A stretch of DNA of 64,000 bases. Source: a virus. The translations under genes were made by a program, and so were the position numbers. Location: IMG/VR virus record IMGVR_UViG_3300009314_000003, positions 1 to 64,000 of that record; one strand, 5' to 3'. Shown piece by piece: positions 1 through 64,000 of the stretch. Numbering within the stretch: position 1 is the stretch's first letter; each line of letters begins with the position of its first letter. The notes beneath the pieces are model-generated. The model was not told where the DNA came from. It ran no database searches and saw only the letters and a list, made by a program, of their open reading frames with translations.

Positions 1-128
1 ACTAATTTAGTTTTGAAATATTTAATATCTGGTTTAGGTGTTTTTAGTGAAGCCCTAACTTCTCTTGCATCACGTGCTACCTGAACAAATACTTCATCCT
101 TTATTTTTAGTAGTTCTTCCTTTTTCAT
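1..128 (-). CDS. hypothetical protein (partial, runs off window)
   Basis: ATG at 128 with AGGAGA upstream on the minus strand; MKKEELLKIKDEVF... is open to the window edge. Confidence 0.5.
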   Translation of the reverse strand, partial: MKKEELLKIKDEVFVQVARDAREVRASLKTPKPDIKYFKTKL

Positions 129-300
129 TTGTTCTCCTTGATTAATTAAAAAGCTACTTACCAAGCAAGGGTAGGGATTGCCTGGTAAGTAGCAGGATGC
201 TTCGTAACCATCTTAATTCCCTACCACTGAGCGGGACTTAATGAAATGTAATACGAGTTCATAATCAAGCTCCAGGTAGAAGCCGCTGTAGCTAACTGAT

Positions 301-756
301 TCAGTATCCATACTTAGCCAGTAAGAATTCCAGGGACACTCGATCCTCGGCGGGCATAGATATATCATCCATAAGTTTATGCAGCCGCGACTGAAGCTTC
401 CTGTCTCTCCATTTCTCGGGCACTGGTTTCACCGCAGCATCAAATATCAGGCTGACGACATCATTAGGCGCGGCATTATAGATATATATCTCACTCTCTG
501 CCAAGGCACTGATACAATTATTCTTCTTAGATTCCAGAAAGGCGCGGATGTCCATATGATTTTCCATATTCCTCAGGGGCCCAATCCACGTATGTCCCCG
601 GCCTCCATTAGTCTTATGAACTACCCAGACGCCTTCGGCCGGCTCACCCATATCCCAGGTGGCTACCTCCTCGTACCGACCATTCCTCTTCTTCCGGTAC
701 AGTGGACCCGGGCGGCGCAGGTAGAATTGGTGGTGTGTCTGCTCTTGCTTAGTCAT
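301..756 (-). CDS. hypothetical protein
   Basis: 151-aa ORF co-oriented with the minus-strand gene block. Confidence 0.6.
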   Translation of the reverse strand: MTKQEQTHHQFYLRRPGPLYRKKRNGRYEEVATWDMGEPAEGVWVVHKTNGGRGHTWIGPLRNMENHMDIRAFLESKKNNCISALAESEIYIYNAAPNDVVSLIFDAAVKPVPEKWRDRKLQSRLHKLMDDISMPAEDRVSLEFLLAKYGY

Positions 757-920
757 AAAATTTCTCTCTCAAACTTTGGTCTTGTCATCGGTCTTGTCAT
801 CCAGATTTCTCTCAAGTGCCAATACAGTTACGAGAATGACAATTAACACGCTTAATGTTATCAGCATTTAAACAGCTCCCTCAAAAAGGTGGTGTGATGT
901 GTGGTTATTGTGGGGGGGGG

Positions 921-1448
921 TTACTTCTTATTCTTTCCTGTCCCTGTCTTCTTTCCGGCCCCTGCCTTCTTTCCTGCTCCTGCTCGAAGGCGCTGGTAGT
1001 GTAGTTGTTCTAATGATTTATATTTGGGGGATAAGCACCCAATTTTTGAGCTCCAGAGCACTTCTGTAAGTATGGTAGCAATCTCTGAGGCCCTGACTAC
1101 CAGATGGCGAAGAATGTTAATTGTATTTCCCTTTATCTGTACCTCCAGGAGAGGAGTGGTCAATTCTCTCCCCTCATAGGGCAGTGGACTGGGAGAATCA
1201 GTGTAAAAGAGTCTCCGGGGATCCAGCTTTACAAATAACTCGTTCGCGATTGGTACCCGGTAGTACTTATATGTCCACCAGGGACGGCCGGAATGTGTGC
1301 TGGAGCTTATATAATACTCCGGGGCCCACCAGGGTCTTGCTCTCTTAAAATCTTTCCCCGCCGGGTCGGCGCGATGATAAATAATCATAGGGTATGTAGT
1401 TACTCCTCTTTTTATAGGTGTGATATGAATATCTGCCCCGCCTGACAT
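921..1448 (-). CDS. hypothetical protein with basic Gly/Lys-repeat tail
   Basis: 175-aa ORF; the C-terminus repeats AGAGKK. Confidence 0.5.
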   Translation of the reverse strand: MSGGADIHITPIKRGVTTYPMIIYHRADPAGKDFKRARPWWAPEYYISSSTHSGRPWWTYKYYRVPIANELFVKLDPRRLFYTDSPSPLPYEGRELTTPLLEVQIKGNTINILRHLVVRASEIATILTEVLWSSKIGCLSPKYKSLEQLHYQRLRAGAGKKAGAGKKTGTGKNKK

Positions 1449-1698
1449 CTTTCGGGCAGGCCCGCCTGAATAGCGGAGTCGGGCGATGTGTGAGTATGTG
1501 TAAACTTAATTTAGTGATGGGACACGCAGCAAGAATTGCTGCTAATATACTTTAATTTAGCACCCTAAATATACTAAAGGGCGAGGATTATTCCTAACTC
1601 TTTCTTGCCCGTTTCGACCAGGACAAATGTTGTCTCAGACAGTCTTTGTCTGTTCTGGGTACGGTCCCGCGGCCCTTTCACTGTTCTAGGCCCCCCAC

Positions 1699-1871
1699 TG
1701 TTCGCTGTGATTTAAGAAAATGGAAGAGTTGCCGGCTGGAAGGTCTTGTATACTTGTCCTCCTGTGGCCTATATTGTCCCTGCCTGGTACACACTGCCCT
1801 GTCTGGTACTGACTGTCCTCTGGTGCCATACGCGCGATGTTAGTAGGAGGAATTGTTCGCTGTGATTTAAG
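1699..1871. repeat. 18-bp direct repeat TGTTCGCTGTGATTTAAG (1699-1716, 1854-1871) in a long non-coding gap
   Basis: Two exact copies read directly from the sequence. Confidence 0.7.
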
Positions 1872-2331
1872 TACAGGAACCACACTTGTGATCAGGGCCA
1901 GGGAGTTTTACTCCCAAACTTGGGTGGGCCGCCTTGCGCAAGGTCTTCTCCTACGCGCGCGCGTCTATATATTACTATATAGCTATATACCCTGATACTG
2001 AGGTATGCCTTTATTTACCTGCATAGACCAGGACCGGAAGAATAAATAACCTTAGTATAGGAATAGATAGTAATATAGGAATAGACTAGGTAAGAGTAAT
2101 AAATTATCTATGGCAGGAATAGACTATATAACAGAAATAACCTGGTTACAGGAATAGAAGTATGGTATATACTGGGTAATTACTGGAGTAGAAAGGTAAC
2201 TCATGTTTATATACAGGTGTATAATGGTTTTGTATACACACAGGGCCAATAGTTACCACCTCTATTTCTTCTTCCCACGCGCTCGCTCCGCTCGGGCGGG
2301 GTTGTTGATGTGTTAAGAGCGTTTGAACCGG

Positions 2332-2790
2332 TTAAACAGGTCCGCCGATCCAGTTAAGTAGACGCTTCTTAGTTGTGGTCGGTTCTTTCTGGGCAGTCGG
2401 TTCTTCCTGGGCAGTGTCTTCATCTATCTCTTCGGGCTTCTCCTGGGCCTGGGCTACTATCTGGCTTGCGACTCTATCCTTAAAGCCTAGGGACCCTTTC
2501 AAGAGACCGTAGCTGCCCTTGAGGGCATAAGCCATTGGGCTTGCTACATACTTACTCCCGAGGGTATAGGCAGTCATCTGGATCTTTTGGCTGGTGACAG
2601 CTCTCTTCTCCGGGATGGAGACGGCCTTTGCCGCTTTGTCCTCTAGAGTTGCAGGGGCCGTAAGCCTTTTGGCTGCTTTGAGAGCTCCGCTGCTCACTCT
2701 CTGGAGGAGATGTATAGAGCCTGATGCTGCTAGCTTTGCCGCTACCTTTGCCGCCGCCTTGGCCTGTTGTAGGCTAGTATGTTCTGGCAT
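2332..2790 (-). CDS. hypothetical Ala/Lys-rich protein
   Basis: 152-aa ORF with AAGGAG RBS. Confidence 0.65.
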   Translation of the reverse strand: MPEHTSLQQAKAAAKVAAKLAASGSIHLLQRVSSGALKAAKRLTAPATLEDKAAKAVSIPEKRAVTSQKIQMTAYTLGSKYVASPMAYALKGSYGLLKGSLGFKDRVASQIVAQAQEKPEEIDEDTAQEEPTAQKEPTTTKKRLLNWIGGPV

Positions 2791-2808
2791 TTTGTCTTTC
2801 TCCTTGTG

Positions 2809-3339
2809 TTATTTTATCTTCTTGTACTGATTCACCATTTTGGTGTCGATCCGTGTGATTATCTCTCTCATTCCAGATGATTCTGAGAATGGGAGGTCAT
2901 CCTTCTTCGCTGCGTGTAGCTGAGCTACGGTGATACCCAGGACATTACAGAGGTGTGTTCTTATGCTTCTTAGTCTCTGCACTGACTTCGCCTTGTTTAT
3001 GGCGGTCGCCACCTTTTCCTCGAACGCTTCTGTTACTCCATAGATGGGGCCAACTTCAAAAGCTGGCACACCTGCTACGTGCAGGAGGTTGAGGGTATGG
3101 ATGCCTTTCCCCCGGGTGTATACGGAGGTCTCCTTAGTCTCGAGGAGCTTTTCTCCCTTACCACCTTTAAACTCCCCCTGGGTTACCAGGGCGTTGGCCG
3201 CCTTTGCGGCGCTACTAGTAAAGGCGTAGAGGATCATCCGTTTCCCGGCGCGGGTTATTCCTTCGCAGAGGGATCCTTCGTCATTAGGAACTATCTTACC
3301 GTGCCTGCTCTTACACAGGGATATGATCTTATCCATCAT
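2809..3339 (-). CDS. hypothetical protein
   Basis: ORF track 2809..3399; start moved to MMDKII at 3339 behind AAGGAG. Confidence 0.65.
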   Translation of the reverse strand: MMDKIISLCKSRHGKIVPNDEGSLCEGITRAGKRMILYAFTSSAAKAANALVTQGEFKGGKGEKLLETKETSVYTRGKGIHTLNLLHVAGVPAFEVGPIYGVTEAFEEKVATAINKAKSVQRLRSIRTHLCNVLGITVAQLHAAKKDDLPFSESSGMREIITRIDTKMVNQYKKIK

Positions 3340-3367
3340 TATGTGTTTCTCCTTTGTTTGTTTAACC

Positions 3368-3727
3368 CTAGGCCCTGTGACTGGGCTCCAGGATCGCATT
3401 AGGGCTCTTCTGCAGAACTCTGTCGTGGTAGGACTTAATAGCCATAGCCTCGACTAATCCGCCTTCACGGCTAAGTCGGTGGGCCGCCAGCACTCTTTTA
3501 CCTACCCTATTCCTGTTGTAGGGACAGGATACGGATAGGTCGCTGATGGTGACCACCTTTCTGGCCCCTCCTAATTGGGGGAGGCCCAGCCGGAGGGCTG
3601 TGCGGACTCGCAGAAGTATCTTGTTCCCTGTTGGAACGAGACGGCCGCCCTTCTTCTCTTTTACTTCATCCGTCAGAAAGATGTAGAACCTCTCTGACCC
3701 CTGAATATTTAGGTCTTGTAGGTGCAT
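3368..3727 (-). CDS. hypothetical protein
   Basis: 119-aa ORF translationally coupled to the upstream ORF, with GAGGAGG RBS. Confidence 0.6.
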   Translation of the reverse strand: MHLQDLNIQGSERFYIFLTDEVKEKKGGRLVPTGNKILLRVRTALRLGLPQLGGARKVVTISDLSVSCPYNRNRVGKRVLAAHRLSREGGLVEAMAIKSYHDRVLQKSPNAILEPSHRA

Positions 3728-3972
3728 TATTCCTCCTCTAATTTCTTCAGCTTCTTCTTGTCAACCCTGAGGGCCATCGTGAGGAACCTCTTGGACCTCT
3801 CTATATTCCTCATCAACTCAGGATCGGTCTTACTCACAAGTACCACCTTCCCCTCTTTGAGGGTGATGGTCTGTTCTGACCGGCCCCCAAGCTTGTCCAA
3901 CTCTCTACGGAGGTAGACAACGCTCTTCCTCAGGGAAGAGGTCTTCCTCTCCTTCATTTTCTCTTCCTTCAT
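3727..3972 (-). CDS. hypothetical basic protein
   Basis: 81-aa ORF with ATGA overlap. Confidence 0.55.
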   Translation of the reverse strand: MKEEKMKERKTSSLRKSVVYLRRELDKLGGRSEQTITLKEGKVVLVSKTDPELMRNIERSKRFLTMALRVDKKKLKKLEEE

Positions 3973-4187
3973 TGCGTCTCCTTTCTTCTCTTAGGACAAT
4001 CCTCTGGTCGCCAGGCATCTCCTGGCCAGACACAGAAGTTGTTTCCGCGTGTATTGTGTGGACAGGACTTACATTCCTGTTCCGTGGTGGGTGTAGCCCG
4101 GATCAATCTGCTATCTGCCTCGTCCTGCCATCTCTCTATTCTCTCCCCAACGTAGTCGGGGTCGGGCAATTCGGATTCAGGTATCAT
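3969..4187 (-). CDS. hypothetical Cys-containing protein
   Basis: Start at MIPESEL behind AGGAGA; contains a CxxC motif. Confidence 0.5.
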   Translation of the reverse strand: MIPESELPDPDYVGERIERWQDEADSRLIRATPTTEQECKSCPHNTRGNNFCVWPGDAWRPEDCPKRRKETQ

Positions 4188-4621
4188 TGGATTTTCTCCT
4201 GTATAGTTCTGTAGGTGGAGGGAATGCCATGGAAATTCCAATGGCCAGCCACATCAGGAAGATGAATACCCGCAGCATCACCCGCGACATCCACAAACAG
4301 CCATATATTTTCAGTTTATTCATTTCTGCCTCTCTTTCTTCATTCTGGTTCAAACCAGTTGCTTATTCCTCCTAACACCCGCCGGACGGCGCGGGTAATA
4401 GCTCGGAGGATCTTTCGGACTATAATCACAACCGTCAGGGCCAGAACAATTCCGGCTCCTGTGGCGAACCATGGGTCCATTACTCTTCCTCCTCTAACTT
4501 CTTGAGGATATTTTTCCGGAGTTCGTGTCCGGAAACGCTTTTATACCATCTATAGACAAAGATGCCTATGATTATTCCTATGATGATTTCCATCTTTTCT
4601 CCTTTCTTGTTTTATGAATAG

Positions 4622-4663
4622 AAAAAAGGGGGAGCCGACCTGGCTGGGCCGACTTCCCCCTTC
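4622..4663 (-). terminator. intrinsic terminator downstream of def
   Basis: GC-rich hairpin AAGGGGGAAGTCGG...TCGGCTCCCCCC followed by a T-run on the minus strand. Confidence 0.6.
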
Positions 4664-4699
4664 GGGTTGGAGGTGCCATGAACTAAATGTGTTTTTATG

Positions 4700-5224
4700 T
4701 TATACGCCGCAGCATTTCTTGTGCTTTCTCCCAGAATTGCAGGGGCACGGTTCATTCCTTCCCACCTTCATGTGGGAAGCGCTGCCTTTCGCTTGGCGGT
4801 CATATATTGTTATCCCGTTGATGTGATCCACTTCGTGCTGGATGCAAGCGGTCTCCAGCTGTGATAGATTATCCTTCCCGGCGTAGAAGTATAGGGCCCC
4901 GGGAATATTGTCAGCCTCCACAACAACCCCCCGGGATCTGGAGGTTGTTATAAACTTAACCTCCGGGAGTGAGAGACAGCTCTCCTTCCGGAGATAGGTC
5001 TCTTCCTCCCGCTCTGTAATCACGGGATTAATCAGGTATAGAGGTTCCTTGACTGCCATTGCTATCACGCAGGCGTCGAGGCCTACCTGATTCGCGGCCA
5101 GTCCGACTCCTGCCTTATGGGTTTGGAGCTTCTCCAGGAGCTTTTTACCAATCTCGTGACCTACTTCCTCCCCCACCTCCTTGCAGGGGATTTTGAGCAG
5201 GTCCAGGTTTGTTATGATGTTCAT
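4700..5224 (-). CDS. def: peptide deformylase with C-terminal SEC-C zinc motif
   Basis: All three PDF motifs are present: [21 protein letters not shown]. The C-terminus [19 protein letters not shown] is a SEC-C motif. Start MNIIT at 5224 with GAGGAG RBS. Confidence 0.93.
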
Positions 5225-5430
5225 TGGACCAGCTCCTCTTTCAGGTGGGCGGCCCACCTTTTATTAGCCAGCTGTATTACAGCCAGCTTGACAGGCACCT
5301 TCATGACCTTGTCATGTTTTAGGACCTTCTTCAGCCAGGGGATCCTCTTCTTCATCCCCTTGGCCTTCTTCAAGATCAGGGCTGCCTTGTTTTTGGCCGT
5401 CTTGCTTGTCATACTTGTTTTAGTTTTCAT
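5221..5430 (-). CDS. hypothetical basic protein
   Basis: 69-aa ORF whose stop overlaps the def start (ATGA). Confidence 0.55.
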
Positions 5431-5434
5431 ACTA

Positions 5435-5635
5435 CTACTCCTTTGTGTGTTTATCCCTCATTTTTTTCTTCATTTTCTCGACAAACTCATCCCACTCCTC
5501 CTCGGAGAGGGTTTTAATATCCTGGGTCTCTTCATCCCAGAGGTCATTTACCTTCAGGACGAATGTTCTGTCATCGTCTTTTTGACCGAGCAAATGATAT
5601 TTGCCATTATGACTCTTAAAATTATTCTTTTTCAT
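5435..5635 (-). CDS. hypothetical protein
   Basis: 66-aa ORF tightly packed in the operon. Confidence 0.5.
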   Translation of the reverse strand: MKKNNFKSHNGKYHLLGQKDDDRTFVLKVNDLWDEETQDIKTLSEEEWDEFVEKMKKKMRDKHTKE

Positions 5636-5698
5636 TGATAGTATACTTCTGCATAGTTAACGTCTTCATTCTACTTCTCCTTCCCCTGCCGGTAGAAT

Positions 5699-6133
5699 CT
5701 ACCAGCAGAATATGTCCGGGTGTATCTCCTTAGTCACTCTGTCAGCCACCCGGATTGTCCTGAACGGACTCGTACTTGGTGACCAGCCTGTGGACTCTTT
5801 AATGGCCACCATCACCGGTAAAGGCACGATGACTATATCCACGTCCACGGGTAACAGGAGTGCCTCTTCCAGAGCTTCCCCGACAGCGGTGGTCATCCGG
5901 AAGGCTAGGTTGATTGTCTCATACCCCTGCCATCCGAGGTCCTCCATCACTTTCTCCTCCGGTGCCAGCATGAGTCCCTTGGCTCGCTCGGCAGAGCACG
6001 CCGGAAGGACCTCGCCGGAGGTGAACTTAAACTCATGGGGCGAGCTGAAGTTGGCTACATTCAGCCCGTTTGCCAGCGTTACCACTGGCATATTTACCAC
6101 TGGCATATTATTGTTGTTATTCTTGTTGCTCAT
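5699..6133 (-). CDS. hypothetical phage protein (N-x-[ST]-P-H type)
   Basis: NFSSPH motif near the N-terminus; AAGGAG RBS. Confidence 0.65.
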   Translation of the reverse strand: MSNKNNNNNMPVVNMPVVTLANGLNVANFSSPHEFKFTSGEVLPACSAERAKGLMLAPEEKVMEDLGWQGYETINLAFRMTTAVGEALEEALLLPVDVDIVIVPLPVMVAIKESTGWSPSTSPFRTIRVADRVTKEIHPDIFCW

Positions 6134-6307
6134 TATTTATCTCCTTTATTTATGTGCCTGCCTATTCTTGGCCGGCAGGCTTAGGCCCGGCAGGGCCCCT
6201 TCTCCTTTCCTTGCCGCGGTAGCGGCGGAGGCGGCAGCCGGAGGTGTTGAGGTGCGGAGGCTGCCTACCATGGCAGATCATTTCCTTTCCTCTTTGTAAG
6301 GATCACT

Positions 6308-6673
6308 TTAATCCCCATAACAATCATCTTCTATTGATGATAATTGTCTGGAGATTTCCTCTTCAATTTCCTCTTTCGGAACAATTCCAACATCCGAAGG
6401 GTGATACAGAGGATCACACATTGCTTTCTCCTCTGTATTGTATATTTTATCACCCACTATGAAATAATGACGAGTTGCAAATCCAATCAACTCGCCATTT
6501 TTCAACTCAATTGGAATACTCCCTTCATGCCTCAATTGAGTGAATCGCCAGTTTTTGCCTGGCAATTCGTAAATATACTCAATTGTACATTCTAGATTGC
6601 CCTCTGACCTGGCATAGTGACCAGAGGGCATTTCCATGTAGATGACTTTCTTTCTGGCTACTATCTTGTTCAT
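6308..6673 (-). CDS. hypothetical protein
   Basis: 121-aa ORF with purine-rich RBS. Confidence 0.6.
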   Translation of the reverse strand: MNKIVARKKVIYMEMPSGHYARSEGNLECTIEYIYELPGKNWRFTQLRHEGSIPIELKNGELIGFATRHYFIVGDKIYNTEEKAMCDPLYHPSDVGIVPKEEIEEEISRQLSSIEDDCYGD

Positions 6674-6746
6674 TTTTTCCCCCTTTAGTTATGAGAGCAG
6701 GCTCTGCTTGTTAAGACAGAACCTGCTTCTCTGTTTGTCATGTTTG

Positions 6747-9700
6747 TTATTTGTGGTGGTCCACTGTCAGGAAGGCAGATAGCTGCCCGTCCTGTACAAT
6801 ATCTACCACCCTTACTTTACCAGTTACAACGCTGTGTCCATGGTTGGTCCGCTTTGGGCTCCCAGACACAACTTTGCAGCACCTCACACCTTTGATGTAA
6901 AGCCCAAGCCCAAGTTCGTCAGGCTTAATCTCTACACCCGCTAGGTGCTTGGCGGCCTTGACCTTTTCAATGGTCTTAGCCGCCTTCCTGGCGTTGCTCT
7001 TGTCCCCTGGCACATCTTGCCACAACCCAATCACCTTCATCAGGTGACGGGCTGTGGTTGTTCCATTCTCCTCGAATACAGGAGTCAGAATAACCAGCAC
7101 GGTGCCAGTTAACGTCATTGACCCCTTGAGGATATACGTACCAGGCTCCACAACTGTGGACCGGACTTCGCCAAGGATCTTCTTTTGGTAGAAGATCGCC
7201 TTCTTATAGCTTTTACCGTTCTTAGTACAGCTATATCCGATGATAACCTTCCTACCGACGACCTTGTCCAGGGTTTTACCCCACTCAACCACGGACAGAT
7301 CAAATGCAGCCTTCGCATCCTCATCGTCACGTAGCTTCATGGCGATTTCTCTTGGATCATAGCCGAGATCCTTGGCATGTCCTTTCCAGCCTCCATACAG
7401 CCGGACCCGAGGAGCGGGATGCTCCTCAGGTCTTAGGACTGTATAATCACGGGGCACCCTCCCAAAGCCGCCGTATTCATCGTTGAGACAGTCAACAATG
7501 ATATCAGCAACTCCGGCCGTGAAGACCACGGACGCCTTGGAACCCTTCTTGGACCTCTCAGCAGCCTCGTGTCCTGCGTTCCACAGGATACGAACCGCGT
7601 CCTTGAAGGACTTATGGTCCATGGCCTCACGTAAGTAGGCCCAATGGCAGCGGTTGGTTTCACACACCACCGTGATGGACTCGCCCCGGGTCAAGGATCC
7701 CTCCTTGGTGCTGGTGAGGACCTTGGCAATGGCGACATTGTAGTCCTTCACCATGTCAATGACCTCATCATTGAGGGTCAAGTCAGAGGGACTCCCCAGG
7801 AAGCCGAAGAACGTTCCTGGATTGAACCCGTCCAGAATGGCTTCCAGGTTGTCCTCCTTCAAGGCATCACGGACCTTCAGGACGAGCCTGTTCAAGAAGT
7901 GATCAGGCTCAACATCCCAGTCCGTATTACCCGCACGGATCTCGGCCAGGGCGCTCCTGTGGAACGGACTCTTGCCCGTGAAGAACTTCAGGAGCTCATC
8001 CACAGTGTCCTGTTTCTTCTCGGGGAGTCTTTCGCTCCACTTGTGAGCGGCCACTGCGAACGTAGTGGCCAGGCCAGTGAGCTCGGCTGCACTCTGGACT
8101 GTCAGCCCAAGTCCCTTCAGGAACTTGACTGCATTAGCATCATCCTTCCGCAGAAAGATGTTGTGCTGAAGCAGCGTCAACGCGCCGATGTTCGGTGCAT
8201 TGAGGAAGGCGCTGACAGCATCAGTGGTACCGAACTTGTGCCACTGGCTCCTGGTGCGCTCCTTGGGCTTGAACGCACCCGGCATCCCGTGCCAGTCCTC
8301 GGCCACCAGGTCGAGCTTGACGTGGTGCGGATCATCCTCACCGCAGCGGCACATTGGGTCGAAGTCGAAGTCACTGTTCATGACCTTGGCCACCGTGCTG
8401 TTGGTGAAGATGCTTCCCCGGCACCTCATGGCCGCAGTCAGCTCCGCATCGTGGGCCTTGTCGCCGTTCATGAGGCTATACAGATAATCCTCATCGACGA
8501 TCTTCAGCCGTGCGAAGTTGCCCGCAGACAACATCGGGATCCTGAAGACCCATTCATTCCCGGACCCACCGGGAACAAATGCCACATCGTCAGGTAGCGC
8601 CTCCAGACATGCCAGGTATGCGCCATCAAAGCGATGATTGGCGCACCTGGCCGCATCTGCGTACTGAGCCAGAAGGTGGTTATATATCTTGCGGGCGATC
8701 CAAGGATGCTTCATCAGCGTTTGACCGACATAGCAAGCCTCCTCGCCACCAGCAAGGACAGCCTTAAGGACCGCGTGGTGGACCATGAAGTCCTCCTGGC
8801 GCTCTTCGAGGTCATTCACGACCTCCAGGTAGCCACGAGGTGTCTTATGGGCCCCATGCAGTTCGCCGAGCCTCTCCATGACCATGGGCCAATCGAGATC
8901 CCTGTAATAGTGCTGAACCTCGATGTTGTCCCTGATCTTGAGATCACGGCTCGCCGCATCGGCCATGATGCCAAGGCGTCCATGGTATTTGTAGGTGCGA
9001 CCTACTTCTACCGGGATCTCCTTTCTTCCCTTGAAGATGGAGATCGGCAGGATTAAGTCAACATCCTCACCACGGACACTAGGCAGCAGGCTACCGGCGG
9101 CCAGTAGATCCAGCTCTTCGAACTCGAGCCTGAACTGCTTCTGGCCCCAGGTATTGTAGCCCGACTCACGAGTGAGTGGGATACTCATCCTGCCCTGGCC
9201 ATCAGCGGTGCCGAGCTCTCCCTCAGCTACCACGAGGAACTTGAAGCTCCCCGCGACAATCACCTCGTGAGAGGTGACGGTCGCCTTGCCATAGGCAACC
9301 ATGTCCTGCGGGGAGCTGAAGAACCTGCGGCGACTGGCAACATATTCCGGATCCGTGCAGACCAAGAGGCGTACGGGTGTGTCCGCCGCATTGCCTTTCT
9401 TGGCGCTCAGGATCTGGCCGGCCCATTTCTGAACGGTCTGCTTGATGAGAACAGACTTGTTCAGATTGCTGCTATTAGATCTCAGCAGCTCGGTCAGGTC
9501 CACGAACCTGAAGGCATCCAGGCTGGTTACTCCAGCCACGATATCCGCCTCCAGAAATGTGTTGAAGTTCGGGACCTCGACCGCTAACCTCTCATCCCGA
9601 CGGTTTGTGATGATCTCGCCGTCCGCATCCTTGAGGTAGAGTGGTCTACCTTGCAGATCGACGACAGGGATCTTCACACTGTGGGTATTATTCCACAGAT

Positions 9701-9872
9701 CCCGCCGGGGGGTAACGTCGAAGCGGCCAAAGGTTACCGGGCCTGAATACAGGTTTCCCTTGGCCTTTTCTTCCTTTATTACTTCCTTACCCACGTCGCC
9801 AAAGATATTGCTGACCAGACGGTCAACCATCTTTGAATCCCGGGCTCGGAAGTTTCTACGTTGTTTACGCAT
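6747..9872 (-). CDS. putative single-subunit two-barrel RNA polymerase (YonO / cellular RdRP-like)
   Basis: Motifs in RdRP/YonO order: ADGQGRMS, QFR, FKG, VFRIP, catalytic-type NSDFDFD (nt 8358-8372), IG, AVAAHK. 1041 aa; GAGG RBS. Confidence 0.65.
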   Translation of the reverse strand: MRKQRRNFRARDSKMVDRLVSNIFGDVGKEVIKEEKAKGNLYSGPVTFGRFDVTPRRDLWNNTHSVKIPVVDLQGRPLYLKDADGEIITNRRDERLAVEVPNFNTFLEADIVAGVTSLDAFRFVDLTELLRSNSSNLNKSVLIKQTVQKWAGQILSAKKGNAADTPVRLLVCTDPEYVASRRRFFSSPQDMVAYGKATVTSHEVIVAGSFKFLVVAEGELGTADGQGRMSIPLTRESGYNTWGQKQFRLEFEELDLLAAGSLLPSVRGEDVDLILPISIFKGRKEIPVEVGRTYKYHGRLGIMADAASRDLKIRDNIEVQHYYRDLDWPMVMERLGELHGAHKTPRGYLEVVNDLEERQEDFMVHHAVLKAVLAGGEEACYVGQTLMKHPWIARKIYNHLLAQYADAARCANHRFDGAYLACLEALPDDVAFVPGGSGNEWVFRIPMLSAGNFARLKIVDEDYLYSLMNGDKAHDAELTAAMRCRGSIFTNSTVAKVMNSDFDFDPMCRCGEDDPHHVKLDLVAEDWHGMPGAFKPKERTRSQWHKFGTTDAVSAFLNAPNIGALTLLQHNIFLRKDDANAVKFLKGLGLTVQSAAELTGLATTFAVAAHKWSERLPEKKQDTVDELLKFFTGKSPFHRSALAEIRAGNTDWDVEPDHFLNRLVLKVRDALKEDNLEAILDGFNPGTFFGFLGSPSDLTLNDEVIDMVKDYNVAIAKVLTSTKEGSLTRGESITVVCETNRCHWAYLREAMDHKSFKDAVRILWNAGHEAAERSKKGSKASVVFTAGVADIIVDCLNDEYGGFGRVPRDYTVLRPEEHPAPRVRLYGGWKGHAKDLGYDPREIAMKLRDDEDAKAAFDLSVVEWGKTLDKVVGRKVIIGYSCTKNGKSYKKAIFYQKKILGEVRSTVVEPGTYILKGSMTLTGTVLVILTPVFEENGTTTARHLMKVIGLWQDVPGDKSNARKAAKTIEKVKAAKHLAGVEIKPDELGLGLYIKGVRCCKVVSGSPKRTNHGHSVVTGKVRVVDIVQDGQLSAFLTVDHHK

Positions 9873-10145
9873 GATACCTCCTCTATTGTGAAAAGAGCGC
9901 CAAAACTACTGGGCGCCCTCCTCGTTTCAGTCTACACCTCCTACTTATTGCAGCAATCACTGCAAGAGCCGGATGATGTAGAATGTGAACTCCAAGCTCA
10001 CCCACAAGCTCTGGAACACCGCGGTCGGCGCTCCTCCTTGTAGGGACTTGGAAATATATCCGCCCCTATGTATATTTGGGGTGGAGTTTATACGCATAGG
10101 CATATCCTCCATATTGAGCCCCTGCCGCAAACAGGGGCTTGTTAG

Positions 10146-10424
10146 TTACTTCCTCTCTTCAGGCTCCCCACAATAGAGGCACTCATCATGCGCTCTATCT
10201 TTCCACCTATTGTAGGCACAGTGAGCGAACGGGCTGTCCGGGCACTCCCAGCGGCTCCCAATCACAACCTCCAGTGTTGTAAGATGGATGGATGGTTTCA
10301 CCATTATTGTGGTTTTAGGTGGGTCGTGGTCTTCGATCACCAGCTCCTTGAGTTTGTACTCCAGGCGAGACACTCTGTCTCTAGCTTCCTGGAGCTGGTC
10401 ATACAACCTTTTATGTGTATTCAT
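10146..10424 (-). CDS. hypothetical protein with C-terminal Cys/His cluster
   Basis: Start MNTHK behind GAGAGG; motif C..S..AHC...HDECLYCG. Confidence 0.6.
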   Translation of the reverse strand: MNTHKRLYDQLQEARDRVSRLEYKLKELVIEDHDPPKTTIMVKPSIHLTTLEVVIGSRWECPDSPFAHCAYNRWKDRAHDECLYCGEPEERK

Positions 10425-10629
10425 GTTATTCCTCTCTTGGTGTAAACTTCTCCCAGTCAATGGGAGAGTTCATTTTCCCGGTAGAGACCAGGTAATTATA
10501 TAACCTGGCCTCCCGTTCCTTTATGTGGACAGGGTTATCCATAATCCTGTCCTTTTTGCGAAGCTCTCGCCGATCGGTGCTGTACACCAAGCGGGAGTTT
10601 TGCTTTGTTTTATTCATAGCTTCCTCCTT

Positions 10630-10881
10630 CTATGCTTCTACCATTGGCCAGCACGGGTCCTTTCGGACCACTCCCATACTGACCAGGAGAAGGATAGCCT
10701 CCTCCTTTGTTTCTTCATCCGGCGTCCGGAGTATCCTTCTTGCTTCATACTCCGGTATGGTCTCATGACGAGACCCGCCGAAACGTCTTTCCCGAGTGAC
10801 CTGCACCATGGCAGCGAGCCACTGTTGGTCGAGGTCGTCCTTGGGTACGCTAAGTACCCACACGTGTCTACTTTCACTCAT
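10630..10881 (-). CDS. hypothetical protein
   Basis: 83-aa ORF with AAGGAGGT RBS. Confidence 0.6.
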   Translation of the reverse strand: MSESRHVWVLSVPKDDLDQQWLAAMVQVTRERRFGGSRHETIPEYEARRILRTPDEETKEEAILLLVSMGVVRKDPCWPMVEA

Positions 10882-10893
10882 GGGGTTACCTCC

Positions 10894-11112
10894 TTATTTA
10901 AAGAACTCAAGCTGTTTAGGTATTGAGCTCCTGTTATATGACTTAGCAAGATTCCAGGCCTTGCCCGGACGATATCTTGCCAAGTCTATGACTCTAAGAG
11001 CCGCGCCCCGCTCCAGCTTGTAGCTGTAGCGAGGTCCATTCCCCTTCCAGAAATGGACCAGCACGGCCCAGCCACCCGGATTAGTCCAGGTGACCATTAT
11101 TCCACTACTCAC
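10894..11112 (-). CDS. hypothetical protein
   Basis: 72-aa ORF in the same gene string. Confidence 0.45.
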   Translation of the reverse strand: MSSGIMVTWTNPGGWAVLVHFWKGNGPRYSYKLERGAALRVIDLARYRPGKAWNLAKSYNRSSIPKQLEFFK

Positions 11113-11226
11113 GACAGCAGCTGCAGTAGCTGCAATAGCAGCTGAGTCACAAGTAGGCTGGCGAACCAGGATTGGCTCACCAGTATGACTCCCTGTCGCA
11201 ATTTGTAAGATTCCTCCCGCCTTCGT

Positions 11227-11886
11227 TTACCTCCTTTCTAGTGCCTTATCCAAACCCTCAAAGGGCCTGAATGTGGCAGCTGTGACCACTGGCTGCTCAA
11301 AGGCCCTATAGTTCTTCAGGACCTGCCTGGCCTTGAAGAACTTGCTCTTGGCCGACCGAAGAGCCTTTCGCTCCCCTGTGGTGGCCGTAAGCAGGAATTG
11401 ATAGGACGTCTCCATAGCTGTCCTCAGTTCCTGCTGAGCAGCGTTGGCCTGGGCTCCACACACACCAACCAGGGCACACATGGCGTCCCAGTCTTCGGCC
11501 GCGTGGCTGAGTCCCTTGAGCTCTTCCTGGAGCCCTAGAGCCTCTTCCCAGTCCCGCCTGGCCCTGGAGCTAAGGCTCTTAGCTTCCTCCAGTTGGCCAA
11601 GCAAGGACTCCATTTGATAACTGGCCTTGATGGCCGCCCTCCTTTCCTGAAGGGCCTCTTCGGCGCAGACCATGATGGCCTTTGCCGCCTTTTTGTCGGA
11701 CTTAAGAGATTCCTCCCTTAAGTCCTTTCTTACTCCAGCCTTGACCTCCATGGCCGCCTTCTTGGCAGCCCACTTGGCCTCAGCCTTCCGGGACTGGGCC
11801 TGTTGCTCAGCCCGGACTTGTGTTTCCCGTGCTTCTTTCACCAGGGCACGGGCTCCCTGGATATTTAGAGTTGCATTCATGACCAT
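11227..11886 (-). CDS. hypothetical coiled-coil protein
   Basis: 219-aa Ala/Glu/Lys-rich ORF with AAGGAGG RBS. Confidence 0.65.
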   Translation of the reverse strand: MVMNATLNIQGARALVKEARETQVRAEQQAQSRKAEAKWAAKKAAMEVKAGVRKDLREESLKSDKKAAKAIMVCAEEALQERRAAIKASYQMESLLGQLEEAKSLSSRARRDWEEALGLQEELKGLSHAAEDWDAMCALVGVCGAQANAAQQELRTAMETSYQFLLTATTGERKALRSAKSKFFKARQVLKNYRAFEQPVVTAATFRPFEGLDKALERR

Positions 11887-12205
11887 GACGCAGCCTCCTT
11901 CTTATATTATGGACGCTCTTTATTGAGTGAGCCCCGACTCAGGCAGCATCCTTGTTCCTGCATCGGGGCTTTTGTGTTTTCACCCCCTTCCCCTTGTTGT
12001 GTGGGGAAAAGGGGGGCTTATCTCTCTGATGAGGCTTTCCTCATCATAGGACCTCGGCGAAGAATCGAACTTCACTACAACCATTCGAGGTCTCGAGGGC
12101 TCTGCTTCCCTCAATGGCTCACCACTTTAATCCTCAACTGGTCGCTTTGCCAGCCGTATTGGATAACCCAGGTGACGGGTTGTCTTTCCTAGGACTCTGG
12201 CCTGG

Positions 12206-12625
12206 CTAGTGTGCCAGGACCAAAACCATTATAGCCACCGCTACAGCGGCGCCTATAATGACTTTGGTGGAAGTCCCTGTCCTAGCAGCAGGGACTTCCT
12301 TTTCCCAGGATCCTGGGGCCACTATGCCAATACCCCTCGTGGCATTGACTCTGGCCCTGAGCTTGGCCTTGTGCTGGACCAAGATCATTGACCTCGACTG
12401 GGCTGAGGCCTGGAAGTACACTATTTCTGCCGAGGGGGTAGTGTACTTTTTCACCCACGGGTTATATTCCGTGGGCACCCCCAGCACGACAGTGTATGTA
12501 TATACACCATCGTGCTTAAGGTCGTCCCACACTACGCTGGTGTAGCGAAGCGTGGTGACTTCCTGGGCCACCAAGAAGGCGGCCATGAAGGTGGCCATGA
12601 AGGTGGCCATAAGAGTTGCTTTCAT
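12206..12625 (-). CDS. hypothetical membrane-anchored protein
   Basis: Signal-like N-terminus (repeated MATF), hydrophobic C-terminal helix, AAGGAG RBS. Confidence 0.6.
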   Translation of the reverse strand: MKATLMATFMATFMAAFLVAQEVTTLRYTSVVWDDLKHDGVYTYTVVLGVPTEYNPWVKKYTTPSAEIVYFQASAQSRSMILVQHKAKLRARVNATRGIGIVAPGSWEKEVPAARTGTSTKVIIGAAVAVAIMVLVLAH

Positions 12626-12855
12626 AACAACTCCTTTCCTTTCTTAATCATGATGCCTCACTATCTTTTCAATGGCCCGTAAGGCTTGGGGCCTTTATTT
12701 ACTCGGATCACTCCGAGACTAGTGCAACGTAGTTGTTGCCTTGTACTCTTCTTACTTGCTATTCCTTCCTTCCTATGTACAGAAATGAAGGGTACAATTG
12801 AGCTCAGCCAGGTCTCGAAACCTGTTACCCTTTCGCAGGCACTGAGCGGTCCAGA

Positions 12856-13044
12856 TTACTTATTCTTATTAAACAAGTAATCTTCGATATTCTGAGCTGA
12901 TCTACGATACATCTTAGCAAGGTATATATAACCCTCTATTTTGCGAGGATCACATGATTTGCAGCGATGTTCTAATTCATCTGCTTTCTTTCTAGAAGAA
13001 GATGCATCTTTTCGCAGTTCAGCATCATTTAATACTTCTGGCAT
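12856..13044 (-). CDS. hypothetical protein
   Basis: 62-aa ORF with GGAGG RBS; first gene of the leftward arm. Confidence 0.5.
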   Translation of the reverse strand: MPEVLNDAELRKDASSSRKKADELEHRCKSCDPRKIEGYIYLAKMYRRSAQNIEDYLFNKNK

Positions 13045-13190
13045 ATAGCCTCCATATTAAGAGTTAAAGGGAAGGTATTTTCCAAGCCCCCTTCCCATAG
13101 GGCTTATGTAGAGGGGTCGGGCATGGAACCCAAACTCTCCTTTGATACAATATAGTATCTTTACCACACCCACCGTACACCTAAAATTTC

Positions 13191-13334
13191 TCCCCCAGCA
13201 ATAGCGTCCCTTCCCTCCCCCAGCAATAGCGTCCCTTCCCCCCCCCAACGCCCAGCCTAGTTCCTACCAACACGCCAACCTAGTTCCATATATATATACA
13301 ACAGGGGCCCTACCCCTCCCTGGTAATAGCGTCC
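13191..13334. repeat. direct repeats in the divergent intergenic region
   Basis: CCCCAGCAATAGCGTCCCTTCCC x2, a third AATAGCGTCC, and CCTAGTTCC x2. Confidence 0.6.
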
Positions 13335-13387
13335 AGATGACATATCTAAAATAACAGGGGAAGAAAAGGGCTAGGCCCCAAAGAAAG

Positions 13388-13420
13388 GGTTAGGTTTGCG
13401 CCTAATAAATGCTTAAATTA
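13388..13420 (+). promoter_or_regulatory. candidate phage promoter/operator GGTTAGGTTTGCGCCTA-N9-TAAATTA (copy 1)
   Basis: The identical bipartite motif recurs at 15323-15355; this copy lies upstream of the tRNA. Confidence 0.45.
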
Positions 13421-13486
13421 GGAGGTCTCCCCCTCCCCCCCCTCTGTGTATGTGTGTTAAGTCCACCATCACCACATTACCAAGAA

Positions 13487-13562
13487 GCTGATGTAGCTCA
13501 ACTGGTAGAGCAGTTGATTTGTAATCAGCGGGTCGGGGGTTCGATTCCTCCCATCGGCTCCA
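13487..13562 (+). tRNA. tRNA-Thr(UGU)
   Basis: Acceptor stem GCTGATG/CATCGGC, D arm GCTC-AACTGGTA-GAGC, anticodon loop TT-TGT-AA, T arm GGTTCGATT, encoded CCA; 76 nt. Confidence 0.95.
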
Positions 13563-13819
13563 CCACCCGAAGGCTTGCCCACCCCCTGGCAAGGCGAGGT
13601 AAGTCCCGGGAACCCCGGCAGGTTACGATCTGTCGGAAAGCTTTCAAATGCGGGAGAATCATATATATCTGGGCCCTAGCTATGTTAGCAGCCCTAATTG
13701 AGTTATTAAAAGAGAGAAAGAGAGAAGGAGTAAATAGCAGATGAATAGGATAAATGCTTGTGGAGTTAATTAAGAGATATGACAATATGAAAGGAGATAA
13801 TGCCCCTCGGTCGGGTGGG

Positions 13820-14492
13820 ATGACAGATGAGAGCATCTGGCTTACCTCCGACCATCATTAACTTCCGCCATAAGAATGTCCTGAAGTATACCCGACCCGA
13901 ACTGGTGGAGGATCCGGAGAATATTACCAGGGAGGAGATGACCGCCGCTGAGAAGATGATGATTGAGCGCTGGAACTCTGTCGTGGGCCCTGAGGACCTT
14001 GTCTACTACCTGGGGGACTTTACCCTTAACCGCGGCCCCTCCCTCTGTAAATATATCCTGGAGAAGTTACACGGGGCCAGGGTTATCCTTCTCAAAGGGA
14101 ATCACGATAGGAAGACTAAGGCCATGGAGGCCGCCGGCTTCGCGGAGGTGCATAGCCGTCTCTTCCTCAATCAACAGAATGAGGGAGGGCCAACCTGGCA
14201 TACCACCGAACCGATTCAGGAGACTACCTTCCTGGAGCTGCATCACTATCCAGCTACAGTTACCAACAAATTCCCGGCCGCCGTTGGTCATGCCCACAAT
14301 ACCTGGAAACTAAAGGGGCCGGGGACTAAGATGTTACAGTGGGACCGCCAGCAGAAGGAGAATTCCCCCAGTATCATACTTAAGCACCCCCTGATAAATG
14401 TTTCTGTGGAGAATTGGAACTACACTCCCCTGGCCCTCTCCCATGTCATAGCATTGTTAGATGACCCTCCTCCTCCTCCGCTCCTTATATAA
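13820..14492 (+). pseudogene. calcineurin-like metallophosphoesterase, frameshifted near the N-terminus
   Basis: YLGDF, KGNHD and GHAH are in the 13827 frame. The first motif (IWLTSDHH) is in another frame that ends at TAA 13859-13861. Confidence 0.65.
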
Positions 14493-14601
14493 TAGAGGGG
14501 CCTGGGGCAATAATTCAGGGGCCAGATAATAATCCAGAGAGGCGGACAGAGAGTCAGAGGTAGACAAGAAGTCAGGGGCCGAGCTTGTTTAGCAGGGTAT
14601 A

Positions 14602-14612
14602 TGACATAACTA
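14602..14612 (+). promoter_or_regulatory. candidate late promoter motif TGACATAACTA
   Basis: Recurs in intergenic positions at 44280, 53938 and 62262. Confidence 0.5.
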
Positions 14613-14650
14613 AGGTGACTAAGAAGGGATAAACCCCTAGCCCCCCTGAG

Positions 14651-14866
14651 ATGAAGATGAAGAAGAAGATAACTAAAATTATGAGAGCAGCCACAGTGGT
14701 GGTGGTACTGCTATCCCTCTGTATAGGATGTGCAACCGGGTGGTTCGTCTTCGACTCGGGAAATAAAGGAACCGTGTATTGGAATAGGCAGGAGGAAAAG
14801 AAGAAGAAGGGATATATTTGGATGGATGAATTTTATGAGGAAGAGATGGAGAAAGATGACGGATAA
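14651..14866 (+). CDS. small membrane/lipoprotein-like protein
   Basis: Basic N-terminus followed by a hydrophobic stretch ending in Cys. Confidence 0.55.
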   Translation: MKMKKKITKIMRAATVVVVLLSLCIGCATGWFVFDSGNKGTVYWNRQEEKKKKGYIWMDEFYEEEMEKDDG

Positions 14867-15119
14867 GGGTATACAAAGATCAATACCTCGCCGGGCGGAT
14901 GGCAAAATCAAGGTGTCAGAGTATAGAGAGGTTATGTGGTACGCAACCCAGGATAATAATGAGAGACTGGATAAGATTGAGGAGCACCTGAAGGAACTGA
15001 ATGGGGATGTGGCGAGGAACTCCCACTTTCGGGTGAAATTTAACTTTCTCGGTAAGATCGGTTCAGCACTAGCTGGCCTCGTAGCCCTTGGCATCGGTAT
15101 TTGGAAATTATTTAAGTAG
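14856..15119 (+). CDS. small protein with coiled coil and C-terminal TM helix (holin/XhlA-like)
   Basis: Start MTDKG; RLDKIEEHL coiled coil followed by IGSALAGLVALGIGIWKLFK. Confidence 0.5.
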   Translation: MTDKGIQRSIPRRADGKIKVSEYREVMWYATQDNNERLDKIEEHLKELNGDVARNSHFRVKFNFLGKIGSALAGLVALGIGIWKLFK

Positions 15120-15322
15120 GAGAGTAGTGGAGAAAAGATTCCTAAGTCCCTTCCCCTCTCCCAACATATTATACGGTGGGTGTCCTCCAACACAACGCAG
15201 GGTGCGGGCGGTCTTTCCCCTCCTTTCACCGTCCCTCCCTGCACCCTCCAAAACATACAACCCTCCCCCCACCCGAGGGGTTTTGGTGCTTGGTAACTAA
15301 TAATAAATAAAAGTGAAGAAAA

Positions 15323-15355
15323 GGTTAGGTTTGCGCCTATTATTGTTGTAAATTA
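15323..15355 (+). promoter_or_regulatory. candidate phage promoter/operator (copy 2)
   Basis: Same 17-bp plus TAAATTA motif as at 13388; ends at the ATG of 15355. Confidence 0.45.
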
Positions 15356-15639
15356 TGATGCGTTCAAAAGTAGAAACAACCAACCGTTTAGCCTCCCTCA
15401 ATAAATTTCTCTGCAAATTACAGGATAAAGTATTGGAGACTACCAAGAAAAGTAAACACCAGGTAGGAGCCATTCTCCTACAAGAAGCCCTTCTGGAGGG
15501 TTATACCGCGGGCTTACGGTGGATTCTGGGTGAAGAAGGTGATAATGACTTCGTTGATATTGCAGAAATGAAGATGAAGTTGGGCGAGGCCTTTTCAAAA
15601 TGGCCGGATGCCCCACCACCCAAGGAAATGTATGACTAG
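15355..15639 (+). CDS. hypothetical protein
   Basis: 94-aa ORF. Confidence 0.55.
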   Translation: MMRSKVETTNRLASLNKFLCKLQDKVLETTKKSKHQVGAILLQEALLEGYTAGLRWILGEEGDNDFVDIAEMKMKLGEAFSKWPDAPPPKEMYD

Positions 15640-15689
15640 TTAGAGGACACAACACCCATATACAAGTGAAGGAGGTATATCAATAATCT

Positions 15690-15980
15690 ATGAGAGGAGA
15701 AGAAGAAAGGGAGGGTGCTGAAATAGCCGCCAGAGCATACAATACGGAATCTGATACTGATGATACTGATTACCCCGTTGAAAAGCTTACCTACGTAGAA
15801 CACCGTTACTCCGACGGCACCATAAAACGTATTACCGATCCAGGAGAACTAGATTACTACCAGGAAACTCTCGGTGGTCTGGTTCTTTTCGCGCATGTAC
15901 ACGGATTTAATCCTTTTGAGGATAGGCCCGTAACCTGGGAAAAGAGCAAGGCTACGGATAAAATTGTGGAGGGATATTAG
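15690..15980 (+). CDS. hypothetical protein
   Basis: 96-aa ORF with AAGGAGGT RBS. Confidence 0.6.
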   Translation: MRGEEEREGAEIAARAYNTESDTDDTDYPVEKLTYVEHRYSDGTIKRITDPGELDYYQETLGGLVLFAHVHGFNPFEDRPVTWEKSKATDKIVEGY

Positions 15981-15981
15981 G

Positions 15982-16827
15982 ATGGCACTACAACTACCGA
16001 AGGGTTATCTGAGCATCTCGCAGGTCCAAACATTTATGACTTGCGGACTAAGATATCATTTCCGCTACGTCAAGGGTATTATCAGCCCACCCTCCGTGGC
16101 GCTGGTCTTTGGCTCCTCAGGCCATAAAGCCCTGGAGAAAAACTTCTTCCAGAAGATTGAGACCAAGATTGACCTACCTACTCAGCAGATTCTGGACGAA
16201 TTCTCCGACCAGTTTGATGTTAAGTCTGTGGAGGTGGAGGACTGGGAGGGCCAGAGGCCCGGGATAATTAAGGACAAGGGCATACGGGCTATATCTCTAC
16301 ACCAGCGTGAGATTGCCCCCGGCCTCCAGCCTGTGGAGGATGGTGTGGAGAGAGAACTCTCTCTGGCAGTAGACGGGGTGGAAATGCTCGGTTACACAGA
16401 TTTGATAACGGAGAAGTCTGTTATCGATCACAAGTTTGTTGGCAAGGTTCGTTCCCAGGGGCAGGCTGATAATGATTTACAGCTCTCCTACTATTCTTAC
16501 GCCACCGGTAAGAAGGATGTGGGCCTGAACTGTATCATAAAACCAACTCCCCGTTACCCTGAGGGTAAGGTCCGAATGGTGACTAGCCGGCGTACAAAGA
16601 AGGACCTGGAGTGGATGGAGTTTACTATTAGGTCCGTGGCGGAGAATATATCCAAAGGGGTATTTACACCTGCCCTGCCAGACTCCTGGGCCTGCTGTTC
16701 ACGATTCTGTGGTTATTGGGATATGTGTCGGGGAGGTAAGAATTATCTTGCCCTGGGAAGTGTGGAGGGCCGAGAGGATGAAAACGTAGCAGAACCAAAA
16801 AGCTTGGTGGATATTTTAGACGGATGA
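15982..16827 (+). CDS. PD-(D/E)XK nuclease, RecB/Cas4-like, with probable Fe-S cysteines
   Basis: SISQ...TCGLRY, GSSGH, GYTDL...IDHK, QLSYY and C-terminal CCSRFCGYWDMC. Confidence 0.85.
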   Translation: MALQLPKGYLSISQVQTFMTCGLRYHFRYVKGIISPPSVALVFGSSGHKALEKNFFQKIETKIDLPTQQILDEFSDQFDVKSVEVEDWEGQRPGIIKDKGIRAISLHQREIAPGLQPVEDGVERELSLAVDGVEMLGYTDLITEKSVIDHKFVGKVRSQGQADNDLQLSYYSYATGKKDVGLNCIIKPTPRYPEGKVRMVTSRRTKKDLEWMEFTIRSVAENISKGVFTPALPDSWACCSRFCGYWDMCRGGKNYLALGSVEGREDENVAEPKSLVDILDG

Positions 16828-17945
16828 GGGTAGGGTATATAGCTCCTCTCTCTCCTACAGGGTATGGATCAGCCGCTCTGGGGTATATAAGGGCCATACA
16901 CGAGGCGGGGGTGGATATAAACCTTTCTCTCTGGACCGAATACAGACAGAAGGGTACTTACGAAGGAGATGATGAGCAGTTGATCAGGGAATTGCTATCC
17001 AGGTCGGAGGAAATGAGGGTTTGTGACACAATTATTCATCATAAACAGCCAGATGTTGCCAAACCTGTGGAGGACAAGTATAATATCTGTTATACCGTCT
17101 TCGAGGCTAATGTTATTCCATCTTTATGGGTACAGATTCTTAATAGTTATTTCCAGGAGGTGTGGGTTCCTTCTGAGTTTAACGTTACCTCCTTCCGTAA
17201 TTCTGGCGTTCGTATCCCAATTACCAAGATACCTCATATTGTTAAGGCAGAACCCCTCCAATCTGCTGCTGAGCCTATTGCCCTGAATCCTCAGGACTTT
17301 GAGGGGAAGGTGCTTTTCCTGTTCATAGGCACCTGGGACCAGCGAAAGAACCCTGATGGCCTTCTTACTACCTACTACGAAACCTTTTCCGCGCAGGATA
17401 ATACTCTTCTGGTATGTCGTACACACCTTGGTACTCACGGGGCCGAGTTACCAGCTGATACAATTGCTCGGATCAAAAAGGCAGTTCCTAAGGAACAATA
17501 CCCGCCTGTTATAATCCTTGGGGAGAACCTACCGCAACAGGATATTATCTGGCTACACCAACAGGCTCGTGTCTTCACCTCACTTGCTTACTCAGAGGGA
17601 TGGGGCCTTGGCCACTCTCAGAGCCTGGCTGCTGGTGTACCAGTTCTTTCTAATAACTGGGGCGGTTCCCTGGAATACCAGAATGAGGAGAATAGTTTCC
17701 TGGTAGATACTATTAAAATTGGTCCAGTTACTAGTTCCAATCGAAATACCATATACAATCCATTCTTAATGAGTTGGGGGTACCCTGATCTTAAGCATGC
17801 CTCCAAATTACTTCGTCGGGCCCTGGAAGAACCTGCCCTGTGTCAGGAAAAGGGAAGGGCCGGACAGAAAGATATGAAGCAGTATAATTCCACAACCATT
17901 GGCGAACTAATACAGGGCCGCCTTCGTGACATACCTAAGACATGA
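16824..17945 (+). CDS. GT-B (family 4-like) glycosyltransferase
   Basis: TGYGSA, WVPSEFN, RKNPD and SEGWGL...AAGVPV. Confidence 0.85.
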   Translation: MRVGYIAPLSPTGYGSAALGYIRAIHEAGVDINLSLWTEYRQKGTYEGDDEQLIRELLSRSEEMRVCDTIIHHKQPDVAKPVEDKYNICYTVFEANVIPSLWVQILNSYFQEVWVPSEFNVTSFRNSGVRIPITKIPHIVKAEPLQSAAEPIALNPQDFEGKVLFLFIGTWDQRKNPDGLLTTYYETFSAQDNTLLVCRTHLGTHGAELPADTIARIKKAVPKEQYPPVIILGENLPQQDIIWLHQQARVFTSLAYSEGWGLGHSQSLAAGVPVLSNNWGGSLEYQNEENSFLVDTIKIGPVTSSNRNTIYNPFLMSWGYPDLKHASKLLRRALEEPALCQEKGRAGQKDMKQYNSTTIGELIQGRLRDIPKT

Positions 17946-18304
17946 GAAGAGGAAGAAGAAAAGCGGTTAGAATCTTTGGATATTCTCGTAGGCGGTGGAA
18001 TAAACCACGTATAATACGAGAGATACAGCAGCTGGAGGAGGTTTACTCCACCTGGGTAAAGAAGAATAACAATGCCCTCTGGAAAGCCGCTGTACGTTAT
18101 TTTGGCTCGTGGATGGAGGCTGTGGAGGCTGCAGGTTTTGAATATAGTAAGGTAAGGCGCAAGGGCCCAACCAAACCTCCCCCTAATAAAGGGGTCGGTG
18201 GTAATTGTAGTGAGCATGGGTGTGATGAACCCCATCATGCCAAGGGCCTTTGTAAGAGGCACTATACCATTAAGCGACGTAAGAACGTAAGGCGAAACGC
18301 TTAG
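17942..18304 (+). CDS. DNA-binding protein with homing-endonuclease-associated repeat and zinc finger
   Basis: AAVRYFGSWMEAVEAAG repeat; CSEHGCDEPHHAKGLCKRHY. Confidence 0.6.
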   Translation: MRRGRRKAVRIFGYSRRRWNKPRIIREIQQLEEVYSTWVKKNNNALWKAAVRYFGSWMEAVEAAGFEYSKVRRKGPTKPPPNKGVGGNCSEHGCDEPHHAKGLCKRHYTIKRRKNVRRNA

Positions 18305-18400
18305 CCTAGATCACGTCACACACGACGTCGTACTTACCACCACCATCACCACCACCACCACCATTATTATCACCAAAATAGGAGACCAGCTAAAGATACT

Positions 18401-18931
18401 ATGATCATAGTTAAGCACGTAGCCGAGGATCCTCTCTATATCTACACGGTAAATCATTACCAGGGTATGTATGCCCTTGATTATCTCATTGACCAACTAT
18501 CTGTCTGGATTAAAAATGACTACGAGGAATTTAACCTGGTTCTCACAGGATCCTCATTTGATATGTTGTTGGACGAGGGCGAGTTTATACCTAAGCTCCT
18601 TCGTCGATACGTGGAAGTAAGTGATATGAGTTGGTTAACCGTTGATTGTTACTCCCTTGCCCATCCCCATCCAGAGAATAACCCACAACTGAATGGTTCT
18701 GGGGCTGTACCTCTGTGGTATGATATTATAGAACTCCCAAACAAAAGAGCCGAACGAAGTTTGGTAAGGTTATTGGATAAATATTGTTACCGTAAACAGA
18801 CAGAGAGGAAGGAGAAGAAGAAAAAGAAGGAGGAGGGGAAGGGAACAGAAGAGAGAAAGAGAAAGACTGGTACTACCACTAATAAGAGAAAAAGAGGTCA
18901 TGGCCGGAGACACACCAACAGAAAAACGTAG
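18401..18931 (+). CDS. hypothetical protein with basic tail
   Basis: 176-aa ORF. Confidence 0.55.
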   Translation: MIIVKHVAEDPLYIYTVNHYQGMYALDYLIDQLSVWIKNDYEEFNLVLTGSSFDMLLDEGEFIPKLLRRYVEVSDMSWLTVDCYSLAHPHPENNPQLNGSGAVPLWYDIIELPNKRAERSLVRLLDKYCYRKQTERKEKKKKKEEGKGTEERKRKTGTTTNKRKRGHGRRHTNRKT

Positions 18932-20174
18932 AGTACTTAAGTATAAACCCGATATTGAGTTCCGCAGGAGACCTATATCAGGGGATGGCGGTATACGCGC
19001 CGAGGATGATATCGAGGCTAGGCGTGAGTCAAGGGTAGATGGTGTTAAGCAGAGACGTAGACGCCGGCTGAATAAACTTATCAGGACCGAGGAGAAGTTG
19101 GATGATATTGAAGAACGTCTTGAAGAAATGCTGGAGGACTTGAGGTTTACCTTTAATCCAACAGAGCGGCCTAGACTGTCCCAGGCAGTTGATATACTTA
19201 ACCGGAGTAAAGGCCCGGCTCCCCTGGGTACCCGCCCCTATGAATCTGATTATACAACCGGTGTTGTGGATTTTACAACATACAAAAGGGCCCTCACGCT
19301 TTCCATGGATGCTATGCTCCATACCTACGGAGTTGATCCTGTGAACTATATCTTTGCTCAACAGGATGAGTATGGACAGCCACTTATTCCTAAGCCACAA
19401 GGTAAACCAGCAAATTGCCAGGAGATGGAGGAAATGAGTTACATTAATGAGGGGGATGATGCCGAATTGGCCCCCATTGATGTGGTAATTGAGGAGATGC
19501 AGCAGTCTGCCCTCCTGGATATAATGACTCTTCTCTGGAAGCTCCTTCTCTATTTTGTCTACGGCTTCATCATTTATTTCTGTAAGAAACTTAAGTTAAC
19601 AAAGATTCCTGCTGGTATTGGTAAGAAGGTAAAGAAATTCATTAAGAAGCTGAAGAGAAAGAGGGCCGAGATATTATGTGAAATTAGTGGTGACTGTTCT
19701 GACCTGGAAGATACTGAGGATACTGGATTGGACTACGAGGGTTTTGATGATATGGATCATACCGGAGATGAATTTTGGTCAGGGGTAGAATGTCTAACCG
19801 CCGCCAAGACAGTTCTTGACTTCGTTAACCGCTCCGCCGCCGGTGCAATAGAGAATCAGGCCAATATAAATATCCCTGCAGGCGTTGACACACTTGGCGG
19901 TTCTGATGGGGGCGATGGTGGTGCAGATACACCCGGTGGTGATGAATCTCCTCCTGTCGAGGGACGGGTAAGTGCACTCCCTCTCTATACCACAGTCCAG
20001 CGTATACGTGATCTCCTGGAGGCGGAAAAGTTTAATGCGATTATGGAAGTCCCCTCCAGCGAAGAAGACCTTCAGCCCCTGGTGGATACTCTTGAGGAAG
20101 GGACTCACACACGTAAGCGTTATAGAAACAGATATTTTAACCGTAATGCCCAGGCGTGGAGAAATTTGAGATGA
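18900..20174 (+). CDS. hypothetical acidic protein with one hydrophobic segment
   Basis: 424-aa ORF. Confidence 0.65.
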   Translation: MAGDTPTEKRRVLKYKPDIEFRRRPISGDGGIRAEDDIEARRESRVDGVKQRRRRRLNKLIRTEEKLDDIEERLEEMLEDLRFTFNPTERPRLSQAVDILNRSKGPAPLGTRPYESDYTTGVVDFTTYKRALTLSMDAMLHTYGVDPVNYIFAQQDEYGQPLIPKPQGKPANCQEMEEMSYINEGDDAELAPIDVVIEEMQQSALLDIMTLLWKLLLYFVYGFIIYFCKKLKLTKIPAGIGKKVKKFIKKLKRKRAEILCEISGDCSDLEDTEDTGLDYEGFDDMDHTGDEFWSGVECLTAAKTVLDFVNRSAAGAIENQANINIPAGVDTLGGSDGGDGGADTPGGDESPPVEGRVSALPLYTTVQRIRDLLEAEKFNAIMEVPSSEEDLQPLVDTLEEGTHTRKRYRNRYFNRNAQAWRNLR

Positions 20175-20398
20175 AGATTATAGAAGGTTCAGAGGAATGG
20201 CTCCTGGAGGAAGAAGAATTTACTATAAACGAACAGAGTGCCTCAATTAGCTGCATAGGTTGTGGAAAGCCATTGGAGCTTTATAATTACATTAGTACCT
20301 CTTGTGATTGTGGACGTCTTTACCGAATGCAGACCGCGGTCGTGGTTGAGTGGGTAGAGGGAGAGGAGATAGTACAAGAGAAGTGGGAATATGAGTGA
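20156..20398 (+). CDS. small zinc-ribbon protein
   Basis: CIGCG...CDCG. Confidence 0.55.
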   Translation: MEKFEMKIIEGSEEWLLEEEEFTINEQSASISCIGCGKPLELYNYISTSCDCGRLYRMQTAVVVEWVEGEEIVQEKWEYE

Positions 20399-20445
20399 CA
20401 CTAAGAGGTGATTGATGAACCTAGATAGTAGAAGAGAGGAGGTAT

Positions 20446-20811
20446 ATGGTTATCTTCAAATGGGGAAGTGATGGAAATGTTATTTGGGTTAGAAGAGAGG
20501 AAGAGGAAAAGGAGAAGGAGAAGAGGAGTTCTATGATAGAGAATTGGTTAATTAACCTCCTGCGAGAGGAACCTGAGAATATCAGTATCAGCTTCAATCA
20601 CTCCTGGGTATGTGAGGTACGGAACGCCACAAAGGGTTTGGAGCCTTATGTATCTCGTGTTAATGGGTTCCCGGTTTTTGGCAAGGGAGGCGGGTTACTC
20701 CTGAGGTTAGAGGGTGTTATGTGTGAATACAGTAATATGGATACACTCTTCGCCTTCGAGGGAGATAATATTGTTGAGGCTGATTTAATAAGGAATTTAC
20801 AACATGGCTAG
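20446..20811 (+). CDS. hypothetical protein
   Basis: 121-aa ORF with GGAGG RBS. Confidence 0.55.
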   Translation: MVIFKWGSDGNVIWVRREEEEKEKEKRSSMIENWLINLLREEPENISISFNHSWVCEVRNATKGLEPYVSRVNGFPVFGKGGGLLLRLEGVMCEYSNMDTLFAFEGDNIVEADLIRNLQHG

Positions 20812-21061
20812 TACTTATGAGATACAGAGGGTGAAACTCATCTCCGAAGACACTATGGCCGAGTTGGAAGGTGCTATAAACGCCGAACTAGAAGATCTTC
20901 GGGTGGGTATTGGAGATGATTTGCTCTCCATCATTAATGTCCATACCCATGTGAGCCGTGTCCCCTTTGTGGATTATTCTGATAATATTGTTACAGATTC
21001 TTATATAAGCACCAAGTACATAGGTCAGATTAATTATATTGAGACCGTCGTGGTTGAATAG
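20804..21061 (+). CDS. hypothetical protein
   Basis: 85-aa ORF coupled to the upstream gene. Confidence 0.55.
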   Translation: MASTYEIQRVKLISEDTMAELEGAINAELEDLRVGIGDDLLSIINVHTHVSRVPFVDYSDNIVTDSYISTKYIGQINYIETVVVE

Positions 21062-21146
21062 TAACAACCCGGCACCAGAACATATGTGTGTGTAACATAA
21101 ATACACACATACCCACGCATAATATATATATAGGAGGATATAACTA

Positions 21147-21713
21147 TTGGAGGATAAGAACAGGACGATTGCACTTATTGGTGAGATAAACGAGACTCTG
21201 GTTCTTGAGACTATCAAGGATATGGAGGATATGTTGCGGGAGGATTCAAAGGCTCCCATCAAAGTTATGGTTAATTCCGGTGGAGGCCATTTTAATGATG
21301 GTATGGCCTTATTTGATTGCTTTACCCTGGCGGAGGCACCCATTCATACCTATGCCATTGGTACTGTATACAGCTCTGCCTTTTGTGCTTACATAGGAGG
21401 TTGCGAACGCTATGCCCTTCCTAATTCAGTGTTTCTTCTCCATCCCCCACGGTGGTCGAATGAGGTGGATAGTACTCCCACCACCATGTTTGATGTCGCA
21501 AGCTTTGCTAGGAGACAGTTTGAACATTCCACCAGGATAATGGCGGAGCGTTTAGGTATACCGGAGGATGAGTTTACTACTATAGCCCTAGCAGAATCAT
21601 TCTTTGTTGCGGATGATGCTAAGGAGATAGGCATAGTTCATAATATCCTTACCTCCTTTCCATTCTGGCAGGCAATAACTGATCCTGTGGAGAATGACAG
21701 TGAAGCAGATTAA
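21147..21713 (+). CDS. clpP: ClpP-family protease
   Basis: RTIALIGEI, VNSGGG, VYSSA (nucleophile Ser), R..LPNS..LLHP, AKEIGIV. Confidence 0.8.
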   Translation: MEDKNRTIALIGEINETLVLETIKDMEDMLREDSKAPIKVMVNSGGGHFNDGMALFDCFTLAEAPIHTYAIGTVYSSAFCAYIGGCERYALPNSVFLLHPPRWSNEVDSTPTTMFDVASFARRQFEHSTRIMAERLGIPEDEFTTIALAESFFVADDAKEIGIVHNILTSFPFWQAITDPVENDSEAD

Positions 21714-22077
21714 GCGCATTGATAGCCTTCCCAAACCCATTATGGTCTTAGCTAAATCATTCTACGAGATGGATACCTATTTCCCTACCGTGTATGAGTG
21801 CACCGATACAGAAATGAGCGCTCTTAAGGAAGAGGAGGAGATTATCTTTCAATTAATCTTCGACCGTGAGTGGCAAAAATGGTATTTGATTGGTGTAGGC
21901 GATCCGGAAAGGCAAATAGTATCAGAGTATATCTATCATGACCCACTTCGTATCAAGCGCTCTATCCTTTGCTTCCAACCCGTAGATGAAGCTTGGATAC
22001 GTGCAAGGAGGCATGAGTATGAGAAGCAGATGATCTATGAAAAGGAACGTATCTGGACCGGAGAGGGGTGGCTCTAA
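21694..22077 (+). CDS. hypothetical protein
   Basis: 127-aa ORF. Confidence 0.55.
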   Translation: MTVKQIKRIDSLPKPIMVLAKSFYEMDTYFPTVYECTDTEMSALKEEEEIIFQLIFDREWQKWYLIGVGDPERQIVSEYIYHDPLRIKRSILCFQPVDEAWIRARRHEYEKQMIYEKERIWTGEGWL

Positions 22078-22337
22078 TGTCTAAGGTAGACATAATAGAA
22101 GACGGTAAAAGGCTCTTTATAGACGGAGTTGAGGTAGAGGGGATAGTAACTGTTTCAGTAGAATATAAGGAGCACAATTCTAGTTTGTTTTCCCCATACG
22201 AAGAGCGACAGCGCGGGCAACCTAAATTGACGGTGACTTTTACACCTGATCTGATAGAGTATGAAAAAGACCTGACAGAGCACAGAGTGTCCAAACTTGG
22301 ATGGTCAACAGCAGACGCCCTGGGTATAGAGGAGTAG
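22077..22337 (+). CDS. hypothetical protein
   Basis: Start MSKVD overlaps the upstream stop. Confidence 0.5.
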   Translation: MSKVDIIEDGKRLFIDGVEVEGIVTVSVEYKEHNSSLFSPYEERQRGQPKLTVTFTPDLIEYEKDLTEHRVSKLGWSTADALGIEE

Positions 22338-22339
22338 GA

Positions 22340-23365
22340 ATGAAGCTTCTTTACCTCTCATGCCACGAGATCCTCGAATTCGATGAGGTGAGATTATTTC
22401 ATGAACTGGGCCACAATGTCTTCTCCCCGGGGGCATATGTAGAGCCTAGAAACAGAGGGGATAATCATCTCCGGCCCGATATTCCTGATCCCACCTACGA
22501 CCCCGAGGATGTGGAGGCCTGGCACGCCCTGGGCCGACCGGGGGTTGACAACAAGGAGCTCCTCACCCGGGAGTTTGTCGACCGCTTTGATGTGGTCATT
22601 GTCATGCACATACCAGATTGGGTTGCCAAGAACTGGGAGGCCATGGGCCACAAGCCAGTGGTTTGGAGGACCATTGGTCAATCCGTTAGCTCTGTGGAGC
22701 AGAGGCTTCTCCCCTACCGCCGCCAGGGGTTGAGAATTGTCCGCTACTCCCCCCGGGAGCGTACCATACCTGGCTACATAGGTGAGGATGCCCTCATCCG
22801 TTTCTACAAGGACCAGGATGAGTTCGGCGGCTACGTAGGTGAGAAGCAGCAGGTGATAACCTTCGCCCAGAGTATGAAGCAGAGGGACCAGGCCTGCAAC
22901 TTCACCCTCTTTGAGTCTGTCACCAGAGACCTCCCCCGAACTCTATATGGGCCCGGGAATGAGGAGGTTGACTTCTCCGGCGGCAAGCTCTCCTTTGAAG
23001 AGATGAAGGAAGCCCTGCAGGGCAACAGGGTCTATTTTGCTGCAGGTACAACACCCGCAAGCTATACCCTGAACTTCGTGGAAGCTTGGATGACAGCTAT
23101 TCCAGTGGTTGCTATCGGGCCCCAGTATGGCAATGCTTCCCACTTCCCTGATCACAACCTTTATGAGGTCCCCGACTTTATCAGGAGCGGAGTTAATGGA
23201 TACTGCTCAGATGACCACAAACAACTGCGGCAGTGGTGTATTGACCTACTCCAGGACCACAACCTGGCCCGCCAGATTGGTGAGGAGGGCCGGAAATCAG
23301 CCATAGAGATATTTAACAAGAGGAGGATCAAGGAAGAGTGGAAGCTGTTTCTAAAGAGCCTGTAG
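22340..23365 (+). CDS. glycosyltransferase (GT-B)
   Basis: Start MKLLYL; FVEAWMTAIPVV, DFIRSGVNGY, LARQIGEEGR. Confidence 0.8.
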   Translation: MKLLYLSCHEILEFDEVRLFHELGHNVFSPGAYVEPRNRGDNHLRPDIPDPTYDPEDVEAWHALGRPGVDNKELLTREFVDRFDVVIVMHIPDWVAKNWEAMGHKPVVWRTIGQSVSSVEQRLLPYRRQGLRIVRYSPRERTIPGYIGEDALIRFYKDQDEFGGYVGEKQQVITFAQSMKQRDQACNFTLFESVTRDLPRTLYGPGNEEVDFSGGKLSFEEMKEALQGNRVYFAAGTTPASYTLNFVEAWMTAIPVVAIGPQYGNASHFPDHNLYEVPDFIRSGVNGYCSDDHKQLRQWCIDLLQDHNLARQIGEEGRKSAIEIFNKRRIKEEWKLFLKSL

Positions 23366-23515
23366 GATGGATTTGTGATATGTGTGGCAAGTCCACCTAC
23401 CACACCGAGTATGACTACCTGGTTACTCCCCGACTCCACCTGGGCTGCTATTTGGATGATCAGATGAAGCATCCCCTGGAGAAGGCCGTGGAGGAGGTAC
23501 TGTCGGAGGACAATA

Positions 23516-24211
23516 ATGAACAGCAGTAACAATATCTCAGACTTCCTGTATGTACGCAAGGACTGGTTCACCAGAGCCTACGCCGATAAGCTGGATCACC
23601 GCTTCCCTACCATGAAGGCCGCCCTGAACCTCTTCTACCAGCGCGGGGGCGAGACGATAGTAGAGACAGGCTGCCAGCGGCTGGTGGATGACTGGGGAGC
23701 CGGTTGCTCCGCCCAGCTCTTTGCTGAGGTAATTAGGCATCACGGCGGCCAGCTACATAGTGTAGACAACGACAGGACCCATCTGGACACAGCCCGGCGG
23801 ATTGTCGGGGATCAGCAGGTTAGTTTCTATCTCCAGGACTCAGTAGCCTTCCTGATGAACTTTGGAGGGCCGATAGATCTCCTGTATCTGGATAGCTATG
23901 ACTATCCCTACTTCGAACTTCTTGATATCTATGGTGGGCGCCACAGTACTGAGGCTATAATGGCCCTGGATGGTTTAGAGGAGGAGGAGATAGTTGAGCG
24001 TCACGGGGATTTAATCATACCCTGTCAGGAGCACTGCCTAAGAGAACTTACTGCCGCCCGGGATAAGCTACACGACAGGAGTGTAATCCTAATTGATGAC
24101 AACAACTTCCCCGGGGGCGGTAAACCCCGCCTGGCCCGGGAGTATCTCAAGGATCGGGGCTGGGAGGTGATTCTGGACTATCAACAGACACTATGGACCA
24201 AGAAGCAGTAA
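23516..24211 (+). CDS. class I SAM-dependent methyltransferase
   Basis: IVETGC, HSVD, DSV, IDLLYLDS, ILIDD. Confidence 0.85.
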   Translation: MNSSNNISDFLYVRKDWFTRAYADKLDHRFPTMKAALNLFYQRGGETIVETGCQRLVDDWGAGCSAQLFAEVIRHHGGQLHSVDNDRTHLDTARRIVGDQQVSFYLQDSVAFLMNFGGPIDLLYLDSYDYPYFELLDIYGGRHSTEAIMALDGLEEEEIVERHGDLIIPCQEHCLRELTAARDKLHDRSVILIDDNNFPGGGKPRLAREYLKDRGWEVILDYQQTLWTKKQ

Positions 24212-24783
24212 AACGTGCCTTCTTAGTTGTGGGCCCTGAGTCGAGCGGTACACGCTTCCTAACCAGGCTGTTCATCGCGTGTGGTTGTTTAGGAGACGGT
24301 GGGCATTATCAGAGGCTTGATTCTTATTTCTCTATGGTCCCTGGTAGTCTTAAGGATGTTGGGGAAGAGGGTATCAGTATTGATATTGATGGTGTGGATC
24401 TGCTTGTGTGGCGGAGAAGCCTCCCCCATGGGGGGCGTGAGGAGTGGCCTGATTTAAGGCTAATGATAAAGGCCCTTAGGAGGCGTGGGTTTGAGGTGTG
24501 GGTTGTGGTTATCCTTAGAGATTGGCTGGTAACTGCGAAGTCACAGGTCCGGAGGGGTATGGCGGCGTCAGTTGATGAGGCTTTGGAAAGGATACACAGA
24601 AGTGTACTCAGTTCCTTAGAGGCGATCAAACACGAGTCTGTGGCTTGGCACGTGGTATTATATGAGTCGCTAGTTCTTCACCCCCACAGCGCCACAAGTC
24701 AGCTGTTCAAGCATTTAGATTTGACATTACCGGCCAAGTTTGAGAAACCAGTGGATATGAACCTGAAATACTATGGCAACTAA
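24193..24783 (+). CDS. sulfotransferase-family protein
   Basis: PAPS-binding-like VVGPESSGT, ILRD..V.AKS, YESLV..P. Confidence 0.75.
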   Translation: MDQEAVKRAFLVVGPESSGTRFLTRLFIACGCLGDGGHYQRLDSYFSMVPGSLKDVGEEGISIDIDGVDLLVWRRSLPHGGREEWPDLRLMIKALRRRGFEVWVVVILRDWLVTAKSQVRRGMAASVDEALERIHRSVLSSLEAIKHESVAWHVVLYESLVLHPHSATSQLFKHLDLTLPAKFEKPVDMNLKYYGN

Positions 24784-25831
24784 TAGAGTACTAGTAGATC
24801 TCCATCATGCTGACCTTTTCTATTCCCTTCAGCTCCTCTTCGAGAAGCGACTCGGTGCAGAAGTATTCAGGCCCATTGGTATGGAGTGGTATACCGAAGG
24901 GTACTGGCATGTATATCCCCACATCAATGTGGCCCGGCAGTACCTAGGTATGGATAACAGCATTATCCACAAAGACGTACACGGACAACCCTTGGACAAG
25001 TCTGCCTGGGTTAATGCGTCCTACACAACCTCGGGTGATGGAATCTACTATGTCATGGATGTTACCAAGGATAAGCTGAATAGGGGCATCACCCTGGAGG
25101 CGTTCAAGGAAACTGAGTTTGATATCATCATCTCCTCAATACCGGCCCACATTAGGCCATTCAATGAACTCATCAGGCTATACCAGCCCAGGGCCAAGCA
25201 TATCTTCCAGATAAGCAATTCCTGGACCTTCGATCCCGATGTACGGAATATCATGTCATCCGCCTCTCCCTTCCCTACTACCAAGCACGCAATCTTCTAT
25301 CACCAGGAGTTTGAGCTGGATACGTTCCACTATGAGCCGCCACAGGGCGTAGCGACTGTATCGAGCTTCATTCACTACATGCAGGAGATGGATATTCGCA
25401 ACCGCTTCGCAGCCATGCTTCCAGATTGGACTTTTCGCTCCTATGGCGCTGGAATGCCTGAGGGCAATATTTGCAAGACGGCCGAGATTGCCGATCGGAT
25501 GCGGGAGAGTGACTTCATCTGGCATGTCAAGCCAGGCGGGGACGGGTTTGGTTATAACATCCACGAGGCCTACGCCGTTGGCCGTCCTGTTATTACTCGT
25601 ATGCATCATTACAGAGGCAAGCTGGCCGAGCAGCTGCTTACCGATCAGGAGACCTGCATCGACCTTGATAGGTACACGGAGCAGGAGGTGGCCAGCCAGC
25701 TTGAGTACTATAATACCAACCCAGAAGAACACCTGGCCCTGTGTCAGAGGGCCTATGATCGCTTTGGGAAAGTGGTCGACTATGATCAGGAGTTTGAGGA
25801 GCTCAAAACCTTTATGGAGGACTTGAGATAA
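24773..25831 (+). CDS. glycosyltransferase (GT-B)
   Basis: GDGFGYNIHEAYAVGRPVI. Confidence 0.75.
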   Translation: MATNRVLVDLHHADLFYSLQLLFEKRLGAEVFRPIGMEWYTEGYWHVYPHINVARQYLGMDNSIIHKDVHGQPLDKSAWVNASYTTSGDGIYYVMDVTKDKLNRGITLEAFKETEFDIIISSIPAHIRPFNELIRLYQPRAKHIFQISNSWTFDPDVRNIMSSASPFPTTKHAIFYHQEFELDTFHYEPPQGVATVSSFIHYMQEMDIRNRFAAMLPDWTFRSYGAGMPEGNICKTAEIADRMRESDFIWHVKPGGDGFGYNIHEAYAVGRPVITRMHHYRGKLAEQLLTDQETCIDLDRYTEQEVASQLEYYNTNPEEHLALCQRAYDRFGKVVDYDQEFEELKTFMEDLR

Positions 25832-26820
25832 TGAAGAAGAGAGCGTTAATAACGGGAATCACGGGACAGGACGGCAGTTATCTTGCTGAGATCCTACTGG
25901 AGAAGAGGTACGAGGTCTTCGGCCTGGAGCGCAGGGCGTCCCGCAAGAGGCGGGACAATGTGGCCCACATAGAAGATAAGATCAACTGGCTGACCGGCGA
26001 CCTGGCGGATCAAAACTCCATCTACCGCGCCGTGCGGGAGTCCGAACCCGATGAAGTTTTCCAATTGGCTAGCCAATCATTTGTCAAGGAGAGCTGGAAC
26101 TCCCCCGAGTACACAGGTGATGTCACGGGTCTTGGGGCCCTCCGGGTCCTGGAGGCAGTACGTGAGTATGGAGAGCCGGTGAAGTTCTATCAGGCCAGCT
26201 CCTCAGAGATGTTTGGCAGGATGGTAGAGAACCCAGCCAATGAGAATACCCCCTTCTACCCCCGCTCACCCTATGGTGTAGCCAAACTCTACGCCCACTG
26301 GATTACGGTTAACTATCGTGAGAGTTATGATATGTTCAACTGCTCGGGAATACTGTTTAATCACGAAGGACCACGTCGGAGTCTGGAGTTTGTCACCCGT
26401 AAGATCACACACGGAGTGGCCAGAATAGCACTTGGCCTAGACAGTTACATTACTCTTGGTAATCTGGACGCCAAGAGGGACTGGGGGCATGCTCGGGACT
26501 ATATGATGGCGGCGTGGATGATGTTGCAACAGGAGAAGCCGATGGACTTTGTCATAGCGACAGGCGAAAACCACTCCATCAGGGACTTCCTATCTGAGGC
26601 GTTTAGGTGTGTTGGCATAACTGATTGGGAGCCGTATGTCAAGCAGGACCCGCGCTTTATGAGACCAGCCGAGGTTAATGTTCTGTGTGGTGATGCCGCA
26701 CGAGCCAGGCTCCTACTAGGCTGGGAGCCAACCGTCTCCTTCAAGGAGCTAGTGTCTGGAATGGTGGAAAATGACATAAAACAGTTGACGGAGGTTAGAA
26801 AGACGGTAAAGGAGTCATAG
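25831..26820 (+). CDS. gmd: GDP-mannose 4,6-dehydratase
   Basis: ALITGITGQDGSYLAE, FYQASSSEMFG, PRSPYGVAK, GILFNHE, LGNLDAKRDWGHA. Confidence 0.97.
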   Translation: MKKRALITGITGQDGSYLAEILLEKRYEVFGLERRASRKRRDNVAHIEDKINWLTGDLADQNSIYRAVRESEPDEVFQLASQSFVKESWNSPEYTGDVTGLGALRVLEAVREYGEPVKFYQASSSEMFGRMVENPANENTPFYPRSPYGVAKLYAHWITVNYRESYDMFNCSGILFNHEGPRRSLEFVTRKITHGVARIALGLDSYITLGNLDAKRDWGHARDYMMAAWMMLQQEKPMDFVIATGENHSIRDFLSEAFRCVGITDWEPYVKQDPRFMRPAEVNVLCGDAARARLLLGWEPTVSFKELVSGMVENDIKQLTEVRKTVKES

Positions 26821-26821
26821 G

Positions 26822-27115
26822 ATGGGTAAACCCGCAACTACTTACTTCTGTACCCAGGGCCATCTTGTCGAGGATAATCCTCATCATTGCTTTGGCCACA
26901 GGGACTTTGATGGTTGGTATAGTGGAGAGGCAGAGTCCGAGCCATGTCCTTACTGTGGGAGTGAAGTAAAGACAATGATCTGTGACTTCTGGGATGACCC
27001 GGCCCCCGTAGTTAAGACGGAAGACATTCAACAGACTGACCACCTGGGGAATACCTACTATATTCAGGTGGAAGTATATGATATGAAGGAACTGACAACA
27101 GAAGATGCATCTTAG
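26822..27115 (+). CDS. small zinc-binding protein
   Basis: CTQGH...CPYCG. Confidence 0.55.
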   Translation: MGKPATTYFCTQGHLVEDNPHHCFGHRDFDGWYSGEAESEPCPYCGSEVKTMICDFWDDPAPVVKTEDIQQTDHLGNTYYIQVEVYDMKELTTEDAS

Positions 27116-28538
27116 ATTCCAATCCTTTACAGTTGTACTATTAGTAGCGCTTGGTGTAGCCACCATCTCAGCATGGTTTACGGTAAATGGTCTTATTGCC
27201 CTATTCTCTGGGGCCATCAATTCCATTGTTGCCATGGTCATAGCCCTGGAGGTCGGCAAGATAACCATCGCCGGCTGGCTCATCCTTGGTCGTAGAACTA
27301 AACTTAAAATACCACTCCTAATTATTATGCTGGTCCTCATGGGTATAGCCGGGGTCGGGCATTTTGGCTTTCTCTCAGAGGCCTATAATAAAGAGCGCGC
27401 TGTTCAAACCAGGACCGAGGGTAAGGTAGAGCGCTTGGAGCGGCAGATTGAAATGTTGGAAGCCCGGGACACTGACCTACAAACCCTGGTAGATAGAACC
27501 CCTGAGAATTATGTTACCCGCCGGTGGCAAATATGGCAGGACATTGCCCCGGAGCAGGAAAAGATATACAAACAACTTGACAGCTTGTATATTGTAAGAG
27601 ATAACCTGGCTGAGGAGGAATTGGAGATAGAACTTTCCATTGGCCCCTACCGCCACATTGCGGCCCTCCTGGGCACAACGAAGGACAATGTAGCTCGAGG
27701 TGTTGCATTGATATTGTCTCTAATTATCGATCCGTTGGCTATACTGCTTATTATGGCAGGTAGCAGGCAGACAAAAGTAATTGTCCAATCCCCTTCCTCT
27801 TCTCTCCCATCTCCTCTCCGTTCCTCTTCTGTGAGTAAGATAAAGTCTGAAGGCGTTTTCAAACGCCTTAACATCCCCAGCCGTCGTAGGAAGGTGAATA
27901 AGGCGGCGTTAGTAGAGAAAAGAAAGGGACCAGTTAAGGATAGGGTTATTATAGCCATTGGGGGATCACTTCACCATGCCATATATAAACTGGCTGTCAT
28001 TCTAAGGTGTCGGGGTAGTGTGATTCTTCATTTACAGCACGGTCTTGAGCCTTTAGAATCTATTTGCCATAAACTCCCCAATGTACAAGAGGTAATTATA
28101 GGGTTACCAGGGGAGGCTGATATCATTCTTACAGAGGACAAAACCGTTGTAAAAGAAGGGTGGGTAGGTTCACAATATATTACCCCAGAGGAATGGTTTG
28201 GCCTCGGTAGTAGCCTTTTGTCAGATGTTTCCATAGCCCATAGTAAGAAGGTCTACTTGAACCTCGGGGACACGCCGATTGATCAGGATTTGTATGGTTT
28301 GGGTGTTCAGCTTAGTGATGAGGACGACACCCTTATGGATATGCTGATTACCGCCGCTGGATGTTACAGGCGTTGCGTTTCTGTTGGTGTTTTGAGTGCC
28401 CTACTAGAATTTACTGGTCTGGGGTATGTGGCCTGGGTTGCACAGACCGATAACAAACTTTATGGTATCTATTTACTTCCTTTAACAAAAACTCTATCAT
28501 GTAAGGAGGAATTTGTGGATGAGTTTTCTTTTATCTGA
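27105..28538 (+). CDS. multi-TM/coiled-coil protein fused to a divergent GT9-like domain
   Basis: N-terminal hydrophobic helices and a coiled coil; the C-terminal half resembles heptosyltransferase-type folds. Confidence 0.55.
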   Translation: MHLRFQSFTVVLLVALGVATISAWFTVNGLIALFSGAINSIVAMVIALEVGKITIAGWLILGRRTKLKIPLLIIMLVLMGIAGVGHFGFLSEAYNKERAVQTRTEGKVERLERQIEMLEARDTDLQTLVDRTPENYVTRRWQIWQDIAPEQEKIYKQLDSLYIVRDNLAEEELEIELSIGPYRHIAALLGTTKDNVARGVALILSLIIDPLAILLIMAGSRQTKVIVQSPSSSLPSPLRSSSVSKIKSEGVFKRLNIPSRRRKVNKAALVEKRKGPVKDRVIIAIGGSLHHAIYKLAVILRCRGSVILHLQHGLEPLESICHKLPNVQEVIIGLPGEADIILTEDKTVVKEGWVGSQYITPEEWFGLGSSLLSDVSIAHSKKVYLNLGDTPIDQDLYGLGVQLSDEDDTLMDMLITAAGCYRRCVSVGVLSALLEFTGLGYVAWVAQTDNKLYGIYLLPLTKTLSCKEEFVDEFSFI

Positions 28539-28761
28539 AGAAACAAAGGAGAAGGATATAGCAAGGGATATATTAAAGCGTTTACTGATTTATTACGAGA
28601 GGAGTACTCCTCCTCCAAAGTACTTGGCAAGACTTCCTGCCTGGATATCCTTCCGGCGGGTAGTGCCTATTATGGGTAGTGATTGTGAGTATGTCCTCGC
28701 CATCTGTAATGCGATTCGCATTCATCACCCTGATGTTGTGGAGAGAATACTAAGTGAGTAG
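28513..28761 (+). CDS. hypothetical protein
   Basis: 82-aa ORF with AAGGAGG RBS. Confidence 0.5.
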   Translation: MWMSFLLSEETKEKDIARDILKRLLIYYERSTPPPKYLARLPAWISFRRVVPIMGSDCEYVLAICNAIRIHHPDVVERILSE

Positions 28762-30208
28762 GCGCGTCTTAATATCTTCTGATTCTACCAACATACGTAC
28801 AGGGTATAGTCGTGTAGCCACAGATATAATGCAGGCCTTGCACAAAGCAGGTCATGAGGTAGCCCAGTTAGCCTGGTTCCACAGGAGCGAGAATTTATTA
28901 CATCGTCCCTGGCAAACATTTACCACTTACAAGGATCATAAGAAGTGTTGCGGACGAGGGGACTACATCAGTGAGGTATACAGAGATATGAAAGTCTCTT
29001 ATCTGCAGGTTGATAAGGAGACAGGTTATCCGCAGGCGGTGGGTAAAGACTTTCCATATTGTCCCCACGGCCAACGTTTGTCTGGTGATATATATGGTCA
29101 GATGAGCATAGATCTGGTAGTATCTATTTTTCAACCGGAGATCGTTATATCCATAGGGGATCAATGGATGTGTGCCAGTATTGAGGGGTGTATCTTTAGG
29201 GGCTCCTTCAAACATGTTATGTATGCTGCCGTTGATGGTGCTCCATTACCTCGTTACACCATCAAGAATGGTCACCGTCTTGATTGGAGGCAACTTTACC
29301 TTGATGTGGATTACCCAGTTACTATGTGTAACTGGGCCGCGGAAGAAGTCGATAAGATGGTTGATGATGGTGGAGTAGCCTGTAAAACCATTTTACATGG
29401 TGTGGATACGGATTGTTTTCATCCTTTGAGTAGTACACAAAGAACCCGCATCCGTTCAGGAAATACCCCTGGCTTTATAGAGATTGGTCGTTCCTCTGGA
29501 TCTGGTATATGGGATCGCGTAACCAATTTAGATGATGATTTTCTAGTACTTTATGTGGGCCGAAATATGTCCCGGAAGAGTATTCCCTTCCTATTTCGAA
29601 CGATAAGGCAATTTAAGGATGAGGGGTTGGAAGACAAGGACAAAGTTCGACTCCTACTACATATGCCTTACAAGGATGTAGGGTGGAATATGGATGAGCT
29701 TATTCGTATCTACGATGCTTATGATTGGGTTATGGTTAATCCACAGGTGAAGGTTGGAACAGGGCCAGATGATAAGGAACTTAATAAGGTATACAATATG
29801 GCTGATGTGAGCCTGCATATGTCATCTGCAGAAGGATTTGCCCTGACCCTGGCTGAAAGCCTTTCCGCCGGTGTTCCTACCACCGCACTTGATTATTCAG
29901 CCCCACCCTCCTGGGGCGGGGAAGTATTACAGCTTATTCGACCTATAGAAGTTATACAGGAACCTGTAACTAACCTGGGTAGGGCAGTTCCTGATATAGA
30001 TGATGCCGTAAAGACTCTAAAGCGTATTTATGATATGCCCAGGAAAGAGAGAATAGAAGTATCTAAGGCCGGCAGACGTTTTATGGTAAAGGGGTTTAAT
30101 TGGAAGGGGAGTATCACTCCTAGTTGGGTGGCTCTAGTTGACACCATTTCCCTGGATGGTATTACTCCACTGTCTTCCCAAGATATGCACAGTAACCAAA
30201 AGAGGTAA
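28754..30208 (+). CDS. GT-B (family 4-like) glycosyltransferase
   Basis: TGYSRV, HGVD..CFHP, GRNMSRK, YNMADV, AEGFALTLAE. Confidence 0.85.
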   Translation: MSRRVLISSDSTNIRTGYSRVATDIMQALHKAGHEVAQLAWFHRSENLLHRPWQTFTTYKDHKKCCGRGDYISEVYRDMKVSYLQVDKETGYPQAVGKDFPYCPHGQRLSGDIYGQMSIDLVVSIFQPEIVISIGDQWMCASIEGCIFRGSFKHVMYAAVDGAPLPRYTIKNGHRLDWRQLYLDVDYPVTMCNWAAEEVDKMVDDGGVACKTILHGVDTDCFHPLSSTQRTRIRSGNTPGFIEIGRSSGSGIWDRVTNLDDDFLVLYVGRNMSRKSIPFLFRTIRQFKDEGLEDKDKVRLLLHMPYKDVGWNMDELIRIYDAYDWVMVNPQVKVGTGPDDKELNKVYNMADVSLHMSSAEGFALTLAESLSAGVPTTALDYSAPPSWGGEVLQLIRPIEVIQEPVTNLGRAVPDIDDAVKTLKRIYDMPRKERIEVSKAGRRFMVKGFNWKGSITPSWVALVDTISLDGITPLSSQDMHSNQKR

Positions 30209-30209
30209 A

Positions 30210-31175
30210 ATGACTGATACTAAGAGTAGAAGTAATTTCAAGTATAGTGAGGAGCATATTCAATGGATCAGTGATCATCTGGAGAAGGAGTGGGGATGGC
30301 CCCGGGTTGTAAGAGCTTTTAATGCCATCTTTGTGGAGGAGAATCTGGATGTGGAGACTATTTCGGAGGAGAGCCTCCGAGGTGTTTACCGTTACCGGAC
30401 GAAGGCCACTGTTAGGGATGGTACTTATCGCGTCCTGATAGTTCCTGATATCCACATTCCTTTTCAAGATCGTAAGGTTTTGGGTGGTATGAGATTACTA
30501 ATTCCGGATCTTGAATGCACTGATATCGTCTTTATAGGAGATGTCTTTGATTGTGCGTCCATCTCGAGATTCGATAAGGATCCGAGACGCATTAAGGCCT
30601 TCATGACGGAGTTTGAGGAAGGCATAGACGAGTTGAAACTATGGCTACAAGCCGCTAATGGGGCCCGTGTTCACTATGTAATCGGGAATCATGAGAAGAG
30701 ATTGTTCGCGCGGCTCCGACGAAGGGTACCTGAGTTATTAGGCGCCATACCCTCCAACTGGGAGGATATGATCAAGTTTCATTCCCCTGATGTTTATAAC
30801 AGTATGATTATCCACCCGGACGGATTTGAGTTGGCAGGTTTCAAGTTTGTACATGGTGGCCAGGCCTACTCAAAGTTCTCTGCTTATTCGGCTAAAGCCC
30901 ATGCCTACCTCTATCATAAGAGCGGCTTCTCCGGCCATACTCACCGCGTCGGTTCATATTATGAGACTACCGAGGATAGTACGATTGAATGGCATGAGGT
31001 TGGGCACGTAACTATGCAGGAGGAATATGCCGACTATATTACTGGGACTCCAAACTGGCAGAAGGCATTCGCAACCCTAGAGGTTAGTCCAGATAAGGAG
31101 TTTCCGAAGATACAGATAGTCCGGATTGATAGTAAGTCCGGCTTCTGGTATGGGAATCAGTATTATGGTGACTAA
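30210..31175 (+). CDS. metallophosphoesterase with N-terminal helical domain
   Basis: PDIHIP, GDVFD, GNHE, HG, GHTH. Confidence 0.85.
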   Translation: MTDTKSRSNFKYSEEHIQWISDHLEKEWGWPRVVRAFNAIFVEENLDVETISEESLRGVYRYRTKATVRDGTYRVLIVPDIHIPFQDRKVLGGMRLLIPDLECTDIVFIGDVFDCASISRFDKDPRRIKAFMTEFEEGIDELKLWLQAANGARVHYVIGNHEKRLFARLRRRVPELLGAIPSNWEDMIKFHSPDVYNSMIIHPDGFELAGFKFVHGGQAYSKFSAYSAKAHAYLYHKSGFSGHTHRVGSYYETTEDSTIEWHEVGHVTMQEEYADYITGTPNWQKAFATLEVSPDKEFPKIQIVRIDSKSGFWYGNQYYGD

Positions 31176-31288
31176 GACCGACGAGTTGAAAGATATAATC
31201 ACTCAAAGGTTTGATCGAAATTATTCGCATAGACGATAACTCAAAATTCTCTTACAACGGGAGAATATATAAAGGAGAGTAATATCTA

Positions 31289-31555
31289 ATGAAGGAATAT
31301 AATATTCCCAGGGGTACTATAGCCCGTATTATGGGTATTGAGCGGCCAAAAGAGTCCAAGGCAGCCACAGAAGAGGAAGGGCATTTGGCTGAGGAGGAGC
31401 GTATGTTTGATGATGTAGGTGTTTATGTACAAGATCCTAATATCAATATTAAATGGATTTATGACGGTACATCAACACCAACATCAGAATGGGATAAAGC
31501 AACAACAGGTACGGCCAACAACTTCCATTACTATTCTAGTTCCAATAGTACTTAA
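31289..31555 (+). CDS. hypothetical protein
   Basis: 88-aa ORF with AAGGAG RBS. Confidence 0.5.
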   Translation: MKEYNIPRGTIARIMGIERPKESKAATEEEGHLAEEERMFDDVGVYVQDPNINIKWIYDGTSTPTSEWDKATTGTANNFHYYSSSNST

Positions 31556-32332
31556 ATGACTGGAGAGAAGAAGGAAGAAAAGCTTATTCCCCATGGTCCA
31601 ACTAAGGCCCTGGCAAAGAAGATAGGGCCGGAGGATGAGATTCTTGTTGCTGATTATGCAGATGATTTCCCGGAGGTGAAGAGGCTCCTCTCCTCCTACC
31701 CCGAGGAGGCACATGATTCTCTTATTATAACCGGGGCCCAATTACTTCATCTGGTACAGTATCAACAGGATACTGCTTTTGGTATGGTTCGTACCGTCCC
31801 TCTTAATTGTGGTGGGGAGGATTGTGACTTTGCTGATGTTTGTGCCTACTACAAAATAGGCATCGCACCTATGGGGCACCCCTGTCCAGAAGAGGTAGAG
31901 GTAGTTCGAGCAGTCGTGCCACAACTAATACGTGACCTGGATGTTGATACGGAATCATATCTTGAGATTAATATGGTTCAGGAGTATGTTGATGCCCTTA
32001 TCCAGGAACATAGGGCTCAGAAGTATCTTGCCCTTGATAATGACATGATCCCCAGGTCGATAGGTATTGACCAGGCTACTGGAATTCCAATCTGGCAGGA
32101 TGACATGTCCCCCGCCCTATCTAACAAGGAGAGGGCCCAACGGAAGAAGGAAAAGCTCCGGAAGGAGTTTGTAGCTACCCGGGAGATGCGACTTAAGTTC
32201 AAGGTAGCTACCCCGGAGGATGAAAGTCAGAAGGCAGCAGCTATGAGAAAGCAAATGGAAGAAGCTATTCAAAGGCAGGCACAAGAGGCCAAGTTTGAAG
32301 ATATAGAGGAAGAAAGAGAAAATGCCACTTAA
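31556..32332 (+). CDS. hypothetical protein with Cys cluster (possible terminase small subunit)
   Basis: C...C....C...CP.E followed by a helical C-terminus. It lies upstream of the terminase; function is inferred only. Confidence 0.5.
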   Translation: MTGEKKEEKLIPHGPTKALAKKIGPEDEILVADYADDFPEVKRLLSSYPEEAHDSLIITGAQLLHLVQYQQDTAFGMVRTVPLNCGGEDCDFADVCAYYKIGIAPMGHPCPEEVEVVRAVVPQLIRDLDVDTESYLEINMVQEYVDALIQEHRAQKYLALDNDMIPRSIGIDQATGIPIWQDDMSPALSNKERAQRKKEKLRKEFVATREMRLKFKVATPEDESQKAAAMRKQMEEAIQRQAQEAKFEDIEEERENAT

Positions 32333-32945
32333 TCTATTTAAGAAAGCAGCTGTGAGCAGGGGCCTACTTAAGAAAGCAGCTAGTAGCAGGACAGGCTTAT
32401 ACGCGAGGACGCGGGAAGAATTCACAAGGAGGCTTTATCAAGAAGGATCGCTTAAGGTCGGGGATGTGATAGAGGCATCCATAAGGGGCGAGACTGGCGG
32501 CGGGGCGATCAAGAGCTCCATAGCCGTGACCGAGTCCATCTCGACTAGACTGACAAGAGGCTCCTCGTTGCATGCCCAGCGTGCTTCTCCCCAGGCATTT
32601 ACCGCAGAACTGAGCGGTATCTTAGGTGATACGTTAGGCGGTACAAAGAATTTCATGCGAGAGCTGATGGCATCAACATCTAAGTACAACTACTCCGGGG
32701 CAGGCACATTTGTGGGTGCTGCAATAGGTATGAGTGGGGCTTATGACAGGGATGATACATCAATGCCGCGTATGTTAGCCTATGGCATGGCGGGTGGACT
32801 GCTGGGAAGATATGTAGGCGGGTTCGCCGTTAAGAAGGGAAAGTTTATTAACTGGTTAAACAAGACCGGCGGGAGATTTAATATAAGTACACAGGTTCTA
32901 CAAGGTGGTAAACACCCGTCCGTTGTTGGAAAGGTATTTAGGTAA
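32322..32945 (+). CDS. Gly/Ala-rich basic protein
   Basis: 207-aa ORF with glycine-zipper-like segments. Confidence 0.6.
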   Translation: MPLNLFKKAAVSRGLLKKAASSRTGLYARTREEFTRRLYQEGSLKVGDVIEASIRGETGGGAIKSSIAVTESISTRLTRGSSLHAQRASPQAFTAELSGILGDTLGGTKNFMRELMASTSKYNYSGAGTFVGAAIGMSGAYDRDDTSMPRMLAYGMAGGLLGRYVGGFAVKKGKFINWLNKTGGRFNISTQVLQGGKHPSVVGKVFR

Positions 32946-32951
32946 AGCGGG

Positions 32952-33668
32952 ATGTCTTTAAAAGCTATGATACAGGGAGTTAAGGCTTCGAAGGTAGTTG
33001 AGAATGCCGGCCGGTTCCTGTCAGGCCCAAATGCCTCAAATGCATCCGCTGCTGTAATGCTTGGCCTCGGAGGTGTGGGTATTGCTGCAGGCATAGGTTA
33101 TATGACGGACACCTCATACTATGGCCGTTACGGTATGGACCTGGGCAGTGGTATGGAAAATACCCTAGCCAACCGGCCGTGGTTTGGTATTTGGGGTAAG
33201 AGTCCGGCAGAGGCCTCAGGCTTCGGTATATACATGAAACCCATATCCCCCTGGGATGCAATAAAGCAATCTGCTTCTTACATGACATCTAGTAAGGATG
33301 CCGCGTTACTGAGAAAAGGCACTAGGGCAGGGGCTGTTACCGGCGGTGTAATAGGTGCCGCGGCGGGACTGTTCTTTGGCAAAGGGACGAGGGGCTGGTC
33401 AGCTGTTATTGGCGGTCTTATAGGCGCCGCCGCAGGTGGCTACCAGGGGAGCAAGTTGGTCCTTGGTATGTCTAAGGCTGTTAATGATGTTGTCCGTACC
33501 TATCACGGCCTTAATAACACTATGACAGACAGAACAAAAGTTGGCGGCGGTCAAGGATATCGTACCTGGATGAAACGGCCAGGTGGTAGGATGTACCCTG
33601 GACACCTAGGGGCCAGCGGCAATTTAGCACTAGCCTCCCACAGAGTAAGAAACCGGAGTATGTTGTAA
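32952..33668 (+). CDS. Gly/Ala-rich protein with glycine zippers
   Basis: GAVTGGVIGAAAG...IGGLIGAAAGG. Confidence 0.6.
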   Translation: MSLKAMIQGVKASKVVENAGRFLSGPNASNASAAVMLGLGGVGIAAGIGYMTDTSYYGRYGMDLGSGMENTLANRPWFGIWGKSPAEASGFGIYMKPISPWDAIKQSASYMTSSKDAALLRKGTRAGAVTGGVIGAAAGLFFGKGTRGWSAVIGGLIGAAAGGYQGSKLVLGMSKAVNDVVRTYHGLNNTMTDRTKVGGGQGYRTWMKRPGGRMYPGHLGASGNLALASHRVRNRSML

Positions 33669-33669
33669 T

Positions 33670-33774
33670 ATGCCACTATTCAGAAGAGATATCCCTAGGC
33701 GAGCACCTTCCAGGCCTATAAAGAAGGTGGGCAAGGCTAAGAAGCCAAATGTGAAAAGAGGCAAGAAGTCATGA
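33670..33774 (+). CDS. very small Lys/Arg-rich protein (34 aa)
   Basis: MPLFRRDIPRRAPSRPIKKVGKAKKPNVKRGKKS fills the gap between genes; below the ORF-track cutoff. Confidence 0.4.
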   Translation: MPLFRRDIPRRAPSRPIKKVGKAKKPNVKRGKKS

Positions 33775-33955
33775 AAAAGGTAAGGTGTGCAGAGCGTGGC
33801 GAAGTTGTCATTATCCTTGAAAAAGGTAGTCAGATAAAGCCTGATCTATACATTGTACATGAGTGTTGTCCAAATCTGAGTAGCCAGGATGGTGTAGAGT
33901 CTCCCCCCTAATGAAGTAGAGGCTAAAGACATAATAGATTTTCTAGGTAAATTTA

Positions 33956-35092
33956 ATGCCCTCAATTAAACAGGCAACCAACGCCAGTTGGACCAACCCG
34001 GCACTGATAGGTGCTGCGGCGGCCGGTGCGGGTGGTATTGCTACTGATGTTGCCGCTGGTTTTAACCCCCTCTCAGTTCTCTTTGTAAATCCGCTTGAGT
34101 CCCTCCGGATGGGTATGTTAGTTAACCCATTCCAAGGGCTAGGCCCGAGCGGGGCAGGGTTAAGTCAGTTCAAGTTTGGCGGGATGTGGGGCTATAAGAC
34201 CCTTCTCACAGGAGTAACTGGGCCCAGTCGCTACCTCAGCGCCGGTAATATAATTCTTTCAGCAGTTGAGGGTGTGGCACGTACTCCCCTGGCAGGTTCC
34301 CTATTAGGTGATAATGCTAGAGTAGCTCTACAGCATGCACGTTCCTTGGGCCTGGCAGGTATAGTTGACCCGGGGCGGTCTGTAGTCTCTCTCGGAAGCG
34401 TCGCGGACTTAATTGATGATGCATTAGAGACAGACCTGGGTTATAGGAAGAATATATTTAAGGGGGAAGTTAGATGGGTAAAGAAGGATGCTAAAAGGGG
34501 CAGTAGGAAGTGGGGCGCTAAAACAGCGGCCAAGATTACAAGACACATGGATAAAGACAAATTGGTTAGGGGACCGGCTAGGCGTAAGTTAGTTTCAATG
34601 ATTGGCGACCGTGAGGCTCCTAAGGGCGTTGTGAGAAAGATACTCCGGGCCGCGGGAGAGGGATTTGACGCGGATGATGTACTTAAAGGGGCACGAATTG
34701 TTGAGGAGGGTGGTACATACAGGGCCATTGTTAGTGCATCCAGTAAAAAGGCAAGTACCTTAGCTATAAAATTGGGCAAAGGTTTTGCAGGTAAGGCTGC
34801 CGGACTTGCTCTAAGAGGATTCGCCGCATGGAGTTGGGCCAGCCTGGCCTGGTTAGCCCTTAAGCCATTGGGCTCCGCCATGATAAGAGAGGCCGGAGGC
34901 GTTGCAGCCTCAGCCCTTACCCTGCTGGATGAGTTCCGCTCCTTGGAGATCAGTACAGGCAGACTTCCAGGGGCCTTCATGACCCCCGGAGCTGCCACAG
35001 AGAGACAACGTGCGGTTCAGGCCATCTATCAGGCGAAGGTACAGCCCAGTAATCGCTTCCTAGGAAATGAAGCACAGTTCTATCATAGATAG
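33956..35092 (+). CDS. Gly/Ala-rich basic protein (possible virion/ejection protein)
   Basis: 378-aa ORF ending AATERQRAVQAI...LGNEA. Confidence 0.6.
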   Translation: MPSIKQATNASWTNPALIGAAAAGAGGIATDVAAGFNPLSVLFVNPLESLRMGMLVNPFQGLGPSGAGLSQFKFGGMWGYKTLLTGVTGPSRYLSAGNIILSAVEGVARTPLAGSLLGDNARVALQHARSLGLAGIVDPGRSVVSLGSVADLIDDALETDLGYRKNIFKGEVRWVKKDAKRGSRKWGAKTAAKITRHMDKDKLVRGPARRKLVSMIGDREAPKGVVRKILRAAGEGFDADDVLKGARIVEEGGTYRAIVSASSKKASTLAIKLGKGFAGKAAGLALRGFAAWSWASLAWLALKPLGSAMIREAGGVAASALTLLDEFRSLEISTGRLPGAFMTPGAATERQRAVQAIYQAKVQPSNRFLGNEAQFYHR

Positions 35093-35100
35093 GAGGACAT

Positions 35101-35280
35101 ATGGTAATTGTTGAGGTTAAGGGACAGGAAGAAAGAGACATAATTAAAGCCCTCCGTAGATTCAGGAGGAAAGTAGATAAAGCTAATATCATTAGAGATG
35201 TTCTTGATCACCGCTATTATTTGAAGCCATCAGCTAGGAGGCACAGGGATCGTAACAGCACCAAAAGACGAAAAAGGTAG
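35101..35280 (+). CDS. rpsU: 30S ribosomal protein bS21 (phage-encoded)
   Basis: MVIVEVKGQEERDIIKALRRFRRKVDKANIIRDVLDHRYYLKPSARRHRDRNSTKRRKR has the ALRRF.RK and YYxKPS signatures; AGGAGGA RBS. At 59 aa it is missed by the ORF track. Confidence 0.9.
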   Translation: MVIVEVKGQEERDIIKALRRFRRKVDKANIIRDVLDHRYYLKPSARRHRDRNSTKRRKR

Positions 35281-35296
35281 GGAAGGTGAAAGGCTG

Positions 35297-36175
35297 TTAA
35301 TCTCGGCCGCGCAGGAGATTGTACTCGCCGACGGTTCTTTTCACAAGGCCGGCGACTTAATTGGTTGTGGTCCTGTTGAGGGTTTGGGTTGGTTGGTTTC
35401 TTCTCCGCGAAAGCAAATGATAGAGATTTATCCTGTGGAAGAGGGTTCATCCGCTCGACTTTGTGGTCTTGTGAGCTCAAATGGCCGCAGTATCTTATGT
35501 GGGGAGGAGACAGAACTCTTAGGGGCCAAGGGGTGGATATCCTTCGCCGAGCATGTTAGGCAATATAAAAGATGTCGATGGTTAAAAATATATCCCTATC
35601 TCATTAACAGAATTAATAACTATGGGAGGGATGAGCGTGGTCAGGAGTGGGTGGATGCCTTTGTTGCCTCTCTGGTTGAGCTGTCACGTCGTAGTCCGCA
35701 TATGGGCGAGCGTGGTACTATCACAATTCCTTCCTACCTTGGTAAATTAAATGAAGCATCCCTTAATCGTTTTCTGGGGGCCTTATTTAACGCATTCTCC
35801 AAAAGTAAGAGAACTGCCTTTATAAGAAGGATTGATTATGAGAGTCAGCAGCGATTATTTAGCTTATTTACGAGGACTGGCTCCTACAAAACAACCAGCC
35901 GGGGTAAAAGCAGGATTTATGAGGTTGGTATACCTGGCGCTAATTTACATAAGAGGCCTGATGAAAACACCAACAACAGAGGAGGTTGGTGGCCATCACC
36001 AAATTTATTAATCCGTACAAGTAATATTGATGATTCTGTAGTTACTTGTTGTATAAACCGCTATAGGATAGTTGATCGTGATATATATGAGACCCTTGTT
36101 GAGGTCCGCACCCAAATTGGTAATTTCATTGATAAGAGCTTCATATGTCGGACCGAAAAGATCAATCCAGCCTAG
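35297..36175 (+). CDS. degenerate intein-like (Hint + LAGLIDADG remnant) protein
   Basis: Frame open from 35225. LISAAQEIVLADGS is block A-like, SNGRSILCGEETELLGAKGW block B-like, IPSYL...RFLGALF endonuclease-like, and IGNFIDKSFICRT block F/G-like. Catalytic residues are absent and the start codon is uncertain. Confidence 0.5.
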   Translation, partial: LISAAQEIVLADGSFHKAGDLIGCGPVEGLGWLVSSPRKQMIEIYPVEEGSSARLCGLVSSNGRSILCGEETELLGAKGWISFAEHVRQYKRCRWLKIYPYLINRINNYGRDERGQEWVDAFVASLVELSRRSPHMGERGTITIPSYLGKLNEASLNRFLGALFNAFSKSKRTAFIRRIDYESQQRLFSLFTRTGSYKTTSRGKSRIYEVGIPGANLHKRPDENTNNRGGWWPSPNLLIRTSNIDDSVVTCCINRYRIVDRDIYETLVEVRTQIGNFIDKSFICRTEKINPA

Positions 36176-38427
36176 GTAGTTTCTCTCCAGACGAATTCCT
36201 GGAGGCCCAGACCATTATAGACCCTACGCTCTTTGCTGAATCTTACCTCCGTAATCCAGCCGATCCAACTGAGCCTCTCGTCTTACGGCCTTATCAGAGG
36301 ACTATTCTTAGGGACCAACACCAGCATCGTCTTCTGCGACTAGGAAGGCGCGTTGGAAAATCCGTAACCTTAGCTATTGAGGCGATTTGGAAAGCCTTCA
36401 CTCATAATTATCGTCAGGTTTTGGTTGTAGCCGCCTACGAGAACCAGCTGGATATCATATTTAACCTAATGGGTAATATGATATATGACGCCCCAAAGAT
36501 AAAGGACTCCATTAAGAATGTTCGGAAGAAACCACACGAGATTTGGTTTGAGAATGGTTCCAGTATTATCGGTAATGTTGGTAATTCCTCAGTTCGCGGT
36601 AAATGTCTCCCCGCAGGAACAAAGGTATGGATGGCAGGCGGATCTTGGAAATCAGTTGAGGAAATTAAAGCTGGTGAACGGGTTCGTTCCTATGACCTGG
36701 ATGATCTTTGTATGGTGACTAGAAAGGTGACGGCTATACACGATAATGGTAAGAAGCTTATCTATCAACTAAATACCACCTCCAGTCGGATTCTAAAGGC
36801 TACTGCTGAGCACAAGATCTTTATCTTTGGAAAGGGTTTTATAGAATTAGAGGATATCAAGACTTGGAAAACTGACCAGAATATGTCTCACTTTGTGGGG
36901 GTGGTAGATATAAATGGTGGACTTAATTGGAGCCGAGCATATAATGTTGAGGAGATGGGGGAGGAGAGGACTTATGACCTTACTGTGGAAGAGGAACACA
37001 ACTTCATTGTTATGACACCACCCCCAGAAGAGTTAGGGGGTTTTCGCATATCTGGAGTAGCTAATGGAGGTTTCCTTGTACATAACTCTGCGCACGACCT
37101 TATTATTGATGAGGGTGACTATATACCGGAGAATATAATCATTGAGGATATCTGGCCCATATCTACCTCCCACAAGGATACGCAGGTAATATTTTCTTCT
37201 ACACCCTCCGGCCGTCGGGGTTTCTTCTTTAACCTGAGTCGCAACAAGGACGATCCCAGGTTTGACTTCCACGAACATCACATCCCCAGCTCATCTAGCC
37301 CGGAATGGACTACGGAACAGGAAGCACTAGCCCGTTCCATCGCGGATGAGAGTCAATACAATAGGGAGTATTGTGCCCTCTTTAGTGATGCGACTGAAGG
37401 CGTCTTCCGGAACAAGTTTATTGAGCCGGCTCTATTTGTTTATGACTATCCTGACCTACAATTTAATCCGGAGAACTATTATACCATGGGGGTTGACTGG
37501 AATGAGGCCGCCACTGGGGTACATGTAGTTATCCTGGAGCATGTTAATAAGCCGGTGGAAATGGTCCCGTACAGGTCTGGCCTTATCGGAGAACCTAAGA
37601 AAGTGGGAAAGGTTCTTCGCCTCTTCAAGGCAGATAGGGTTGATGCCCTGGAATATACCAACGTAGTGGCAGTTGATTTTATCCTATCTCTTCTACATAA
37701 GTACAGGATTGACTATGCCTGTTTTGATCATGGCCACGGGCATACCAATTGGGAGCTCTTACGATTATCCATACAGAGGGGTATCTCTCCTACCGGTATG
37801 AGGTGTACCGGCCTTACCAGGATGCTGGATAGGATGGAGGTAGTTGATTTTGGCGGCTCTAGTGAGGTTATTGATCCAACTACCAATAGTACCAGTAAGG
37901 TGCGGACTAAGAATTTCCTTGTTCGTAATGGAGTTCGAGTTTTGGAGGGTGGTAGAATTATTATTCCTGCTGTTGATGTCTTGGGCAACCCAATAGAACT
38001 TAACGAGAAACGACTTGTGGGCCAGATGCGTGCTTATACTGTGGAACGTGTAGGGGCCCGGGGGGAGGTTTATTCCAAAGGAAACGATCATGTCTTAGAT
38101 AGTTGGATGTTAGCTGTTCATGCTTACCTCACTAATCATGATGATTTCATGGCCTGGGATTATGCTATGGAAAGTGCAGGGGTAGAAGATTCTACTCTCA
38201 TTCCCCATGCAATAGCCAGACGTAATGTACTTAGTCCTGTAAGTAGTAAGAAGACATCTTTGGACCCAGAGGTATTTCAAGCAGGCGAGTATACAGTCAA
38301 TCATTATGGGCATTGGCCTAAGAAAGGTGAACCGCCGGAGCGGGAAGATAAGGGGGATCCGCTTCTCCCCAAACGTCGTGGGTCCCGGGGAGATAGACAC
38401 CACACTCCAAGGAGAACAGATATATAA
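36145..38427 (+). CDS. terL: terminase large subunit (contains a mini-intein)
   Basis: LRPYQ, Walker A GRRVGKS, Walker B LIIDEGD, SSTP, RNase H-like GVDWN, D.GHG, DH..DS. Confidence 0.93.
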   Translation: MSDRKDQSSLGSFSPDEFLEAQTIIDPTLFAESYLRNPADPTEPLVLRPYQRTILRDQHQHRLLRLGRRVGKSVTLAIEAIWKAFTHNYRQVLVVAAYENQLDIIFNLMGNMIYDAPKIKDSIKNVRKKPHEIWFENGSSIIGNVGNSSVRGKCLPAGTKVWMAGGSWKSVEEIKAGERVRSYDLDDLCMVTRKVTAIHDNGKKLIYQLNTTSSRILKATAEHKIFIFGKGFIELEDIKTWKTDQNMSHFVGVVDINGGLNWSRAYNVEEMGEERTYDLTVEEEHNFIVMTPPPEELGGFRISGVANGGFLVHNSAHDLIIDEGDYIPENIIIEDIWPISTSHKDTQVIFSSTPSGRRGFFFNLSRNKDDPRFDFHEHHIPSSSSPEWTTEQEALARSIADESQYNREYCALFSDATEGVFRNKFIEPALFVYDYPDLQFNPENYYTMGVDWNEAATGVHVVILEHVNKPVEMVPYRSGLIGEPKKVGKVLRLFKADRVDALEYTNVVAVDFILSLLHKYRIDYACFDHGHGHTNWELLRLSIQRGISPTGMRCTGLTRMLDRMEVVDFGGSSEVIDPTTNSTSKVRTKNFLVRNGVRVLEGGRIIIPAVDVLGNPIELNEKRLVGQMRAYTVERVGARGEVYSKGNDHVLDSWMLAVHAYLTNHDDFMAWDYAMESAGVEDSTLIPHAIARRNVLSPVSSKKTSLDPEVFQAGEYTVNHYGHWPKKGEPPEREDKGDPLLPKRRGSRGDRHHTPRRTDI
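36604..37086 (+). mobile_element. mini-intein (161 aa) in the terminase
   Basis: RGK|CLPAGTKV ... ATAEH ... TYDLTVEEEHNF ... FLVHN|SAH; no endonuclease domain. Confidence 0.92.
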
Positions 38428-40187
38428 TGCCGGATGATTTTGACAAGGCGGCCAAGGCGGCCGAGGATCTGGGGAATCTTGCTGTGAGTGAGTTTTCAGG
38501 GTCTCTGGAGAACCAGCTTAGTGGTTTACAGGAGGAGATGACAGGGCGTACGCATGGGCCCAGTAGTGGGGAACCGAATCCAGTCGCGAGTAGGATTAAT
38601 ACCTGGCTGACAACCCGTCTTGATGATCTTGCGTCATACAGTGACACATTACGTGAGGATTGGGGCTTTTCTAAAGAGACTGGTGTTGCTAAGCTCTCCA
38701 AACCTATCAATCTTGGGAACACCAAGATAAGTGTAAAGGACTTCTCTGCCACTGCCATGGAGGAAGAGTGGAAGGCTAATGAGGGTCATAATAGGGTGGG
38801 TTTCGTGGAGGGAGAGACTCGTATTTCTGATAGGTTACCTGAGTTTGTTAAGTCGAAGTTTGTGAGTGGAGGCGCAATTATTGAATTAACCCTTGAGGGG
38901 GGAGGGGTTCAGAGTAGCTGGCTTAAAGAATTCTATGAGAATAAGGGTGTTGATATACCTTCCCCCTTAAGTGTGCCAAGAGGCACACCAATAGCGAATT
39001 TTCATAAGGGTTTTGGAGGAAACTTAACAAATATAGAGGATGCTGGCTATGGCGTCATCGGACGTGTCTTTGAGGAAACCGTAGACCTTCTTGAAGGCGC
39101 TGTAAGATCGCTGGAGCATATGGATACTGAGCCAGTTATGTTTGTCTGCTGTCTTATACGCCAACTTGCTGCTTGGGATAAAATTGAACGAACAGAGTTG
39201 GAGAAGGCTCTGGAGGCCGGAGTATTGGATGAAGATGTTAGGAAGGCCATGCGTGAGGTAAGGACAGTATTATGCAGCGTTCGGTTAATTCTTACTCTTG
39301 CGATCTCGGAGAAAAAGGACTTTAGCATTAAGATGTTAACGATGAACATCTTCAAGATTATGGTGGACAGTCTGATTATGGCCACATTTGGGACACTTCA
39401 GGTGTTATGTGGAATACTTAAGAGATCTATATACGCCTGGGCTATGAAGATGTTGAAAAAGTATAAGATACAATCGTGTATGCCATTTCTCTCTTTGATC
39501 CAGCTCGCACTTTCTAAACTTTTTGGTCGAGAAGGTATTCTTGCGCAGCTCATCAGTTATCGACGTCAAACAGAGGCCCGTATGTCTAAGTTGTTAGGGG
39601 GAGAAATACAGGAGGATATCAAGGAAACAATGGTCATTGAGTATTTAACCATTCTTATTCAATTGATGGATGCCTTAATAGATGCAGGATATAGGGCTGA
39701 GTTATGCGTGGAAGATATCCTAGATGACATGTATGACACAACTAAGGAAGAGATCCCTGCTGATGATAATATAAGTGCAGGAGACGATACAGGTGGTTTA
39801 GATAGAGGTGGTTTAGATAGAGGTGGTTTAGATAGAGGTGGTGGAGATGCAGGAACTTATATAGATAACCCAATGCGTGATGGTTTTGAGGATCTAGATG
39901 AACTTGATTCTGCGTTACGCAATATTATGTCCCCGTCAACAACCTCTACGGCTCTTGGAGTGCCTTCAACGGGGGAAACGGCACCAACCCTTAATGATTT
40001 GCTTATATCGGGGCCAACTGATGCGGAATTGGAAAGGTTTATGATTGCGCGGCTGGGGGTAGATCCGGCTACAGCACGGGATGCCGTCTACAGATCTCGC
40101 GTATCTGGTGATTGTGCAAAGGGCCTAACATCCGCCGAGTTGCGGGAAGTATATGAAGCTTTAGAAGATATGAAGGTTTACAAATAA
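38427..40187 (+). CDS. hypothetical protein (between terminase and portal)
   Basis: 586-aa ORF coupled to terL. Confidence 0.7.
   Translation: MPDDFDKAAKAAEDLGNLAVSEFSGSLENQLSGLQEEMTGRTHGPSSGEPNPVASRINTWLTTRLDDLASYSDTLREDWGFSKETGVAKLSKPINLGNTKISVKDFSATAMEEEWKANEGHNRVGFVEGETRISDRLPEFVKSKFVSGGAIIELTLEGGGVQSSWLKEFYENKGVDIPSPLSVPRGTPIANFHKGFGGNLTNIEDAGYGVIGRVFEETVDLLEGAVRSLEHMDTEPVMFVCCLIRQLAAWDKIERTELEKALEAGVLDEDVRKAMREVRTVLCSVRLILTLAISEKKDFSIKMLTMNIFKIMVDSLIMATFGTLQVLCGILKRSIYAWAMKMLKKYKIQSCMPFLSLIQLALSKLFGREGILAQLISYRRQTEARMSKLLGGEIQEDIKETMVIEYLTILIQLMDALIDAGYRAELCVEDILDDMYDTTKEEIPADDNISAGDDTGGLDRGGLDRGGLDRGGGDAGTYIDNPMRDGFEDLDELDSALRNIMSPSTTSTALGVPSTGETAPTLNDLLISGPTDAELERFMIARLGVDPATARDAVYRSRVSGDCAKGLTSAELREVYEALEDMKVYK
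39791..39842 (+). repeat. in-frame 15-bp tandem repeat AGGTGGTTTAGATAG x3 (GGLDR)
   Basis: Read directly from the sequence. Confidence 0.85.
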
Positions 40188-40188
40188 T

Positions 40189-41943
40189 ATGGCAGCAATA
40201 AAAGAGAGAAGATATTTCTGGCAGGTGTGGCGGCCCAGGGAAGTTAGTGTGGTAGAAAGAATACACCAGATTGAGGAAGATAATGTCAGTGCTCATACAC
40301 AACTTACCGATACTCCCACACCCAAGGGGAGATCTGTAAGCATAAGCAGTGTTCTGCAGAAGTTACGTTCCACAGTACTAAGGGCGGCAGGGTTTGCTAC
40401 CAGGGGATCTTTTGAGGCAAGCGAGTGGGATCTTGTACAGGTACAGAATGCTGTTCAGACAGAATCCATACTTCGTAGGGCCATTGAGAAATATGTGGAG
40501 CAGATATGGAAGAATGGCTTCGAGTTCGTAGGTCAAAATCCCAAGACTACAAAGTATATCCGTAGGCGTTTTGAACAAATTGCTCAGGTAACAGGCAAGA
40601 CAACTATGGAGCTTTTTCAGGAGATAAGTTATTCCCTCGTGGTATATGCAAACGCCTTCGTCATTAAACAACGTAACATGAAAGCCTCCGGAGGTCGAAA
40701 GAGGGTAACCTTTGACAATAAACTTCGTGTCCCTGTTGCTGGTTATCGTGTGGTCGATCCCACTTCTATGTGGTTTGATGGGGATCGTTTTGGTAATGTA
40801 TATCGTTGGAAGCAAGTAATAGCGGGTATGGAGCAATCCTCCTTCTTTCATGTCTCCAAGGAGACAGCTAAGGAGTGGCCCCCTTATAATGTTATTCATT
40901 TCCAGGATCGTACGGCTACTCCCAGTAAATATTTCTTTGCTATGCCCATGGCTGTACCAGTGATACCCGATATCAAAGCCCTTCGTGAGACGGAGGAGCT
41001 AAGTCTTTTGCAGGCTATTAAATTTGCTATTCCCCGTTACCATGGCAAGGTCGGGGAAAAGGACAAACCCGGTACCCAACCTGAGCTTGATGCGCTTGCT
41101 GATCTGATTGATACTCTCCCCCATGACGCTGTTCTTGTCACCTCCAGCAGGGCTGAGATAGCTAATATATCCCGGAATGATAGTGTACTCGAGCTGGAGC
41201 CTTATTTGGAATATTGGCGCCAGCGTATTCTAACGGGCCTGGGTATGAGTGATGTTGGTATGGGGAGAGGCGAAAGTTCATCGAAAGCAACTGCACAGGT
41301 TCTATCGGCGGAGATGCAGTACACCACAGTCAAATTTCAGCAGATCATCAAGAAAACTATTGAAGAGGAAATGATTAAGGAGCTTCTCTTCGAGGCCGGT
41401 TACACACCCGAGACTCTAGGAATTGAGGACATGGTGCGGCTGCATGTACCGGAAATTGATCTGGAGGAGAAGATTAGGCGCGAAGCTCATTCCCTAAATC
41501 TTTATCTGACTAATGGTATCACCCAGGATGAGCTGCGTAAGGAGCTGGGCCGGGATATTGTATCGGAAGAGGAACAGAAGCTTATGTATTTACACCTGGT
41601 GCAAATACCATTGGCCCAGGCAAAGGCTAACCTCCTATCCCCCGGGGAAAATAGCGCTAGCAACAAAGCTCAGCCGGAAAATCAGTATGGTAAGAGTTTG
41701 GTCAAGCCGCGAATTACTAAGGAGGAGTATATGAGCCTTTGGGAGGATGTTGCTCAGTATGAGGAGGAGAAAGCCATTATTCATACCATTACTACCTCAC
41801 CCATACTTAATGATTATACAGAAATGCGAGATCATTTGGTAACCCATCTACGTGAGGCTTTAAGGCATAATGGTATTATGCCCTCCCATGTTGTGAATTT
41901 AGTATTTCAAACCCTAGAACCTCACCTAACCGAAGAGTATTAG
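40189..41943 (+). CDS. portal protein
   Basis: Position after the terminase; LVVYANAF, VDP, VIHF, NGITQDELRKELG. Confidence 0.85.
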   Translation: MAAIKERRYFWQVWRPREVSVVERIHQIEEDNVSAHTQLTDTPTPKGRSVSISSVLQKLRSTVLRAAGFATRGSFEASEWDLVQVQNAVQTESILRRAIEKYVEQIWKNGFEFVGQNPKTTKYIRRRFEQIAQVTGKTTMELFQEISYSLVVYANAFVIKQRNMKASGGRKRVTFDNKLRVPVAGYRVVDPTSMWFDGDRFGNVYRWKQVIAGMEQSSFFHVSKETAKEWPPYNVIHFQDRTATPSKYFFAMPMAVPVIPDIKALRETEELSLLQAIKFAIPRYHGKVGEKDKPGTQPELDALADLIDTLPHDAVLVTSSRAEIANISRNDSVLELEPYLEYWRQRILTGLGMSDVGMGRGESSSKATAQVLSAEMQYTTVKFQQIIKKTIEEEMIKELLFEAGYTPETLGIEDMVRLHVPEIDLEEKIRREAHSLNLYLTNGITQDELRKELGRDIVSEEEQKLMYLHLVQIPLAQAKANLLSPGENSASNKAQPENQYGKSLVKPRITKEEYMSLWEDVAQYEEEKAIIHTITTSPILNDYTEMRDHLVTHLREALRHNGIMPSHVVNLVFQTLEPHLTEEY

Positions 41944-41945
41944 AA

Positions 41946-42314
41946 ATGATTGAAGAGAAGAAAGAATTTATAGAGTTCAAATGCCCGCCGAGTTGTGGTC
42001 GTATGCTCTGCCGGTATATTGAGAAACCAAGTAATGAACCGTACGCCTTTGAAATTAAATGCCATCACCACGGCTGTAATGCGCTCAATTACCGTGGTAA
42101 TGTTATTGTAACTGACAGTATGGAAGAGTTTCGTTGCTATGCCATTGACAAGAAGAAGAGCGTTCATTGGGGCGCCGAAACTGTTTGTAACAAGCTTCTG
42201 GCTAGGATATTACCTGGCACAGAGCTGGAAATTAGATGTCCTCGTTGCGGAGCGATTGTAAATAGTAATGAGGCAGACATCAAAACACCCGAGAGTGTTG
42301 AGGCAGAGAAATAA
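41946..42314 (+). CDS. tandem Com-like zinc-ribbon protein
   Basis: Two units of the form E.RC..C.K/R.L...EI.C..C...N. Confidence 0.6.
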   Translation: MIEEKKEFIEFKCPPSCGRMLCRYIEKPSNEPYAFEIKCHHHGCNALNYRGNVIVTDSMEEFRCYAIDKKKSVHWGAETVCNKLLARILPGTELEIRCPRCGAIVNSNEADIKTPESVEAEK

Positions 42315-42327
42315 TACAGGTATATAA

Positions 42328-44109
42328 ATGAACAACAAATTACTTATCGATACTATTGAGGTTGATGCTAAAAAAGCTAATAAGGATTATGTATTCACCA
42401 CCATTCCCAAGGCGGCCTTACTTACAACTATTGATGCTACACACTCAGGATATGTTAATAGTAACTTCTATTACTATGATCCTGATTCTATGAAGGAATC
42501 CTACCATACATGGACAACTCCCTACAAGAAGCCAATCCTACGACATCATAATTTAGGCGGTGGTTTATTTTCTTCGGCCGAGGATCCTATGGGCCGTGTA
42601 CAAGATGCTCGCTTCCTAAAGGATGCCCGTGGTGGGTTCATTCAACTTGATGCTCGCATCACAGATGAAGATGCTAAGGCTAAAATAATGGATAGCCGTT
42701 ATGAAACCGTCTCTACGGCGGGTAAGCCTGTAGACTTTGTGGAATGCTCTGTTTGTGGCGTGAATATGCTTAAGGGTGGAAAGTTCTGTGGCCACAACAG
42801 GGGTCAGGTATATGAGGATGAGGAATCCGCTGAGAAAAAGCTTGCTTATTGGAAGATTGGTCCGATGCAGTATAAGGAGATGTCATTTGTTAATGCGCCG
42901 GCAGATCAATCTGATACACACGCGGCCCGGGTAGTGAGTTGGCAATTTGCTGACTCTGAGCAACCAGCCCCAGCTCAACAGGACCAGGTTCGGCACACAG
43001 GTATTTGGGTGTTTGATACCCAGGTTGTTTTACCTGATTCAGGTATAATTACTCTCTTTCGGGAGAAGCCAGATGAGGATATGATCGTTAATAAATCCCT
43101 CTGGGAAGCAATCGAGGGAGATATATCACGTTATGCTGAGCTTGGTGGTTTGGTATTAAGGCCCGACAGTGTTGTGACCCCGATCTCCACTACTGTCCCC
43201 GAGGGGGCCAATCTGGCCCAGGAAGAACATTTTGCCCAGGAGGGGCAAGATGATGATGATGATGAAGAGTGGACAGAAGACGATCTTAAGGTCCTTGACT
43301 GGTTAATGGACGAATTGGAGAAGCTGGAAGATGAAGCCCTATCCAAATCTCGTAAGCTAACAAACAAAGTTGGACAGAAGGGTAAAGTGGCTCATAATCA
43401 TGTTGTCCGTCTTAATGAGGTAGGCAATGGTCGCACAGATTGGGTTCTGAGCCATTCCCATGATGTTGTGAACAGTAAAATATCTGATGCAGTAAGCAGA
43501 GGTGAAGAAAAGGCACATAACCACAGTATTACCGAGGATCTGAAGGTTCCTAAGAAGAAATGCCCGTGGGAACTATACGAACGATATACCACAGACTTCC
43601 CCAACATTAAGGGGGCCAGGAAGCACCGTCACGTTGTTGACCTCAACGAAGCGGAAAACGGAGACACTGAATATGTTGTCGCCCATAACCATGAAGTCGT
43701 TGGCAACCGCATCCTACCTTCCACAGCCGATGGTGATACAAAGGCCCACACTCATAAGTTGGGTGATCTTCTGACCGAGGATCAGTGGTTAGATGAGGAG
43801 ACATGGGATATTGTGACAGAGGCTAAAGATAAACTCTCTGAAAAGACTAAGAAGTCCGCTAGTAAGGCAGGAAAGAAATTTTGTGGCCCTCAGGATCCGA
43901 GGAAAGGTCGTAAAAGCTTCCCGGCTTATAGATGCCAAAATGTGCGCAGCGGATTACAGCTTTTGGCTAAGTACAAAGGGCCTGGTTCCAAGGCAAAAAT
44001 ACGTAAGTGTTTATTATCTCAGAACAAGAAGCTGAAGTGTGGTATTACCACTAAAGACCTAGAGGTCTATGATCTTCTAGCTCTAGTTGAAACCCTCATA
44101 AGCGGGTAA
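42328..44109 (+). CDS. prohead (capsid maturation) protease with His-repeat extension
   Basis: THSG..N.N, KPILRHH, PMGRV, RYETVS, CSVCG/CGH, EMSFVNAPAD; located between portal and capsid genes. Confidence 0.8.
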   Translation: MNNKLLIDTIEVDAKKANKDYVFTTIPKAALLTTIDATHSGYVNSNFYYYDPDSMKESYHTWTTPYKKPILRHHNLGGGLFSSAEDPMGRVQDARFLKDARGGFIQLDARITDEDAKAKIMDSRYETVSTAGKPVDFVECSVCGVNMLKGGKFCGHNRGQVYEDEESAEKKLAYWKIGPMQYKEMSFVNAPADQSDTHAARVVSWQFADSEQPAPAQQDQVRHTGIWVFDTQVVLPDSGIITLFREKPDEDMIVNKSLWEAIEGDISRYAELGGLVLRPDSVVTPISTTVPEGANLAQEEHFAQEGQDDDDDEEWTEDDLKVLDWLMDELEKLEDEALSKSRKLTNKVGQKGKVAHNHVVRLNEVGNGRTDWVLSHSHDVVNSKISDAVSRGEEKAHNHSITEDLKVPKKKCPWELYERYTTDFPNIKGARKHRHVVDLNEAENGDTEYVVAHNHEVVGNRILPSTADGDTKAHTHKLGDLLTEDQWLDEETWDIVTEAKDKLSEKTKKSASKAGKKFCGPQDPRKGRKSFPAYRCQNVRSGLQLLAKYKGPGSKAKIRKCLLSQNKKLKCGITTKDLEVYDLLALVETLISG

Positions 44110-44279
44110 GCAGTACAGCAGAATTAACCTATCCACACACATACACATACTAAAGATGAATTATAATGGTACAGAATGATTATAGTACGTACCAAATAAG
44201 GGCCGTTGAGTCTATTCAAACAGACTTGAAATAGTTACTTCCTTCTCAGGGCTTGTTTAAAGGCCCGTAAGAATTGGAG

Positions 44280-44290
44280 TGACATAACTA
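44280..44290 (+). promoter_or_regulatory. candidate late promoter motif TGACATAACTA
   Basis: Intergenic, upstream of the scaffold/capsid genes. Confidence 0.5.
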
Positions 44291-44314
44291 TATATAGCAG
44301 GACAACTGCATAAA

Positions 44315-45022
44315 ATGATGATAAATGATAACTATCCATCAATAAGTAGTAACACGTTACAGAGCCTCACAGAGATACTCTATCATATTCCCCTAGACAA
44401 ACTCGACCGAATTAAGAAGGTGGTCGCATATAGCGGCTACTCTGAGGAAGTGGTAGATATATTTCTGCAGGCACTGACTCAAATAGGAGACAAAATGTCC
44501 ATGACTATGAACCTTGAGGAAATTCTGGCCTTGGATGAGGTTCAGGAGCACCTTAGACAGAAGGTTGACGAGGCTGTACAAAACAGTGAGATAACTCATC
44601 GAGAAGAGTCGGCTGATATAAAGGCCGGGTTTGAGAATGAGTTGCAAGTACTCAGGGATGAGAAGAATACTTCCGCCCAGGAGTACCATGCGCTTGTTGT
44701 GGACAGTATCGTCTTCCTATCAACCATACTACGTAAAGACGTCATTGATTTTAATGATGAAGCAGGATCCCAGGAGAAATATCGGGAAGAGCTATCAAGT
44801 AGTTCCGAAGAGGAATTGAAAGAGACACTCTCCGAACTCCAGGGCGAGTACATTGCTTCGTTTAGCAATGTTCCGGCCGAATCTCTTGACGGCGAAGTCG
44901 TTACAGAGAGCGGTCAGAGAAACCCCTCCGAGGGTTCTGATGGAGATGAGAAGGCAGTGACAATATCATCACTTGGTGATGTTCTCAAAGTAGCCTTCAA
45001 ATCCATTGGAAAGAATAATTAA
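44315..45022 (+). CDS. probable capsid scaffolding protein
   Basis: Acidic coiled-coil ORF upstream of the capsid genes; the true start may be MSMTM at 44495. Confidence 0.55.
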   Translation: MMINDNYPSISSNTLQSLTEILYHIPLDKLDRIKKVVAYSGYSEEVVDIFLQALTQIGDKMSMTMNLEEILALDEVQEHLRQKVDEAVQNSEITHREESADIKAGFENELQVLRDEKNTSAQEYHALVVDSIVFLSTILRKDVIDFNDEAGSQEKYREELSSSSEEELKETLSELQGEYIASFSNVPAESLDGEVVTESGQRNPSEGSDGDEKAVTISSLGDVLKVAFKSIGKNN

Positions 45023-45045
45023 GTAAATGGAGTTGCTATACTAAA

Positions 45046-46191
45046 ATGGCTAAACTCACATTCTCTGCACAGAGCGGACGTAAGAGACCTATTAAGCCTG
45101 TCTCCAGTAAGTATCTGGAATCCAAAATCAGGCCTAATATTGAGGTCTCCGATGGTATCCGCCCGGCTCTTCCTCTCATACCTCTACGGTATCTTCCTGT
45201 AAAGTTCCAGGATGTTACCACGGAGCAGTGGGTGGTAATTCCAAAGGGCCGGATCGTATCAGCTGTTATGGCAACTAATTCAATTAATGAACCATCCAGC
45301 GAACATCTAGAGATAGGTCATGCCTCTGGTGATATCCAGACTGGCTATGCCTCTGAACTTGACGGTTCAACTGCACTATCTCTTGGGGCAGATACAAGTT
45401 ACTATGGCATCAGCCGTAATATCCTGGGCCTTATGGTCCCAGCTAACGGTGGTGCTGTATTCGAAGTAACTTATGATGCTGATGATGTCAGCGCTAATGT
45501 ACCTTCCGTGGTAAATACTGGCTCACCTGTGGCAGCGGCTGAGGGATATACCCTTCCAGCAAATATGCCCATTGGTATTGCTATGTATGATGTTTACCAG
45601 GATATTCGTGGTGCTCATTTGAATTACGAGCTGTGGAAAAACTATGGCGTCCTCGCAGAACACGTCATCAAGCTTCCATTTGTTGATGTATATGAACTCG
45701 AGGCCCTTTCTGAGGTATCAGCAAATAGTTTCACAAATCTTTCGGGTGCTAATGATGCACCGTTAGCTATTGCTGAAGCTGCTGGTGGTTATGAAGCGGT
45801 TGAGAAATACTACTCCTTCCTAACCTTTAATACCTCGCAAACAGGTCATGGCCTGGCAGGTTCCCTTGTGAAGTCCGATGTCTTCGGTAACTTTGCTATG
45901 CAAGGGGCCAGTTTGGCTGAAAGCCGTAACACACAGACTGTAGGTCGCTTGATTGGTATTGATACACGCCATCCCAAGGATCTCCTTGAGACGGTTGACA
46001 CATACTGGGACCAGTTCCAGACCGGTACCAAAACAGCCGGCGTACCTGAGAACCTGTATGACTTCGCTGATAAAATCTTCACGGGTTGTGGCATTACTTG
46101 GCCCTCCGATAAGGATAAGGCAATCTATATTCGAGATGCAATCCAGGCGGGTGCCATAGGTTATGCCCATATACAGATATCTCTGCGTTAG
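45046..46191 (+). CDS. probable head decoration / minor capsid protein
   Basis: VVIPKGRIV...PIG.A motifs; immediately upstream of the major capsid gene. Confidence 0.65.
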   Translation: MAKLTFSAQSGRKRPIKPVSSKYLESKIRPNIEVSDGIRPALPLIPLRYLPVKFQDVTTEQWVVIPKGRIVSAVMATNSINEPSSEHLEIGHASGDIQTGYASELDGSTALSLGADTSYYGISRNILGLMVPANGGAVFEVTYDADDVSANVPSVVNTGSPVAAAEGYTLPANMPIGIAMYDVYQDIRGAHLNYELWKNYGVLAEHVIKLPFVDVYELEALSEVSANSFTNLSGANDAPLAIAEAAGGYEAVEKYYSFLTFNTSQTGHGLAGSLVKSDVFGNFAMQGASLAESRNTQTVGRLIGIDTRHPKDLLETVDTYWDQFQTGTKTAGVPENLYDFADKIFTGCGITWPSDKDKAIYIRDAIQAGAIGYAHIQISLR

Positions 46192-46314
46192 TAATAGATA
46201 CAATAAGACTACCAAGGCTCCGGTTCTTAACAGGACCGGAGACCTTCTGTCTCCCCAGGTCCTTAGAGGCCAAATCATTTGCACGCTTAATATCTGAGGA
46301 GTGCAATAAATAAT

Positions 46315-47658
46315 ATGAAGATACTAAGTACAAACCGTACTGGCGAACAGATCCTTAATGATCTTGTCTACAATGTCTTCACGAATAATGGCGTGGTTGG
46401 TCTTCCAAAAGAGGATAAAACCATTGTCCAGCTCGGTTTTAATGATCTCTTTTCCATCCCTGAGGAGTTAAAGAGTATTCCGGAGATTGCTGACACGGTT
46501 ACTAGTAAGGACCTAACAAGGTTCATTGAAACCTCAATTTCCCGTGTAGTTAGAGATGCTATTGAGCCTGAGCTCGTTGTTGTGCCAAATCTGTTTACCG
46601 ATATTCGGTATGAAGGACCTGGGCGACAGGTTGAGATTGGCTCACTAGGTGCGTTTCATGCGGCTGAGGTTCCAGAAGGCGGGGAATATGAAGAGGTTGA
46701 ATTTAACTTTGGTGAGGGTCACATGATCCAGGTAGGTATCTCCAAGCATGGCTTGAAGATGCGTGTTACTGAAGAAGTTATAGAAGACAATCTCTTTGAT
46801 GTTTTCGGTCTCTGGCTTCGTATGGCTGGCCGAGCTCTTGCAAGACATAAGGAGGAATATGGTATCAAACTCGTAAATGATATGGGTATTGATGTATTTG
46901 ATAATTCCTCTCCATCCACAGCGGATATAGGTTCTTGTTCCGGCCGCGGTATAGATGGCGCACAGAATGGCTCCATGACGGTAGATGATATTTTTGAGAT
47001 GTATGCCTATCTCTATCTACGAGGTTTTGCGCCTGACACCTTATTGATGAATCCATTATCCTGGAAGGTCTTTATGACGGATCCAGAAACTCGTGAGATC
47101 ATTTTTAAAGGTGCTACACTGGCAACCAACAGACTCCCTGGCGGAAGCTATTCCAAAGCATTTGGAACCGGCTTTGCCGGTCTGGGTGCTCGGACAACTG
47201 CCACGGGCCGTGGATTCGACAGCTCAACGGGTGGTGACGATAATCGTGTAGCTGGTAACAATCCATTTGTAACGTCCCTTAATCCTTTAGGGGCCACATT
47301 TCAGATTGCTCCAAGCTATCTCCCGTCACCTCTTAGGGTGATTGTATCGCCACACGTAACATATAAGACAGCTACTGTAGGCTCTGCAACTAAACATGTA
47401 GCCGATATCATTATGGCTGACAGTTCACGCTGCGGTCTTTTACTCAGTAAGGAAGAACCTTCCATTGATGAGTGGAACGATCCGGAACGCGATATTCGGG
47501 CTATGAAGATAAAGGAACGTTGGGGTATGGGTCTGTTTGAACAGGGTAAGGGTATTGCCGTTGCTCGCGATGTTGTTATTGAGAAGAACTATGTCTTTGA
47601 CAATGTTAATCAACAGGTGTTATCAGCCCTTAACCATAGCTCAGCTATTGTAGACTAG
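46315..47658 (+). CDS. major capsid protein (HK97 fold)
   Basis: AEVPEGGEY, KHGLKMRVTEEVIED, LLMNP, MKIKERWG; gene order. Confidence 0.9.
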   Translation: MKILSTNRTGEQILNDLVYNVFTNNGVVGLPKEDKTIVQLGFNDLFSIPEELKSIPEIADTVTSKDLTRFIETSISRVVRDAIEPELVVVPNLFTDIRYEGPGRQVEIGSLGAFHAAEVPEGGEYEEVEFNFGEGHMIQVGISKHGLKMRVTEEVIEDNLFDVFGLWLRMAGRALARHKEEYGIKLVNDMGIDVFDNSSPSTADIGSCSGRGIDGAQNGSMTVDDIFEMYAYLYLRGFAPDTLLMNPLSWKVFMTDPETREIIFKGATLATNRLPGGSYSKAFGTGFAGLGARTTATGRGFDSSTGGDDNRVAGNNPFVTSLNPLGATFQIAPSYLPSPLRVIVSPHVTYKTATVGSATKHVADIIMADSSRCGLLLSKEEPSIDEWNDPERDIRAMKIKERWGMGLFEQGKGIAVARDVVIEKNYVFDNVNQQVLSALNHSSAIVD

Positions 47659-47693
47659 TACAGATAGCACATTAGCATATATACACACAATCA

Positions 47694-47725
47694 GATAGTG
47701 GTGGGGCAATAACCCCGCCGCTATC
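47694..47725 (+). terminator. stem-loop after the capsid gene
   Basis: GATAGTGGTGGGG/CCCCGCCGCTATC hairpin; weak U-tract. Confidence 0.45.
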
Positions 47726-47774
47726 ATCTGTGTATATGTATATGGACTAAAACAGTGGAGGAATCAATACCTAT

Positions 47775-48455
47775 ATGAGTACTGACAAAGAACAAAAGAA
47801 TACCACCAAAAAGGAATTTAGTAAGAAATACGTTATTCTAACCAATCAGATGATGTGGCAGGATCCAACAACTAAGTTTCAGTTGAATTGGTTTAATCCC
47901 GAGGAGGAGGAGTCCTGGTGGGCCAGGACTGAGGATATTCCTGGTGAGGCTGTGGATATAGTTAAGAAGGCCATTGGTATGGGGATATTAAAGGTAGCGA
48001 ATAGTTATAAGAAGTGGGCTGATAAGAACAAGGTAGCGGGATCTAAAGGACGCCGAAAGGATAAACTTGTTTGGACCGAGTTGGATAAGGATGATGTTAA
48101 GGCAAATAAACGGACTCCAAGGAATCCTAGCATTGCTAAAGGTACATTAACTTATGGAGACCAAAACTCAAAGGCCTATCAGATATTGCAGAAGACAGTT
48201 ATAGAACTTACAAAGGAGCTACCTAAAATAACTGCCTCTATGTCAAAGGAGAATGCAGAAGCTTTTCTTCGTGAAGCTATGGACATTGAAAAGCACGGGT
48301 ACAACCGCGTATTACATCCCCGTGACAGTGTACTCGATACAATCAAACAAATTCTGGTGAGTATGGGCCTTTCCTCCGGCATTACTCGGGTGGTGCAGGA
48401 GAGGGATGATGAACCCATTACCAGGGATAGCAAACCCGTAAGGTTTGCTCTTTAA
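47775..48455 (+). CDS. hypothetical protein
   Basis: 226-aa ORF with GGAGG RBS. Confidence 0.65.
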   Translation: MSTDKEQKNTTKKEFSKKYVILTNQMMWQDPTTKFQLNWFNPEEEESWWARTEDIPGEAVDIVKKAIGMGILKVANSYKKWADKNKVAGSKGRRKDKLVWTELDKDDVKANKRTPRNPSIAKGTLTYGDQNSKAYQILQKTVIELTKELPKITASMSKENAEAFLREAMDIEKHGYNRVLHPRDSVLDTIKQILVSMGLSSGITRVVQERDDEPITRDSKPVRFAL

Positions 48456-48465
48456 GACTGTGTAA

Positions 48466-49821
48466 ATGACCACCTTTGATGTTACGTCAATATCTCCATC
48501 ATTTAATGCCACTGATGTATTACTTGATACAACAGTGGAAGCCACATTCAATGCGGCTGTACTTGCCTCCAGCGTAACTTCCCTCAGCTTCAGTTTTGTA
48601 AAAGCCAACACCCTAACACCTATTGAGGGCACGGTTACTTTAGTTGGCAACAATACAGTACGCTATACTCCCAACGATAATTTAGCAGGCAATACACGCT
48701 ATACAGCTATCGTTATGGGTGGGCCACATGGAATTATCTCAGCCGGGCAGCAAGAACTTATATCTCCTACCATCTCATGGAGCTTTACAACCGGCTTATA
48801 TGAGGATAGTGAGGATCAAGAGGATTCCATTCCATTCGGTGTTGACCCAACAACCCAACCTACGGGAGATGAACTCTATATAGTTTCTTCAGAGCCGCTC
48901 GATGATAGTATAGGTGTTCTCTCTCCGAGTTTGAGAATAGCACTCACAGGACCTGTTCCTTCCGATACAGCCGCCTCTATTAAGGCTTATCATCCCCTTG
49001 GATATCCAATGGGTGATAGTTATTGGCAGAAGTATTCTCAGTCTGTTGTAAGTGGGGATTATATTATTATTACCTCATCCGGCGATTTGTCTGAGGATGT
49101 GGCTATTAGATTAGTGCTTTATGATGATGAAACCGAGATAGAGGAAAGTTCTATTGTGGTAGCTAGTTCTGGGGCTATATCAGATGGTATGATACCGTGT
49201 ACCTTTGTTACCGACCCAAATTTTACTTATGAGGTGGATGTTTTCATTCCTACCAACAGATTTACTCCCGAGGTATCCTTTCTTTCAGAAATGGTACCCC
49301 AATACGCCCCGGTAGAGGAATTACGTCTGGCTATGGGACCTGCAACGGGTAAGTTTAATGACTATACCTTATCAGTTTTACTCTATAAGATTAGTCGAAT
49401 AGCAAAGGATATATGGACCGGTAATAACCATACCTGGCCCAGTACGGTCCCCTACTATGCTAAGGAATATGTTCTTGCCAGGGCCCAGCGTGATTTGGTA
49501 CAGATTATTCTTCGTGACCCCGGAGGTTCCGGAGGAGCTTCAAAAGCTCTAGGGGATATTCGTATACAAACCAGAACTGATTCAGATACCTTAGCAGAAG
49601 ATCTGCGGCAGTTGGATCTTCTTACAAACATCCTTGCTGGTAAATTAGCCAGGGGAGACATAGGCACCAGGCCAATATCTGGTCCTGTTTGGGCAGAAGC
49701 GAGTAAAGGCGGCAGTTATGGTACAATAGGAAGATACTCTGAGGACTATGGGCCAGAGGACCTATACTCTAGGAGCGGCAGCAACAATTTTAGTCGTGGA
49801 ATCAAAGAGCAGAAGAGATAA
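48466..49821 (+). CDS. Ig-like domain virion protein / head-tail adaptor
   Basis: N-terminal SP...ATDV...ATFN...YTP..NL...YT...WSFTTG; C-terminal SKALGD motif. Confidence 0.7.
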   Translation: MTTFDVTSISPSFNATDVLLDTTVEATFNAAVLASSVTSLSFSFVKANTLTPIEGTVTLVGNNTVRYTPNDNLAGNTRYTAIVMGGPHGIISAGQQELISPTISWSFTTGLYEDSEDQEDSIPFGVDPTTQPTGDELYIVSSEPLDDSIGVLSPSLRIALTGPVPSDTAASIKAYHPLGYPMGDSYWQKYSQSVVSGDYIIITSSGDLSEDVAIRLVLYDDETEIEESSIVVASSGAISDGMIPCTFVTDPNFTYEVDVFIPTNRFTPEVSFLSEMVPQYAPVEELRLAMGPATGKFNDYTLSVLLYKISRIAKDIWTGNNHTWPSTVPYYAKEYVLARAQRDLVQIILRDPGGSGGASKALGDIRIQTRTDSDTLAEDLRQLDLLTNILAGKLARGDIGTRPISGPVWAEASKGGSYGTIGRYSEDYGPEDLYSRSGSNNFSRGIKEQKR

Positions 49822-49826
49822 TATAC

Positions 49827-50300
49827 ATGAGTAGCTCACAAATATTTGGAGGGGAGTCTTCCCTATCTGATAGTATAGGAAGAGACTTTGACGTGTTTCT
49901 GGAGGACTTTGGTCATTGGGTTATTTACCGCCGGTATGACCTAACCAGGAAATCTACTTACGTAGATGAAACTACTGGTGAGGGTGTAAGTGGCCCACGC
50001 TGGACTTATGTGGATGAACCAATCAAAATTAGACACGACTCGGCCAGTGTACGCGCTATTGCCGGGCTTATAGAAGATGAAAGTAAAATATATTGTGGTG
50101 CTGAGGTACGACCAAAGAGAGGTGATGTAGTAATAGAGATCGATTATGATGGTGACAGTAATAAGCTTACTCCTGGTGTAGTAATGTCTTACCCCCACCG
50201 GGAGGCATATCGTATTGATGAGCTTGACACCAAACGTGGTATTGGGGGCCATGTGGTCTATTATCGCCTCATTGTGAAGCCGGAGTTGAAGGATTACTAA
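49827..50300 (+). CDS. probable head closure/neck protein
   Basis: Position in the neck region; PKRGDVVIE. Confidence 0.55.
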   Translation: MSSSQIFGGESSLSDSIGRDFDVFLEDFGHWVIYRRYDLTRKSTYVDETTGEGVSGPRWTYVDEPIKIRHDSASVRAIAGLIEDESKIYCGAEVRPKRGDVVIEIDYDGDSNKLTPGVVMSYPHREAYRIDELDTKRGIGGHVVYYRLIVKPELKDY

Positions 50301-50305
50301 AACAT

Positions 50306-50983
50306 ATGAGTAAGATAAGACTGTACAACGAAGACATATCCCAAGAACCTACGTTGGTTTGTCTTACTGTGGATGGTAGTTCTATCCCAACTGGGGTTAG
50401 TCTATACTCCTTCATCTCGGGTATGCGAAGGACACTCAAGATGATTGCACCTGCCCTACATTTTGAGCCGGCGTACCCGGATTATATTATAAATTATGAT
50501 GAAACCAAATTTGAGACGGCTATTACCTGGGAAGTGCAAACTATGGCCCCTACGAAATTAGGTGGGAGTCCATCAAAATCTCCAAGCATTGGAACAAGGG
50601 AAATAAAGCCCCGTCTTCGCTCTGAGGTACATGTTGATGGTAAGTATTATCAAATTACCGGGCAATTCCTTGATTGTTTCCTACGGTTTGTTGTATGGGC
50701 CAAAACCGCAAGCGAGTCGGAACAAGTAACTCAGTGGTTTCAATCAGATTTCATGAATAACTTTTCACGCCTGTTTGGTTCACAGCAGGTATATCTTTAT
50801 GAACGGTCGAGAGATAGCGAATTGTTGAAGATAAACAATACGCTTCAAACAAGGTCCCTGGAGTATTATGTACTCCTGGAGGACTACACAGCCATATTGA
50901 CAAGCACGATCCAAGAGATCAAAGTGGATATAGAAGCTAAGGATACACTTACTAATATCATGGGCCATGGAAATGATACCTAA
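50306..50983 (+). CDS. probable tail completion/terminator protein
   Basis: Position just before the sheath gene; EIKPRLR...F.VWAKT. Confidence 0.55.
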   Translation: MSKIRLYNEDISQEPTLVCLTVDGSSIPTGVSLYSFISGMRRTLKMIAPALHFEPAYPDYIINYDETKFETAITWEVQTMAPTKLGGSPSKSPSIGTREIKPRLRSEVHVDGKYYQITGQFLDCFLRFVVWAKTASESEQVTQWFQSDFMNNFSRLFGSQQVYLYERSRDSELLKINNTLQTRSLEYYVLLEDYTAILTSTIQEIKVDIEAKDTLTNIMGHGNDT

Positions 50984-51168
50984 TATCGTTTTCCATAGGG
51001 CTGTGATTTAGATCATACAAATGTTATCATCATCATTATCATCATTATCACACCGTCCTGTTTTGAGTGATGTAAGTGTCAATGTGATGATACAACCTTG
51101 TTGTTCATCAGTATGTGCGTCAATATATGAGCTGATTTATTACTCTCACAGCAGGAGTAAGAAATAGA

Positions 51169-53826
51169 ATGGCACTTCCTAAAATCACAAGTGTTTTGAC
51201 AGATGGAAATCTGGAACGGGCCGAGGGTAGTGGTAATCGTAGTAAACATATTACCATTATAGGTACAGCTGTAGATGGGCCAATGTATACATCGGTGACG
51301 ATCCGAGATCTGGATCACGCTGAGAGCATTTTTGGTACCTTCAATAGAGGAACTCTTCTCCGCGCCATGAATGAGGCATGGCAAGCCCAGATGGATAGCG
51401 GTAGAACTCCGTACATCTCTGGTGTGCGTGTAGGTGGTCTGGTTGCTTCGAGGGCTGATCTTGAGATTGAGAATAATAACTCAGAAGTAGCTCTAAAGCT
51501 TGAGGCTCTTTACCACGGTAGTCGATATAATGACATCGTTATCACCGAGGATAGTTCTAATGATGCTATCAAGATATACAACCCCGTATCTGGTATTTGG
51601 TCAACCTTCAAATATAACTGGACAAATTCCAACGCGGGAGGCGTAGATGCGCATAACGTCGTTGAACTGGCAAATGCCATCAATGCTGATAGTAATCTGA
51701 ATGGTATTTTGGTTGCATCGGTTCCTGAGATGATTGCTACGTTTGAGGTATTTGCTAAAAGCGGCGACGCTTTTGTGTCTTCCTCAAATAGTAAAACCAC
51801 TATCACCCTTAATGGGGCCGGTAGTGGCGATCTAAATGCAGACACTCTTTACCTGGACGGGTCATCGAGTACCACTACCATAGACGAAGTTCATAGACCA
51901 ATTGTAAGAGTGTCAAAGGTGTATGCTATTACTGATGGTGGTATCGAGGTTCTTGAGGGCGGAAGTTCTCAGGCTACGACAGTACATCTACCTCTGGCGG
52001 GCCGGAGTGATACTCGTTTTGATACCCTTCTCAATGTTATTGATGAGAACGGGACATTAGGCGAGCTAGCTCAAACCCCGGATGATTTGGCCATAACTTC
52101 AGAAGGGTATTTCAAAGTCCGGAATCAGGGCATTGGTATACTTGATCTTGATGTTGGTAGTATTACCTTCGATGCTCCCCTTGCTATTGCCGATGCCGAT
52201 ACTTCAAGTAATTTAAGTGGTACAGCATCAGCCTATACTACGGCTAAAAATTATGGTGCTGGTTACACTGCAAGCAATCTTGGAGCAGAATTCCAAGGCT
52301 TAACTAGATGGACAGTAGCAGGGGAAGAAAGTTCCTCTGGTACTTATCCTATCAAAGTTGAGTGGAAGGATCCCTCTGCAGGACCTAATGCGTGGCAGGC
52401 CGCCAATCTAGGCGACACAGCCTGGGCCCTTAGTTGGGCAAACGATCAAGCGACACTTACGTTCCCAAGCAGTACACCGGACAGGTATGACGGAATGGAG
52501 ATTAGAATCTCTTTCGATTCATGTATTGGAGTGTTCAATGAGAAGTCAACCCTGGCCGGGGTTGAGGAGTCTTCATCTTCCTTCCTGGATTACTTTGTGC
52601 GAGGTCAGGAAATCATCTTTGGTAAAGCCCTACCACATAACTTGGCAGTTCGTTACGCCAGGGTACAATACTATGAGCTCGGCTCCACAATATCTCTAGA
52701 AGATGCTGAGGCCGGCAAATTTAGTATTACTGGTGTAGGTATACAACCAGGTCCTGGGGGCGGTGCTCTTGGAACTAGCGATAGTACTATCGGCTTTGAT
52801 GTTATATACGCTCAGGATGAATTCAGTTTAAGTAGCTCTCAATCTCTTCTAGGTGGTACCTCCGGTACTGGTTTATCGGATAGTACTCTCTACAGTGAGC
52901 TAAAGGAGGCCTATGATAATCTGGATGCATTTGATTTTGACCTCTTAATCACACCTGGTGCATATATTGACTCCACAAAAGGTGGTTACAATGTACTAAC
53001 AGGCGCTCCAGAAGAGGTGAACGCAGGATTCCATGAGCTTATGGATGAGTTTCTCTCCGGTTATAATGGAGATGCCCGTGGTATTATGGGTTTCAAACCC
53101 ATAGTAGGTACTGGTATCAATAATACCATCAGCAGGAAAGATGTTGCCAGTCGTGTGTCCAAACTAACTGTAGTTGATTACAGTGATAATCTTCGTGCGG
53201 CTAACTTTCTGGCTAACTTCGACTCCAAATATATGATGGCTATTGATCTAGAACCTATCGTTATAGCTAAAGGCTCCCGTTATACAACTACGGGCGAAGC
53301 AATAGTTGCTGGTCACCTGGCAATTCTAGAGCCAGAAGAAGCCCCTTATCTTAGCTCCTTAACAGGTACACAGGGTCTTCGTTATCGTTACTCTAGTAAA
53401 GTAGCTGATGGCCGTAGTCAACTTGATGCACTAAGCGACATGAGAATAATAGGGGCCAGGATCGATGGTTACAGGGCGCGGCTCGTTGATGGACCGTCCC
53501 TTGCTGAACCTGGATCTGATTACGAACGCTGGACAACCTCCAGCATCGTGGCTGCTGTTATGAAAGATGTTCGCGCTGTTGCCGAACCATTCCTCGGACA
53601 TGTCTCTAATTTGCCTACACTACAGGCACTGGAGACTACTCTCCGAAGTAGACTTAATCAGCGAGTACCAAAGTCACTTTCCGCGTATTCCTTTAAGATC
53701 AAGTCTTCTCCGGCACAGAAGGTTGTTGGCATCATCGAAATCCCACTGACATTGGTACCTGTGTTTGAAATCCGTCAGATAAAGGTTACAGTTGTACTTA
53801 AGGCTGACGCCTCGACTCTGGCGTAA
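51169..53826 (+). CDS. tail sheath protein
   Basis: IIGTAVDGP...AESIFG at the N-terminus; C-terminal F.G...LVPVFEIRQIKVTV. Confidence 0.9.
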   Translation: MALPKITSVLTDGNLERAEGSGNRSKHITIIGTAVDGPMYTSVTIRDLDHAESIFGTFNRGTLLRAMNEAWQAQMDSGRTPYISGVRVGGLVASRADLEIENNNSEVALKLEALYHGSRYNDIVITEDSSNDAIKIYNPVSGIWSTFKYNWTNSNAGGVDAHNVVELANAINADSNLNGILVASVPEMIATFEVFAKSGDAFVSSSNSKTTITLNGAGSGDLNADTLYLDGSSSTTTIDEVHRPIVRVSKVYAITDGGIEVLEGGSSQATTVHLPLAGRSDTRFDTLLNVIDENGTLGELAQTPDDLAITSEGYFKVRNQGIGILDLDVGSITFDAPLAIADADTSSNLSGTASAYTTAKNYGAGYTASNLGAEFQGLTRWTVAGEESSSGTYPIKVEWKDPSAGPNAWQAANLGDTAWALSWANDQATLTFPSSTPDRYDGMEIRISFDSCIGVFNEKSTLAGVEESSSSFLDYFVRGQEIIFGKALPHNLAVRYARVQYYELGSTISLEDAEAGKFSITGVGIQPGPGGGALGTSDSTIGFDVIYAQDEFSLSSSQSLLGGTSGTGLSDSTLYSELKEAYDNLDAFDFDLLITPGAYIDSTKGGYNVLTGAPEEVNAGFHELMDEFLSGYNGDARGIMGFKPIVGTGINNTISRKDVASRVSKLTVVDYSDNLRAANFLANFDSKYMMAIDLEPIVIAKGSRYTTTGEAIVAGHLAILEPEEAPYLSSLTGTQGLRYRYSSKVADGRSQLDALSDMRIIGARIDGYRARLVDGPSLAEPGSDYERWTTSSIVAAVMKDVRAVAEPFLGHVSNLPTLQALETTLRSRLNQRVPKSLSAYSFKIKSSPAQKVVGIIEIPLTLVPVFEIRQIKVTVVLKADASTLA

Positions 53827-53884
53827 GGTACAAGATGGACTGATCTAGAGCTAGTCTGGTCCAGAAGAAACTAACTCAAATCAG

Positions 53885-53910
53885 AAGGCCCCTATAACCT
53901 GGGGGCCTTT
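53885..53910 (+). terminator. hairpin/terminator after the sheath gene
   Basis: AAGGCCCCT/GGGGGCCTT stem followed by T. Confidence 0.5.
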
Positions 53911-53937
53911 GCTTATTAAAGGGGTATTACCGCTCTG

Positions 53938-53948
53938 TGACATAACTA
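53938..53948 (+). promoter_or_regulatory. candidate late promoter motif TGACATAACTA
   Basis: Intergenic, upstream of the intron-split tube gene. Confidence 0.5.
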
Positions 53949-54030
53949 ATTACAAGAGCTCAAGGGCCGGCAGTTAATACTGCATAGAGCTGAGGGCCAT
54001 TAACTTCTGAAACAAGGAGATGTAAATACA

Positions 54031-57000
54031 ATGAGTAATGTGTTTGATGTAAGTACAAACGATGTTGCTAAGACATTTACGACCTTCTCTGGTTCGGACA
54101 TCAAAGCGGTATTCGGAAATGTGGAGATAGGCAATCTGCAAGGCCTTTCACTCTCGGTAAACCGTGAGGTGAGGCCGGTGTTTGTGATGGGTAAATAGAT
54201 GATTTGCCCTTTCCTGCTAATATCGGGGAAATCTAAGGGCCAGTGGGCCTATGGCAATCCCGAGGCAAGCCCATTATGTGGCAGCCGTAGAGACTTGATC
54301 AGCAATGATCAGGCTCCGTTGAGAAAGACCCTAATACAGGGTAACGGAAGCAATACGCAGGAGCTGTCTAAATGAACGATCAAACACATCAGCTATTGAA
54401 TGGTAGTCTGTTGGGTGACGGTTACTTGAGCAAGTGCCAATATCATACCGCCAGTGATGGATACACACGCTGGCATAATAGTCGTTATGAGGAAGATCAC
54501 AAAGAAGATGACAAGTCCTACCTTGAGTGGAAGGCAACAATCATGAGTCAGGACTTTGATGTGAAGTGGGTATATAAAGAGGCACGCACGTTGGGCATTA
54601 AAGGACATGAGGCGGACTGTGGTCCTGTTTATCGAATTTACACCAATACGTCTACTGAACTGTCCGATCTACGGCAGATATGGTACCCAGATGGCCAGAA
54701 GATAATACCGGACTATCTGGATGACTTTGACTCCTCGACACTGACTTCCTGGTACTATGATGATGGCACCTATCATGTTCACCGTCAGATAATAGAGATC
54801 AGCACCGATAGTTTCACCCTTGAGGACGTCAAACGCCTCCAGGGATGGCTTAGAGACCGGTGGAACATTGAGGCTGCCATCAAGCGCAAACCAGGACACG
54901 CTATTAGGCGGTACTACCTTCATCTTAACAGGGAAGCCTCCAAGAGGCTCCTCAGTCTAGTCGAGGATGTACCAAGTATGGAACGCAAGAAGCCTATGGG
55001 CTGGGATGGAGTCTTTGATCGTAGTGAGACACCATCCAACTTTCATAGGCGGCTGAACGCTAGGCTGTCCTCAGGTGAGAAGCGGAAGCTAATAGTCCTC
55101 GACCTACAAGAGTTCTATGAACAGACTGGGCCGTGGGATGGTTTCCCAGCCGTAAAGTATCACTACACTGAGGATTGCATAAGTCCAACCCTGGCCATAC
55201 GCCACTTCGGATCATTCAAGGTGGCTCTCGAGTCGGCCAGACTGCCAACTAACTATATTTAGACAGCAAGAGATAGTCCATACCTACCGAAAGGTTAGGA
55301 TGAATTGAAATCAGATGCCGTGAGTTACTCGAAGGGTAAATAGATGTTTGCCCTTGTAAAAGCTAGCTCGTTCGAGGAAACCTACAGGGCCGTGAGGCGC
55401 CAAGGCAATCTCGATGCAAAGACGGTCCCGGGGACTTGGTTACCGGGATGCAGAGGCGGTAGAGACTGCACGCTAGCCAGCTGGGCCTCCAAGGGTCAAA
55501 CAGCTGAAGGAACAGTCCAGGCCCATGGGAAACCATGGAGAATTACTGAAACGCGGAATCGCAGGGTTGAGATGAATTGGCTCTGCTTAAATCCGGCTTA
55601 TATCGGTGAACGCCGAGAGGCTAATACCGAGGGGTATCCGTACCTGTGATGCAAACAATAGGAACTAACATAAATGTCTAGTGGAAAGTGGAAGAAGTAC
55701 AGATCCTGTCCTATTACTAGAGACGGGGTCAGAGTACTGTATGGGACTTTGCTAGGAGACGGATCCTTATTTAAGGATCCAGAGTGTGTGAATTATAGAT
55801 TTTCAGTAACACACTCTAATCGTCACTCAGATTATATACAGTGGAAACAGTCTATACTTGGACTTCCATCGAGTATTTGGAATGATGAGAAAAGAAACCT
55901 AGTAAAACTTCAGTCACTAGCCTGTACCGAGCTTACTTCTATACATACCAGCTTCTACAATGGAGCTGTTAAACGAATTCCACGTGACATTGACTTAACT
56001 GAACTGCTGTCACCTTTATCGATAGCTACCTGGTTCATGGATGATGGTAGCTACGATGTTGAGGAGGCAGTAGTTATATCCGCGTATGCTTTCTGCGAAG
56101 AAGATATGCTTCGTGTAGCAAAATACATGGATCACGTTTATGGGATTAAGATCAATGTCTGGAGTGATAATCGTGTTTACATACGCAAGGAATCACATGA
56201 CAGGTTCTTTAGTATTATCACTCACTACGTAAGTGAGGTTCCTTCTATGCATTATAAGGTACGCACTTGGATAAAACCAGGTGTCTCCCAGGTGAAACTC
56301 CTGGGGTATGACGAGCCCTGTAGAGACTATCCCACAGCCGTGGGATCATGGGATGGATTTATCCGCCCATGAAACGCCGGACTTGAACTAATAGAATATG
56401 AACTGGACACAAGAAGAAACTGAGATCCTGAGAGATAATTACTCCTGGAATCCAAGGACAGCTATGTTACTTCCTAACAGGTCTGCACATCAGGTAATAA
56501 AGAAGGCTAATAATATAGGCCTGAAGAGAGATGGGCGAGGTAGGATAGATACTCTAAGGGCTGACTATTTTGATCATTGGACCCCTAACATGACATACAT
56601 CCTAGGATTCTTCACAGCGGATGGAAACATATATGCACCACCAACCCGGGTTGATGGGGTTAGTGTTTATAAGATCACATTTGCCCAAAGTGACCCATAC
56701 ATACTAGAACTAGTATGTGATGAGTTGGGTATCTCAAGAGGGTATATTTATGGACAGCAAGGGCTTAATGCCTTACCTCAGGGCGGGTACCTGAATATGA
56801 TACATCCGATGTATAGGGTAATGTTTACCAGTAAGTATATGGTAGAGAGATTGAAGGAGCTTGGCTTGTCTGAGCGTAAATCAACACAACTCAAGAAAGT
56901 ATCCGTACCTAAGAAGTTCTTCGCTCACTTCTTGAGGGGCTACTTTGATGGAGATGGTTGTCTTCAGATATCCAATAACACCACACCAAGTATCACATTT

Positions 57001-60000
57001 ACTGGTGGATCGAGGCAGTTTCTTAAATCAATCGAGGCCCGAATCAGTCGTTATTGGGATCTCCCAGGTGGCAGACTAAGGCCCAGGAAAAGAAACAAGG
57101 TCTGGGATCTGCGGTATCGTAAGGCTACTTCTCTCGAGATCTTGAAGAGAATGTATGAGGGCCATCCAGATATTCTATGCTTACTGACTAAGTACAACAA
57201 ATATGCGGGTGTTATAGGTGATGATGTAATTGATATACCAGAAGTATCATACAATTACCGAGTCTATGACACTGGCACACAAGTTCAAGAAGATATAGTC
57301 CAGGAATAGAAGATAACGTAAGTTATTGATAATTCAGCACTTATATTGACCATGTTTGACCGCCAAGCCCTACACGACATCATGCGGAGTGCTCGCTATG
57401 TAGCCAAACCAGATGATTGGGCAGGGTCGGCGGGTGTTTCTCGTGCTTTAGGCGATGCCTCAGATGTAGGTAGTGACTACACCCTGGAGTCTCCATCATA
57501 TAGTGACCAGATTCCACCGTTCGATATTACACTCGTCGGTAAACCTAAATAAGAGATGAGTAATCTTAAATACGATAAAGAACAGTTAGTATCTGAATCT
57601 CTTATTGAACAGCCGCTCTCAGAAGCGATTCTGAGTGAAACACCGGGTGAATTCAGTGGATCCCTAAGTACCAGTCAAATCTGGGATATGGCAACACTGA
57701 GCCAAGCCACGCTGGGCTTTGATAGCGTGGAAGGTGCAACGACTACATCTCTGAGTCCCAACAATAACGAGATGCACGAGCTCCCGGCACCCCTTCGGGG
57801 TGATGATATAGTCTGTGCTTCAGGGAAACCTGAAGAAGTAGCGGATAAAGAGCCGCTATGGTAACAATACAGGTTAACGAGTTTGGGTCAGCGACAACAA
57901 TGCGAATACATGGAGTTCACCTCATTTCAGAGGGAACTGGTGTGTCGGTTGACAATCAGCCGCTTTCCCAAGAGATTGGGATTGACAAACTGGGTGAATT
58001 CGGAGGAAGCCTAAGTGCTATTGCATAAGGTAACTCCGAGCCAAGCCGTACTGGGCTTAGATAGTACGGAAGGTGTAGAGACTAGCTTGAATCATATAAT
58101 AATAGTTCACCAAAGTGTGTAACGAAAATGAATAAAGACAAACGTAGCATACTCTTAGGTATGTGTATAGGAGATGGTTACATAGGTGTCAGTACAGACA
58201 AACGGTGGAATACCAAATCCTACGTACTTAGGCTATGTCACTCAGTGAAGCAGAAAGCATATCTAGAGCATAAAACCGAGCTCCTCCATTCTGCTTTAGG
58301 TGGCAAGAAACCTAGAATCGTTGAGTATAACAATAATGGATACCCAGGTGTGAAGTGTAGCAAGACAAATAAGTACTTTAAGGTGCTTAGAGATTGGTTG
58401 TACAAGGATGGGGAAAAGGTTGTTACCCGTAGAATCCTTGATATGCTTACTCCACAAGGTATCGCAATATGGCATATGGATGATGGTAGTTTGTATACTA
58501 AACGCCGCAACGGAAAGGTTCACGCTTGGGAGTTATGTACCAGCACATATGTAAGCTGGGATGAAAACCAAGTAATAGTGGACTATTTTCGTGATGTCCA
58601 TGGAATACGCTTTACAATAGTCAAGGGAAAAGGAAAGTACAGGATTCGCTGTGGTACAAAAGAGGCAAAGAAGTTTATTGAGATCGTCAAGCCATTTATA
58701 ATACCATCAATGTTGTACAAAGTCCGAATGATCTCTGACAATAATGATTCAAGCCAAGAGCGCCCAGCACCCCACGTGGGTGATGATATAGTCCGGACTC
58801 CAATGAAAGTTGGAGAGATAAGGTTTAAACGGCCTTATGATAACAAGTCGTGATGACAATGTCCAAGAGGCGACACAACTGCCTCTCTTCTCGAGTAATT
58901 GAGATGCCTAAACCAGGCTTATATCAGGGGAGGCTAAGTCCTACGGGATATGCTAATCCTGAGGGGTTCACGCCCTGCAGAGACTCATCCACTATGGATG
59001 GATCCGGAGTGCTTTGTCAGCCGGATAATACGCCTGGCTCCCACTTTATGTGGGATGATGAGATAGTCCATACCTACCGAAAGAGTAGGAGTAAATGCAC
59101 AAATGACGTTTGTGGCTTTACCCAAGACGGGCTGGGTCACATTAAACCGTGCTTAATCGGGGAACCCTTACTGGGGAATCCCGAGGGGTGTTTCGTCCCG
59201 GTTACTGCCGGGAGTCTGACAAGCCCTGTAGAGACTGAATAGTATGAAACTATGGACTAACAAAGAAGTTGAGATCCTTCACGAGAACTATAGCTGGAAT
59301 CCGCGTATTGATGAACTATTACCGGATCGTCCCAGACGTCAGATTGTGAGTAAGGCAAACCGAGAGGGCCTGAAAGTAATGGGACGCGGACGTGCATGGG
59401 GCTTAAAGGTAGACTTCTTTGACCATTGGAGTGAGGAGATGGCTTATGTTTATGGCCTGATCGTTGCTGATGGGTGTATAATGAAGCGTAAGGATAGTGG
59501 TATAATGGTTATTGATATAACGCTAAATGATGAAGACCACATTAGGCGATTAGCCAATTTGTTGGGCGTACCAGAGCGTGTTTATAGTAACAGTGATGGT
59601 ACATATCATCTGAGGTTTGTTAGCAACTACATAGCCAAAAGACTGATGAAGCTTAAGGTTCCGTTTCGTAAGTCTCTTGTCCTTGGTAAGCTTCCTGTCC
59701 CTAAGAAGTTCTTCTCTCACTTCCTACGTGGTTACTTTGATGGAGATGGATCCTTCAGTATTAATGCTAAGGGCCGAGCTCCTATGCTTAGTTTCACATC
59801 AGGTTCATACAATTTCCTTCGATGGATTCAAGCAAAGTTAAAGAGGTATTATGGCTTTCCAATGGGTCGTCTTCGTAATAAGAAAGGCACCAATACATGG
59901 AATGTCTGGTATAGGAAATCTGCATCTATATTCCTAATGGCAATAATGTATAGGGATAAGGGTGACCTCTTTCTTCGCAGGAAGTATAACAGATACATTA

Positions 60001-60206
60001 GTTATCTATCCGATCAAGGACATACTATTCGAGAAAAGGAATTCATTTCCCTTCTAAACGCACGGCTACCTCAGAAAGAGGTAGAAGAGATAGTCCATTC
60101 TCTTGAACAAGAGAAGCAGCAAGTAACATGGTGGAAACCAGTTGAATCCGACGCGGACAAACTAGATATCGATGATATTTCAGGTACGATAGTTGGATTA
60201 CAATAG
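54031..60206 (+). CDS. tail tube-type structural protein, 206 aa, split into 8 exons by 7 group I introns
   Basis: join(54031-54192,55308-55337,55549-55567,57338-57540,57873-57949,58851-58870,59098-59117,60117-60206) gives a 621-nt open frame. It aligns motif by motif with the paralogue at 60247 (TFSG.DI, RE..PV, RGIAGS/RTIAGS, DQ.PPF, VNE.G, EG, FVA/YVA). It follows the sheath gene and has an AAGGAG RBS. Confidence 0.88.
54193..55307 (+). mobile_element. group I intron 1 (HEG in P8)
   Basis: P1 GGGU|AAAU...AUUUGCCC with U-G; P3 UCCUGC/GCAGGA; P7 GACU/AGUC; terminal G; P10 UGAUUU/AAAUCA. Confidence 0.9.
54372..55262 (+). CDS. LAGLIDADG homing endonuclease (intron 1)
   Basis: LLNGSLLGDG and WYYDDG; C-terminal RHFGSFKVALE repeat. 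Confidence 0.88.
   Translation: MNDQTHQLLNGSLLGDGYLSKCQYHTASDGYTRWHNSRYEEDHKEDDKSYLEWKATIMSQDFDVKWVYKEARTLGIKGHEADCGPVYRIYTNTSTELSDLRQIWYPDGQKIIPDYLDDFDSSTLTSWYYDDGTYHVHRQIIEISTDSFTLEDVKRLQGWLRDRWNIEAAIKRKPGHAIRRYYLHLNREASKRLLSLVEDVPSMERKKPMGWDGVFDRSETPSNFHRRLNARLSSGEKRKLIVLDLQEFYEQTGPWDGFPAVKYHYTEDCISPTLAIRHFGSFKVALESARLPTNYI
55338..55548 (+). mobile_element. group I intron 2 (ORF-less, 211 nt)
   Basis: P1 AAGGGU|AAA...UUUGCCCUU; P3 GCUAGC pair; GAGACUG/CAGUCC; terminal G. Confidence 0.88.
55674..56372 (+). CDS. LAGLIDADG homing endonuclease (intron 3, P6)
   Basis: LYGTLLGDG and WFMDDG. Confidence 0.88.
   Translation: MSSGKWKKYRSCPITRDGVRVLYGTLLGDGSLFKDPECVNYRFSVTHSNRHSDYIQWKQSILGLPSSIWNDEKRNLVKLQSLACTELTSIHTSFYNGAVKRIPRDIDLTELLSPLSIATWFMDDGSYDVEEAVVISAYAFCEEDMLRVAKYMDHVYGIKINVWSDNRVYIRKESHDRFFSIITHYVSEVPSMHYKVRTWIKPGVSQVKLLGYDEPCRDYPTAVGSWDGFIRP
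56398..57309 (+). CDS. LAGLIDADG homing endonuclease with N-terminal Myb-like helix domain (intron 3, P8)
   Basis: WTQEETEIL, YILGFFTADG, HFLRGYFDGDG. Confidence 0.88.
   Translation: MNWTQEETEILRDNYSWNPRTAMLLPNRSAHQVIKKANNIGLKRDGRGRIDTLRADYFDHWTPNMTYILGFFTADGNIYAPPTRVDGVSVYKITFAQSDPYILELVCDELGISRGYIYGQQGLNALPQGGYLNMIHPMYRVMFTSKYMVERLKELGLSERKSTQLKKVSVPKKFFAHFLRGYFDGDGCLQISNNTTPSITFTGGSRQFLKSIEARISRYWDLPGGRLRPRKRNKVWDLRYRKATSLEILKRMYEGHPDILCLLTKYNKYAGVIGDDVIDIPEVSYNYRVYDTGTQVQEDIVQE
57541..57872 (+). mobile_element. group I intron 4 (ORF-less, 332 nt, extended P1)
   Basis: CGGU/GCCG with an AAUAAGAGAU/AUCUCUUAUU extension; GAAUUCAGUGGA, CACUGAGCCAAG, CGACUA/AUAGUC; terminal G. Confidence 0.88.
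57950..58850 (+). mobile_element. group I intron 5 (HEG in P7.1)
   Basis: P1 CGGU|UGA...UCAGCCG; P3 CUGGGUG/CGCCCAG; GAGACUA/AUAGUC; P10 AUCA/UGAU; terminal G. Confidence 0.9.
58128..58853 (+). CDS. LAGLIDADG homing endonuclease (intron 5)
   Basis: LLGMCIGDG and WHMDDG; its stop codon lies in exon 6. Confidence 0.88.
   Translation: MNKDKRSILLGMCIGDGYIGVSTDKRWNTKSYVLRLCHSVKQKAYLEHKTELLHSALGGKKPRIVEYNNNGYPGVKCSKTNKYFKVLRDWLYKDGEKVVTRRILDMLTPQGIAIWHMDDGSLYTKRRNGKVHAWELCTSTYVSWDENQVIVDYFRDVHGIRFTIVKGKGKYRIRCGTKEAKKFIEIVKPFIIPSMLYKVRMISDNNDSSQERPAPHVGDDIVRTPMKVGEIRFKRPYDNKS
58871..59097 (+). mobile_element. group I intron 6 (ORF-less, 227 nt, atypical 5' junction)
   Basis: P1 AGAGGC/GCCUCU; P3 CCAGGC/GCCUGG; GAGACU/AUAGUC; P9 like intron 1. 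The junction is ambiguous by about 1 nt. Confidence 0.8.
59118..60116 (+). mobile_element. group I intron 7 (HEG between P7 and P3')
   Basis: P1 UGUGGCU/GGUCACA; P3 CCGUGC/GCACGG; P8 CUACCUC/GAGGUAG; P10 GCUG/CAGC; terminal G. Confidence 0.9.
59244..60206 (+). CDS. LAGLIDADG homing endonuclease (intron 7), in frame with the last tube exon
   Basis: WTNKEVEIL, YVYGLIVADG, HFLRGYFDGDG; the last 29 aa are exon 8. Confidence 0.88.
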   Translation: MKLWTNKEVEILHENYSWNPRIDELLPDRPRRQIVSKANREGLKVMGRGRAWGLKVDFFDHWSEEMAYVYGLIVADGCIMKRKDSGIMVIDITLNDEDHIRRLANLLGVPERVYSNSDGTYHLRFVSNYIAKRLMKLKVPFRKSLVLGKLPVPKKFFSHFLRGYFDGDGSFSINAKGRAPMLSFTSGSYNFLRWIQAKLKRYYGFPMGRLRNKKGTNTWNVWYRKSASIFLMAIMYRDKGDLFLRRKYNRYISYLSDQGHTIREKEFISLLNARLPQKEVEEIVHSLEQEKQQVTWWKPVESDADKLDIDDISGTIVGLQ

Positions 60207-60246
60207 AAAGTCAGTAGACAAGCGTGTATGGACAATATAAATAAAG

Positions 60247-61155
60247 ATGCCTTACGGACCATTTCAGTTTGGTAGTTTAGAATCGGGGCAAACCTTCTCC
60301 GGGGTAGATATTATTGCTACCCTACGGGGACCAGATATACCCGGAGCTATTGCTATGACAAACCTAAACACCGTAAGTTACTCTATACACAGGGAGAAGG
60401 CACCCGTCCGTCGACTCGGGCGGGTGTACTCCCAAGGCTACACCAGAGGCCCCCGCACAATCGCCGGCAGTATGGTGTGGATAAACTTTAATAAGGCAGC
60501 TCTCTGGGAACTAATTAGAACGGCCCCTGGCGAGGAATCGCCTGTTCACTCCATCATGACAGATCAGCTCCCCCCTTTCCATATGGGCTTTACCTTTGTC
60601 AATGAGAATGGGCTGTCAGCCTTTATGAATCTCTTTGGCATTGAGATTGTGGACGAGGGAATGGTGCTGGGTACGGATGAGGCTTACCTAGAAACGACCA
60701 TGCAATATGTAGCAGAGGATATTGACCTTATGTACCCAGGAGATGATATTAACGAGAAGTGGGATGAGCTTATGCGGCAAGGTATAGACAAACAACACCA
60801 TGAAATCTTTAATAGTAAAGAGGAAGCCAACCAGTTTGCTGCTGAGTTAAGGGGTAAAGGAATAAGAATAAATGTTGGGAAAATAATGAGTGGAGAAGAT
60901 AAGGATAAGTGGAAGGTGTACTTTTCCTTAACAACAGGTGAAGAGATGTTCAACGTCTTAGGTCCATCAAATAAAGACTTTGTTCGTATGATGAAGGCAG
61001 CAGGTCTACTTGATTTTGATCCTTGGGGAGAGAGTCTTGATAAGAAGGATCTTGTATACTATGACGCCCATGGAAATCCACACTACGATACAACCCATAC
61101 ATATCAACACTATACACCACCACCACCTGAACCTGAAAATGGAGATGATGGTTAA
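60247..61155 (+). CDS. tail tube-like virion protein (paralogue 2)
   Basis: TFSGVDI, REKAPV, RTIAGS, DQLPPF, VNENG; intron-free homologue of the split gene. Confidence 0.8.
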   Translation: MPYGPFQFGSLESGQTFSGVDIIATLRGPDIPGAIAMTNLNTVSYSIHREKAPVRRLGRVYSQGYTRGPRTIAGSMVWINFNKAALWELIRTAPGEESPVHSIMTDQLPPFHMGFTFVNENGLSAFMNLFGIEIVDEGMVLGTDEAYLETTMQYVAEDIDLMYPGDDINEKWDELMRQGIDKQHHEIFNSKEEANQFAAELRGKGIRINVGKIMSGEDKDKWKVYFSLTTGEEMFNVLGPSNKDFVRMMKAAGLLDFDPWGESLDKKDLVYYDAHGNPHYDTTHTYQHYTPPPPEPENGDDG

Positions 61156-62258
61156 TGTACTATAGCGGAACACAAGCTACAGCTTGGGTGGCCAGTAAAA
61201 AAGGTAGCCGGCGGCTTACATTATTTGAATTAGATGTAGCCTCCTTCCAATTCAATGCCTCTGTAGTTAAGATGCCACTCTATGGCTACCGCTCCAAGAC
61301 TTTTGATGCCGTAGCTGTTGGTGAAAAGCTGATTCAAGGCCAGATGATGATTAACTTTAAGGAAGCAGATCAACTGGAGCTTCTTGAGGAGGAGATAACG
61401 TTTGAACTTACCCTCGAATATCAGCGTGGGCTGGGCTCGGACTTCACCCAATATATCTTTGAGGATGTACACTTCTCCACCCTCTCCCATGGGGCCACAC
61501 CAACCGGGAATCCAATTATAGAGGCCGTTGACTTCATAGCTAAAGACTTCCGGGCCAAGACTACTGCGCGTCCACCTATTGCTATTCCTGAGGATGAAAC
61601 GAGCGTGGGAGAAGATTCTTTAGGTGGTGTTCCACCCCCGGAAGATATACCTTTAGATGTATTTGTAGATAAAATTAAAGCAGAAGCCTACCAACTTATT
61701 GTAGGTTCTATATCAACCCACGATCGGTTTTACATACCCTATAGTAGTATAACACGCAACTCACCTTTACTTACTAGTTATATAACTGACTATACAGTGA
61801 AGGCTGGAGATTTGGTATGTTGTCGGCCTTCATGTGGGGTTGAGACAAGAGGAGGCGATTTCCGGATAACGGTGGGCTCTAGGGTGAAGCCCCGCTGGGC
61901 TTTTCAAATTAAACAGGCTGTAGAGGCATCCATTTCGCCGGAGGGGACTTCCTCCTACATTGGCCCATTTAGTAGTAAAGAGGCCGCCGAAAGTTTCTAT
62001 GAATTCTATCCTATCTTTGGAAATGGTATGTGGATATGGGGTACTCGGGATGGTCCGATGGTGATCATAAAGGGAAATACTAGATTCCCTGATTTTGTTG
62101 TGTTTAAAGATTCGCAGGAGGAATCATTGGGGGTCATAAGTAATCAGCTGGGGGAGATTATGTATATAAACTCCGATGATATAGACGACTTACTCCATAA
62201 TAGGACGACTAAAGTAGAAATACTTAATCACTTATTTGCCCACCTTGTCCAATCATAG
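61155..62258 (+). CDS. tail tube-like virion protein (paralogue 3)
   Basis: YYSG, PLYGY.S..FDAVA.G...IQG...INF, FIAKD. Confidence 0.7.
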   Translation: MYYSGTQATAWVASKKGSRRLTLFELDVASFQFNASVVKMPLYGYRSKTFDAVAVGEKLIQGQMMINFKEADQLELLEEEITFELTLEYQRGLGSDFTQYIFEDVHFSTLSHGATPTGNPIIEAVDFIAKDFRAKTTARPPIAIPEDETSVGEDSLGGVPPPEDIPLDVFVDKIKAEAYQLIVGSISTHDRFYIPYSSITRNSPLLTSYITDYTVKAGDLVCCRPSCGVETRGGDFRITVGSRVKPRWAFQIKQAVEASISPEGTSSYIGPFSSKEAAESFYEFYPIFGNGMWIWGTRDGPMVIIKGNTRFPDFVVFKDSQEESLGVISNQLGEIMYINSDDIDDLLHNRTTKVEILNHLFAHLVQS

Positions 62259-62261
62259 CCG

Positions 62262-62271
62262 GACATAACTA
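62262..62271 (+). promoter_or_regulatory. candidate late promoter motif GACATAACTA
   Basis: Intergenic, upstream of the chaperone genes. Confidence 0.45.
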
Positions 62272-62324
62272 AACTACAAACAGAATTAAACTCATAACAT
62301 ACATATATGGAGGATAAACCATAA

Positions 62325-62747
62325 ATGATTGAAGAACAACAACAGCAAGAAGAAGAAGTAACGGAAGAAGTAATGCTCCCAGAGGAAGTAATATCCCCCG
62401 AGGATTTATTTGAGGGAGATGATTCCTATCCTTACGGTCCTAAGGGGCCCAGCCGAGCTGAAATAAATACCCTCAAGGAGAAATATGGTGATCTACAACT
62501 AACTGAAGTTGCTGGCAATATCTATATCTACCGCCTTATGCTCAGGGGTGAGCATATGAAGCTGGTGGAGAGCGGCGCCCTGGAGGGCGATGATTCAGAG
62601 ATGATTACCGTGGAAACTCTCCTTGTCTGGCCTAATCCTAAGGAGATCGACTGGGATGCTGTAGGGGCCGGAGTGGTACCCACCCTATCAACAGATATGC
62701 TTCAGTTCTCGGGCTTCATTCGCTTAACCCAACCCATCAAGCTATAA
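62325..62747 (+). CDS. probable tail assembly chaperone
   Basis: I..LK.KYG...YIYR.L, LVWP, AG...TL...I/M...SGF. Confidence 0.65.
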   Translation: MIEEQQQQEEEVTEEVMLPEEVISPEDLFEGDDSYPYGPKGPSRAEINTLKEKYGDLQLTEVAGNIYIYRLMLRGEHMKLVESGALEGDDSEMITVETLLVWPNPKEIDWDAVGAGVVPTLSTDMLQFSGFIRLTQPIKL

Positions 62748-62886
62748 CCTCCCCACACCCATAACGGGCCGCTGTTTTGGCCTGTAGGATGGTTTCATGC
62801 CATCACTAATCTGTGAGCAGACACCTCGAAATAGAATGACTCATAGGAGGTGGTGAGGTACGCCTTTAATGGAGTAATACTTACAC

Positions 62887-63486
62887 ATGTCTTATAAGGA
62901 AATAACCAGTTGGAAGCAACGTTGGGGCACCATCCATCAGATTGTTCTGGAGGGTATTACCTGCTACTATCGCAGTCTTACGGCGTGGGAGTTTACAGCC
63001 CTCAAGGAATTGATGGACCACAATCCCAGTGTCGACTGGGATAGTGTTATATGTTCGATGGGCCTGTTAGGATCCGATGTTTCACAATTCAAACTGGCTG
63101 GTACAACAACAACTATGTCCTCCCTTATACTTGAAGCCTCCATCTTTACTGAAGAGACCATAGGGCCTAGCGTGATAGAGGCTAGGGAGTGGGCCGCAAA
63201 GGTAGTGGAAGACAATTTCCTCATAGGTCTGGCCCTTGCCATCGGCAGTATATATCCAGGCTCTGATATTATATCCCTACTTAATGAGCCGGCTGAGAGA
63301 CTTATTAAACTTGGTGCCCTCGTAGAGCAAATCACTAAGCAACCCATCTTTAAGGATTCCAGTGGTCTTAAGGCTATGCCTCTAACAAAGACTGGAGAGA
63401 TGGCAGCACAAAATAAGGGTAAGCAAATAGCGGAGTCAACGCGTGCCCTAAGAGAGGAGATATCAAAGCAGCGTAAGAAGAAATAA
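62887..63486 (+). CDS. probable tail assembly chaperone (paralogue)
   Basis: I..WKQRWG...YYRSL...AGT...I...S; similar to 62325. Confidence 0.6.
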   Translation: MSYKEITSWKQRWGTIHQIVLEGITCYYRSLTAWEFTALKELMDHNPSVDWDSVICSMGLLGSDVSQFKLAGTTTTMSSLILEASIFTEETIGPSVIEAREWAAKVVEDNFLIGLALAIGSIYPGSDIISLLNEPAERLIKLGALVEQITKQPIFKDSSGLKAMPLTKTGEMAAQNKGKQIAESTRALREEISKQRKKK

Positions 63487-63490
63487 TCTA

Positions 63491-64000
63491 ATGCCGGATC
63501 AGAGAGAGACATTCGAAGAACTACAGCCACAGGAAGGTGGTGGGGCGCTGAAACAGCTTGCTGGTTTAGGCCTTGCCCTTGTAGGCTGGGGTATAGGCCT
63601 CACCCTGGCCAGATTCGGATTTACGGCCGGTAAAGCAGCTGCCTTGAAACGGCTGGCTGGTATAAAGAAACCAGCCACAGAGGTTCTTAAGCGCTATAAG
63701 ACAGCAGCTATTTACGCACAGGACAAGGGAGGTAGCTTCTCCCATTTTGCCTCCAAGGCAGGTATGCCTGGTGGTAAAGCATTAGCGGACATACGTTATG
63801 CGGCTGAGGAATCTCCTATAATCAAATCCTTTAGGACCTCAACTAAGAATAAGAGTATACTACAGAAGGTTGGAACCTACCGTAGTTTCCCCAGGGGTCA
63901 GAGAATAGAACTTGGACGGGGCCTTGCTGCTCACTACGGGCGGGAAATGGCTTTTGTGGCCCCTACCTTCTATGTTGGGGAGCAGATGCTCGGACGTTTG
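63491..64000 (+). CDS. start of a large Gly/Ala-rich protein (possible tape measure), partial
   Basis: MPDQRETFEELQPQEGGGALKQLAGLGLALVG... is open to the window end and follows the chaperones. Confidence 0.5.
   Translation, partial: MPDQRETFEELQPQEGGGALKQLAGLGLALVGWGIGLTLARFGFTAGKAAALKRLAGIKKPATEVLKRYKTAAIYAQDKGGSFSHFASKAGMPGGKALADIRYAAEESPIIKSFRTSTKNKSILQKVGTYRSFPRGQRIELGRGLAAHYGREMAFVAPTFYVGEQMLGRL

Follow-up and report, generated by a model that had tools for sequence, protein, structure and literature searches.

Single-chain two-barrel polymerases are thought to be similar to the ancestor of all cellular RNA polymerases. To our knowledge, only a few have been studied, namely YonO of phage SPbeta, the RNA-silencing enzymes QDE-1 and RDR2, gp66 of phi14:2 (a crAss-like phage), and gp64 and gp96 of phage P23-45. 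YonO transcribes the late genes of SPbeta (PMC5467207), whereas gp64 is a non-virion polymerase that reads the early and some of the middle genes, the late genes being left to the host polymerase (PMC10770324). The crAss-like gp66, with DFDID as its metal-binding motif, is an active polymerase, and in the crystal the non-Gly residue of this motif led to a conformation unfit for catalysis (bioRxiv 10.1101/2020.03.07.982082). QDE-1 is reported to accept DNA templates too (PMC9508822). The universal residues of two-barrel polymerases include, in QDE-1 numbering, D709, R738, K743, R962, and P964 (PMC2919709).

Phage two-barrel polymerases are thus already known, and the rare branch described here appears, from its sequences, to change two of the near-universal active-site residues. 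Judging from the predicted fold, the gene very probably encodes a single-protein RNA polymerase that resembles the catalytic core of cellular RNA polymerases. Overall, the best explanation, to which we give a probability of roughly 0.8, is that a large myovirus encodes here a two-barrel RNA polymerase of the single-subunit, non-virion type.

Gene and source record

The window is a stretch of 64,000 nucleotides (positions 1 to 64,000) of the IMG/VR record IMGVR_UViG_3300009314_000003, which is 148 kb long with an estimated completeness of 77%. The source is a large uncultured myovirus, the record containing a tail sheath gene. The first-pass annotation had assigned a 1041-aa protein to 6747-9872. 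The ORF list and the translation agreed with this length and interval (ATG start, stop codon included), but the strand had to be corrected: the gene lies on the minus strand, and the plus-strand frame across the interval has many stops. In the public annotation, the gene (P0002) begins at Met15 instead, for a product of 1027 aa.

The gene (product P0001) is located some 3.4 kb into the leftward arm, which consists of small unknown ORFs and from which the structural arm diverges; its neighbours are such ORFs, without replication genes alongside. The polymerase gene has a matching position in the contig of a relative, and a gene of the sister family described below has a matching position at the divergent switch point of a phage-like contig.

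Table 1 Features of the polymerase gene and copies of the candidate promoter motif (nucleotide positions are those of the window).
Feature	Residues	Nucleotides	Strand	Basis or remark
Polymerase coding sequence, P0001		6747..9872	-	ORF list, translation; homologues over the full length, 48-51% identical
Ribosome-binding site GAGGAGG, ending 5 nt before ATG		9877..9883	-	Sequence reading
First double-psi beta-barrel (beta/Rpb2-like), with D224, R248, and S278-x-F280-K281	~195-310	8943..9290	-	AlphaFold2, structure matches
TADGQG...QFR segment, with D224 and R248	222-248	9129..9209	-	Translation, invariance
ADGQGRMS	223-230		-	Translation
QFR	246-248		-	Translation
Ala259, in the column of Lys in sister-family AKGT		9096..9098	-	Alignment A2; Thr in close relatives
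IFKG	279-282		-	Translation
Second double-psi beta-barrel (beta-prime/Rpb1-like)	413-528	8289..8636	-	Structure matches
VFRIPML	442-448		-	Translation
R444-I-P446		8535..8543	-	Translation; counterpart of QDE-1 R962/P964 and Rpb1 R446/P448
NSDFDFD	499-505		-	Translation
Metal-binding motif DFDFD (D501, D503, D505), Phe504 at the usual Gly		8358..8372	-	Translation, alignment
Mostly helical region, with NIG and AVAAHK	530-800	7473..8285	-	pLDDT low, 27-75
NIG	561-563		-	Translation
AVAAHK	606-611		-	Translation
C-terminal extension, helical hairpin and two small beta-barrel modules	810-1041	6750..7445	-	Separate model, pLDDT 76
Motif copy TGACATATCTAA, head of plus-strand arm		13338..13349	+	Candidate phage promoter
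Exact TGACATAACTAA copy, intergenic		14602..14613	+	
Motif copy TGACATAACTAT, between head protease and major head protein, 24 nt ahead of the gene at 44315		44280..44291	+	
Exact TGACATAACTAA copy directly after the tail sheath gene		53938..53949	+	
Motif copy GGACATAACTAA, 53 nt ahead of the gene at 62325		62261..62272	+	

Predicted fold

The AlphaFold2 model obtained from a 13-sequence alignment had a mean pLDDT of 65, with values of about 83-91 in both barrels. The two double-psi beta-barrels (DPBBs) that the first-pass annotation had expected were both predicted, and the core superposed on QDE-1, RDR2, P74-26 gp62, and gp96 with Z of 12-16. Residues 204-304 alone matched DPBB-fold proteins (expansin, Z 7.0, 93 aa), and the first barrel falls inside the QDE-1/RDR2 superposition. 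The second barrel matched the Rpb1/beta-prime barrel with Z of 8.3-8.8 (E. coli-type beta-prime residues 346-472, rmsd 1.8 Å over 78 aa) and also designed and VCP-type DPBB domains (rmsd 2.0 Å over 75 aa); residues 413-513 alone likewise matched double-psi barrel proteins.

When the PDB was searched with Foldseek, the best 28 matches (E ≤ 1e-3) were all two-barrel polymerases, in the order QDE-1 (3.6e-12), RDR2, P74-26 gp62, gp64, P23-45 gp96, and crAss gp66, and the next match had an E of 0.03. Exhaustive alignment with 48,161 representative chains, carried out without Foldseek, placed QDE-1 (Z 15.7), gp62 (14.6), RDR2 (13.2), and gp96 (12.4) on top, followed by the largest subunits of cellular polymerases, aligned at residues 413-531; PolD had a Z of 7.6. 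The predicted fold is unrelated to the T7-type polymerase, and PF00940 (T7-like polymerase) gave no match in the record or in the control genomes.

The best structural matches were thus QDE-1 and plant RDR2 (PF05183), with Z of 15.7-16.4 over 420-470 residues covering the barrels and the connecting region; QDE-1 superposed on the core with Z of 15.7-16.2, and maize RDR2 with Z of 16.4 (rmsd 4.0 Å over 431 residues). The catalytic landmarks D, QxR, RxP, and DxDxD occur in the same order in these enzymes and in P0001, although the identity is only 12-14%. P0001 differs from them in being phage-encoded, and it has, in place of the N-terminal and head regions of QDE-1, other elements and a C-terminal module of twin beta-barrels. 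With RNA-silencing polymerases as the top structural neighbours and a sister family that matches the Pfam RdRP model below threshold, P0001 might be taken for an RNA-dependent RNA polymerase like QDE-1/RDR2, copying phage or host RNA, for example to double-stranded or antisense RNA. This is very improbable, considering that QDE-1 itself also works on DNA templates (PMC9508822), that all tested members of the phage clade (YonO, gp64, gp96, and gp66) are DNA-dependent, and that no bacterial RNA-silencing pathway is known to require such an enzyme (PMC2919709).

Among solved phage enzymes, the closest was P74-26 gp62, the counterpart of P23-45 gp64 (Z 14.6, rmsd 4.3 Å over 407 aa), followed by the tape-measure-fused gp96 of P23-45 (Z 12.4), which has DFDGD as against DFDFD in P0001. 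Like the predicted P0001 enzyme, gp62/gp64 are single-chain two-barrel polymerases coded outside the structural genes and made early, but they have about 600 aa as against 1041 aa and no detectable sequence similarity to P0001. The source of gp64, gp62, and gp96 is a long-tailed Thermus siphovirus, whereas that of P0001 is a myovirus with a tail sheath.

Active-site residues

All seven motifs named in the first-pass annotation were found in the translation in the claimed order, and their coordinates were verified. In the 13-sequence alignment A2 (20-51% identity), D224, R248, S278, F280, K281, P446, D501, and D503 were invariant, and D505 was retained in all sequences extending that far. The motifs are beyond chance because of this invariance across sequences of 20-51% identity, and the conservation of the three aspartates of the metal motif, which had been named as a further check, extended to all homologues found that reach them. 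By order and spacing, D224 and R248 would be the counterparts of D709 and R738 of QDE-1. The family profile aligned the stretch R444-I-P446 with 'vaRsP' of QDE-1, and DFDFD with DYDGD of QDE-1 and DFDGD of P23-45 gp96.

Two of the motif assignments had to be revised. IFKG had been equated with the 'KG' of RdRPs, which was wrong: it is the S-x-F-K motif, also found in YonO (SQFK), and the column of 'AKG' in RdRPs and the sister family is occupied by Ala259 in P0001 and by Thr in the close relatives (alignment A2). AVAAHK does take the position of AVD..K, but the Asp is lost in P0001, whereas the relatives keep it (three of the four close ones have AVDSHK, the other AVD-YK). By sequence alignment, seven of the eight universal two-barrel residues are present, and the eighth, the 'KG' lysine (QDE-1 K743), aligns with Ala259; this lysine is apparently lost in P0001. 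The P0001 family would thereby provide a case in which one of the eight is missing.

The replacement of the Gly of DxDGD by Phe had been read correctly. At the fourth position of this motif, P0001 has Phe (Phe504) and each of its four close relatives has Met (DFDMD); the sister family has Gly (DFDGD or DSDGD), as do eukaryotic-type RdRPs, in which the 'KG' lysine is likewise found, unlike in P0001. A bulky residue at this position is not unprecedented because the crAss-like gp66 (PDB 6vr4) has DFDID; gp66 was the sole characterised family found with a bulky non-Gly residue. P0001 would therefore represent the second natural case at this 'invariant' Gly, with a close sister family retaining the Gly. 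The two-barrel fold of gp66 was similar to that of P0001 (Foldseek E 1.3e-4, Z 7.8), but much less so than that of QDE-1 or gp62, and gp66 is a virion-packaged protein of 2180 aa coded in the structural block, whereas the 1041-aa P0001 is coded in the non-structural leftward arm.

The two altered near-universal positions and the distortion of the gp66 motif by a non-Gly residue in the crystal (bioRxiv 10.1101/2020.03.07.982082) might indicate a polymerase-derived protein that no longer polymerises, in which Gly-to-Phe and Lys-to-Ala mark lost catalysis. We give this little credence, less than any other alternative considered here: gp66 is active with DFDID (bioRxiv 10.1101/2020.03.07.982082), and relatives with as little as 20-50% identity have all retained the four aspartates for metal binding as well as R248 and R444/P446, a sign that catalysis is under selection. 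The predicted fold and the conserved aspartates support the single-subunit two-barrel reading of the first-pass annotation, and on the basis of the model an active two-barrel RNA polymerase is highly probable.

Homologues

The P0001 family is very rare: five clusters at 90% identity were found in 5.8 billion clustered sequences, none with a name. The four close relatives are full-length, with 48-51% identity to P0001. A sister family of about 710-780 aa (P0007-P0014), with 20-24% identity to P0001, matches PHROG 34895 and keeps both DFDGD/DSDGD and the AKG lysine. The P0001 family profile (A1) aligned with that of the DFDGD sister family (A3) over residues 98-794 (hhalign probability 99.8%, E 2e-29), so that the helical region is homologous up to about residue 794. 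P0001 alone gave no match to the PHROG 34895 model; accordingly, the PHROG 34895 proteins are the sister family, and P0001 is not a member. Two sister-family members scored 18.5-20 bits against PF05183, under the cut-off of 23.8 bits. Only two members matched PHROG 4291, weakly, and matches of sister-family members to the PHROG 'RNA-dependent RNA polymerase' were weak too.

No polymerase model was found for P0001 itself in Pfam, PHROGs, or PDB sequences, the sole match being a meaningless PHROG (E 0.046); it did not match PHROG 4291, nor PF05183 at E ≤ 1, and no protein of the record matched PF05183 at E ≤ 10. No match was obtained by tblastn of P0001 and the sister-family protein P0013 against 50,697 phage records, nor when patterns from the family alignment were scanned for in IMG/VR and in JGI metagenome contigs. 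The best PDB sequence matches of the profile, QDE-1 and gp96, were non-significant (E 0.09-0.8), with an alignment exact at RxP...DxDGD; a match of profile A1 to Prp8 was attributed to chance. The polymerase assignment would provide an annotation for an otherwise blank gene of 1000 aa.

YonO is also a single-chain phage polymerase of about 100 kDa, similar in this to P0001. Its S-x-F-K, R-x-P, and DxDxD motifs (at 315, 492, and 535) are collinear with those of P0001 (281, 444, and 501), and the FK-to-DxD spacing is nearly equal (220 against 221 residues). YonO was nevertheless rejected as a detectable relative, as hhalign of A2 against YonO was not significant (probability 0.4%). Its metal motif is DNDGD, with Gly in place of the Phe of P0001, and its gene lies directly upstream of its own late operon, whereas P0001 and the structural genes are coded on opposite arms.

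Relaxed selection on P0001, considered for its 60 private substitutions, was rejected because these are explained by P0001 being the outgroup of the family; in that comparison, its identity to the relatives was 51-55%, and that of the relatives among themselves 59-68%.

C-terminal extension

The C-terminal extension, of about 230-240 residues, is confined to the P0001 family and absent from the ~750-aa sister family. It had no Pfam match, and its module had no significant match in the PDB (Foldseek best E 0.09). Assignments of the module as OB/WED-like (Cas12f/TnpB), NusA S1, or NfeD were rejected, the best exhaustive alignment (Z 4.7) being at noise level.

Proposed mechanism

In the proposed mechanism, the two opposing barrels of the single chain (residues ~195-310 and 413-528) would form the active site, where D501, D503, and D505 of the second barrel and D224 of the first would bind the catalytic Mg ions, and R248, R444/P446, and the S-x-F-K281 loop would place the 3' end of the RNA and the incoming NTP. 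Phage DNA, the presumed template, would thereby be copied into RNA without need of the host polymerase. The enzyme would be expressed from the leftward small-gene arm and then transcribe the middle and late rightward structural genes; that it serves middle or late genes is slightly favoured by us.

Instead of messenger RNA, the same enzyme might make primers or origin transcripts with which the phage replicates its DNA. The record showed neither a DnaG-type primase nor a DNA polymerase of family A or B, the minus-strand block with the gene continues the orientation of the replication arm at 127-148 kb (ribonucleotide reductase, helicase, and clamp loader), and the two-barrel fold also occurs in the replicative polymerase PolD (Z 7.6). 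Such a role is nevertheless improbable: the missing ~23% of the genome may hold a primase and a DNA polymerase, the characterised phage relatives are all transcriptases, and the genes flanking P0001 are small unknown ORFs, not replication genes.

Candidate promoter and possible target genes

A 12-nt motif, TGACATAACTAA, was enriched 17-fold in the record, and several copies precede head or tail genes. Allowing one mismatch, 11 copies were counted as against 0.65 expected; all were co-oriented with the local genes, and seven of them were intergenic, although intergenic sequence is only 5% of the genome. The 10-nt core of the motif occurred twice in the contig of a relative, intergenic and co-oriented (expected 0.09); other repeated k-mers of this contig (L008) were discarded as lying mostly within genes. 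When the intergenic regions of the minus strand were searched by k-mers for an 'early' motif of their own, ribosome-binding sites alone emerged.

The motif did not fit a sigma-70 promoter, and sigma-70-type sites around the polymerase gene showed no excess (9 as against 6.0 ± 2.8 in shuffled sequence). Sigma-70 region 2, Rpb1, and Rpb2 domains were absent from the record, whereas the control genomes matched all three, and no other recognised polymerase or sigma factor was found in the record (148 kb, ~77% complete); since the record is incomplete, a sigma factor or a second polymerase could sit in the missing part. We tentatively propose that TGACATAACTAA is the promoter of the P0001 polymerase, a proposal on the doubtful side of even; it may belong instead to another factor or to a giant DWDGD-bearing protein. 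Initiation would then occur at this motif, perhaps aided by the family-specific C-terminal beta-barrel modules. A late-gene role would fit the gene content and the distribution of the candidate promoter, and the combination of an enriched short motif with a private C-terminal module makes promoter recognition testable in vitro without phage culture.

The polymerase could also be active on early and middle genes only, with the late genes, and the 12-nt motif, belonging to the host polymerase and phage factors. The closest phage structures, gp62/gp64 (Z 14.6), point in this direction, as gp64 divides the genes with the host polymerase in this way (PMC10770324), and the P0001 gene lies among early-type small ORFs. 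Similarly short motifs also serve modified host polymerases as late promoters, as in phage T4. This restricted role is, however, rather unlikely: no sigma-like gene was found in the record although the controls matched, TGACATAACTAA is unlike a sigma-70 promoter, and late genes are indeed transcribed by YonO, the other relative that has been characterised (PMC5467207).

The giant DWDGD-bearing protein is a tail-module protein of 2634 aa (76659-84563 of the record) with DWDGD at residue 2113. It had no match in Pfam, PHROG, or PDB (phmmer), a probability of 0.1% in hhalign against A2, and an E of 1.9 with a local HMM of the barrel region; the databases contain a single relative, which is the same protein in truncated form. 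In a two-polymerase relay, which we regard as unlikely, this candidate polymerase would be injected and read the early arm, and P0001, with an active site lacking the universal Gly and the 'KG' Lys, would then transcribe the rest from TGACATAACTAA via its C-terminal twin beta-barrels. If so, such an active site would represent a new catalytic-site configuration in the oldest polymerase fold.

Proposed polymerase gene and its homologues

The ORF of the proposed RNA polymerase was confirmed as a real 1041-aa reading frame with an ATG start, and its strand was corrected to minus. The last base of its GAGGAGG ribosome-binding site lies 5 nt ahead of the ATG. All seven motifs listed by the first-pass annotation for a two-barrel polymerase were found in the claimed order (residues 223-230, 246-248, 279-282, 442-448, 499-505, 561-563, and 606-611). 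Directly upstream of the ribosome-binding site, a terminator-like hairpin (GGGCGCC ... GGCGCTC, then TTTT) was observed, with a second hairpin after the stop of the preceding gene; the two hairpins suggest that read-through into the polymerase gene is regulated. For a subset of genes, GC3 was 0.62-0.68, compared with 0.45 ± 0.08 on average in the genome, and the polymerase gene was the most extreme (GC3, 0.68; GC, 0.555 vs 0.456). A foreign origin or a distinct class of expression could explain this. Two long antisense ORFs within the polymerase gene are most likely not genes but a side effect of its high GC3.

Searches with the gene product, P0001, gave no match to Pfam, PHROGs, PDB sequences, or the phages of GenBank. 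From 5.8 billion clustered sequences, a word-indexed search recovered P0001 itself and four unnamed metagenomic relatives (48-51% identity, one truncated). A distant group of eight proteins (E 6e-7 to 3e-4) came in addition from 1.8 billion representatives, searched exhaustively with HMMER; seven of these are 709-780 aa long, and the eighth is a fragment of 393 aa. Within the five-member family P0001 was the outgroup, with 51-55% identity to the others vs 59-68% among them. Profile-profile comparison of this family with the distant group, which matches PHROG 34895 (function unknown), gave a probability of 99.8% (E 2e-29) over residues 98-794. Some distant-group members matched the Pfam RdRP family at 18.5-20 bits, under the cut-off of 23.8 bits, and weakly matched PHROG 4291, "RNA-dependent RNA polymerase"; P0001 alone matched none of Pfam RdRP, PHROG 4291, and PHROG 34895. 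Judged from these alignments, P0001 is placed outside every named family, as sister to the PHROG 34895 group.

Predicted fold

An AlphaFold2 model of P0001 was built on the 13-sequence alignment, with a mean pLDDT of 65.5 rising to 83-91 at residues 200-290 and 76-91 at residues 410-520. Foldseek against PDB returned 28 matches at E ≤ 1e-3, all of them two-barrel polymerases, the next match having an E of 0.03. They comprised the Neurospora RNA-silencing polymerase QDE-1 (3.6e-12), its plant counterpart RDR2, and the phage polymerases P74-26 gp62, gp64, P23-45 gp96, and crAss phi14:2 gp66 (1.3e-4). With VIA-align, the model (residues 64-596) superposed on maize RDR2 with a Z of 16.4 and an rmsd of 4.0 Å over 431 residues, followed by QDE-1 (Z 16.2), gp62 (Z 14.6), and gp96 (Z 12.4). 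Matches in BFVD were phage "RNA-dependent RNA polymerase" entries, P23-45 gp64, and crAss-like segments.

As a control independent of Foldseek, all 48,161 PDB representatives were aligned, and the same two-barrel polymerases ranked on top. Next, at residues 413-531 with a Z of about 8, came Pol I, Pol II, ASFV, and bacterial polymerases with their largest subunits. In this search, residues 414-512 matched designed and VCP-type domains of the double-psi beta-barrel (DPBB) fold with an rmsd of 2.0 Å over 75 aa, and residues 204-304 matched DPBB proteins such as expansin; thus, each barrel was recognized independently. The two double-psi beta-barrels expected by the first-pass annotation were therefore both present in the model by Foldseek and by exhaustive alignment. 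Furthermore, model residues 413-513 superposed on beta-prime 346-472 with an rmsd of 1.8 Å, and D501, D503, and D505 would fall on beta-prime D460, D462, and D464, provided that the last stretch is ungapped. Taken together, the model supports P0001 as a single-subunit two-barrel RNA polymerase, predicted to work like YonO (SPbeta), gp64, and QDE-1.

Predicted active site

Eight residues are common to all two-barrel polymerases, in QDE-1 D709, R738, K743, R962, P964, D1007, D1009, and D1011 (Ruprich-Robert and Thuriaux, PMC2919709). By order, spacing, and invariance, the counterparts in P0001 were D224, R248, [Ala259], R444, P446, D501, D503, and D505. Eight positions were invariant in all 13 aligned sequences: D224, R248, S278, F280, K281, P446, D501, and D503. 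The best PDB sequence matches of the family profile, QDE-1 and gp96, were not significant (E 0.09-0.8), yet they aligned exactly at "RxP ... DxDGD".

The column holding the Lys of the AKGT motif in the sister family is Ala in P0001 and Thr in its close relatives, so that seven of the eight universal residues appear to be present, while no clear counterpart of the "KG" lysine stands in the alignment. IFKG, previously taken for the "KG" of RdRPs, turned out to be a different element, the S-x-F-K motif, which YonO also has (SQFK315); the distance from this motif to the Asp triad is almost the same in the two proteins (220 vs 221 residues).

The replacement of the Gly of DxDGD by Phe in P0001 (DFDFD) was borne out. 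The other four family members carry DFDMD, with all three Asp invariant across the family, and these columns read DFDGD or DSDGD in the distant group. gp66 similarly bears a bulky residue for the motif Gly (DFDID) and is active; its metal motif adopts a non-catalytic conformation in the crystal, and Gly occupied that position in all polymerases studied before (bioRxiv 10.1101/2020.03.07.982082). P0001 and its close relatives form a new and very rare branch that carries DFD[F/M]D and apparently lacks the "KG" lysine.

C-terminal region

Homology to the sister family stopped near residue 794 in the profile-profile comparison. When residues 810-1041 were modelled separately, together with three relatives, a helical hairpin and after it two small beta-barrels were predicted (pLDDT 76). 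This region had no credible structural match (Foldseek best E, 0.09; exhaustive alignment best Z, 4.7) and no Pfam match. The module, private to the branch, is new, as is the compact candidate promoter; our guess is that the module may bind nucleic acid or a promoter.

Genome context and candidate promoter

The record is 147,988 bp long, with 77% completeness (CheckV), and the window covers its first 64 kb. An ORF map and PHROG scans of the record indicated three blocks (Table). The start of the polymerase gene and the divergence point are about 3.4 kb apart. On a 33-kb contig of a relative, the gene of the 48%-identical polymerase is fifth after such a switch point, and a phage-like contig has a sister-family gene at a switch point. 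On the related-phage contig L008, a poly(A) polymerase/CCA-adding-type nucleotidyltransferase (PF01743, PF12627) directly follows the relative's polymerase gene; no counterpart adjoins the polymerase gene in the window. Searches for sigma-70 region 2, Rpb1, and Rpb2 domains found none in the record and gave matches in control genomes. Neither a family A or B DNA polymerase nor DnaG was found in the record, so the missing part probably holds replication genes.

The 12-nt motif TGACATAACTAA occurred exactly four times, always intergenic (0.03 expected), and 11 times when up to one mismatch was allowed, a 17-fold enrichment over 20 first-order Markov genomes (mean, 0.65; maximum, 2). All 11 copies were co-oriented with local genes and seven were intergenic, while intergenic DNA makes up 5% of the genome; where a gene follows closely, its start lies 24-90 nt away. 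The flanks were not conserved, and the motif spacing does not yield a sigma-70 promoter. The 10-nt core TGACATAWCT was found twice in L008, both intergenic and co-oriented (0.09 expected). No good copy was found at the head of the polymerase-bearing arm. One scheme consistent with this distribution is that something else would read the polymerase arm first, and that the new enzyme would then read the motif-bearing units.

Table Features of the record (window positions unless marked G000, the whole record, or L008).
Feature	Position	Strand	Remark
Leftward arm	1-13.2 kb	-	Small unknown genes, peptide deformylase, polymerase
Rightward block, first part	13.8-127 kb	+	Nucleases, sugar-modifying enzymes
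Rightward block, later part	13.8-127 kb	+	Terminase, portal, protease, major head protein, tail sheath, three giant proteins, baseplate
Second leftward arm	127-148 kb	-	Ribonucleotide reductase, helicase, clamp loader
Peptide deformylase	4700-5257	-	Polymerase's arm; C-terminal SEC-C zinc motif (Pfam 4e-24 and 2e-7)
Polymerase gene	6747-9872	-	High GC3
Antisense ORF	7644-8597	+	317 aa
Antisense ORF	8634-9056	+	140 aa
Terminator-like hairpin	9891-9918	-	
Second hairpin	~10110-10140		
Other high-GC3 genes	11227-11886, 13827-14492, 22301-26820		
Called ORF	13409-13744		Overlaps tRNA-Thr; probably spurious
tRNA-Thr (TGT)	13487-13562	+	Head of rightward arm, 149 nt downstream of motif copy
Motif copies	13338, 14602	+	Head of rightward arm
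Motif copies	44280, 53938, 62261	+	Before head and tail genes
Motif copies	G000 122937, 125255	+	Beyond window
Motif copies	G000 127684, 128624	-	Other leftward arm
Motif core	L008 7337	-	
Motif core	L008 18251	+	
Nucleotidyltransferase	L008 13591-14895	+	
4392-aa ORF	63491-64000 on to G000 76669	+	Locus L002
2634-aa ORF	G000 76659-84563	+	L003:1-7905
Ribonucleotide reductase	G000 139783-143952	-	1389 aa; L007:1-4170

Possible second polymerase and other large ORFs

In P23-45, a virion polymerase is paired with a non-virion polymerase (PMC10770324), and many viruses encode two polymerases according to a published survey. In the 2634-aa tail-module ORF, the stretch ...LADWDGDLGMMVF has DWDGD at residue 2113 and is similar to the NADFDGD strand of polymerase beta-prime. 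Searches with this protein by Pfam, PHROG, PDB phmmer, hhalign, and a local HMM returned nothing, and no independent homologues were found; it may be a second, virion polymerase.

The 4392-aa ORF carries several inteins, with five stretches of intein splicing domain and four of LAGLIDADG_3 between residues ~1650 and 2900, and a Cas4/RecE-like PD-(D/E)XK nuclease domain at residues 3694-3831. The PHROG match of the ribonucleotide reductase was split, with intein-, helicase-, or endonuclease-like matches at residues ~920-1100; accordingly, this gene probably contains an intein.

Follow-up and report, generated by a model that had tools for sequence, protein, structure and literature searches.

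How can a phage gene for a virion protein be expressed when nearly the whole locus is intervening sequence? The question arises from a 64,000-nt stretch of viral DNA (hereafter the window), in which a 621-nt coding sequence is spread across 6176 nt, 89.9% of them intervening. We consider it very likely that this locus is the tail tube gene of a myovirus-type phage, that it carries seven group I introns and five homing endonucleases, and that splicing restores a 206-aa protein. An earlier sequence-only reading had proposed a tail-tube-type gene of eight exons and seven group I introns, and this proposal is borne out by homologues, by the fold, by the neighbouring sheath gene, by the group I cores and by a paralogue.

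Eight exons join into a conserved open frame

Precise excision of the seven introns in silico (Table 1) restores an open frame, and the joined exons give a stop-free 206-aa translation identical to the product of the sequence-only reading, whose exon lengths and totals agree with both coordinates and translation. Read through without excision, the exon 1 frame meets a stop two codons inside I1. The spliced product, which had been expected to align with intron-free homologues, is collinear with them and 71% identical to one uninterrupted homologue, L002 (E 9e-98). Across 65 homologues, 30 columns show conservation of 90% or more, and the spliced product has the consensus residue in every one of them. 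When intron-free homologues are aligned to the region by tblastn, all eight exons are recovered in order, those of 19-20 nt included. Seven group I introns over 621 coding nt amount to a density of one per 89 nt.

Table 1. Features of the split gene and its surroundings, in window coordinates
Feature	Position	Strand	Description
Tail sheath gene	51169..53826	+	885 aa; PHROG 16991 tail sheath, E 5e-35
Exon 1	54031..54192	+	162 nt, residues 1-54; RBS upstream; 81% identity to L002 N-terminus
Intron I1	54193..55307	+	1115 nt; ORF in P8 loop; P1 and P3-P9 mapped; preceding U, terminal G
I1 endonuclease ORF	54372..55262	+	296 aa; LAGLIDADG_2, PF03161 84 bits (cut-off 25)
Exon 2	55308..55337	+	30 nt; matches homologue residues 60-68
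Intron I2	55338..55548	+	211 nt, ORF-less; all helices mapped
Exon 3	55549..55567	+	19 nt; six residues, 100% identity to L002
Intron I3	55568..57337	+	1770 nt; two ORFs in separate loops; P7 56325-56330/57295-57300; P8 56382-56389/57282-57289
I3 first endonuclease ORF	55674..56372	+	232 aa; LAGLIDADG_2, PF03161 101 bits; P6 loop
I3 second endonuclease ORF	56398..57309	+	303 aa; LAGLIDADG_3, PF14528 40 bits (cut-off 22.5); P8 loop
Exon 4	57338..57540	+	203 nt; 53% identity to L002 residues 74-137, E 1e-17
Intron I4	57541..57872	+	332 nt, ORF-less; helices mapped; RF00028 77.3 bits
Exon 5	57873..57949	+	77 nt; 73% identity to L002 residues 136-165
Intron I5	57950..58850	+	901 nt; paralogue of I4; RF00028 37.1 bits, E 8e-7, across ORF insertion
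I5 endonuclease ORF	58128..58853	+	241 aa; LAGLIDADG_2, PF03161 106 bits
Exon 6	58851..58870	+	20 nt; matches homologue residues 162-169; last base G, not U
Intron I6	58871..59097	+	227 nt, ORF-less; non-canonical 5' splice site; P1 58866-58872/58880-58886; RF00028 40.3 bits, E 8e-8
Exon 7	59098..59117	+	20 nt; six residues identical to L002
Intron I7	59118..60116	+	999 nt; P1 59112-59118/59134-59140 with splice-site U-G pair; P3 59147-59152/60060-60065; RF00028 29.5 bits, E 1.4e-4, 3' part
I7 endonuclease ORF	59244..60206	+	320 aa, single open frame; LAGLIDADG_3, PF14528 57 bits
Exon 8	60117..60206	+	90 nt with stop codon; matches C-terminal conserved tryptophan block of homologues
Tube-like paralogue, uninterrupted	60247..61155	+	302 aa; PHROG 9206, E 4e-25, as tube homologue

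The restored protein is probably a tail tube protein

The tail tube fold expected for the product was seen for L002, the 71% identical homologue on which, rather than on the window's own spliced product, the structure prediction was carried out. The AlphaFold model of L002, built from an alignment of 65 sequences (pLDDT 79), has as its top Foldseek matches in the PDB the tail tubes of phage 812, PVC, AFP and lambda (E down to 1e-6), among 62 PDB matches at E <= 0.001. The Pfam family Phage_tube_2 was not reached (19.8 bits, cut-off 27). PHROG 9206 is matched at E 8e-45, but carries the label 'major head protein', which is probably wrong.

The genomic context points the same way. The split gene sits directly after a tail sheath gene, whose tblastn matches are the sheath genes of Bacillus phage 0305phi8-36 and Moorella phage MTATph1, and exon 4 has a weak match to an annotated tail tube gene that lies beside the sheath gene in Bacillus phage KLEB27-3. 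Most related loci with DNA reaching far enough likewise have a second tube-like match after the first gene.

Group I cores are present in all seven introns

P1, P3, P4, P5/P6, P7 (with its GACU/AGUC pairing), P8 and P9 could be placed by coordinates in every one of the seven introns. All seven end in G, and an exon U precedes six of them; the U-G wobble at the 5' splice site within P1 is present in I1-I5 and I7, and absent in I6. Under the Rfam group I model (RF00028, gathering score 50 bits), I4 alone exceeds the gathering score (E 7e-19); I6, I5 and I7 fall below it (E 8e-8 to 1e-4), the match of I1 is partial and reaches 13 bits, and neither I2 nor I3 matches the model. The core that the sequence-only reading had described for each interruption is thus upheld by helices and terminal G throughout, whereas detection by covariance model extends to I4-I7, with one intron above gathering, and misses I1-I3, which are assigned to group I by hand-mapped helices, covariation and relatives.

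Comparative evidence adds to the mapped helices. The RNAalifold prediction for nine introns contains P4 and the base of P5; five of eight pairs are compensatory, and P4 has no broken pair. The J8/7-P7 block is kept across ten introns, the P9 pairs covary (6/6), and in P1 changes of exon and guide are compensated among relatives. I2 differs from the introns at the same site in two related loci, L001 and L180, by compensatory changes in P1, P4, P6a, P8 and P9; at the I3 site, L001 has an ORF-less intron that scores 68.8 bits in Rfam. In its 3' part, I4 shares about 80% identity with Streptococcus and Clostridium phage introns. P10 comprises just 2-3 bp in I3, I4, I5 and I6, and no P10 pairing was found for I7.

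We infer that the introns are spliced, and autocatalytically. More specifically, each transcribed intron would fold so that its guide sequence pairs with the upstream exon end (P1), an external guanosine would make the cut, and the exons would be ligated after the terminal G of the intron. The 206-aa tube protein would require all seven splicing events to succeed. Splicing may gate tube production.

Four introns carry LAGLIDADG endonuclease genes

Five intact LAGLIDADG ORFs lie in peripheral loops of four of the seven introns (I1, I3 with two, I5 and I7). All pass the Pfam cut-off for LAGLIDADG_2 or LAGLIDADG_3, and each translation shows a pair of acidic LAGLIDADG-type motifs; a sequence search gave no close solved structure for the intron ORFs. 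The second ORF of I3 and the ORF of I7 are 40% identical (E 4e-66). The encoded endonucleases are presumably active, and would cut intron-free alleles of co-infecting relatives, into which the introns would then be copied. Elsewhere in the same genome, LAGLIDADG domains are embedded in giant ORFs, where they are probably inteins.

In I1 the ORF lies exactly between the P8 strands (54363-54370 and 55260-55267). The first ORF of I3 overlaps at its 3' end with the P6 3' strand, P7, P7.1 and P7.2, and the P3 3' strand (56376-56381) falls inside the 25-nt gap between the two ORFs of this intron. The stop codon of the I5 ORF extends 3 nt into exon 6. The I7 ORF lacks its own stop codon and crosses the 3' splice site in frame to continue in exon 8 (the difference between 60117 and 59244 is divisible by three).

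A non-canonical splice site at I6

The exon base preceding I6 (58870) is a G paired with C 58882, giving a G-C pair where the U-G wobble is expected. To our knowledge, this wobble is near-universal at the 5' splice site of group I introns. A search by hand for alternative I6 splice sites with U and terminal G that keep the frame and the homologue length gave none. Because the G paired with C replaces U-G, I6 may be spliced inefficiently or only with assistance. The non-U base before I6 was overlooked in the sequence-only reading.

This anomaly bears on how the introns are removed. It is possible, although we think it unlikely, that the introns are real while some of them are not autocatalytic and need intron-encoded LAGLIDADG maturases or host factors. 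I6 would be the leading candidate, and the ORF-containing I1, I3, I5 and I7 would come next. Besides the G before I6, the retention of five intact LAGLIDADG ORFs would fit such a need, as organelle introns are known to have LAGLIDADG maturases. So would the overlap of the I3, I5 and I7 ORFs with core helices, which means that translation and folding must be coordinated; if maturases were needed, tube production would depend on earlier translation of the intron ORFs. However, every intron retains an intact set of catalytic-core helices, and many tested phage group I introns self-splice in vitro. In Bastillevirinae, four of eight validated genes were spliced in infected cells only (PMC11878797).

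The I6 splice site, the weak P10 pairings and the heavy infestation of the genome, with its LAGLIDADG domains in giant ORFs, could also be read as signs of a decaying or non-functional allele, in which I6 at least stays unspliced and the virus either uses the paralogue at 60247 or is defective. We judge this improbable: none of the 30 highly conserved residues has been lost, the exons of 19-20 nt remain whole and in frame, and the five endonuclease ORFs are all open. Moreover, the paralogue stands beside an intact first gene in most of the related loci that reach far enough, and is therefore not its replacement.

Relatives carry none, one or several of the introns

Among 198 related loci, 196 are intron-free. 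In L001 the I2, I3 and I4 sites are occupied, in L180 the I2 site alone, and each position is exactly that of the window gene; I1 is missing from both.

This variation, together with the origin of the window in a metagenome-assembled, incomplete contig of about 148 kb (77% complete by CheckV), raises the concern that introns of different co-occurring variants were stitched into one contig. The introns, however, share at most stretches of 31-136 nt at 70-94% identity, so long exact repeats that could misguide the assembly are absent. A read is longer than the exons of 19-30 nt, and adjacent introns must therefore have been joined within single reads. We regard such an artefact as highly improbable, and assume that all seven introns occur together in one virion genome.

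Some of the introns resemble one another. I5 and I4 share two stretches, of 136 and 93 nt, at 71% identity, and the 3' end of I1 is 94% identical to I6 over 31 nt. I1, I2 and I3 are each preceded by G-G-G-U, and the I4/I5 pair by the same six bases. A rather doubtful extension of our reading is that the introns multiplied within the gene by ectopic insertion (reverse splicing or relaxed homing), at target sites sharing just the last 4-6 exon bases, and that I6 splices with its G-C pair. We know of no description of this recognition mode, with G-C replacing the U-G wobble, for natural group I introns. If true, the gene would be a natural system of ordered, interdependent self-splicing across 19-20-nt exons.

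Comparison with known intron-rich genes

The closest parallel is orf142 of Staphylococcus phage Twort, likewise a myovirus tail tube gene with several group I introns, three in number, of which similar ones flank a 23-nt exon (PMC11878797, PMC10136302). The best structural match to the L002 model is the tail tube of the Twort-related phage 812, and the proteins are similar at the fold level only (8-9% identity). The window gene differs in having seven introns, exons of 19-30 nt and five LAGLIDADG ORFs. Three introns per gene, which the sequence-only reading took as the extreme, is an outdated figure, since an MCP gene of the crAss-like Zeta group is split into five fragments (PMC7886860).

CrAss-like (Zeta, Delta) and Jug phages resemble the window in being metagenomic and in having core or structural genes broken by group I introns and inteins. 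Jug phage introns are mostly small and without ORFs. The group I introns found by Rfam in the 148 kb studied here all lie within one 621-nt gene. The window phage has a sheath and is thus not a crAss-like podovirus. Bastillevirinae also have group I introns with loop-encoded endonucleases and small internal exons, with at most three introns per gene and exon skipping detected by nanopore cDNA (PMC11878797). Their introns reside in DNA polymerase, terminase and ribonucleotide reductase genes and their endonucleases are mostly HNH, whereas those of the window sit in a structural gene and are exclusively LAGLIDADG.

Outside phages, mitochondrial cox1 of Agaricus bisporus has 18 group I introns, and fungal cox1 has comparable introns per coding length, LAGLIDADG ORFs and a patchy distribution among relatives (PMC2987802); some mitochondrial introns also contain several endonuclease genes (PMC11835236). 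Cox1 belongs to an organelle genome under weak compactness pressure, whereas the window gene is a late gene for a virion protein in a phage genome of the lytic type, where dense coding and rapid expression are usually favoured.

Significance

Within the literature searched, this is the densest intron load reported for a phage gene, an extreme case of known kinds of selfish element, with seven introns well above the three per gene of cultured phages and the four interruptions of the crAss-like capsid gene. The G before I6 makes it possible to test directly how strictly natural introns obey the wobble rule at the splice site. Relatives with zero, one and at least three introns at identical sites form a natural series for intron gain and loss, for endonuclease-driven competition between co-infecting phages, and for how adjacent ribozymes with 19-20-nt exons between them avoid exon skipping. 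The case is also a warning that gene callers will overlook core structural genes in such intron-rich phages. With 90% of the tube gene made up of selfish sequence, it suggests that a highly expressed late virion gene can tolerate such a load.

Exon map of the split gene

The source contig is an IMG/VR viral metagenome assembly of 147,988 bp with a CheckV completeness of 77%; its first 64 kb form the window. The split gene begins 205 nt downstream of a tail sheath ORF, after a ribosome-binding site, and tblastn matches of the sheath ORF are the sheath genes of Bacillus phage 0305phi8-36 and Moorella phage MTATph1. Exon borders were obtained by placing the peptides proposed by the sequence-only reading in the three forward frames and then refining the boundaries. 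The eight proposed exon lengths came out of the refinement identical, and the joined exons form an open 621-nt frame, with intervening sequence making up 89.9% of the 6176-nt span. Elsewhere in the window, a tRNA gene is found at 13487-13559 (Rfam, 64.8 bits).

Coordinates of the tail sheath ORF, the exons of the split gene and two intron-encoded endonuclease frames (window positions)
Feature	Position	Length	Remark
Tail sheath ORF	51169-53826		PHROG 16991, E 5e-35
Exon 1	54031-54192	162 nt	
Exon 2	55308-55337	30 nt	
Exon 3	55549-55567	19 nt	
Exon 4	57338-57540	203 nt	
Exon 5	57873-57949	77 nt	
Exon 6	58851-58870	20 nt	
Exon 7	59098-59117	20 nt	
Exon 8	60117-60206	90 nt	
I5 endonuclease frame	58128-58853		stop codon ends 3 nt inside exon 6
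I7 endonuclease frame	59244-60206		without its own stop; in frame across the 3' splice site through exon 8

Comparison with intron-free relatives

With exon 1 as query, 16 loci were found in IMG/VR, and 15 of them carry a single uninterrupted ORF (~190-230 aa) that covers every exon in unchanged order. When the homologue proteins were compared with the window by tblastn, all eight exons were recovered, even those of 19-20 nt. As anticipated, the spliced product aligns with an intron-free homologue: it is 71% identical to that of locus L002 over 186 residues (E 9e-98), and in a 65-sequence alignment it keeps the consensus residue at each of the 30 columns with conservation of 90% or more. Because the joined product aligns with uninterrupted homologues and retains their conserved residues, the interruptions need precise removal.

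Inteins would provide such removal at the protein level. We rejected them because stop codons and frame changes come directly after the exons: the frame ends two codons into each of the first two introns (I1 and I2), and none of exons 3, 5, 6 and 7 has a length divisible by three. Removal would therefore have to occur at the RNA level. If exons were skipped, loss of exon 2 would preserve the reading frame, whereas loss of exon 3, 5, 6 or 7 would disrupt it.

Group I intron cores

All seven intervening sequences (I1-I7) contain the group I core described by the sequence-only reading, comprising P1, P3, P4, P5, P6, P7 (GACU/AGUC), P8, P9 and a terminal G; the helices were mapped by coordinates, those of I1-I3 without covariance-model support. 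Comparison with the Rfam group I intron model (RF00028) bore out the assignment for part of the set. More specifically, I4 scored 77.3 bits, above the gathering score, while I6 (40.3 bits), I5 (37.1 bits, across its ORF) and I7 (29.5 bits) matched below it, with E-values from 8e-8 to 1e-4. I1 gave only a partial match of 13 bits, at the correct P4-P6 position, and I2 and I3 gave none, also when each intron was searched alone. Most introns have one or two additional hairpins between P7 and the 3' strand of P3, as in IA-type introns, which suggests that they belong to this type.

Whole-intron MAFFT alignments were structurally inconsistent; for this reason no covariance model was built for I1-I3, and RNAalifold was run on short sub-alignments instead. 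From the P4-P5 sub-alignment, which comprised the seven introns and two relatives, P4 and the base of P5 were predicted, with compensatory changes at five of the eight pairs and broken P4 pairs in no sequence. The sub-alignment of 3' regions from ten introns shows a conserved J8/7-P7 block and compensatory changes at all six P9 pairs. Within the gene, I4 and I5 are paralogues (71% identity), and a near-identical 31-nt 3' segment is common to I1 and I6. Nucleotide searches against cultured phages returned no match for the sheath region or for I6; I4 matched known phage introns, in their conserved 3' core only.

A U-G wobble is near-universal at the 5' splice site of group I introns. At I6, the exon base before the intron (58870) is G and its P1 partner is C 58882. 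Other junctions for I6 that would offer both a preceding U and a terminal G were enumerated by hand; each breaks the frame or alters the length of a 13-residue block that is constant in all homologues. I6 may be inefficiently spliced, protein-dependent or defective, and it is mainly because of this anomaly that our confidence in a functional product is lower than our confidence in the gene map.

Identity of the encoded protein

The sole Pfam match of the product, to Phage_tube_2, falls below threshold. Its homologue matches PHROG 9206 (E 8e-45), a profile labelled 'major head protein', and both this match and that of the downstream paralogue cover profile positions 15-167 of 501. The tail tube fold expected by the sequence-only reading was assessed on the L002 homologue in place of the window's own spliced protein. 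The AlphaFold model (pLDDT 79, pTM 0.66) indeed matches tail tubes, with 62 chains at E <= 0.001 and matches that include the phage 812, PVC and AFP tubes, lambda V, pyocin and Hcp. The PHROG label is probably wrong, or derived from a fusion, given that the homologue is predicted to fold as a tail tube. Together with the location after the sheath gene, the modelled fold of the homologue supports the identification of the split gene product as a tail tube protein.

The intact paralogue placed at 60247 is likewise present as an uninterrupted ORF (60247-61155), and it matches PHROG 9206 as the tube homologue does. A second, longer tube-like match lies 3' of the first gene in most related loci with long enough DNA, and in the loci examined it was never seen interrupted. 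Candidate roles for this paralogue are a second tube layer, an initiator or a terminator. Its presence in most such loci argues that the tandem pair is ancestral and that the paralogue is not a substitute for the split gene.

Endonuclease ORFs

Five intron ORFs exceed the Pfam LAGLIDADG cut-offs, each with two motifs: three LAGLIDADG_2 ORFs, in I1, I3 and I5, and two LAGLIDADG_3 ORFs, in I3 and I7, which are 40% identical to one another. The I1 ORF is located exactly within the P8 loop. I3 holds its first ORF in the P6 loop and its second in the P8 loop. We considered a twintron or a hidden additional exon in I3. Both were rejected: homologues pass directly from exon 3 to exon 4, and the two ORFs lie within one single set of core helices, whose P3 3' strand falls inside the 25-nt spacer that separates them. 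Multiple endonuclease genes per intron are known in fungal mitochondria (PMC11835236). Because the I7 endonuclease frame reads through to terminate at the stop codon of the tube gene, translation of unspliced RNA would add the last 29 residues of the tube protein to the endonuclease.

On the same contig beyond the window, LAGLIDADG_3 also occurs at 67319-72976 (+), within a 4405-codon stop-free frame, and at 140863-142758 (-), within a 1397-codon stop-free frame. The simplest explanation of both frames is that large proteins, structural or otherwise, contain several inteins, and the whole genome looks heavily colonised by LAGLIDADG elements.

Probable gain and loss of introns, and their possible spread

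We fetched 198 related loci, with each scan limited to its 80 best matches out of 177-249, and found the gene split in two of them, L001 and L180. In L001, exon 1 is 85% identical and I1 is absent; up to the point where the contig stops, introns occupy exactly the sites of I2, I3 and I4, and the one at the I3 site contains no ORF and has an Rfam score of 68.8 bits. L180 has a single intron, located at the site of I2. Across the three introns known at that site, the sequences of P1, P4, P6a, P8 and P9 differ but the pairing is kept, and the P1 differences include two exon-guide double changes. Judged from these sequences, the pattern of presence and absence is that expected for mobile introns gained and lost.

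At the I4 site, the L001 intron (L001:8923-9770) carries an ORF of >276 aa that starts 20 nt past the 5' splice site and is cut off by the end of the contig. I4 of the window has no ORF; at the same P1-loop position it has a 10-bp hairpin (57548-57557/57597-57606), which may be a remnant of ORF loss or the target of an ORF gain.

The last three bases are G-G-U in five of the seven upstream exons. I1, I2 and I3 are preceded by G-G-G-U (54189-54192, 55334-55337 and 55564-55567), and I4 and I5 by an identical six bases (57535-57540 and 57944-57949). These shared exon ends and the paralogy of I4 and I5 hint that introns might have spread within the gene to look-alike sites, which we offer purely as a hypothesis. 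Conservation near the insertion sites (0.59-0.73) is at or modestly above the gene median of 0.59, with no strong signal.

Relation to known systems

Three group I introns interrupt orf142, the tail tube gene of phage Twort, in which a 23-nt exon can be skipped (PMC11878797, PMC10136302), and Bastillevirinae genes have at most three introns each (PMC11878797). The mean for Jug phages is 18.5 introns per genome (PMC12880540), and Agaricus cox1 contains 18 group I introns (PMC2987802). We searched the literature for phage genes carrying four to seven introns and came across none of higher density, an absence that is no proof. By comparison with these cases, the window gene is of a known kind: its mechanism is not new, and its intron density is apparently a record for phages.

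Follow-up and report, generated by a model that had tools for sequence, protein, structure and literature searches.

Alternating endonuclease-bearing and ORF-less group I introns in the tail tube gene of a marine phage

Introduction

It is already known that one gene can hold both group I introns that carry homing endonuclease genes (HEGs) and others that lack them, and that introns can home in trans. In phage T4, an endonuclease-less intron is moved by a neighbouring endonuclease, with co-conversion of up to 2 kb; the system consists of mobE, encoding one free-standing nicking HNH enzyme, and one intron, that of nrdB, whose own endonuclease I-TevIII is defunct (Wilson and Edgell 2009, PMC2790892). 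In collaborative homing in cyanophage S-PM2, the free-standing enzyme F-CphI cuts exactly at the insertion site of the ORF-less psbA intron (reviewed in PMC3984707). Contractile tail tube genes with multiple group I introns are also known. Staphylococcus phage Twort orf142 contains three introns (Landthaler and Shub 1999, cited in PMC11878797), and in kayvirus 812 two non-coding tail tube introns are kept or lost jointly with a neighbouring nuclease gene, joint loss being seen in mutants (PMC6445280). Some conserved fungal mitochondrial genes, cox1 and cob among them, each contain many group I introns, a mix of LAGLIDADG-bearing and ORF-less ones with siblings at several sites (PMC8393795; PMC6279837). 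In addition, the PhiPA3 intron endonuclease gp210, an HNH enzyme associated with an RNA polymerase gene, was shown experimentally to be able to cleave an essential gene of a co-infecting phage when that gene lacks the intron (PMC11620839).

The locus described here is the tail tube gene of a marine phage, located in a window of 64,000 nucleotides (positions 1 to 64,000 of IMG/VR record IMGVR_UViG_3300009314_000003). It is an unusually dense form of these known arrangements. As in the T4 mobE system, a nearby endonuclease may cut the recipient and co-conversion may carry an intron along; here, however, the interleaved elements, 19 to 77 nt apart, are three ORF-less introns and five LAGLIDADG genes borne by introns. 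The likeness to Twort and 812 lies in the interrupted tail tube gene and in the link between ORF-less introns and a neighbouring nuclease gene, but the introns there number two or three and the nuclease lies outside them, whereas this one has seven introns, five internal HEGs, and micro-exons of 19 to 30 nt. The mixture of intron types and the presence of siblings recall the fungal genes, which differ in belonging to an organelle, in having much larger exons, and in facing no lytic-cycle deadline for splicing (PMC8393795; PMC6279837). In contrast to PhiPA3 gp210, cutting of competitors is only a possibility here. What is new is the density of introns, which make up 90% of a 6.2-kb gene and are spliced in the sea, and the occurrence of adjacent sibling pairs with a common guide and exon motif and one endonuclease per pair, a layout that recurs in a second phage. 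The gene is thus a natural system for testing how introns colonise nearby sites, what lets ORF-less introns persist, and whether the entire array is transferred as a unit into intron-free alleles, which are dominant among relatives.

Results

The exon-intron map was defined by transcript contigs assembled from two marine metatranscriptome runs (X5 and X6) and by an independent JGI contig (L166). All features lie on the + strand. Exon E1 (54031..54192, 162 nt) is homologous to 0305phi8-36 gp140 and to the KLEB27-3 tube protein and ends at the RNA joint 54192|55308, where intron I1 (54193..55307, 1,115 nt) was spliced out in both X5 and X6. The micro-exons E2 (55308..55337, 30 nt), which aligned to homologues without gaps, and E3 (55549..55567, 19 nt), which equals the letters between the contig joints, were joined to each other and to E4 (57338..57540, 203 nt) within one X5 contig. 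This contig delimits I2 (55338..55548, 211 nt), on which loose ends in X6 agreed, and I3 (55568..57337, 1,770 nt), which ends at the joint to 57338; E4 was also supported by L166 and by homology. The joints 57540|57873, 57949|58851, and 59117|60117, each found in X5, X6, and L166, mark the removal of I4 (57541..57872, 332 nt), I5 (57950..58850, 901 nt), and I7 (59118..60116, 999 nt). I6 (58871..59097, 227 nt) was placed by an X5 loose end and L166, with its joint at 58870/71|59098/99. The intervening exon E5 (57873..57949, 77 nt), the micro-exons E6 (58851..58870, 20 nt) and E7 (59098..59117, 20 nt), and the last exon E8 (60117..60206, 90 nt) were all found in RNA contigs and in L166, which joins E4 through E8 at 100% identity while retaining the 3' part of I3. 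No splice joints were found in two low-coverage DNA runs (X7 and X8). All seven introns were precisely excised with ligation of their exons, and these group I introns of the tail tube gene are removed from RNA in nature.

The spliced gene comprises 621 bases, and its seven insertion sites span 369 exon bases. The 206-amino-acid product was gap-free at the I1 to I4 junctions when aligned with intact homologues, and the spliced product P0001 and closer homologues gave an equally good fit for the I5/I6 map. A sequence-only reading of this DNA had proposed that HEG-bearing and ORF-less introns alternate from I1 to I7 between positions 54193 and 60116, and the RNA map and the Pfam search confirmed this order and its limits. 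The same reading had placed the insertion sites of I1/I2/I3 and of I5/I6/I7 only 19 to 30 nt apart, which fits the exons of 30 and 19 nt and of 20 and 20 nt.

In the Pfam search, one LAGLIDADG ORF was found in each of I1, I5, and I7, two were found in I3, and none in I2, I4, and I6. HEG1 in I1 (54372..55262, 296 aa, E 1.4e-23), HEG2 in I3 (55674..56372, 232 aa, E 7.6e-29), and HEG4 in I5 (58128..58853, 241 aa, E 2e-30) belong to LAGLIDADG_2 (PF03161). HEG3 in I3 (56398..57309, 303 aa) and HEG5 in I7 (59244..60206, 320 aa) match LAGLIDADG_3/1 (PF14528/PF00961) and are 43% identical to each other. The stop codon of HEG4 is formed by the first three bases of E6, and the reading frame of HEG5 continues in frame into E8. 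In alignments, both LAGLIDADG motifs (conserved as G-D-G and D-D-G / D-G-D-G) and their acidic residues were kept in all five ORFs, which therefore look intact. The closest solved protein to HEG4 is I-SceI (E 1.3e-10), and three of the five enzymes (HEG1, HEG2, and HEG4) are I-SceI-like. The recognition site of I-SceI is 18 bp long and spans the insertion site. Chance ORFs overlapping I2, I4, and I6 had no Pfam match at E ≤ 1, and no HEG remnants were found in them.

Group I features were recognised in the introns to different degrees. A P1 hairpin between the end of the 5' exon and an internal guide folded for all seven, and each intron ends in G on the RNA-defined map. The exon preceding the intron ends in U in six of the seven cases, and in the P1 of I1 the splice site falls at a U.G pair. 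The exception is I6, which is spliced after a G paired with C. Against Rfam RF00028, I4 scored 77.3 bits, exceeding the gathering score of 50 bits, whereas I5 (37 bits, E 3e-7), I6 (40 bits, E 3e-8), and I7 (29.5 bits, on its 3' core) scored under this cut-off, with E ≤ 6e-5. I1, I2, and I3 had no RF00028 match in the Rfam search, and I2 had none even at E ≤ 10. Strings resembling the P4-P6/P7 core were recognisable in the introns by eye only.

The cores of several introns were more similar to each other than to shuffled sequences, with z values of 22 for I4 and I5, 10.4 for I1 and I2, 7.5 for I1 and I6, and 5.1 for I3 and I7; BLAST segments agreed. The nearest relative of the ORF-less I2 is thus the adjacent HEG-bearing I1, and that of the ORF-less I4 is the adjacent HEG-bearing I5. 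I1 and I2 have the same P1/guide sequence and the same exon motif, GGGT|AAA, and I4 and I5 have the exon motif GTCGGT| in common; the sibling P1 hairpins use identical guide bases according to P1 folding and, for I5, the Rfam alignment. Within the spliced coding sequence, GGGT|AAA is confined to sites 1 and 2 and GTCGGT to sites 4 and 5, against expectations of about 0.09 and 0.07 occurrences per 621 nt, respectively; all four sites are occupied. The 5' core of I3 resembles that of I7, and the 3' end of I6 is 87% identical to that of I1 over 38 nt; judged from these similarities, I3 and I7 are siblings and I6 is a chimera.

Among relatives, introns were absent from about 240 distant loci and from 11 of the 12 closer homologues. 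Two relatives contained introns, L153 at sites 2 and 3 and L247 flanking site 4, and because each carries introns at one patch only, the intron clusters are separable. L153, whose contig is cut, has an ORF-less intron beside site 3 and lacks the 3' cluster. Introns and an intein in the unrelated relatives L153 and L183 are inserted at the same conserved motifs. In L247/L248, an ORF-less intron of 342 nt lies 43 nt from a 1,298-nt intron with a 361-aa HNH_repeat ORF; the two cores share 83% identity over 293 nt, and each intron exceeds the Rfam gathering cut-off. In this related phage, too, and independently, a micro-exon separates an ORF-less intron from a sibling that carries an endonuclease gene.

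Discussion

The alternation and the clustering of sites are only moderately unusual against chance. Given four HEG-bearing and three ORF-less introns, strict alternation is one of 35 possible orders, and when seven sites were placed uniformly, 4% of trials gave at least four of the six gaps no longer than 30 nt; both figures are post hoc. One account holds that the introns arrived or decayed independently as homing introns are gained, become fixed, suffer HEG decay, and are lost, that the ORF-less ones represent later stages of this cycle, and that the alternation is coincidental. A post hoc probability of about 0.03 allows this, the ORF-less introns are compact and lack HEG remnants, and the conserved motifs also hit in L153 and L183 fit the independent targeting of conserved sites (PMC2814812). 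It nevertheless leaves unexplained why I2 and I4 are nearest to HEG-bearing neighbours with a common guide and exon motif and why the same mixed sibling pair occurs in L247, and five intact HEGs speak against an old, decaying array; we regard it as unlikely. A different possibility is that the LAGLIDADG proteins act as maturases that help fold the intron encoding them as well as its ORF-less sibling, so that one protein per pair is enough and is kept by selection for making the tube protein. In yeast mitochondria, LAGLIDADG maturases do act on a related second intron (bI4 maturase and aI4alpha), each adjacent sibling pair here has one ORF, and I1 to I3 fit the Rfam model poorly. Since I4, with 77 bits, is a strong and canonical ribozyme, and the phage group I introns examined to date are self-splicing (PMC3984707; PMC11878797), sharing of this kind seems very improbable.

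The sequence-only reading had gone further and interpreted the array as a composite mobile unit in which recognition sites overlap neighbouring insertion points and ORF-less introns could hitchhike or confer immunity, and which may also cut competitor phages that are poor in introns. Part of this stood: the array is real, the ORFs look intact, and hitchhiking is expected from published trans homing. The overlap of sites was not supported, as the three I-SceI-like enzymes would reach only about 9 to 11 bp and the neighbours are 19 to 30 bp away; immunity conferred by the ORF-less introns is unlikely for the same reason. Cutting of competitors is only a possibility; at each insertion site, 15 to 18 of 22 bases are matched by the closest allele without introns. 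A co-adapted unit, with sites spanning the neighbours' insertion points, ORF-less introns that depend on or block cutting, and selection for alternation, would accord with the real 19- to 30-nt spacings, with the 1-in-35 chance of the order, and with five HEGs in seven introns, where the second, unrelated HEG of I3 could serve a neighbouring site. Set against this, the 18-bp site expected for HEG1, HEG2, and HEG4 ends short of the neighbour, and the sibling pairs already account for the pattern. Alternation also gives no clear gain and is not required for hitchhiking, because any intron order within 369 exon bases would work equally well, and L153 has an ORF-less intron by site 3 and no 3' cluster. 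Collaborative homing is an established pathway (PMC3984707), but a cut of that type at an ORF-less site is unlikely with sites of 18 to 22 bp centred 19 to 30 bp away. Overall, we consider a co-adapted unit improbable.

A stronger pattern, overlooked in the sequence-only reading, is that adjacent siblings have guides and exon motifs in common, and it points to the alternation having arisen by local proliferation. With moderate confidence, we interpret the alternation as a by-product of local, guide-compatible intron proliferation, with ORF-less copies hitchhiking by co-conversion. A few founder introns would have spread locally, entering exon sites close by that were compatible with their guide, in the most conserved patches of the gene. 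This would have yielded the adjacent sibling pairs I1/I2 and I4/I5, with a LAGLIDADG gene in only one member of each pair. An endonuclease copied to a new site presumably could not cut that site and would be dispensable there; alternatively, of two ORF-less copies, just one may have been invaded by an endonuclease gene. The pair model explains cleanly two of the three ORF-less introns, as the closest relative of I6 (I1, at the 3' end only) is not its neighbour. The sibling identities of about 70% indicate that the copying was not recent, and the shared exon motifs could stem partly from exon and guide having adapted to each other afterwards. The L247 siblings have neither the first 50 nt nor the exon motif in common, and guide-directed copying is therefore not universal.

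A stronger form of this proposal, which we put forward only tentatively, is that the array records guide-directed group I proliferation within a single phage mRNA or gene, in which one copy keeps the endonuclease gene and the other hitchhikes. If true, the array would be unusually clean natural evidence of ectopic intron transposition in a virus, by reverse splicing or a DNA-level equivalent, and would suggest a general rule that yields mixed neighbours with and without HEGs and hence dense arrays that home en bloc. To our knowledge, no reverse transcriptase that would serve the reverse-splicing route is known in a phage. Both the direction and the mechanism of copying are inferred.

Once proliferation had produced mixed neighbours, trans homing would probably maintain them. 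We infer that the endonucleases are active and cleave at their own sites; any of the five would then cut an intron-free allele, and repair from the intron-rich donor would co-convert the neighbouring introns. The ORF-less copies are probably maintained by such co-conversion. Their insertion sites lie 19 to 77 nt from a HEG-bearing neighbour, within the published T4 co-conversion distance of about 2 kb if each enzyme cuts at its own junction. Since all seven sites fall within 369 exon bases, the array as a whole would tend to be transferred in blocks.

RNA-defined structure of the intron array

The gene at 54031 to 60206 (plus strand) encodes a contractile-tail tube protein and is located downstream of the tail sheath gene (51169 to 53826; 885 aa), with two tube paralogues (60247 to 61155 and 61155 to 62258) on its 3' side. 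Matches to exons E1 and E4 come from the tube proteins of two Bacillus phages, 0305phi8-36 (gp140) and KLEB27-3. The source record is a 147,988-bp IMG/VR virus, estimated to be 77% complete and seen in marine and seawater runs; a megablast search of the locus against phage records gave no match.

Intron borders were defined by RNA contigs of two marine metatranscriptome runs (X5 and X6). These contigs joined 54192 to 55308, 57540 to 57873, 57949 to 58851, 58870/71 to 59098/99, and 59117 to 60117, and a single contig of this set held E2, E3, and E4 joined. In addition, a JGI contig (L166, sample 3300020101), which came from a protein search hit (P0001) and is 100% identical to the window, starts inside I3 and runs through E4 directly into E5, E6, E7, and E8 and on into the next gene. 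Exons E1 to E8 measure 162, 30, 19, 203, 77, 20, 20, and 90 nt and introns I1 to I7 1,115, 211, 1,770, 332, 901, 227, and 999 nt; introns account for 5,555 of the 6,176 bases of the gene. For I6, a C on both sides left a one-base ambiguity, which was settled by demanding a terminal G, and the junction of 58870 with 59098 is present in an X5 RNA contig and in L166. I6 is spliced after G 58870 paired with C in P1, not the usual U.G (58863 to 58892 and 59090 to 59100). A map built from homology alone (E6 of 21 nt and E7 of 12 nt) misplaced the borders of I5 and I6 because near-duplicate strings flank I5, and it was overruled by the RNA contigs and L166.

Runs X5 and X6 also hold unspliced contigs. 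At 100% identity, retained and removed introns are mixed: X5 keeps I5 without I6, and L166 keeps I3 without I4 to I7. Splicing intermediates, not DNA alleles, seem the likelier source of such mixtures. None of the spliced joints was present in the DNA runs X7 and X8, where coverage (depth 0 to 4, short contigs) is too thin to bear on intron-minus alleles. No joint skipping exons between guide-sharing introns was present among the contigs, which drop rare forms. One X7 DNA contig (depth 9) joins 54270 to 58069 with foreign letters between; it matches only the intron-core stretches 54250 to 54270 and 58069 to 58086, is foreign around them as well, and presumably comes from another organism in that water that has a similar group I intron.

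Rfam detected group I cores at 57593 to 57835 (77 bits), 57940 to 58815, 58827 to 59090, and 59903 to 60115. It gave no group I match for I1 to I3, and I2 searched separately was also blank at E ≤ 10. Five LAGLIDADG ORFs were identified with Pfam: HEG1 in I1 (54372 to 55262), HEG2 and HEG3 in I3 (55674 to 56372 and 56398 to 57309), HEG4 in I5 (58128 to 58853), and HEG5 in I7 (59244 to 60206). ORFs overlapping I2, I4, and I6 had no Pfam match. HEG4 is I-SceI-like, as are HEG1 and HEG2 by family, and HEG3 and HEG5 share 43% identity. HEG4 has no stop codon in its own intron, its TGA being the first three bases of E6 (58851 to 58853); HEG5 reads in frame over the 3' splice site into E8 and shares its stop codon with the tube gene. 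Because these two frames run into exons, their full-length forms can only come from unspliced RNA. In IMG/VR, searching for loci by HEG4, by HEG5, or by an alignment of HEG3 with HEG5 returned nothing, or two loci without tube exons.

The RNA joints and the Pfam content therefore confirm what had been read from the sequence: a HEG order of 1, 0, 2, 0, 1, 0, 1, spacings of 30 and 19 nt and of 20 and 20 nt, and array limits of 54193 and 60116. Given four HEG-bearing and three ORF-less introns, 1 of 35 orders alternates, and seven random sites cluster this much in about 4% of trials, both figures being post hoc.

Sibling introns within the array

We compared the ribozyme parts of the introns by alignment score against shuffled controls. 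The z-scores were 22 for I4-I5, 10.4 for I1-I2, 7.5 for I1-I6 (chiefly a 38-nt 3' end, 87% identical), about 6 for both I5-I6 and I4-I6, and 5.1 for I3-I7. For two of the three ORF-less introns, the closest relative is the adjacent HEG-bearing intron. Siblings have the P1 helix and guide bases in common, and also the exon context: in the spliced gene, GGGT|AAA (0.09 expected) has just two occurrences, one at each of the I1 and I2 sites, and GTCGGT (0.07 expected) likewise two, at those of I4 and I5. The 5' core of I3 (55568 to 57337) and HEG3 resemble I7 and HEG5, and from these likenesses I3 looks like an intron of the I7 type that gained HEG2, unrelated to HEG3 and I-SceI-like, as its second ORF. 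Both flanks of the HEG2 block in I3 are matched by the same short stretch of I7 (59187 to 59202).

The array reads as [I1 I2] [I3] [I4 I5] [I6] [I7], and mixed sibling pairs together with single introns yield the alternation. The array is validated at the RNA level, and its internal sibling structure accounts for the alternation. At sites 1 and 4, the adjoining exon residues (Lys after Met-Gly, 55308 to 55310, and Val-Gly, 57535 to 57540) are not those of the family consensus; they give these sites the motifs found also at sites 2 and 5, whose residues are ancestral. This is a hint, and weak evidence, that the derived sites are 1 and 4; the changes may have been left by copying or may reflect adaptation to the guide. 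Copying itself could proceed by reverse splicing, for which a review reports circumstantial evidence only (PMC3984707), or at the DNA level, with selection for splicing acting afterward.

Intron occupancy in related tube genes

Among approximately 240 IMG/VR and JGI metagenome loci found with E4 or with the protein of locus L153 (≤46% identity on E4), the tube gene was uninterrupted with two exceptions, and a protein search with E4 at similar lengths gave no split forms. One exception, L153 (positions 1 to 363), encodes the same KRGIAG motif in an 18- to 19-nt micro-exon. [quoted passage not shown] The conserved Gly-rich motif that hosts I1 to I3 in the window is interrupted in the tube paralogue of locus L183 (2873 to 4150) by an in-frame intein, which has Cys...His-Asn/Ser borders.

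Locus searches based on E4 gave distant relatives only; closer ones, twelve in number and 67 to 87% identical on E1, emerged solely with E1. Eleven are full length, on contigs of up to 195 kb, and thus intron-less; an example is P0002, which shows synteny and shares 68% identity with the spliced protein. In the twelfth (P0004; L247, 6001 to 8276, and L248), two group I introns interrupt the gene, and both exceed the Rfam cut-off (72.9 and 65.6 bits). One measures 342 nt and is ORF-less; the other measures 1,298 nt and contains an ORF of 361 aa with homing-endonuclease-associated repeats (HNH_repeat domains). Between the two introns is a 43-nt micro-exon, and a 293-nt alignment of their cores shows 83% identity. 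Relative to the window's site 4, one is inserted 20 nt upstream and one 23 nt downstream. Hence, the layout of an ORF-less intron and a HEG-bearing sibling across a micro-exon recurs independently. Occupancy is patchy: at most two of the seven sites are common to any relative, and the 5' and 3' clusters are separable.

Proposed mobility of the array

The sequence-only reading took the array for a composite mobile unit, in which endonuclease recognition sites overlap neighboring insertion points and ORF-less introns could hitchhike or confer immunity. Hitchhiking is the part that appears likely. In T4, an intron without a working enzyme is mobilised by a neighboring endonuclease, with co-conversion over distances of up to about 2 kb, and such mobilisation was expected by the study's authors to be common where both intron kinds share a gene (PMC2790892); hitchhiking of introns without their own enzyme is also covered in a review (PMC3984707). 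In kayvirus 812, two non-coding tail-tube introns and an adjacent nuclease gene come and go together (PMC6445280). In an intron-free recipient, the seven sites of the array would span no more than 369 exon bases, so an enzyme that is active should carry neighboring introns with it, and alternation is not needed. Since any order within this span would hitchhike, alternation as a selected arrangement is not supported, nor is immunity conferred by the ORF-less introns.

The I-SceI site is 18 bp long. A site of this type would end about 9 to 11 bp from the junction, and with HEG4, HEG1, and HEG2 all I-SceI-like, overlap with neighboring insertion points is doubtful. Cutting of competitor phages had also been proposed, and an intron endonuclease harming a co-infecting phage has precedent (PMC11620839). 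The nearest intron-less allele found has 15 to 18 matching positions per 22-bp window across the seven sites, and distant relatives have at most 18 per 22-bp site window; these counts weigh neither for nor against cutting.

Nearest among known systems are trans or collaborative homing and, in Twort-like phages, tail-tube genes that bear introns; PMC11878797 cites three introns for Twort orf142. The papers searched report at most three introns per phage gene; against these, the tube gene studied here is an extreme case and the densest phage-gene array found. Outside the window, the same genome (G000:C1, 67300 to 73000, plus strand, and 140800 to 142800, minus strand) has several LAGLIDADG_3 domains in very long frames of 4,405 and 1,397 aa. 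These are probably multiple inteins within large genes, which together with the introns would make this phage rich in two kinds of homing element.
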